This document shows, piece after piece, positions 1 through 28,152 of a stretch of DNA of 28,152 bases. Within the stretch, counting starts at the first letter, position 1. The number at the start of each line of letters is the position of its first letter. The notes under the pieces are model-generated. The model made no database searches. It saw only the letters and a program-made list of their open reading frames with translations, and was not told the DNA's origin. The stretch is taken from positions 1 through 28,152 of the IMG/VR virus record IMGVR_UViG_638341086_000001; one strand, written 5' to 3'. This stretch comes from a virus. Taxonomy: Duplodnaviria; Heunggongvirae; Uroviricota; Caudoviricetes. A program made the position numbers and the translations under genes.

Positions 1-601
1 CGTAATCGTCGGCGTTCGGTTTACTGTCGACCACGTGATACCGGCTGGCGCTGACAAGAGTTACCGGGTTAATAGTCAACAGGCCATCAGTTACAGCCTC
101 ATCAATGGCGCTGCGCAGAAATGACAGGTTATTCCTGATTGTTTTCAGCTTAGTTTTTCGGCTGGCTATCCAATTTTTTAGTACCGCAGGCGTCAATTCT
201 GTTACATGTAGTTTATGTAGTTCTGATAGTGCTGATAGACATTTTTCGTAACCGCCAATGGTTGACGGCGACAGATTGCGGTTCATGCAAATTTTCAGGT
301 ATTCATCAAGATAGGACTTAATATTTTTGGTTTTCTTTACTACACCGAATAACTCCAGTTTTTTGGAACTGGGGAAATATTTCGCATATTCAAACGTTCC
401 GCTGGCGATCTGATTTTGTATCTCCCCTAGCAGGCGCTCAGCATATTTAATACCACGTGTATTTGCCTCAAGCCGAGACAGGGGCTCCCTGCAAAGAACC
501 CCTTTATATGTGAAAGTGATAACTAGTGTTGAAGCAGTTTTATGCTTACGAATAGTTACTCCTCTTGGCAGAGATAATAATCCTTGTTCTTTCTTGCCCA
601 T
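1..601 (-). CDS. int: Tyrosine integrase, N-terminal ~200 codons (3' end lies beyond the window start)
   Basis: Minus-strand frame open from ATG (601-599) to position 1 with no stop. Translation MGKKEQGLLSLPRGVTIRKHKTASTLVITFTYKGV...GIKYAERLLGEIQNQIASGTFEYAKYFP...IRNNLSFLRSAIDEAV resembles the arm-binding/core-binding N-terminus of lambda-family integrases. Start lies inside the excisionase 3' end. Absent from the ORF track because it has no in-window stop. Confidence 0.8.
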   Translation of the reverse strand, partial: MGKKEQGLLSLPRGVTIRKHKTASTLVITFTYKGVLCREPLSRLEANTRGIKYAERLLGEIQNQIASGTFEYAKYFPSSKKLELFGVVKKTKNIKSYLDEYLKICMNRNLSPSTIGGYEKCLSALSELHKLHVTELTPAVLKNWIASRKTKLKTIRNNLSFLRSAIDEAVTDGLLTINPVTLVSASRYHVVDSKPNADDY

Positions 602-765
602 TTTGAAACCTCTATTAAGTCGACCCAGCGTTCTTTAACTCCGTCGACTTTTAATACATGAACCCCTTCTTTCCATATTCCTCTTTGTATCCGTTTGTTA
701 ACGGCATCAACCGTTTCTCCCGCGTCGCGGCAGTAGGTTGATATAGGCACGCAATCCAGCCCCAT
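556..765 (-). CDS. xis: Excisionase-like small DNA-binding protein
   Basis: 69-aa ORF (MGLDCVPISTYCRDAGETVDAVNKRIQRGIWKEGVHVLKVDGVKERWVDL...), basic with W/K-rich winged-helix-like pattern, overlapping the integrase start by 46 nt as in int-xis modules; RBS GAGGTG upstream of ATG. Confidence 0.6.
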   Translation of the reverse strand: MGLDCVPISTYCRDAGETVDAVNKRIQRGIWKEGVHVLKVDGVKERWVDLIEVSKWARKNKDYYLCQEE

Positions 766-773
766 ACATCACC

Positions 774-920
774 TCACATAACACTCAGCCCACGGCAGTG
801 GCACCACACGTCAAACATTCGCTTCACAACTTCACGACAGTAGAAGCCGTCAACATCTCGCGTCAGGTCATAGCGATTGCCGTAACGCTGGTGGACCCAT
901 TGTTCAAATGCTTTATTCAT
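774..920 (-). CDS. Hypothetical small protein (48 aa)
   Basis: ATG at 920-918, stop at 776-774; MNKAFEQWVHQRYGNRYDLTRDVDGFYCREVVKRMFDVWCHCRGLSVM; packed between the IS-disrupted gene and xis; weak RBS. Below the 60-aa cutoff of the ORF track. Confidence 0.3.
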   Translation of the reverse strand: MNKAFEQWVHQRYGNRYDLTRDVDGFYCREVVKRMFDVWCHCRGLSVM

Positions 921-923
921 TCT

Positions 924-1120
924 TTACTTCCTTTTTATGGCTCGTAATTTTTTCAGGTGCTTTTCCTGCTCAGTGTCCGCGAGAATTTTGCGGTACTCCT
1001 GGTGGTCAATATGTTCGAACAGGCAGTTTAACTCACCAATGCGTACCCGCCCGGATCGTCCGTCCATCCGTCGAAAGAACACTGAGTGCTCAGTGATGCG
1101 AGTAATCACCACGGGGTATC
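924..1120 (-). pseudogene. C-terminal fragment of a small gene (~80 aa) split by the IS629 insertion
   Basis: Frame ...YPVVITRITEHSVFFRRMDGRSGRVRIGELNCLFEHIDHQEYRKILADTEQEKHLKKLRAIKRK continues without stop into the IS left end. Joining it to 2434-2479 after removing the IS and one ATC copy restores a single ORF MFALIQRGQIYTDRAGYPVVITR... Confidence 0.5.
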
Positions 1121-1174
1121 TGAACCGCCCCGGGAATCCTGGAGACTAAACTTCCTGAGAAAGAGGTAAACAGG

Positions 1175-1501
1175 ATGACTAAAAATACTCGTTTTTCCCC
1201 TGAAGTCCGTCAACGGGCAGTCCGTATGGTTCTGGAAAGTCAGGGCGAATATGACTCACAATGGGCGACAATTTGTTCCATTGCTCCAAAGATTGGCTGT
1301 ACGCCGGAGACTCTGCGTGTCTGGGTTCGCCAGCATGAGCGGGATACCGGGGGCGGTGATGGAGGGCTCACCACCGCTGAACGTCAGCGTCTGAAAGAGC
1401 TGGAGCGTGAAAATCGTGAACTGCGCCGCAGTAACGATATCCTTCGCCAGGCTTCCGCTTATTTTGCGAAGGCGGAGTTCGACCGCCTCTGGAAAAAATA
1501 A
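1175..1501 (+). CDS. IS629 OrfA (HTH transposase N-terminal protein)
   Basis: 108-aa [57 protein letters not shown]... with leucine-zipper-like C-terminus; RBS GAGGTAAACAGG upstream. Confidence 0.9.
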
Positions 1502-2388
1502 TGCCACTGCTGGATAAGCTGCGTGAGCAGTGCGGGGTCGGACCGGTATGCAGTGAACTGCATATTGCCCCGTCAACGTATTACCACTGTCAGCAACAGC
1601 GACATCATCCGGATAAACGCAGTGCCCGTGCGCAGCGCGATGACTGGCTGAAGAAAGAGATACAGCGCGTATACGATGAAAATCACAAGGTATACGGTGT
1701 GCGTAAAGTCTGGCGTCAGTTGTTACGGGAAGGTATCAGAGTGGCCAGATGCACTGTGGCACGTCTCATGGCGGTTATGGGACTTGCCGGTGTTCTCCGG
1801 GGTAAAAAGGTCCGTACGACCATCAGCCGGAAAGCCGTTGCCGCAGGCGACCGCGTAAACCGTCAGTTCGTGGCAGAACGACCTGACCAGCTGTGGGTGG
1901 CTGATTTTACTTACGTCAGCACATGGCAGGGCTTCGTCTATGTGGCGTTCATCATTGATGTGTTTGCCGGATACATTGTGGGGTGGCGGGTCTCATCGTC
2001 CATGGAGACGACATTCGTGCTGGATGCACTGGAGCAGGCGTTATGGGCCCGTCGACCGTCCGGCACGGTCCATCACAGTGATAAAGGTTCTCAGTATGTA
2101 TCGCTGGCCTACACACAGCGGCTTAAGGAAGCCGGATTACTGGCATCAACAGGAAGTACAGGCGACTCGTATGACAACGCGATGGCGGAGAGCATCAATG
2201 GTCTTTACAAAGCGGAGGTAATACACCGTAAGAGCTGGAAAAACCGTGCAGAAGTGGAACTGGCCACACTCACGTGGGTGGACTGGTATAACAATCGACG
2301 ATTGCTGGAAAGGCTGGGCCATACTCCTCCGGCAGAAGCAGAAAAAGCTTATTATGCTTCCATCGGAAACGATGATCTGGCAGCCTGA
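1501..2388 (+). CDS. IS629 OrfB (DDE transposase catalytic subunit)
   Basis: 295-aa ORF in -1 frame relative to OrfA; integrase-core DDE region ...WVADFTYVSTWQGFVYVAFIIDVFAGYIVGW...HHSDKGSQYVS...DNAMAESINGLYKAE... Confidence 0.9.
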   Translation: MPLLDKLREQCGVGPVCSELHIAPSTYYHCQQQRHHPDKRSARAQRDDWLKKEIQRVYDENHKVYGVRKVWRQLLREGIRVARCTVARLMAVMGLAGVLRGKKVRTTISRKAVAAGDRVNRQFVAERPDQLWVADFTYVSTWQGFVYVAFIIDVFAGYIVGWRVSSSMETTFVLDALEQALWARRPSGTVHHSDKGSQYVSLAYTQRLKEAGLLASTGSTGDSYDNAMAESINGLYKAEVIHRKSWKNRAEVELATLTWVDWYNNRRLLERLGHTPPAEAEKAYYASIGNDDLAA

Positions 2389-2430
2389 GTTCACAGATAA
2401 AATACTCTCCAGGAAACCCGGGGCGGTTCA

Positions 2431-2479
2431 ATCCGGCTCTGTCCGTGTATATCTGACCGCGTTGAATCAAAGCGAACAT
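2431..2479 (-). pseudogene. N-terminal fragment (16 codons) of the IS629-disrupted small gene, including the duplicated ATC
   Basis: ATG at 2479-2477 (MFALIQRGQIYTDRAG) runs straight into the IS right end; start is 4 nt after the stop of the upstream 27-aa ORF. Confidence 0.45.
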
Positions 2480-2483
2480 GTGG

Positions 2484-2567
2484 TTATCCCCATCGACAAA
2501 TTGAGAACACAACAAACGCTACTGCGAATACCACCCCCAGAGTTACGATTGCATCAGGCCAGCTCAT
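2484..2567 (-). CDS. Hypothetical 27-aa hydrophobic peptide
   Basis: Strong RBS AGGAGGTG 5 nt before ATG (2567-2565); MSWPDAIVTLGVVFAVAFVVFSICRWG is a single predicted transmembrane helix; immediately downstream of the DnaN-like gene. Confidence 0.3.
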   Translation of the reverse strand: MSWPDAIVTLGVVFAVAFVVFSICRWG

Positions 2568-2602
2568 TGATTCACCTCCTGCGGCGTCCTGGTATTCGAT
2601 TT

Positions 2603-3171
2603 TCATTCCGGATGCTCCTGAGCCACATTGAAATCGCCATGATCACGACAAGGCATCACAACAAATTCAGGATTGCCATACATTGAGTTGATGATGGAAT
2701 CAAACTGAATTCTGACCGCTTGCCCGTCACCGGAGGAACGTAACTGGACGGGAATAAATTTACGCTCACGACCAAACATCTTCTCTGGATAACTCAGGTA
2801 ACCCGCCTGGATCACCGGGTGTGTACAGAGGTCAAATTTTTTCGGAATGATGCGTTCCAAATCCGGAAAACAACCGTCCACCAATTTAATGCCGGTAATG
2901 GACAGCCGGCGCTGAAACTGGTCGCGATGAACAGGATCGGCTCTTTACTAAAAATCAGCTCTGTCGTTTCGGCTTTGGCCGGGACGCCACCTTCGAACTG
3001 GACAATGATGTTTTTCTTCGTCCGGATGCCGTGAGTCATGCGCAGTGCTACGAAACCATTGGTTGCCTCAATATGTTTTGGCGTGATGTGAAGACCGTTC
3101 AGGTAATAACGAACGTCGTTTTTAGCAGCGCACACCAGAGCGGCGCGAATAAGTTTTGACTGGATGATCAT
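2603..3171 (-). CDS. DNA polymerase III beta sliding-clamp (DnaN)-like protein, truncated two-domain homolog; apparent frameshift near 2939-2941
   Basis: Start ATG 3171-3169 overlaps the upstream gene's stop (ATGA). Frame 1 gives MIIQSKLIRAALVCAAKNDVRYYLNGLHITPKHIEATNGFVALRM...; frame 2 gives ...RLSITGIKLVDGCFPDLERIIPK...NPEFVVMPCRDHG. Motifs DVRYYLNG, ATxG..L, KLVDGxFPD and VVMP occur in the same order as in E. coli DnaN (recalled from memory). The two frames join only if one nucleotide is restored in the CC at ~2939. Confidence 0.55.
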
Positions 3172-3917
3172 GCTTTATCCTCCCATCCGATTACCTGAAA
3201 AAGCCCCATCTTCGGGTGATACCAGCGTGTGCCGCGTGGTTCAGCCTCTGACATCATTTGGTGGAACGCCGCCATAAATGTCTCAAGCTCGACGACAGCC
3301 CTGCGAGACAACAGACCGTCCGGAGTCATAAATTCGTGCGTGTCGGTAGGGATGTGGTAGGCGTTGACCAGATTCCGACACTTGGCGTCACTCATTCCGC
3401 TTTTGGCTACCACCTGGCGGTAACCGACATATCCGGTGCGCATTGTGCCGCGTTTGATGTTCTCCACAGCTTTGGTGACCGTTTCGATCTTCTCTTCAAC
3501 ATGACTCAGGCGCTTCTGCTGGCGAACGGCATCGGCGGCCATTGCAGCGATCATCTCCATTTCCGTCAGCGGCGCGTGAGTTCGGAAATAGCTGTTAACC
3601 AGTTCGCGCTGAACCTGCCATGCAAGAGCATCGTTAAAAGGCTTCGTCAACATCAGGTAACCAGACTCGAAAAGAATGATCCCTTTGGCAGTTCGCGCGG
3701 CAAAGGCATCAGAAAGTGACTCCGTACGTATTACGTCCGCAGTCATTTCAAGAAAATCCACCCCTTCGATAAAGTGAGAACGGTTGCGGTTAAACGCAGC
3801 ACGGGCGGTACCTTCCGGGCGCTGGTGGACGTCATCAATTATTGCAAATGTCACAACACGCTGACCGCGATATTCGATTACCGGAAACTGTTTGTTGTTG
3901 ATGGTTACAATATTCAT
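3168..3917 (-). CDS. ORF6N-domain (KilA-N/Bro-N-like) protein, antirepressor-like
   Basis: ATG at 3917-3915 with GGAG RBS 6 nt upstream (the ORF track's longer 3992 start uses a non-ATG codon). MNIVTINNKQFPVIEYRGQRVVTFAIIDDVHQRPEGTARAAFNRNRSHFIEGVDFLEM matches the ORF6N signature; C-terminal ~130 aa unassigned. Confidence 0.55.
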   Translation of the reverse strand: MNIVTINNKQFPVIEYRGQRVVTFAIIDDVHQRPEGTARAAFNRNRSHFIEGVDFLEMTADVIRTESLSDAFAARTAKGIILFESGYLMLTKPFNDALAWQVQRELVNSYFRTHAPLTEMEMIAAMAADAVRQQKRLSHVEEKIETVTKAVENIKRGTMRTGYVGYRQVVAKSGMSDAKCRNLVNAYHIPTDTHEFMTPDGLLSRRAVVELETFMAAFHQMMSEAEPRGTRWYHPKMGLFQVIGWEDKA

Positions 3918-3960
3918 TTTTATCTCCAGACAGCCCGGCGTGTAATACCGGGCATATGTA

Positions 3961-4788
3961 TTACTTAACCTGAATAAATGGTGTGTTGGCACCGCTGGTC
4001 ATGTATTGCGGCAGTGTACCGTTCCACTTGTTGATGGCTTCCAGCTCCATAACACCGGGGTTCTGGCGCAGAGCTTCACCGCGTAAACGAATAGCATCGG
4101 CTTCGGCCTGGGCTTTTGTGCGAATCGCATCTGCCTGTCCGGCAGCTTCCGCGCGCAACATGTTGGCTTCCGCTTCGCGCTGTTTTACTTCCTGCTCGCG
4201 TTGCAGGGTTTTCTGGTTCGCCGTGACTTTGGCATTAATGCTGTCGATAACAGTAGGCGGGTACTCCGGCTTACCCACATATGAGAGGCTCATTACCTGA
4301 ATACCGATGGGCGTCATTTCTTCCTGAATGTCTTTAAGAGCTGCATCCAGCAGCTCAGACTTGCCGCCGTCGATAAATTTGTCGGTGGTCATTTTGCTGG
4401 CCAGTCGGTTGAGTGCGTCGGCTATCTTCTGGCGCAGGTCGGTGTCGGTAATGTCGTCCACGCCTTTGCGGTAGGTCTGAAAGACTGTGGTAACTTTGGA
4501 TGGATCAACTTTGTAGGCCACGCCGATGTGATAGCCGATGGTTGTACCGTCACTCATCTGGAAACTGAATGGATCATCGTAGGTCTTCATCTGCTTAAAG
4601 GTCGGGAAGATGTAAACCTCAGTGTTCCATCCCGTCCAGTAGCGCCCAACACCGACCACTTCACCGACGCCTTTATCGTCGCCCAGTTTGTTTACTTTGA
4701 TGCCCACATTACCAGGCTCAACGCGATCGCAACCGACAAGGCCAATGGTCGGCAGAACAAGGGCTAAAGCAAAAAGTAATTTTTTCAT
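3961..4788 (-). CDS. SPFH/band-7 (prohibitin-like) domain lipoprotein
   Basis: 275 aa; N-terminal signal with lipobox LVGC (MKKLLFALALVLPTIGLVGC); central SPFH-like region and C-terminal coiled coil (QREQEVKQREAEANMLRAEAAGQADAIRTKAQAEADAIRLRGEAL); start overlaps the upstream small gene's stop (ATGA). Confidence 0.75.
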   Translation of the reverse strand: MKKLLFALALVLPTIGLVGCDRVEPGNVGIKVNKLGDDKGVGEVVGVGRYWTGWNTEVYIFPTFKQMKTYDDPFSFQMSDGTTIGYHIGVAYKVDPSKVTTVFQTYRKGVDDITDTDLRQKIADALNRLASKMTTDKFIDGGKSELLDAALKDIQEEMTPIGIQVMSLSYVGKPEYPPTVIDSINAKVTANQKTLQREQEVKQREAEANMLRAEAAGQADAIRTKAQAEADAIRLRGEALRQNPGVMELEAINKWNGTLPQYMTSGANTPFIQVK

Positions 4789-4973
4789 CTTTTATCCTTA
4801 GAAAAAGAAAGACCCTTATAAATGGCATAAATGCAGGGCGGGGTCAGACACGCCAGAGCAAAGCCAGAAATCACTGCTACCGTATCCTTCATTGATATGA
4901 GGGCCGGAACGATTAATCCGTAAATACATGTGATAATTGCCAGTGATATAACTATTCTGAAATAAATGTTCAT
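4785..4973 (-). CDS. Small two-helix membrane protein, partner of the SPFH lipoprotein
   Basis: 62 aa, MNIYFRIVISLAIITCIYGLIVPALISMKDTVAVISGFALACLTPPCIYAIYKGLSFSKDKR; RBS CAGGAGG 4 nt before ATG; translationally coupled to the SPFH gene. Confidence 0.5.
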   Translation of the reverse strand: MNIYFRIVISLAIITCIYGLIVPALISMKDTVAVISGFALACLTPPCIYAIYKGLSFSKDKR

Positions 4974-5033
4974 GGTCCTCCTGATGTATTCGGCTTGCCT
5001 TATTTAATTGCGTCATGGTTAATTTCGTTTACG

Positions 5034-5426
5034 TCAGAATGGTTTTGTTGCCATCAGTTCGTAATATCCGGCGCTCCATGTGTCATATTTTCTGAACCAT
5101 TTTTCTGTATACTGTTTCCTGGCGATGAGTCTGCGCAGTCGTCTGATTGTTCGCTGGTGTGCGCGGGTATACTCTGTGGTTGATTCTCCACGTTTCCATA
5201 TCTCATTCCTGTTGAAGATAAAACGCTTGTCAGGATAGCGTTGTCGGAATCCTGAACGTTCAAAAGCGCGGGTGGTCATAAAGAATGCCAGGTAACGAAT
5301 TGCCGTTTTTCGGGTGAGGCATTTTTTTGTTCTTCCGTGGCGTGTTACAAAAAATAACGGGCCGACGGGTGTATCATGTTTCTGTAATGCCTGGTCAATG
5401 GTGCTGGCGGTGCGGTTGTCGATCAT
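5034..5426 (-). CDS. Hypothetical basic protein (130 aa)
   Basis: ATG 5426-5424 preceded by GGAGA and overlapping an upstream stop (ATGA); MIDNRTASTIDQALQKHDTPVGPLFFVTRHGRTKKCLTRKTAIRYLAFF...; R/K-rich, no family recognised. Confidence 0.5.
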   Translation of the reverse strand: MIDNRTASTIDQALQKHDTPVGPLFFVTRHGRTKKCLTRKTAIRYLAFFMTTRAFERSGFRQRYPDKRFIFNRNEIWKRGESTTEYTRAHQRTIRRLRRLIARKQYTEKWFRKYDTWSAGYYELMATKPF

Positions 5427-5612
5427 TTCTTTATTTCTCCCGAATAACGTTCATGACTCATTACTTCCCAGTTCCGGCCGTCGTCTTTCGATAACAGCCG
5501 CCAGCGACGGTTAACCTTCAGACTGAGATATCCGGTGCGCTGTATCCGATGCGGAAATATCCGTCGGCATCGGTACAACAACAGGACCTGCAATGCCTGC
5601 CGGTGGATCCGC

Positions 5613-5828
5613 TCAGGAATGCGTGTTGCTGTTAATGCCACCGGTTTCCTCCTGAGCAGGTGCTGTTATCTGATACCCCGCTCTTTCTGCCAGCCGTATG
5701 AATGTATCCATGCTGGCAATCAGCTCGCCATCGCGGACTTTGCAGACACCTGTGACTTGGCCATTTTCAATTGTCATAACGATCTGCACTTTTTCGTGCA
5801 CAACAGATACAGGGGATAAATTAGCCAT
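5613..5828 (-). CDS. Hypothetical protein (71 aa)
   Basis: ATG overlaps the upstream stop (TGATG); GGAGG RBS 8 nt upstream; MANLSPVSVVHEKVQIVMTIENGQVTGVCKVRDGELIASMDTFIRLAERAGYQ... Confidence 0.45.
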   Translation of the reverse strand: MANLSPVSVVHEKVQIVMTIENGQVTGVCKVRDGELIASMDTFIRLAERAGYQITAPAQEETGGINSNTHS

Positions 5829-6187
5829 CAGTTAATTCCTCCGCTGATATATTTTTCTTTCGCGTAATCAATAACCTCTTGAAAAAGGTTGTCTATAATT
5901 AACTTTCCGGTTTCAGTCAGGTATTCAGTATGTTGATTAATCCCGATAGCATTCTGGTATGCAGTGTGGATTTCGGTTTCACCCTCCACCCGGCCCAATT
6001 CACCACGGGTAATACCTTCGAAGCGTAACAGCAACTGGTTTATAAACTGTTCAGTTATTTCTATGGTCGTAATGTTCCCATCCGGAAGGTCAACAATAAG
6101 CAGATTACCACCTGTTTTACGTTTTATTCGATGGAGTGCCGCAACAGCTATACGGCGACGATATGTATTAATGGGTTCATGTGTCAT
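5828..6187 (-). CDS. Hypothetical protein (119 aa) with arginine-rich N-terminus
   Basis: MTHEPINTYRRRIAVAALHRIKRKTGGNLLIVDLPDG...; first gene after a ~185-bp gap; no family recognised. Confidence 0.5.
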   Translation of the reverse strand: MTHEPINTYRRRIAVAALHRIKRKTGGNLLIVDLPDGNITTIEITEQFINQLLLRFEGITRGELGRVEGETEIHTAYQNAIGINQHTEYLTETGKLIIDNLFQEVIDYAKEKYISGGIN

Positions 6188-6372
6188 TTGTTATTTCCCG
6201 TATGCTTTCCCTGAGAAACAGTATTGCAACTGACCAGTATCCTGCATTAGCCATTAATAATGCGGTTTTATAAGCACTTCTGTTTTTCATGCATCACCAC
6301 CATTTTCAGGTTGTGGAAATTCCCGACCAGAGACCGTTATGTTTTTATGGGGGATTGTTTATTGAGTTTTCT

Positions 6373-6564
6373 TTATTCGTTGCGCAGTGTGTCGATATAC
6401 GCGTAAGCCATTTCACAGGTTTTATTCATGGAGCGAATGAGGCAACATAAATAATCGTCTGTCTCTCCTGAGTCGGGCGAATTCTTAAATATAAATTCAA
6501 GCATTGATGTATTCTTTTTTATTTGTGCTGCCACTTCCTCAAGAATATTTAATGGAGTTTTCAT
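6373..6564 (-). CDS. Small acidic protein (63 aa), third gene of the cI-adjacent cassette
   Basis: MKTPLNILEEVAAQIKKNTSMLEFIFKNSPDSGETDDYLCCLIRSMNKTCEMAYAYIDTLRNE; start overlaps the previous gene's stop (ATGA); AT-rich by eye. Confidence 0.5.
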   Translation of the reverse strand: MKTPLNILEEVAAQIKKNTSMLEFIFKNSPDSGETDDYLCCLIRSMNKTCEMAYAYIDTLRNE

Positions 6565-6752
6565 GTTCTTTGCTCCTTAAATGCATCGCATGCGCTTCTG
6601 GCGTATTGTTGTGCCAGTAAAAAGATATCATCCGAAAGTTCATCACATTCTTCATCACCGGAAGCCGAAATGATTAACCCCGCTTCAAGCAGTACGGCAA
6701 TGTGATGAAAAGCTGTCTCCGGTTCGTTGGTAAGGCCTTTGAACATTTTCAT
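6561..6752 (-). CDS. Small acidic protein (63 aa), second gene of the cI-adjacent cassette
   Basis: ATG at 6752 with AGGAGG 9 nt upstream (the ORF track's 6785 start is a non-ATG extension); MKMFKGLTNEPETAFHHIAVLLEAGLIISASGDEECDELSDDIFLLAQQYARSACDAFKEQRT; shares an SG-acidic ... A..YA pattern with the downstream 63-aa protein. Confidence 0.5.
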   Translation of the reverse strand: MKMFKGLTNEPETAFHHIAVLLEAGLIISASGDEECDELSDDIFLLAQQYARSACDAFKEQRT

Positions 6753-6753
6753 C

Positions 6754-7173
6754 TTATGCTTCCTCCTGATTTTGTTTATAAGCATCAGTCAATAACAACA
6801 TTGGATCACAGCCAAGAACATTAGCCAGAGGGATAAGCATGCTGATGGTTGGTTCGTACTCTCCGCTCTCCCACTGGATGATAATTTCTTCATCGAGATC
6901 GAGCAGCCTAGCGAGTTCGGCGGTTGTTAAGCCGCAGGTTTCGCGTTGGGTGCGAATCCGATTCTGGGAATTAATAGCTAAATTTTGTTTGCATAAACGT
7001 GACGCGGTGAGGCTATATTTTTGAGTTACAGCCAGGATGGAGCTGGCAAGTTCAATTAACTCAGGGTTATTGCTGCTATACAGTAGTGCACCAGTCCCTA
7101 CTAAGAGCTGAATATTCTCAAGAGCATCGTGCTGATTTGTTGGTAATCCCATATACGATGACATTTTTCTCAT
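6754..7173 (-). CDS. DNA-binding protein with C-terminal XRE-type helix-turn-helix, first gene of the cassette
   Basis: ATG at 7173 or 7164 (the latter better spaced from AGAGGA). N-terminal ~65 aa unassigned; C-terminal half RIRTQRETCGLTTAELARLLDLDEEIIIQWESGEYEPTISMLIPLANVLGCDPMLL is a classic Cro/C1-type HTH. Confidence 0.6.
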   Translation of the reverse strand: MRKMSSYMGLPTNQHDALENIQLLVGTGALLYSSNNPELIELASSILAVTQKYSLTASRLCKQNLAINSQNRIRTQRETCGLTTAELARLLDLDEEIIIQWESGEYEPTISMLIPLANVLGCDPMLLLTDAYKQNQEEA

Positions 7174-7204
7174 CCTCTATAATTGCTTTGGTGAGTTCGA
7201 TACC

Positions 7205-7250
7205 TATGTCAAGATAATAGGTTTACCGATTTCACCTGTCAATCGGTTTA
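7205..7250 (-). promoter_or_regulatory. Leftward (pL-like) sigma70 promoter with overlapping inverted-repeat operator
   Basis: On the minus strand: -35 TTGACA (7242-7237), 17-nt spacer, -10 TATTAT (7219-7214); inverted repeat ACCGATT-N9-AATCGGT (7225-7247) overlaps the -35 and spacer. Confidence 0.45.
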
Positions 7251-7263
7251 TCGATTTTTTCCC

Positions 7264-28152: not shown

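What the first reader, a model, noticed from the sequence alone, without database searches (positions are those of the whole stretch)
2603..3917. Truncated DnaN beta-clamp homolog translationally coupled to an ORF6N-domain protein in the early-left operon
Seen: the 2603-3171 gene encodes DVRYYLNGL, ATNGFVAL, KLVDGCFPD and FVVMPCR in the order these motifs occur across domains II-III of bacterial DnaN, but the protein is only ~190 aa (about half a clamp monomer). Its ATG overlaps the stop of the ORF6N-domain gene (ATGA). It also needs one nucleotide restored near 2939 to be contiguous. Inference: a phage-borne clamp fragment could mimic or poison the host sliding clamp or recruit clamp-binding proteins; a clamp-derived moron in a lambdoid early operon is not something I can place in a described family.
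Basis: partly seen in the sequence, partly recalled or inferred. Interest (0 to 1): 0.65.

Follow-up and report, generated by a model that had tools for sequence, protein, structure and literature searches.

The report
Frameshifted phage mini beta-clamp gene
This is a broken (one base missing) copy of a widespread phage gene for a half-size relative of the bacterial DNA sliding clamp, which keeps the clamp's partner-binding pocket but has lost the parts that close the ring, so it most likely competes for or recruits clamp-binding proteins rather than acting as a clamp.

Summary
On the minus strand at 2603-3171 lies a DnaN-derived gene, joined by ATGA overlaps to the ORF6N gene upstream and to a 40-codon ORF downstream. 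It is interrupted by a 1-nt deletion between 2934 and 2935. Intact 189-aa orthologues occur in 59 of 5426 complete E. coli genomes. The broken allele recurs on about 200 contigs, so it is a real pseudogene and not a read error.

The best-conserved columns across 148 diverse family members are the residues of the clamp-binding-motif (CBM) pocket. The family is large, lies in prophages and lytic siphoviruses, and is under strong purifying selection (dN/dS about 0.08). Databases already label it, sometimes wrongly as RusA. I found no functional study.

Best reading: a monomeric pocket-only mini-clamp that acts as a decoy or adaptor for CBM-bearing proteins, inactivated in this window. A poison subunit for host β is unlikely.

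The parts
2603..3171 (-). Mini beta-clamp gene (orthologue of WP_000586690.1, 189 aa), a pseudogene here. Codons 1-79 (3171..2935) are in frame; the remainder (2934..2603) is shifted by one base.
   Evidence: homology; fold
2934..2935 (.). Site of the 1-nt deletion. The coding strand reads CCGATC^CTG instead of CCGATCGCTG.
   Evidence: the same allele occurs on 203 contigs / 287 blocks
3168..3917 (-). Upstream gene, 249 aa. It has an ORF6N domain at residues 13-92 and a C-terminal domain shared with phage 'antirepressor' PHROGs. It is intact.
3168..3183 (-). Coupling junction: GGAGGA (3183..3178), a 6-nt spacer, then ATGA (3171..3168), where the clamp ATG overlaps the ORF6N TGA.
   Evidence: 86 of 105 related loci have the same 4-nt overlap
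2484..2606 (-). Downstream 40-codon ORF (predicted small hydrophobic protein). Its ATG overlaps the clamp stop (ATGA at 2606..2603).
   Evidence: no Pfam or PHROG hit

Best explanation
Architecture. The locus is an inactivated copy of a conserved phage accessory gene for a 'pocket-only mini-clamp'. The intact protein has about 176-189 residues in the enterobacterial clade and about 170-215 across the family. It corresponds to E. coli beta residues ~129-253 (domain II plus the II-III connector) fused directly to ~313-366 (the last beta-alpha-beta-beta-beta unit of domain III). This much is shown.

What is kept and lost. The protein keeps most of the residues that line the hydrophobic cleft where clamp-binding motifs (CBMs, Q-phi-x-L-F) dock. 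It has lost domain I and the first half of domain III, which together make the ring-closing dimer interface.

Inferred mechanism. It cannot encircle DNA or give processivity. It probably works as a soluble, probably monomeric CBM-binding module made early after induction or infection. Either (a) it titrates CBM-bearing host proteins, such as the clamp-loader delta subunit, which binds monomeric beta about 50-fold tighter than the ring. Or (b) it acts as an adaptor that brings a CBM-bearing protein to a phage complex. The direction and the target are not established.

This window. A 1-nt deletion after codon 79 destroys the protein, so nothing functional is made from this copy.
For: Homology and fold (shown):
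- Profile against PDB: E=1.8e-14 to beta clamps.
- A second model of a relative 36% identical to P0008, an enterobacterial member of the family, has pLDDT 96 and the same order of secondary-structure elements.

Which parts are kept (shown):
- The C-terminal sub-profile scores 25.9 bits on beta 316-366 but only 4.8 bits on beta 248-312.
- The IGFNxxY and VVMPxR motifs align.

Pocket conservation (shown at sequence level):
- In 148 representatives that are only about 25% identical overall, the columns equivalent to R152, G174, P242, M362, L155, Y154, T172, P363, H175, Y323 and R365 are among the 21 most conserved. Eight of them rank in the top 12 (the first four, L155, Y154, T172 and P363).
- Pocket columns have mean information 2.87 bits against 1.52 bits for the rest, Mann-Whitney p=1.6e-6.
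- The pocket residue list, the interface residues and the statement that monomeric beta binds delta about 50-fold tighter come from PMC11139829.

Selection and spread:
- dN/dS has a median of 0.083 over 1192 pairs.
- Length is conserved in about 100 loci.
- 1049 representative clusters score E<=1e-10, and the best 150 are almost all 170-215 aa apart from about ten shorter fragments.
- 253 phage records hold a match.

Context:
- Phage Eta has no annotated DNA polymerase. Its mini-clamp sits in an operon between a ParB-like gene and a helicase, which is consistent with dealing with host replication proteins.

Pseudogene status.
Against: - No binding data exist, and no complex could be modelled.
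- Pocket residues are also the most conserved residues of DnaN in general, and the alignment is anchored on them. Part of the enrichment is therefore expected from homology alone.
- Some conserved residues (the H148-Y154 loop) also touch DNA in beta (my knowledge of the beta-DNA co-crystal work, not checked here).
- Several pocket positions differ from beta in the family or in this clade: R176->V, M364->C, N320->Q, L366->D. The His175 equivalent is H/S/F/R/Y/C/A among enterobacterial loci and F in this window. Specificity may therefore differ from that of the host clamp.
- The gene is dispensable. Fels-1 carries only a deletion remnant, and several independent frameshift alleles circulate.
Confidence: 0.55

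Rival explanations
1. Poison subunit. The fragment pairs with a host beta protomer at the dimer interface and blocks ring closure.
For: It is a true DnaN derivative expressed from an early operon. Dominant-negative fragments are a common viral strategy (general knowledge).
Against: Both halves of the interface are missing. Domain I (I78, F106, K74, R96, R103, R105) is absent because the protein starts at beta ~129. The segment holding I272, L273 and E298-E304 falls in the deleted beta 254-312 (residue list from PMC11139829).
Confidence: 0.07
2. A real processivity factor. The 1.5-domain protein (three of the twelve beta-alpha-beta-beta-beta units of a ring) oligomerises, for example as a tetramer, into a closed clamp used by a phage or host polymerase. 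This is what the database labels 'DNA polymerase III beta subunit' imply.
For: The whole chain superposes on the clamp arc at 2.6 Å. It often sits in replication modules with helicase and primase. Removing the first half of domain III leaves a sheet edge that might pair with another copy (inference).
Against: No clamp of this stoichiometry is known. The native interface residues are deleted. No clamp loader or polymerase is co-encoded in phage Eta or in this prophage arm. In lambdoid prophages it lies among accessory genes, not in the replication module.
Confidence: 0.08
3. Adaptor for its operon partner. The mini-clamp binds a motif in the protein encoded just upstream (ORF6N/Rha/Bro-N class, whose C-terminus here reads ...HPKMGLFQVIGWEDKA, resembling delta's AMSLF). 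The pair acts together on DNA.
For: A 4-nt overlap with the upstream gene occurs in 86 of 105 loci. Many upstream proteins are DNA-binding 'antirepressor-like' proteins. KMGLF fits phi-x-L-F (motif definition from PMC11139829).
Against: The upstream gene is not constant. It can be ORF6N, Rha, Bro-N, Lar, unrelated small ORFs or, in phage Eta, a ParB-like gene. Most C-termini lack L-F, for example HPEFGGFVLRK, HPAVGRFQIIK and ...YTPEDKA. The shared last ~15 codons may simply travel with the clamp's ribosome-binding site.
Confidence: 0.1
4. Nothing functional. The locus is only a decayed fragment of a dnaN gene.
For: The copy in this window is frameshifted. An IS element has landed 170 bp away. 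Other broken alleles exist.
Against: This is true for this copy only. The family has a fixed length. It shows dN/dS of about 0.08. It has thousands of members and confident compact folds. It is an evolved short protein, not debris of a 366-aa gene.
Confidence: 0.05

Closest known systems
Bacterial beta sliding clamp DnaN (E. coli, 366 aa; PDB 1MMI, 2POL and others)
   Different: Half the size. It has no domain I, no first half of domain III and no dimer-interface residues. It fails the curated thresholds (TIGR00663 19 bits against 137.65; PF02767 17.4 against 27). It cannot form the known ring.
beta*, the ~26-kDa UV-induced internal-start product of E. coli dnaN (Skaliter/Paz-Elizur/Livneh, 1996; from my own knowledge, not retrievable in the held library)
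   Same: An N-terminally truncated clamp that starts at about the same place (around residue 135, the beginning of domain II) and keeps the pocket.
   Different: beta* keeps a complete domain III and was reported to oligomerise and stimulate Pol III. The phage protein lacks half of domain III and is a separate, diverged gene family.
phrog_3007, the RefSeq 'beta clamp domain-containing protein', and phage 'DNA polymerase III beta subunit'-labelled short proteins (e.g. Serratia phage Eta gp10, Shigella phage EP23, Bas78_0042)
   Same: This is the family the gene belongs to. The intact orthologue matches phrog_3007 end to end, E=2.4e-64. The homologues are 170-215 aa long with the same predicted fold.
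   Different: The window copy is frameshifted. The PHROG label 'RusA-like Holliday junction resolvase' is contradicted by the fold. The label 'Pol III beta subunit' overstates what a ring-less protein can do.
Phage proteins that target the host clamp or loader (Twort Gp168 bound to beta, PDB 7EVP; N4 gp8 against delta, from my knowledge; Mu MuC using beta, PMC12867686)
   Same: The same battlefield: phage early or late functions that manipulate the clamp-CBM interaction network.
   Different: Those proteins bind the clamp or carry a CBM. This one imitates the clamp's receiving pocket instead.

Membership tests
Beta sliding clamp DnaN (TIGR00663; Pfam DNA_pol3_beta / _2 / _3) | Scores above the curated family thresholds | tested here: not met
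   TIGR00663 scores 19.1 bits against a cut-off of 137.65. PF02767 scores 17.4 bits against 27. There is no hit to the N-terminal or C-terminal domain models.
Beta sliding clamp DnaN (TIGR00663; Pfam DNA_pol3_beta / _2 / _3) | Three complete domains (~366 aa) that form a head-to-tail dimeric ring | tested here: not met
   The protein has 189 aa. It aligns to beta 129-253 plus 313-366 only. The interface segments are absent.
Beta sliding clamp DnaN (TIGR00663; Pfam DNA_pol3_beta / _2 / _3) | Common ancestry and fold of the clamp domain | tested here: met
Beta sliding clamp DnaN (TIGR00663; Pfam DNA_pol3_beta / _2 / _3) | Conserved residues of the clamp-binding-motif pocket (subsites I and II) | tested here: met
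   R152, Y154, L155, T172, G174, P242, M362 and P363 are kept in at least 91% of 148 representatives. H175 is kept in 89%, Y323 in 86% and R365 in 81%. Actual peptide binding is not testable here.
Phage mini-clamp family (phrog_3007 / RefSeq 'beta clamp domain-containing protein') | End-to-end match to the ~190-position family profile | tested here: met
   For the intact orthologue: E=2.4e-64, residues 2-178 on profile positions 5-188 of 190. The window DNA is 99.1% identical to it.
Phage mini-clamp family (phrog_3007 / RefSeq 'beta clamp domain-containing protein') | Intact reading frame of ~176-189 codons | tested here: not met
   The window copy has a 1-nt deletion after codon 79. Its product is 119 aa, 41 of them out of frame.
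RusA-like Holliday junction resolvase (the label carried by phrog_3007) | RusA fold or sequence similarity | tested here: not met
Known anti-phage defence systems (PADLOC) | Match to any defence-system protein model | tested here: not met
   No hit for the mini-clamp, the ORF6N protein, the SPFH protein or two neighbouring ORFs.

The most novel reading that the evidence does not exclude
Pocket-only mini-clamps are a widespread, so far uncharacterised phage device. They would be soluble mimics of the beta-clamp's peptide-binding cleft that compete with the host ring for clamp-binding motifs. Candidate targets are clamp-loader delta, Hda, translesion polymerases, MutS/L and RecBCD. The effect would be to re-route host replication and repair factors during early lytic development. 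The variable His175-equivalent residue may tune which motif is captured.
Probability: 0.35. Interest if true: 0.75.

Novelty: new variant of a known kind. Interest (0 to 1): 0.5.

Why it matters
The beta-clamp pocket is the hub through which polymerases, the clamp loader, Hda, mismatch repair and (recently reported) RecBCD are recruited. It is also an antibiotic target. A natural, compact protein of about 180 residues that keeps only this pocket would be three things:
- a new class of phage host-takeover factor, a receptor mimic rather than a clamp binder;
- a ready-made minimal scaffold for studying or screening clamp-binding motifs;
- a reason to correct hundreds of database labels ('DNA polymerase III beta subunit', 'RusA-like resolvase') that imply a function a ring-less protein cannot have.

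For this particular window the practical message is simpler. The gene is dead here, next to an IS insertion, in a decaying prophage arm.

Tried and rejected
1. Sequencing error or programmed frameshift. Rejected. The identical 119-aa product occurs on 203 contigs / 287 blocks. The site (GATC^CTG) is not slippery. The intact form is on at least 1000 contigs. Other, different lesions exist: P0041, P0047, P0050 and the Fels-1 deletion.

2. Specific functional pair with ORF6N. Rejected as a rule, because the upstream gene varies.

3. A clamp-binding motif at the C-terminus of the upstream protein (KMGLF). Only two of about seven C-terminal classes end in L-F, so this is kept only as a low-probability rival.

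4. Retention of the first half of domain III, as the first HMM alignment suggested. Rejected by scoring the two halves separately.

5. Part of a defence system. No PADLOC hit.

6. RusA-like resolvase (the PHROG label). Contradicted by the fold.

7. Diversifying selection at residue 40 within the E. coli clade. S and F mostly mark two haplotypes, so the evidence is weak.

8. Modelling a homodimer through a linker fusion. The afdb50 library was unavailable.

9. Literature searches for a described function returned nothing relevant. Terms tried: DnaN-like phage; 'beta clamp domain-containing protein'; phage-encoded clamp; ParB-like plus Pol III beta.

10. The search for related loci with the broad alignment failed because it had no conserved stretch. 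The closer alignment A3 was used instead.

Full report
**What is in the sequence**

The feature is on the minus strand. ORF listing and translation show an ATG at 3171. Seventy-nine in-frame codons follow (MIIQSKLIRAALVCAAKNDVRYYLNGLHITPKHIEATNGFVALRM...SKEPI). The frame is then lost, and the rest of the protein (…KLVDGCFPDLERIIPKK…FVVMPCRDHGDFNVAQEHPE) continues in another frame down to the stop at 2603.

A megablast against complete E. coli genomes found the same DNA in 59 of 5426 genomes. Every full-length match spans 570 (once 571) bases, at least one more than the 569-base query. In strain JNEC-KY202 the gene is annotated as a 189-aa 'beta clamp domain-containing protein', WP_000586690.1.

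The pairwise alignment shows one missing base in the window, between 2934 and 2935, and four substitutions.

The start codon overlaps the stop of the upstream 249-aa ORF6N-domain gene (ATGA, 3171..3168), and GGAGGA lies six bases upstream of the ATG. The stop overlaps the ATG of a 40-codon ORF (ATGA, 2606..2603).

**The lesion is real**

The 119-aa frameshift product of the window exists verbatim in the public assembly collection. It is in 287 index blocks and on 203 contigs, named for example 'hypothetical protein ECE128010_3974 [Escherichia coli E128010]'. The intact 189-aa sequence is on at least 1000 contigs.

Other relatives carry different lesions:
- P0041 has a frameshift in the A-run of PKKF.
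- P0047 and P0050 have frameshifts at other positions.
- Salmonella phage Fels-1 has a deletion. It joins the 5' end of its ORF6N gene to codon ~80 of the clamp gene, in a different reading frame.

The gene is thus dispensable and decays repeatedly. The copy in this window is a pseudogene, not a sequencing error or a recoding site.

**Is it really DnaN-like?**

A single sequence gives only marginal scores:
- PDB beta clamps, E=2e-3.
- TIGR00663, 19 bits against a cut-off of 137.65.
- PF02767, 17.4 bits against 27.

A profile of 32 family members gives E=1.8e-14 against E. coli beta. A profile of 148 representatives scores 82.9 bits.

A second model was built for a member 36% identical to P0008, an enterobacterial member of the family. 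It has pLDDT 96 and pTM 0.91, with the same succession of secondary-structure elements. Homology and fold are established.

**Architecture**

The first profile alignment paired the C-terminal part with beta 245-295. This was an effect of the internal pseudo-symmetry of clamp domains. With the broader profile the C-terminal 60 positions align to beta 313-365 (EIGFNxxY…VVMPMR).

Scored on its own, the C-terminal sub-profile gives 25.9 bits on beta 316-366. It gives only 4.8 bits on beta 248-312, and nothing on any other half-domain.

The protein is therefore domain II, the II-III connector and the last beta-alpha-beta-beta-beta unit of domain III. That is three of the six such units of a beta protomer.

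Two parts are missing: domain I and beta ~254-312. According to the 2024 review PMC11139829, the dimer interface is built from two sets of residues. I78, F106, K74, R96, R103 and R105 lie in domain I. I272, L273, E298, E300, E301, E303 and E304 lie in the first half of domain III. Both sets are absent.

**What is conserved**

I aligned 148 representatives that are about 25% identical on average and mapped the columns onto E. coli beta. The most conserved columns are:

| Beta residue | Conserved in |
|---|---|
| R152 | 99% |
| G174 | 99% |
| P242 | 99% |
| M362 | 97% |
| L155 | 96% |
| Y154 | 94% |
| P363 | 93% |
| T172 | 91% |
| H175 | 89% |
| Y323 | 86% |
| R365 | 81% |

Eight of the twelve most conserved columns, and eleven of the top twenty-one, are residues that line the clamp-binding-motif pocket. 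All but Y154 are in the review's subsite I and II lists. Y154 came from my own recalled list, which was the list used in the test.

Pocket columns carry 2.87 bits on average, against 1.52 bits for the others (Mann-Whitney p=1.6e-6).

There are caveats. These are also the best-conserved residues of DnaN in general, and they anchor the alignment. Part of the DVRYY loop also contacts DNA in beta (my knowledge, not checked here).

Several pocket positions have diverged: R176->V, M364->C, N320->Q in the enterobacterial clade, and L366->D. The His175 equivalent is H in 68 loci, S in 12, F in 9, R in 5, Y in 4, C in 4 and A in 1. It is F in the window.

**Family, selection and context**

The exhaustive representative search found 7327 clusters at E<=1e-3 and 1049 at E<=1e-10. 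The best 150 are almost all 170-215 aa long, apart from about ten shorter fragments.

tblastn finds the protein in 253 phage records. The hosts are Salmonella, Escherichia, Klebsiella, Vibrio, Proteus, Acinetobacter and Burkholderia phages, many of them lytic siphoviruses. The labels include 'RusA-like Holliday junction resolvase', 'DNA polymerase III beta subunit', 'DNA polymerase' and 'putative beta-clamp protein'. BFVD holds many short phage 'Pol III beta' proteins with TM 0.7-0.8 to the model.

Among 84 unique enterobacterial coding sequences the median dN/dS is 0.083. Lengths are 176-189 aa in nearly all loci.

In 86 of 105 related loci the gene overlaps its upstream neighbour by 4 nt. 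In 79 it overlaps its downstream neighbour the same way. The upstream neighbour is not constant, however. It can be ORF6N, Rha, Bro-N, Lar or unrelated proteins. In the lytic or temperate siphoviruses Bas78 and Eta, the gene follows a ParB-like gene. In Eta it precedes a helicase. Phage Eta has no annotated DNA polymerase.

There are no PADLOC hits for the gene or its neighbours.

**Interpretation**

Shown: this is a compact, selected, ring-less derivative of the beta clamp that keeps the peptide-binding cleft.

Inferred: it binds clamp-binding-motif-like peptides as a soluble module. It would be either a decoy for host proteins or an adaptor.

The decoy version has one attractive precedent in the review. 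The clamp-loader delta subunit binds a monomeric beta variant about 50-fold more tightly than the ring. A monomeric pocket could therefore be an efficient sink.

Lambdoid phages are already known to manipulate clamp supply. A lambda small RNA enhances dnaN translation (bioRxiv 10.1101/2024.10.31.621285), and Mu's MuC uses the clamp (PMC12867686).

A true processivity function would need an unprecedented oligomer and has no support, although I could not exclude it.

I found no paper describing this family's function. The closest classical analogue I know is beta*, the UV-induced internal-start product of dnaN. It starts near the same residue but keeps a full domain III. This is from my own knowledge; it is not in the held library.

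**Verdict**

The finding is real and correctly recognised as a clamp fragment. The copy here is dead. The family is already catalogued, though poorly and sometimes wrongly named. The ORF6N coupling is positional rather than specific.

The new element from this analysis is the precise architecture: domain II plus the last half of domain III. The pocket is kept and the interfaces are lost. From that follows the testable idea of a receptor-mimic mini-clamp.

I rate it a new variant of a known kind, of moderate interest.

Noticed in passing
window 1121-2430: A 1310-bp IS3-family element with 41-nt imperfect terminal inverted repeats. It has a 108-aa OrfA at 1175-1501 and a 295-aa OrfB at 1501-2388, which look like IS629/IS1203 from memory. 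It is inserted into the DUF4222 gene just downstream of the mini-clamp operon. Similarity to uninterrupted relatives resumes at 2431, so only the first ~16 codons of DUF4222 remain next to the 40-codon ORF.
   Followed up: partly
L151 (Salmonella phage Fels-1) 2696-3330: Fels-1 carries only a remnant of the gene. A deletion joins the first ~100 codons of its ORF6N gene to codon ~80 of the mini-clamp in a different frame. The remnant is annotated as two hypothetical proteins (STM0896, STM0896.2n). This suggests the gene is dispensable for this phage.
   Followed up: yes
window 3052-3054 (codon 40 of the mini-clamp); loci L011-L115: The residue equivalent to His175 of beta, which bridges the two pocket subsites, is H in 89% of the wide family. 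Among enterobacterial prophage copies it is H/S/F/R/Y/C/A. Within the near-identical 189-aa E. coli clade it is S, F or C, through changes at one nucleotide (TCC/TTC/TGC). S and F largely follow two haplotypes.
   Followed up: partly
window 5423-5641 (-), 3961-4788 (-), 7309-8001 (-): Other genes of the same leftward arm. There is a 72-aa ORF corresponding to the 'ParE family toxin-like protein' of the relative. There is a 275-aa SPFH/Band-7 lipoprotein-like gene directly upstream of the ORF6N gene. There is also a LexA-family (CI-like) repressor.
   Followed up: no
phrog_3007 and phage records H91, H93, H95, H96 and others: The PHROG that holds this family is labelled 'RusA-like Holliday junction resolvase', and the label has spread to many phage genome annotations. 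The predicted fold is a clamp, not RusA, so the label looks like an annotation error.
   Followed up: yes
cluster 2 of the protein collection: The 90%-identity cluster that contains the intact 189-aa mini-clamp has a 249-aa ORF6N protein as its representative and lists several ORF6N proteins as members. This looks like a clustering artefact, possibly from read-through or fused gene calls across the ATGA overlap. It may explain why the query's own cluster did not appear in the homologue search.
   Followed up: no
loci L011-L115, last ~15 codons of the gene upstream of the mini-clamp: Upstream genes with unrelated N-terminal domains (ORF6N, Rha, Bro-N, Lar) share a C-terminal motif, HPxxGxF(Q)(V/I/L), just before the ATGA overlap. 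This may be a shared C-terminal domain, or a mosaic joint that travels with the mini-clamp's ribosome-binding site.
   Followed up: partly

What the first reader, a model, noticed from the sequence alone, without database searches (positions are those of the whole stretch)
3961..4973. SPFH/band-7 lipoprotein with a coupled two-helix membrane partner as prophage cargo
Seen: a 62-aa two-TM protein (strong RBS) is coupled by ATGA overlap to a 275-aa lipoprotein with lipobox, SPFH-like core and long coiled coil. Established: SPFH proteins usually work with a membrane partner (NfeD-type) and organise membrane microdomains; phage morons in early operons often mediate exclusion or membrane stress responses. 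Inference: candidate membrane-acting exclusion or abortive-infection pair rather than a phage housekeeping function.
Basis: partly seen in the sequence, partly recalled or inferred. Interest (0 to 1): 0.55.

Follow-up and report, generated by a model that had tools for sequence, protein, structure and literature searches.

The report
Phage SPFH lipoprotein with hairpin partner
A prophage carries a tightly coupled pair of genes, a tiny two-helix membrane protein and a lipid-anchored SPFH (HflK/prohibitin-like) scaffold protein. The same pair occurs in very different phages, virulent ones included, so it is probably a membrane-remodelling module used during infection rather than prophage defence cargo, and its function is still untested.

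Summary
Window 4785-4973(-) encodes a 62-aa two-TM hairpin. Window 3961-4788(-) encodes a 275-aa lipoprotein (lipobox LVGC, Asp+2) with a Band_7/SPFH domain (Pfam E=8e-31), a 65-residue helix and a conserved C-terminus. The two genes overlap by ATGA.

The predicted fold matches cage-forming SPFH proteins over its full length (HflK/C, prohibitin, erlin, stomatin).

The pair is a conserved module (PHROG 1130 + PHROG 200). A two-TM ORF lies upstream of the SPFH gene in 295 of 310 loci, against 1.2% for control ORFs. This holds in lambdoid, P2-like and P1-like phages, virulent N4 (gp19/gp20), rV5-like, crAss-like and Lak phages. At least 16 protein clusters fuse the two into one ORF.

The partner is not NfeD, and nothing matches known defence systems. 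In the temperate contexts I could place (here and P2-like P88), the pair sits in a repressor-controlled early lytic operon. No promoter or terminator of its own was found here.

My best reading is a viral two-component SPFH scaffold on the periplasmic face of the inner membrane, acting during lytic growth. The client is unknown; an FtsH-like target is the leading guess. Superinfection exclusion remains possible. Abortive infection is unlikely. No functional study was found in the searched literature.

The parts
4785..4973 (-). 62-aa two-TM hairpin protein, the SPFH partner (PHROG 1130). Predicted topology is N-in/C-in with a short periplasmic turn.
   Evidence: ORF; two hydrophobic segments; PHROG 1130 at E=1.5e-23; no Pfam, NCBIfam or PADLOC hit; all database relatives are named 'hypothetical protein'; dN/dS 0.30 against phiP27.
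4863..4907 (-). Conserved hairpin-turn motif of the partner (Pro23 ... Ser27 ... Gly37; P-x-[LM]-[IV]-S-x-x-[SD]...G).
   Evidence: These are the only near-invariant columns in the alignment of 16 partners from distant phages (A6). The same motif sits at residues 22-35 of the fused proteins.
4977..4982 (-). Shine-Dalgarno AGGAGG of the partner gene.
   Evidence: Read from the sequence.
4785..4788 (-). ATGA stop/start overlap that couples the two genes translationally.
   Evidence: Sequence. A 4-nt overlap is also the commonest arrangement in related loci (177 of 295).
3961..4788 (-). 275-aa SPFH/Band 7 lipoprotein (PHROG 200).
   Evidence: dN/dS is 0.035 against phiP27 and 0.008 against the P1-like RCS47.
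4726..4788 (-). Lipoprotein signal peptide with lipobox L-V-G-C (Cys20) and Asp at +2, the classical E. coli inner-membrane retention residue.
   Evidence: Translation. Cys20 is invariant in A1. The sorting rule is taken from established knowledge and was not tested here.
4165..4725 (-). SPFH (Band_7) domain, residues 22-208.
   Evidence: Pfam PF01145, E=8e-31; alpha/beta core in the AF2 model.
4063..4257 (-). Single long helix, residues 178-242. It corresponds to the coiled-coil wall segment of SPFH cages.
   Evidence: DSSP on the AF2 model. Foldseek full-length matches to HflK/C, prohibitin, erlin and stomatin.
3964..4062 (-). Conserved C-terminal module (NPxVMxLEAINKWNGTLP...PF.xVK). It has low confidence in the monomer model.
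   Evidence: Invariant columns in A1, A4 and A5. pLDDT is below 50 for residues 252-275.
7214..7242 (-). Context: a pL-like promoter (TTGACA-17-TATTAT, 11 of 12 matches) just downstream of the CI-like repressor gene. It is the likely driver of the leftward operon that contains the pair.
   Evidence: Consensus scan (a prediction only); repressor and CII-like labels; operon layout.

Best explanation
The two genes encode a self-contained, phage-borne SPFH membrane scaffold.

Shown here:
- The large protein has the complete architecture of cage-forming SPFH proteins: SPFH core, one long helix and a conserved C-terminal module. It carries a lipoprotein signal.
- The small protein is a two-TM hairpin of a single, widely conserved family.
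- The two genes are adjacent and mostly overlapping in nearly every phage lineage that has the SPFH gene.
- In at least 16 independent protein clusters they are fused into one ORF, in the order hairpin, basic linker, signal-peptide-like TM with lipobox, SPFH.

Inferred:
- The hairpin lies N-in/C-in in the cytoplasmic membrane, and its conserved P-x-L-I-S turn faces the periplasm.
- There it docks the lipid-anchored SPFH protomer. The pair would then rebuild in two pieces what HflK/HflC do with one chain (TM fence plus SPFH ring plus helical dome), forming a ring or cage on the periplasmic face of the inner membrane.
- Here and in P2-like P88 the pair sits in an early, repressor-controlled lytic operon, and it is common in virulent phages. 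I therefore infer that it is made early in lytic growth and conditions the host membrane for phage development by corralling a membrane patch or client.

The client is unknown. My leading guess (about 0.15-0.2) is the universal bacterial FtsH-type membrane quality-control machinery, by analogy with HflK/C and prohibitin.
For: - Domain and fold: Pfam Band_7 E=8e-31. The AF2 model has pLDDT 80.7, with a core at residues 19-175 and a helix at 178-242. Foldseek top hits are all cage-forming SPFH proteins over the full length: HflK/C 7vhq at E 2e-13, erlin, PHB1/2, stomatin, flotillin and QmcA-YbbJ.
- Module conservation: the same pair occurs in phiP27, P88 (P2-like), RCS47 (P1-like) and N4 gp19/gp20; in rV5-like 4MG and Bruynoghevirus TL; and in crAss-like IAS virus, a Lak megaphage and Burkholderia phage Maja. 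A partner is present in 295 of 310 loci and 33 of 43 SPFH clusters, against 2 of 167 control ORFs.
- One partner family: the partners align with near-invariant P23, S27 and G37.
- Fusions: P0002, plus at least 16 of the 150 best 50%-identity cluster representatives, are hairpin+SPFH fusions. They keep the motif, a K/R-containing linker and mostly the lipobox. This fixes the topology and argues for one complex.
- Strong purifying selection: dN/dS 0.008-0.035 on the SPFH gene.
- Lytic-phase placement: the pL operon here, with no flanking promoter or terminator; the cox-to-A early operon in P88; downstream of the RNAP2 genes in N4.
- Breadth: 423 phage records, many of them virulent; 630 plasmids, 599 non-mobilizable and, among the rows listed, mostly 90-115 kb, which I read as phage-plasmids; only 30 hits among 185,579 species genomes; 467 clusters at E<=1e-30.
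Against: - No experiment exists. Oligomerisation, localisation, partner binding and any client are all inferred.
- The AF2 run on the natural fusion gave no usable contact information.
- The promoter and terminator scan is crude, so expression in lysogens is not excluded.
- A Pasteurella prophage 'HflK/C-like' SPFH protein (PM0222) is detectable in lysogens and outer-membrane vesicles and affects virulence (PMC9872710). Its homology to this family was not tested.
- The +2 residue is not Asp in all lineages (Tyr in N4, Glu in rV5-like), so inner-membrane retention is not certain everywhere.
- The haloarchaeal virus relative HRTV-8 and Erwinia phage phiEa21-4 lack a clear adjacent partner. For phiEa21-4 the survey found only a candidate two-TM ORF 419 nt upstream.
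- The FtsH idea rests on analogy only. Identity to HflK/C is 16-20% and the NCBIfam scores are far below cut-off.
Confidence: 0.45

Rival explanations
1. Superinfection exclusion. The periplasm-facing complex is made early in infection, or leakily from the prophage. It blocks DNA entry or membrane penetration by later-arriving phages, as T4 Imm/Sp or P22 SieA do.
For: - The location fits: inner-membrane hairpin plus periplasmic lipoprotein.
- Expression is early.
- Both virulent and temperate phages carry the pair, as is true of known exclusion genes.
- The partner and the signal peptide diverge (21-26% identity) beside a nearly identical SPFH body, which could reflect diversifying pressure.
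- In PhiSH19 a distant SPFH gene lies next to a gene annotated 'superinfection exclusion protein'.
Against: - There is no similarity to any known exclusion family. The partner has no Pfam hit at E<=1, and PADLOC gives none.
- The SPFH body is extremely conserved (dN/dS 0.008-0.035; 64% identity between N4 and a lambdoid prophage) across phages that use unrelated receptors and hosts in different phyla. That is unlike lineage-specific exclusion proteins.
- The PhiSH19 neighbour has no TM segment and is not the partner.
Confidence: 0.2
2. Lysis-lysogeny tuning through FtsH. The protein mimics or perturbs HflK/C so that CII-like regulators are stabilised or destabilised in temperate phages.
For: - HflK is the only PDB relative found by sequence (E 2e-4), and HflK/C is the top fold match.
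- The first gene of the same leftward operon carries the PHROG label 'CII-like regulator'.
- The idea is raised, without data, in PMC10269572 and PMC8540360.
Against: - Most carriers are obligately virulent phages with no lysogeny decision. PMC8540360 makes the same objection.
- NCBIfam HflK/HflC scores are 18-25 bits against cut-offs of 134-660.
- The 'CII-like' label is only a family name.
Confidence: 0.08
3. One reading: a prophage-expressed abortive-infection or defence pair that damages or gates the membrane when another phage infects.
For: The proteins act at the membrane, the pair lies in a variable accessory region of a prophage, and many defence effectors are small TM proteins.
Against: - No PADLOC model matches.
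- No promoter or terminator of its own was found inside a repressed early operon.
- The module is common in virulent phages, where an altruistic abortive system makes no sense.
- Purifying selection is very strong and conservation is pan-phage.
- The searches returned no paper linking SPFH to defence.
Confidence: 0.07
4. Lysis-timing control. The hairpin is a holin- or antiholin-like protein (class II topology), and the SPFH cage restrains membrane lesion formation, for example in N4-type lysis inhibition.
For: The partner has the size, two TM segments and charged C-terminus typical of class II holins. Prolonged lysis delay in N4 is my own recollection, not something shown here.
Against: - The prophage has its own complete lysis cassette about 12 kb away: class II holin 16420-16626, lysozyme 17026-17559, Rz/Rz1 17857-18351.
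- In the loci whose neighbouring genes I examined, the pair never sits beside recognisable lysis genes.
- No holin family matched the partner.
Confidence: 0.07
5. Lysogenic-conversion or virulence lipoprotein that benefits the bacterial host, such as the TLR2-active OMV cargo reported for Pasteurella PM0222.
For: PM0222 is a prophage-encoded SPFH protein of 25-35 kDa. It is detected in lysogens and OMVs, and its deletion attenuates virulence (PMC9872710).
Against: - Homology of PM0222 to this family was not tested.
- Any triacylated lipoprotein activates TLR2.
- The module occurs in virulent phages of environmental and plant bacteria.
- It sits in an early-operon position.
Confidence: 0.05

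Closest known systems
HflK/HflC (E. coli FtsH-modulating SPFH cage)
   Same: The domain order is the same: SPFH core, long helix, C-terminal cap segment. It is the top structural match (7vhq, E 2e-13) and the only PDB relative found by sequence. The SPFH domains sit on the periplasmic side of the inner membrane.
   Different: Identity is 16-20%, and NCBIfam HflK/HflC scores are far below cut-off. HflK/C are two paralogous chains, each with its own N-terminal TM helix. Here a single SPFH protein is lipid-anchored, and the TM part is a separate (or fused) hairpin. No link to FtsH has been shown.
SPFH-NfeD operons (QmcA-YbbJ, YqiK-YqiJ, archaeal stomatin PH1511-PH1510)
   Same: A two-gene operon pairing an SPFH protein with a small membrane partner. 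QmcA-YbbJ is among the fold matches (8z5g).
   Different: The partner has no NfeD domain and no Pfam hit at all. It is 52-84 aa of pure hairpin. By established knowledge, the E. coli NfeD-type SPFH domains face the cytoplasm, whereas this one carries an export and lipidation signal.
Prohibitin PHB1/PHB2 and erlin1/2 cages
   Same: Full-length fold matches (E about 4e-13). They face the intermembrane-space or luminal side. Several phage members are annotated 'prohibitin family protein'.
   Different: These are eukaryotic, TM-anchored hetero-oligomers, about 15% identical to this protein, and they have no hairpin partner.
PHROG 200 'lipoprotein' + PHROG 1130 'membrane protein' (e.g. N4 gp20/gp19, P88 gp12/gp11, phiP27 L05)
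   Same: These are the same families: E=1e-114 and 1.5e-23, with 64-98% identity for the SPFH protein.
   Different: Nothing distinguishes them. These are the uncharacterised families this locus belongs to. The small gene is not annotated in the phiP27, RCS47 or Stx2-phage records.
YjeT (DUF2065), the small two-TM protein encoded just downstream of hflC in E. coli K-12
   Same: A small two-TM protein genetically linked to an SPFH pair.
   Different: It is not homologous (hhalign probability 0.5%). Its inter-helix loop is long and its gene order is the opposite.
Phage superinfection-exclusion membrane proteins (T4 Imm/Sp, P22 SieA, T5 Llp)
   Same: Early-expressed envelope proteins found in both virulent and temperate phages. 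Llp is also a lipoprotein.
   Different: There is no sequence or domain similarity, and none of them contains an SPFH domain. The comparison is functional analogy only.

Membership tests
SPFH / Band 7 superfamily | Band_7 (PF01145) domain scoring above the Pfam gathering threshold | tested here: met
   107.9 bits against a cut-off of 23.6, E=8e-31, residues 22-208
SPFH / Band 7 superfamily | SPFH alpha/beta fold followed by a long helix, as in the cage-forming members | tested here: met
   AF2 model with pLDDT 80.7. The 50 best Foldseek PDB hits listed (69 in all with E<=0.001) are all SPFH-fold proteins, among them HflK/C, PHB, erlin, stomatin and flotillin.
SPFH / Band 7 superfamily | Assembly into a membrane-attached homo- or hetero-oligomeric ring or cage | not testable with these tools
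   Only monomer prediction was available. The low-confidence C-terminus is compatible with folding on assembly but proves nothing.
HflK / HflC (FtsH modulators) | Equivalog-level sequence match (TIGR01933/TIGR01932, NF008181/NF008259) | tested here: not met
   18.6-25.4 bits against cut-offs of 134-660
HflK / HflC (FtsH modulators) | N-terminal transmembrane anchor on the SPFH chain, and two paralogous subunits | tested here: not met
   The protein has a lipoprotein signal peptide with a lipobox instead, and the module has only one SPFH gene.
HflK / HflC (FtsH modulators) | Physical or functional interaction with FtsH | not testable with these tools
   No data are available.
SPFH-NfeD operon | Partner carries an NfeD (PF01957) OB-fold domain | tested here: not met
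   The partner has no Pfam family at E<=1. It is 62 aa, consisting only of two TM segments and a turn.
PHROG 200 / PHROG 1130 phage module | Profile match of both proteins | tested here: met
   E=9.7e-115 and E=1.5e-23
PHROG 200 / PHROG 1130 phage module | Adjacent, same-strand, usually overlapping gene pair | tested here: met
   ATGA overlap here. A partner is present in 295 of 310 loci, and 177 of those have a 4-nt overlap.
Known anti-phage defence systems (PADLOC-DB v2) | Match to any defence-system protein model | tested here: not met
   No family matched either protein at E<=1.
Holins (class II) or T4 Imm-type immunity proteins | Match to a curated holin or Imm family | tested here: not met
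   No Pfam or NCBIfam hit for the partner. The prophage has its own class II holin at 16420-16626 (annotated as such in the relative).

The most novel reading that the evidence does not exclude
The hairpin+SPFH pair is a pan-phage 'viral prohibitin/HflK' system: a two-piece, self-assembling cage. Virulent and temperate phages of Pseudomonadota and Bacteroidota (N4, rV5-like, crAss-like, Lak, and lambda-, P2- and P1-like) would build it on the outer face of the host cytoplasmic membrane. It would capture a universal host membrane machine such as FtsH, or isolate a membrane patch. That would be a general and so far undescribed strategy of host-membrane takeover.
Probability: 0.3. Interest if true: 0.7.

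Novelty: new variant of a known kind. Interest (0 to 1): 0.5.

Why it matters
SPFH cages (HflK/C, prohibitin, stomatin, flotillin, erlin) have recently been solved, but what they do to their membrane patch is still debated. Phages have kept a minimal two-gene version under very strong purifying selection, and in very different lineages. These include N4-like phages, P1-like and other phage-plasmids, Shiga-toxin phages, and the abundant gut crAss-like and Lak phages.

No paper I found tests what this version does, and several state that its role is unclear. The small partner gene is unannotated in the phiP27, RCS47 and Stx2-phage records and is 'hypothetical protein' elsewhere. The large gene is frequently mislabelled 'serine protease'.

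A defined, genetically tractable viral SPFH system such as N4 gp19/gp20 would give a clean handle on SPFH mechanism. It could also reveal a common step in how phages prepare the host envelope.

Tried and rejected
- NfeD partner: rejected, because the partner has no domain hit and is too small.
- Known defence system: PADLOC found nothing.
- HflK/HflC orthology: rejected on NCBIfam cut-offs.
- YjeT/DUF2065 as a homologue of the partner: rejected (hhalign probability 0.5%).
- 'Superinfection exclusion protein' next to the SPFH gene of PhiSH19 as the partner: rejected, because it has no TM segment.
- Partner as the phage's holin: rejected, because there is a separate lysis cassette.
- AF2 of the natural fusion protein P0002, to see the hairpin dock on the SPFH domain: it returned helices only, with pLDDT 50-79 in the hairpin and no contact output, so it was uninformative.
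- First IMG/VR scan with a mixed alignment: it returned only near-identical loci.
- P1 C1-operator search upstream of the pair in RCS47: operators were found only near dmt, about 1.7 kb away, so regulation there is unresolved.
- Literature searches for a functional study, a defence or counter-defence link, or expression data on phage SPFH genes: only genome-annotation remarks and speculation turned up.
- Homology of Pasteurella PM0222 to this family: could not be tested, because the sequence was not retrievable with these tools.
Full report
**Observation**

- The first, 4785..4973, encodes 62 aa with two hydrophobic segments. An AGGAGG motif precedes it at 4977-4982.
- The second, 3961..4788, encodes 275 aa beginning MKKLLFALALVLPTIGLVGC|D. 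That is a lipoprotein signal peptide with Cys20 and Asp at +2.
- The stop codon of the first gene and the start codon of the second overlap as ATGA (4785-4788).

Pfam places Band_7/SPFH on residues 22-208 (107.9 bits, cut-off 23.6, E=8e-31). An AlphaFold model built on 26 homologues (mean pLDDT 80.7) shows the SPFH alpha/beta core, a single 65-residue helix (178-242) and a C-terminus that is disordered in the monomer.

Both genes are under purifying selection against phiP27. dN/dS is 0.035 for the SPFH gene and 0.30 for the small gene. Against a P1-like copy the mature SPFH region gives dN/dS 0.008 at dS of about 1.1.

**Where it sits**

The window is a phiP27-like lambdoid prophage of E. coli. 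Close relatives are integrated next to yecE.

The pair lies in the leftward early operon. A CI-like repressor gene (7309-8001, minus strand) is followed by a strong sigma-70-like promoter at 7242-7214. Downstream come a gene labelled 'CII-like regulator' by PHROGs, several small unknown genes, the pair, an ORF6N anti-repressor, and finally xis.

The scan found no promoter-like or terminator-like site flanking the pair on its own strand. That scan is crude.

The phage's own lysis cassette lies on the other arm: class II holin 16420-16626, lysozyme 17026-17559, and Rz 17857-18351 with Rz1 embedded at 18077-18262. The small protein is therefore not the phage's holin.

**The pair is a conserved module far beyond this prophage**

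The same arrangement was found in each of these phages:
- phiP27, where the small gene is unannotated.
- The P2-like phage P88, as gp11/gp12, inside the cox-to-A early operon.
- The P1-like phage-plasmid RCS47, where the small ORF is unannotated and overlaps by 20 nt.
- The virulent phage N4, as gp19/gp20, with an 8-nt overlap and 64% SPFH identity.
- rV5-like 4MG, as gp235/gp233 with one inserted gene between them.
- Bruynoghevirus TL, as gp10/gp12.
- Burkholderia phage Maja, the crAss-like IAS virus and a Lak megaphage.

tblastn finds the SPFH protein in 423 of 50,697 phage records, many from obligately virulent groups. It also finds it in 630 plasmids. Of these, 599 are non-mobilizable. Among the rows listed, most are 90-115 kb, which I read as phage-plasmids, and they include the roughly 100-kb Yersinia pestis plasmid. 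About 10% of complete E. coli genomes carry the region (542 of 5,426).

In contrast, a pattern-limited scan of 185,579 species genomes found it only 30 times. An exhaustive profile search finds 467 clusters at 50% identity with E<=1e-30.

A same-strand ORF of 40-140 aa with at least two hydrophobic segments ends within 700 nt upstream of the SPFH gene in 295 of 310 loci, and in 33 of 43 SPFH clusters. In 177 loci the overlap is exactly 4 nt. Only 2 of 167 control ORFs (1.2%) have such a neighbour.

The misses fall into a few groups:
- outgroups, namely the spirochaete and other bacterial TM-anchored SPFH proteins and archaeal HRTV-8;
- crAss-clade loci that fell below my hydrophobicity threshold, and other unexamined loci;
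- the phiCbK-like CcrSwift cluster, which has a three-TM neighbour instead and is missed at cluster level only;
- L089 and L090, where an unrelated sequence abuts the gene.

**The partner**

Sixteen partners from distant lineages align as one family, with near-invariant Pro23, Ser27 and Gly37. This gives a motif P-x-[LM]-[IV]-S-x-x-[SD]...G at the turn between the two helices, with basic residues at both ends.

The partner has no Pfam, NCBIfam or PADLOC hit. Every database relative is named 'hypothetical protein'. It is therefore not an NfeD protein. It is also unrelated to YjeT, the small two-TM protein encoded downstream of hflC in E. coli (hhalign probability 0.5%).

One feature stands out. 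The mature SPFH region is 86-93% identical at the DNA or protein level among lambdoid, P2-like and P1-like copies, yet the signal peptide and the partner are only 21-26% identical. Ancient partner alleles have evidently been shuffled onto a nearly fixed SPFH body.

**Rosetta-stone fusions**

P0002 (347 aa, eight NCBI members) is an in-frame fusion of the RCS47-type partner to the SPFH lipoprotein.

Among the 150 best 50%-identity representatives, 19 have N-terminal extensions of 60-100 aa. At least 16 of these share one layout:
- a hairpin with the P-x-L-I-S motif at residues 22-35;
- a linker containing Lys/Arg;
- a third hydrophobic segment, mostly ending in a lipobox Cys;
- the SPFH domain.

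The fusions argue that the two proteins work in one complex. They also fix the topology: the C-terminus of the hairpin must be cytoplasmic, because it precedes an export signal. The conserved turn therefore faces the periplasm, where the SPFH domain is.

**Fold**

Foldseek against the PDB returns only cage-forming SPFH proteins at the top, aligned over the full length. These are HflK/HflC (7vhq, E 2e-13), erlin1/2, prohibitin PHB1/2, stomatin, flotillin and QmcA-YbbJ.

By sequence, HflK is the only meaningful PDB relative (E 2e-4). The NCBIfam HflK/HflC models score 18-25 bits against cut-offs of 134-660. So the protein works like an HflK/prohibitin-type scaffold but is not a member of those families.

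**Mechanism**

Shown: the architecture, the coupling, the conservation, the fusions, the selection, and the early-operon placement here and in P88.

Inferred:
- The lipid-anchored SPFH protomers and the hairpin form a ring or cage on the periplasmic face of the cytoplasmic membrane.
- The hairpin supplies in trans the transmembrane fence that HflK/C carry in cis.
- Asp at +2 supports inner-membrane retention in the enterobacterial copies by the established +2 rule. Other lineages have Tyr, Gly, Glu or Ser-Lys there, so this inference is weaker for them.
- The module is common in virulent phages and, here and in P88, sits in a repressor-controlled early operon. I therefore infer a lytic-cycle role in conditioning the host membrane.

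There is no cytoplasmic domain, so any client must be engaged in the membrane plane or in the periplasm. FtsH is the leading candidate by analogy only, and I give it about 0.15-0.2.

**Rivals**

- Superinfection exclusion (0.2) fits the location and timing. It does not fit the extreme conservation across phages that use unrelated receptors and hosts.
- A lysis-lysogeny role through FtsH and CII (0.08) is contradicted by the many virulent carriers. PMC8540360 makes the same objection.
- Abortive infection or defence (0.07) is disfavoured by the virulent carriers, the absence of a PADLOC hit, and the absence of a promoter of its own.
- Lysis timing (0.07) and lysogenic conversion (0.05) have little support. 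For the latter, the Pasteurella prophage protein PM0222 shows that at least one prophage SPFH protein is present in lysogens and OMVs (PMC9872710). Its homology to this family is untested.

**Literature**

Seven full-text searches and eleven papers consulted gave no functional study of a phage SPFH protein, apart from the Pasteurella PM0222 work above, whose relation to this family is untested. Authors say the role is unclear (PMC13239085, PMC7760394, PMC8540360) or speculate about HflKC, FtsH and CII (PMC10269572, and a 2026 crAss preprint). I found no description of the conserved hairpin partner or of the fusions.

**Verdict**

This is a real, intact, strongly selected two-gene module. It is already catalogued as anonymous PHROG families and has no known function. 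It is best classed as a new variant of the SPFH scaffold theme: lipid anchor plus hairpin partner, virus-borne.

The NfeD analogy is wrong, and the 'prophage cargo / abortive infection' reading is unlikely. Interest is moderate (0.5). It would rise to about 0.7 if the cage-and-client model proves true.

Noticed in passing
window 1121-2430: A 1310-bp IS3-family insertion sequence lies between xis (556-765, minus strand) and the rest of the early-left operon. It has 41-nt imperfect inverted repeats (TGAACCGCCCCGGG...), orfA at 1175-1501 and orfB at 1501-2388 (plus strand). The related prophage in strain SCU-106 lacks it. By my recollection it resembles IS629/IS1203.
   Followed up: partly
window 2603-3171 (minus strand): The 190-aa gene of the related prophage (SCU-106, locus L119 2602-3171) is split here into 119-aa and 93-aa ORFs. 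The N-terminal piece matches the PHROG 'RusA-like Holliday junction resolvase' family over 72 residues. This looks like a frameshift, a sign of prophage decay.
   Followed up: partly
L002 (phiP27) 3304-3492; L004 (RCS47) 4775-5011; Stx2 phage records: The small partner gene is not annotated in the phiP27, RCS47 or Stx2-converting phage GenBank records. The SPFH gene is often labelled 'serine protease' or 'transposase fusion protein', which looks like an inherited mis-annotation.
   Followed up: yes
proteins P0002, P0176, P0180, P0187, P0192, P0195, P0197, P0198, P0204, P0205, P0208, P0214, P0218, P0241, P0252, P0258, P0318: These are natural hairpin+SPFH fusion ORFs in many independent clusters. 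Most keep the internal lipobox Cys. Signal peptidase II might therefore cut the fusion into a three-TM fragment and a mature lipoprotein, which would be polyprotein-like processing.
   Followed up: partly
window 3995-4740 compared with L003 (P88) and L004 (RCS47): There is a sharp mosaic boundary. DNA identity is 86-91% across the mature SPFH coding region. It drops to background in the signal-peptide codons, the partner gene and the last 11 codons or so. Partner alleles appear to be exchanged as a cassette.
   Followed up: partly
L004 (RCS47) 3967-5011: In this P1-like phage-plasmid the pair lies between ban (dnaB) and upl/plp. As far as I recall, canonical P1 carries tciA/tciB/tciC there (tellurite/colicin-resistance-like membrane genes). 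That would be a swap of one membrane accessory set for another.
   Followed up: no
window 5423-5641 and 5034-5426 (minus strand): Immediately upstream of the pair are a 72-aa ORF, annotated 'ParE family toxin-like protein' in RefSeq relatives (PHROG 1525, unknown function), and an overlapping 130-aa ORF (PHROG 1886, unknown function). No obvious antitoxin was identified.
   Followed up: no
window 6754-7173 (minus strand): The first gene after the pL-like promoter is an HTH protein that PHROGs labels 'CII-like regulator' (E=2e-50). It lies on the leftward arm, unlike lambda cII.
   Followed up: no
window 13000-14100 compared with L119 14563-14730: ARAGORN finds no tRNA gene anywhere in the window. 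The closely related SCU-106 prophage has two tRNA-Arg genes downstream of the antiterminator, so this region differs between the two prophages.
   Followed up: no
window 16631-16975 (plus strand): A 114-aa ORF of unknown function is inserted between the class II holin (16420-16626) and the lysozyme gene (17026-17559).
   Followed up: no

What the first reader, a model, noticed from the sequence alone, without database searches (positions are those of the whole stretch)
6373..7250. Three-gene cassette beside cI: C-terminal-HTH protein plus two paralogous small acidic proteins behind an operator-bearing promoter
Seen: genes at 6754-7173, 6561-6752 and 6373-6564 (minus) are tightly coupled (TAA-N-ATG, then ATGA). 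They sit behind a near-consensus promoter TTGACA-17-TATTAT overlapped by the inverted repeat ACCGATT-N9-AATCGGT, and are insulated from cI by a terminator. Protein 1 has an XRE helix-turn-helix in its C-terminal half and an unassigned 65-aa N-terminus. Proteins 2 and 3 are acidic 63-aa proteins sharing an SG-[DE]-rich ... A..YA pattern, suggesting duplication. The cassette looks AT-richer than its neighbours by eye. Established: the cI-proximal slot of lambdoid phages typically carries exclusion or host-takeover morons (rexAB, sieB, ral). Inference: candidate uncharacterised exclusion, toxin-antitoxin-like or anti-defence module (small acidic proteins are typical of DNA mimics).
Basis: partly seen in the sequence, partly recalled or inferred. 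Interest (0 to 1): 0.7.

Follow-up and report, generated by a model that had tools for sequence, protein, structure and literature searches.

The report
Early phage regulator with domain-mimic partners
The three genes are the first genes of the prophage's repressor-controlled early-left operon. They encode an unusual acidic helix-turn-helix protein and two small proteins that are free-standing copies of the kind of N-terminal domain that protein carries. This is an unannotated, conserved module whose function is still unproven.

Summary
The anatomy is real: three tightly coupled minus-strand genes (6754-7164, 6561-6752, 6373-6564) lie behind a near-consensus promoter and downstream of the cI terminator.

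Four details need correcting:
- Gene 1 starts at 7164, not 7173.
- The "inverted repeat" is the inner halves of two 14-bp operators (ATCGG-N4-CCGAT). The only other good copy in the window lies between cI and cro. The promoter is therefore the cI-controlled PL/OL equivalent, not an insulated moron promoter.
- The cassette is not AT-richer than cI or its left neighbours.
- Proteins 2 and 3 are not detectably homologous to each other.

The new finding is that each small protein is homologous to an N-terminal domain ("X domain") of the gene-1 family. The X domain is a short N-terminal motif followed by two long helices, and it has no Pfam family.

Across 93 loci, the X type of the fused protein is tied 1:1 to the cI type. 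The number of helix-turn-helix domains and the set of free X proteins assort freely.

The helix-turn-helix domain is acidic (net -8), so classical DNA binding is doubtful.

Best reading, at moderate confidence: an early regulatory module in which free X proteins associate with the X-HTH protein, in the manner of SinI/SinR or AimX/AimC. I found no evidence for defence, toxin-antitoxin or DNA-mimic functions.

The parts
7264..7290 (-). Intrinsic terminator that ends the cI transcript (7-bp GC-rich stem, 4-nt loop, T9).
   Evidence: -13.9 kcal/mol, z=-1.95.
7242..7255 (.). Operator OL-a (ATCGATAAACCGAT on the minus strand). It abuts the -35 hexamer.
   Evidence: One mismatch to ATCGG-N4-CCGAT. 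Conserved in L005, which has the same cI type; L101 and L102, whose cI is 64-66% identical, also carry this motif at the promoter.
7217..7230 (.). Operator OL-b (ATCGGTAAACCTAT on the minus strand). It covers the spacer and three bases of the -10 hexamer. It lies 25 bp centre-to-centre from OL-a.
   Evidence: (direct repeat D1, spacing 25).
7214..7242 (-). PL-equivalent sigma-70 promoter, TTGACA-17-TATTAT.
   Evidence: 11 of 12 consensus positions.
6754..7164 (-). Gene 1, 136 aa: X domain followed by one acidic XRE helix-turn-helix (net charge -9, pI 4.4).
6985..7164 (-). X domain of gene 1, type A, residues 1-60. It has a short N-terminal motif, helix 11-29, a loop, and a helix starting at residue 34.
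   Evidence: AF2 model. Homology to gene 2 at E=2e-6, by hhalign at 3e-5 and by PHROG 4587 at 4e-6. The mosaic breakpoint with phi467 falls at about residue 69, window position 6957.
6781..6963 (-). XRE helix-turn-helix domain of gene 1, nearly invariant across immunity types. The domain segment as measured (residues 66-136, 70 aa) has net charge -8. The positions at the start of the recognition helix are D-E-E.
6561..6752 (-). Gene 2, 63 aa: a free-standing X domain of the A/B clan (PHROG 4587).
   Evidence: 40% identity to the type-B N-domain of P0039, E=3e-9. AF2 pLDDT 94 with the same helix register as the gene 1 N-domain. Family profile search.
6373..6564 (-). Gene 3, 63 aa: a free-standing hairpin protein of the G clan (PHROG 6882).
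   Evidence: 33% identity over 64 aa to the type-G N-domain of P0094, E=2e-10. hhalign E=1e-8. dN/dS 0.07-0.10.
8037..8050 (.). Perfect operator palindrome ATCGGCTTTCCGAT in the cI-cro intergenic region (the OR side).
7309..8001 (-). cI repressor (HTH plus S24 autopeptidase). Its type is tied 1:1 to the X type of gene 1.
8121..8408 (+). Cro-position gene of the YdaS family.

Best explanation
The cassette is the head of the cI-repressed early-left (PL-type) operon of a lambdoid prophage. On this reading it is silent in the lysogen and made immediately on induction or infection.

Gene 1 is a modular protein. An N-terminal protein-interaction domain (X: a short N-terminal motif plus two long helices) is joined to a conserved, unusually acidic XRE helix-turn-helix. 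Genes 2 and 3 are X-type domains without the helix-turn-helix.

The most likely mechanism is that the free hairpin proteins act through X-X type association with X-HTH proteins. They would form mixed helical bundles that set or block the oligomeric state and activity of the regulator. This is the logic of SinI/SinR and AimX/AimC.

Shown:
- the gene structure;
- the homology between the free and fused domains;
- purifying selection on the small genes;
- the conserved position of the module across phages.

Inferred from sequence:
- that cI binds the operators at this promoter, and hence the early, cI-repressed timing;
- that X is an interaction domain;
- that free and fused X domains bind each other;
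- the regulatory consequence of that binding.
For: PL/OL assignment
- The only three sites in the window with at most one mismatch to ATCGG-N4-CCGAT are two at this promoter and one between cI and cro.
- In other immunity types (phi467/L002, L008, L011, plus L101 and L102), the motif at this promoter changes together with the motif between cI and cro. The HTH of gene 1 stays invariant across those types.

Domain mimicry
- Gene 2 matches the type-B N-domain at E=3e-9.
- Gene 2 matches gene 1's own N-domain over 60 colinear residues at E=2e-6, by hhalign at 3e-5 and by PHROG 4587 on gene 1 residues 3-58.
- Gene 3 matches the type-G N-domain at E=2e-10.
- A 66-aa protein in other prophages matches the type-C N-domain at E=3e-8.
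- AF2 predicts the same register for both (strand-like residues at 3-4 and 7-8, helix 11-29, helix from 34). pLDDT is 94 for gene 2 and about 90 in the N-domain of gene 1.

Conserved architecture
- In 92 of 93 loci, X-domain ORFs follow the X-HTH gene directly. The exception, L050, ends at the contig edge.
- Distant members found by profile search keep the order cro, cI, X-HTH, then small helical ORFs.

Other support
- The small ORFs are under purifying selection.
- Ten of 19 positions in helix 1 are conserved hydrophobic, including triplets at 20-22 and 26-28. This suggests a buried interaction surface.
- Published precedents exist: SinI mimics the SinR oligomerisation domain (PMC3163267, listed), and AimX does the same for AimC (bioRxiv 10.1101/2025.11.23.689978).
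Against: - No complex could be predicted or measured.
- The X type of the regulator and the type of free X protein assort independently. A cognate antagonist pair would be expected to co-vary. Gene 3 (G clan) has no detectable similarity to the type-A domain of its own neighbour.
- The three genes are co-transcribed and translationally coupled. The ratio of products is therefore fixed, unlike SinI or AimX, which are regulated separately. This fits fixed subunits of one complex better than a switchable antagonist.
- The N-terminal motif (F4, L7, L9) could cover helix 1 within the same molecule, and the monomer model is confident (pTM 0.79). The hydrophobicity argument is therefore weak.
- The acidic HTH leaves open what the 'regulator' regulates. 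No DNA target was found.
Confidence: 0.4

Rival explanations
1. Immunity-specific partner binding. The X domain binds a protein encoded in the immunity region, either the cognate cI or Cro. Gene 1 would then be an immediate-early antirepressor or switch modulator. The free X proteins would act on repressors or Cro proteins of other immunity types. The outcome resembles TF-smORF modules or the trans-acting Gifsy antirepressors.
For: - cI type and X type pair strictly 1:1 in 93 loci, while everything downstream of the X/HTH junction is shuffled.
- cI proteins 64-66% identical to the window's again come with A-like X domains, even where the HTH part has been replaced (L101, L102).
- X and the whole protein are acidic, so a protein target is more plausible than DNA.
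- Small proteins that inactivate cI are documented (PMC10432266; PMC3121763, listed).
Against: - The linkage may be trivial. cI, the PL region and X share no homology between types, so recombination cannot separate them.
- cI_G is 50% identical to cI_A, yet it is paired with an unrelated X clan.
- X domains show no similarity to any cI or Cro.
- No interaction data exist.
Confidence: 0.2
2. Protease-decoy logic, as in lambda CII/CIII. Gene 1 would be an unstable early regulator recognised by a host protease through its X domain or N-terminal motif. The free X proteins would be competing substrates that stabilise it.
For: - PHROG 4836 is labelled 'CII-like regulator'.
- No cII-like gene was recognised after cro.
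- The N-terminal motif M-K-x-F-K-G-L-S-L is conserved in both fused and free forms.
- Lambda cIII also lies in the PL operon (established knowledge).
Against: - There is no homology to CII or CIII.
- The HTH is acidic and no CII-type target repeats were found.
- The PHROG label is an annotation, not a test.
- Nothing links X to any protease.
Confidence: 0.08
3. The cassette is an exclusion, toxin-antitoxin-like or anti-defence module, with the small acidic proteins acting as DNA mimics or inhibitors of host defences.
For: - All three products are acidic.
- Early-left operons of lambdoid phages do carry anti-restriction and host-takeover genes (established knowledge).
- The free hairpin genes occur as variable tandem arrays of one to four, which resembles accessory or anti-defence regions.
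Against: - PADLOC, Pfam and NCBIfam give no defence, anti-defence or toxin match for genes 2 and 3.
- The small proteins are homologous to a domain of the adjacent HTH protein, which points to a shared partner or mutual binding.
- The module is fixed at the cI boundary in every relative. That is typical of switch components rather than cargo.
- The fold is a generic hairpin.
Confidence: 0.1
4. The small ORFs are decaying 5' remnants of former regulator genes left behind by recombination, and have no function of their own.
For: - They are homologous to N-terminal domains of allelic regulators.
- Recombination at the conserved HTH is frequent.
Against: - Purifying selection is strong: dN/dS 0.07-0.10 at dS of about 1 for gene 3, and about 0.19 for the 66-aa family.
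- Start codons, Shine-Dalgarno sequences and overlapping stop/start junctions are intact.
- Free 63-aa forms are widespread and diverse.
Confidence: 0.03

Closest known systems
SinR-SinI of Bacillus subtilis (PMC3163267)
   Same: An XRE-type HTH protein with a two-helix multimerisation domain. An adjacent gene encodes a small all-helical protein homologous to that domain. The small protein forms a heterocomplex with the regulator.
   Different: - Here the helical domain is N-terminal rather than C-terminal.
- There is no sequence relationship; Pfam SinI (PF08671) was not matched.
- There are one to four free domains instead of one.
- The free domains are co-transcribed and translationally coupled to the regulator, not separately controlled.
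- The HTH is acidic.
- The setting is a phage PL operon.
- Binding has not been shown.
AimC-AimX of arbitrium phages (bioRxiv 10.1101/2025.11.23.689978)
   Same: A phage lysis-lysogeny module in which a small helical protein blocks oligomerisation of an XRE repressor. The authors compare this to SinI/SinR.
   Different: - AimX targets the phage master repressor and is controlled by AimR/AimP.
- Here the partner would be an early protein, not cI.
- No signalling component is present.
- There is no homology.
Lambda PL/OL and its first early genes (N, ral, cIII); established knowledge
   Same: The order is cI, terminator, operator-covered leftward promoter, then early genes. Operators are shared with the cI-cro region. 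The 25-bp spacing of the two operators is close to the 24 bp of lambda OL1-OL2.
   Different: No N, ral or cIII homologue is present. The first gene is an X-HTH protein, and its N-terminal half belongs to the non-homologous immunity segment.
TF-smORF induction modules of linear plasmid-like phages (Silpe et al. 2023, PMC10432266)
   Same: A transcription-factor gene lies next to a gene for a small protein that controls the phage switch. The modules are sequence-diverse but share one logic.
   Different: - Those modules lie between repA and telN.
- There the transcription factor activates the smORF promoter independently of SOS, and the small protein inactivates cI.
- Here the genes form one cI-repressed operon.
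- Here the small proteins are homologous to a domain of the HTH protein.
Lambda CII-CIII (established knowledge); PHROG 4836 is labelled 'CII-like regulator'
   Same: An early HTH protein together with a small helical early protein from the PL operon.
   Different: - No homology.
- Different position: cII lies in the PR operon.
- Acidic rather than basic.
- No protease link has been shown.

Membership tests
Lambdoid PL/OL early-left promoter | A leftward sigma-70 promoter directly downstream of the cI terminator, overlapped by operators. | tested here: met
   The 14-mers overlap the edge of the -35 hexamer and the spacer/-10 region.
Lambdoid PL/OL early-left promoter | The operators share their motif with the cI-cro region and change with immunity type. 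| tested here: met
   This holds for the ATCGG-N4-CCGAT, ATCAAGT, ATAG-N6-CTAT and GTATCAA types.
Lambdoid PL/OL early-left promoter | Repression by cI, demonstrated by binding or expression. | not testable with these tools
   Needs EMSA, a reporter assay or RNA-seq.
SinR/SinI | The regulator has an XRE helix-turn-helix. | tested here: met
   Pfam HTH_3, E=2e-10. Foldseek matches P22 c2 and 434-type domains.
SinR/SinI | A SinI-type helical-hook domain (Pfam PF08671), C-terminal to the HTH. | tested here: not met
   No PF08671 match for genes 1-3 at E<=0.1. The helical domain is N-terminal.
SinR/SinI | An adjacent small protein is homologous to the regulator's non-HTH domain. | tested here: met
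SinR/SinI | A heterocomplex forms that abolishes the regulator's activity. | not testable with these tools
No experiments are available.
Lambda CII | Sequence homology, and a position downstream of cro in the PR operon. | tested here: not met
   Only generic HTH matches. The gene lies in the leftward operon.
Type II toxin-antitoxin with an XRE antitoxin | An adjacent gene belongs to a toxin family. | tested here: not met
   Genes 2 and 3 have no Pfam, NCBIfam or PADLOC match. Both are acidic 63-aa helical hairpins.
DNA-mimic anti-restriction proteins (Ocr, ArdA type) | A strongly acidic surface that imitates DNA, with homology or fold similarity to known mimics. | tested here: inconclusive
TF-smORF induction module | Location between repA and telN, with the smORF promoter activated by the transcription factor. 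| tested here: not met
   Single operon behind PL in an integrated lambdoid prophage.
TF-smORF induction module | The small protein inactivates cI. | not testable with these tools
   Needs reporter or binding assays.

The most novel reading that the evidence does not exclude
The free hairpin proteins are dominant-negative weapons between prophages. Each mimics the N-terminal domain of the early X-HTH protein of a different immunity type: gene 2 the A/B types, gene 3 the G type, and the 66-aa protein the C type. An induced or infecting phage would thereby poison the early regulators of co-resident or competing lambdoid phages. Regulators would escape by diversifying their X domain. This would explain three features: the hypervariable X domain next to a nearly invariant HTH, the tandem arrays of unlike free X genes, and the absence of co-variation with the phage's own regulator.
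Probability: 0.12. Interest if true: 0.85.

Novelty: new variant of a known kind. Interest (0 to 1): 0.6.

Why it matters
If the reading is right, a widespread group of E. coli, Shigella and Salmonella lambdoid prophages carries an undescribed third component of the genetic switch beside cI and Cro. The conserved part of the module matches 357 of 5,426 complete E. coli genomes, and the group includes Stx-phage relatives. The component is built on an unannotated protein domain that occurs both fused to helix-turn-helix domains and free.

It would extend the "small protein mimics the regulator's interaction domain" principle (SinI, AimX) to Gram-negative lambdoid phages. It also offers a testable route to understanding induction behaviour and cross-talk in polylysogens that carry virulence prophages.

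At minimum it defines a new domain family and corrects "hypothetical protein" annotations.

Tried and rejected
- Pfam, NCBIfam, PADLOC and PDB sequence searches of genes 2 and 3 found nothing.
- A sub-threshold DUF1327 hit appeared on one relative only and did not generalise.
- Direct paralogy of genes 2 and 3 was rejected.
- An RHH-like DNA-binding reading of the X domain (strand plus two helices) was considered. I rejected it because the domains are acidic and the helices are long.
- A gene-fission origin, suggested by 153-aa 'HTH-only' homologues, was rejected. In L100 the gene is intact and the annotation simply used an internal start.
- X as a mimic of cI or Cro: no similarity.
- A search for a conserved DNA target of the HTH found only a conserved non-palindromic stretch downstream of the small genes.
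- Rfam found no RNA family in 4500-9500.
- A test for co-residence of gene 3 with type-G regulators had no power, because type G occurs in only 20 genomes.
- Literature searches for the protein accessions, the PHROG ids and phiP27 early genes returned nothing relevant.
Full report
**Where the window comes from.** The region is 100% identical to a prophage in the E. coli E110019 chromosome. PGAP annotates the three genes there as a helix-turn-helix protein and two hypothetical proteins. The prophage is defective: the portal, large terminase, Q and TerB genes are pseudogenes and an IS3 element is inserted.

**Local layout.**
- cro-position gene (YdaS family): 8121-8408, plus strand.
- cI (HTH plus S24 peptidase): 7309-8001, minus strand.
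- Intrinsic terminator: 7273-7290.
- Promoter: 7242..7214.
- Three minus-strand genes, followed by further leftward genes running to the integrase.

**Checking the observation.**
- The junctions (TAA-G-ATG, then ATGA), the ribosome-binding sites, the promoter (11 of 12 consensus positions, the best of four promoter-like sites in 4.2 kb) and the terminator are all as described.
- Gene 1 starts at 7164, giving 136 aa. This is the start used by PGAP and by all homologues, and it is the ATG with a properly spaced GAGGA.
- The cassette's GC content (0.39-0.46) is no lower than that of cI (0.39-0.43) or the genes to its left (0.40-0.41).
- Proteins 2 and 3 show no detectable similarity to each other (BLASTP E=4.9; hhalign E=0.45).

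**The promoter is the phage's early-left promoter.**
- Each 14-mer is one mismatch from ATCGG-N4-CCGAT. The only other site in 28 kb with at most one mismatch is a perfect palindrome at 8037-8050, between cI and cro.
- Three such sites are only mildly unusual by count alone (9 of 100 shuffles reach three). The argument rests on their placement and on comparison with other phages.
- In prophages of other immunity types, the promoter upstream of the gene 1 homologue carries a different motif, and that motif matches the one in that phage's own cI-cro region. Examples are ATCAAGT half-sites in phi467 and L002, ATAG-N6-CTAT in L008 and GTATCAA/TTGATAC in L011.
- Two distant phages whose cI is 64-66% identical to the window's again carry ATCGG-N4-CCGAT at this promoter.
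- The helix-turn-helix of gene 1 is nearly invariant across these types. The operators are therefore read by cI, not by protein 1.
- The arrangement cI, terminator, OL/PL, early genes is the standard lambdoid one. The cassette sits where lambda has N, ral and cIII, not where it has rexAB.
- cI binding itself is inferred, not shown.

**What the proteins are.**
- Gene 1 homologues (155 found) consist of an N-terminal segment of about 60-90 residues followed by one or two XRE helix-turn-helix domains.
- The N-terminal segment comes in at least eight types that barely align with each other. I call them A to H.
- The HTH region is nearly invariant in protein sequence across the family. Several phage records match only this part of the region, at 89-92% DNA identity.
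- The match to phage phi467 breaks at window position 6957, about residue 69 of gene 1. That is exactly the junction between the two domains.

**The central finding.** The small proteins are free-standing versions of these N-terminal domains.

| Free protein | Fused domain matched | Result |
|---|---|---|
| Protein 2 | Type B (P0039) | 40% identity over 48 aa, E=3e-9 |
| Protein 2 | Gene 1's own type A | 27% over 60 colinear residues, E=2e-6 in a 27-sequence database |
| Protein 2 | Type A family | hhalign E=3e-5 |
| Protein 2 family (PHROG 4587) | Gene 1 residues 3-58 | E=4e-6 |
| Protein 3 | Type G (P0094) | 33% over 64 aa, E=2e-10; hhalign E=1e-8 |
| 66-aa protein, and C-terminal half of a 121-aa protein, in other prophages | Type C | E=3e-8 to 4e-10 |

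**Structure predictions.**
- AF2 models give the same register for both proteins: two short strand-like segments at residues 3-4 and 7-8, helix 11-29, a four-residue loop, and a long helix from residue 34.
- For protein 2 the model has pLDDT 94 and pTM 0.79. For the gene 1 N-domain, pLDDT is about 90.

**A wider, unannotated family.**
- A profile search of 1.84 billion representative proteins returned 45 members.
- The consensus is MKxFKGLSLxPxDAFxNIAxxIEAGxLxxxxxxxExxELGDxIxxxAxxYAxAA.
- Members are either free (63-72 aa), or fused N-terminally to one, two or three XRE domains, or, in P0160, fused to a domain 48% identical to the window cI's own DNA-binding domain.
- No Pfam family covers this domain.

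**Comparative architecture (93 loci).**
- The X type of the fused protein is tied 1:1 to the cI type: D with cI1 (33 loci), A with cI2 (25), C with cI3 (20), B with cI4 (12), F with cI5 (2).
- The number of HTH domains and the downstream small-protein set assort freely with every type. The set is either genes 2+3 (27 loci) or a 66-aa or 121-aa protein (65 loci).
- X-domain matches occur only in the regulator and in the ORFs directly downstream of it.
- Distant members keep the order cro, cI, X-HTH, then one to four small helical ORFs.
- The small genes are under purifying selection. For gene 3, dN/dS is 0.07-0.10 at dS of about 1. For the 66-aa family it is about 0.19. Gene 2 has too few changes for a firm value, but they are almost all synonymous.
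- The gene 2+3 pair occurs in 72 of 5,426 complete E. coli genomes. A 2.1-kb query spanning the cassette, cI and cro matched 357 genomes; outside the few full-length matches, the hits are to the conserved part around cI and the helix-turn-helix region.

**An unexpected property of the 'regulator'.**
- Gene 1 protein has net charge -9 (pI 4.4). Its HTH domain alone is -8.
- Aligned to P22 c2, its best structural match, the first positions of the recognition helix read D-E-E where c2 has S-N-V.
- HTH domains across the family range from -10 to +1. By comparison, 434 Cro, P22 c2, 434 cI, SinR, lambda cI and the window's own cI range from +1 to +9.
- Classical operator binding by this domain is therefore doubtful, and I found no candidate DNA target.

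**Mechanism.**
- The combination of an XRE-type protein with a helical non-HTH domain and adjacent small proteins homologous to that domain is the signature of SinR/SinI (PMC3163267) and of AimC/AimX in arbitrium phages.
- I therefore rank X-X association of the free hairpins with the X-HTH protein as most likely, at about 0.4.
- Three observations weaken this:
  1. Free and fused types do not co-vary.
  2. Gene 3 belongs to a different clan from its neighbour's domain.
  3. Translational coupling fixes the stoichiometry, which suits subunits of one complex better than a regulated antagonist.
- The strict cI-X pairing keeps alive a rival in which X binds an immunity-specific partner, cI or Cro (about 0.2). 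That linkage could also simply reflect the absence of homology for recombination. In addition, cI_G, which is 50% identical to cI_A, carries an unrelated X.

**Comparison with known systems and novelty.**
- The module is not a member of the SinR/SinI family. There is no PF08671 match and the domain order is reversed.
- It is not lambda CII, not a known toxin-antitoxin type, and not a known defence or anti-defence family.
- It may work like SinI/SinR or AimX/AimC.
- I rate it a new variant of a known kind. It is built on an unannotated domain family and occupies a fixed place in the immunity region of many enterobacterial prophages.
- Interest is moderate to high (0.6), because the function remains inferred.

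Noticed in passing
window 5423-5641 (-) and 5613-5828 (-): A 72-aa ORF with a clear ParE-like toxin domain (PF24732, E=3e-17; PGAP: ParE family toxin-like protein) overlaps by 29 nt the end of a 71-aa ORF (PHROG 340). This may be a toxin-antitoxin pair inside the same early-left operon, about 750 bp downstream of the finding. The pair recurs in related prophages such as L002.
   Followed up: partly
window 6180-6293 (-); also L002 4982-5095 and L095 5725-5832: A conserved 35-38-aa basic ORF (MKNRSAYKTALLMANAGYWSVAILFLRESIREITNDT here) follows the small hairpin genes in nearly all related loci, whichever small-protein set is present. It is preceded by a conserved non-palindromic stretch (TATTACGGTTTnATCGCCGGGGATT-like). 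There is no family match and its function is unknown.
   Followed up: partly
window 6757-6969 (HTH of gene 1) and homologues P0039, P0069, P0147, P0151: The XRE helix-turn-helix domains of this family are acidic (net -10 to +1), with D-E-E at the start of the recognition helix in HTH1. This is unlike DNA-binding XRE domains (+1 to +9). The best PDB sequence match is an MBF1-like protein (2mez).
   Followed up: partly
L101 3501-4019 (P0160): In a distant phage with a cI 65% identical to the window's, the first early-left gene joins an A-like X domain to an HTH that is 45-48% identical to cI's own DNA-binding domain (E about 1e-16). This is an X-tagged paralogue of the repressor's N-terminal domain.
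   Followed up: partly
L005 4648-5013, L011 4864-5229, P0146, P0147 residues about 175-190: The 121-aa proteins carry a second small conserved element, (T)AD(I/V)VI-G-x-(K/R)-(I/V)-VKNR, ahead of their X domain. The same motif sits between HTH1 and HTH2 of the three-HTH protein P0147. Their N-terminus (MNKFKGIT) repeats the N-terminal motif of the X domain.
   Followed up: no
L095 5005-6044: One relative carries four small helical ORFs (71, 64, 61 and 69 aa) downstream of the X-HTH gene, with a 35-aa ORF between the third and fourth. Only the first matched any X-domain profile; the other three look helical but gave no significant match. In the same locus, a 293-aa ORF with a weak BRCT match is inserted on the opposite strand between cI and the early-left promoter (L095 2962-3843). 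That ORF is a true moron-like insertion.
   Followed up: no
window 1176-2389, 12575-12971, 20425-22086, 24299-26721: The prophage is defective. An IS3-family element is inserted in the early-left region. The Q antiterminator is frameshifted, the large terminase has an internal stop, and the portal gene is frameshifted (PGAP annotation of E110019).
   Followed up: no
window 6753-6785 (-): An upstream in-frame ATG would extend gene 2 to 74 aa, overlapping the end of gene 1. It is absent in several relatives (L021, L035, L041, L047) and has no ribosome-binding site, so the 63-aa form is the real one.
   Followed up: yes
window 8371-8679 (+): A 102-aa ORF overlaps the end of the cro-position gene by 38 nt, in the place where a cII or YdaT-like gene might be expected. 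It has no family match.
   Followed up: partly
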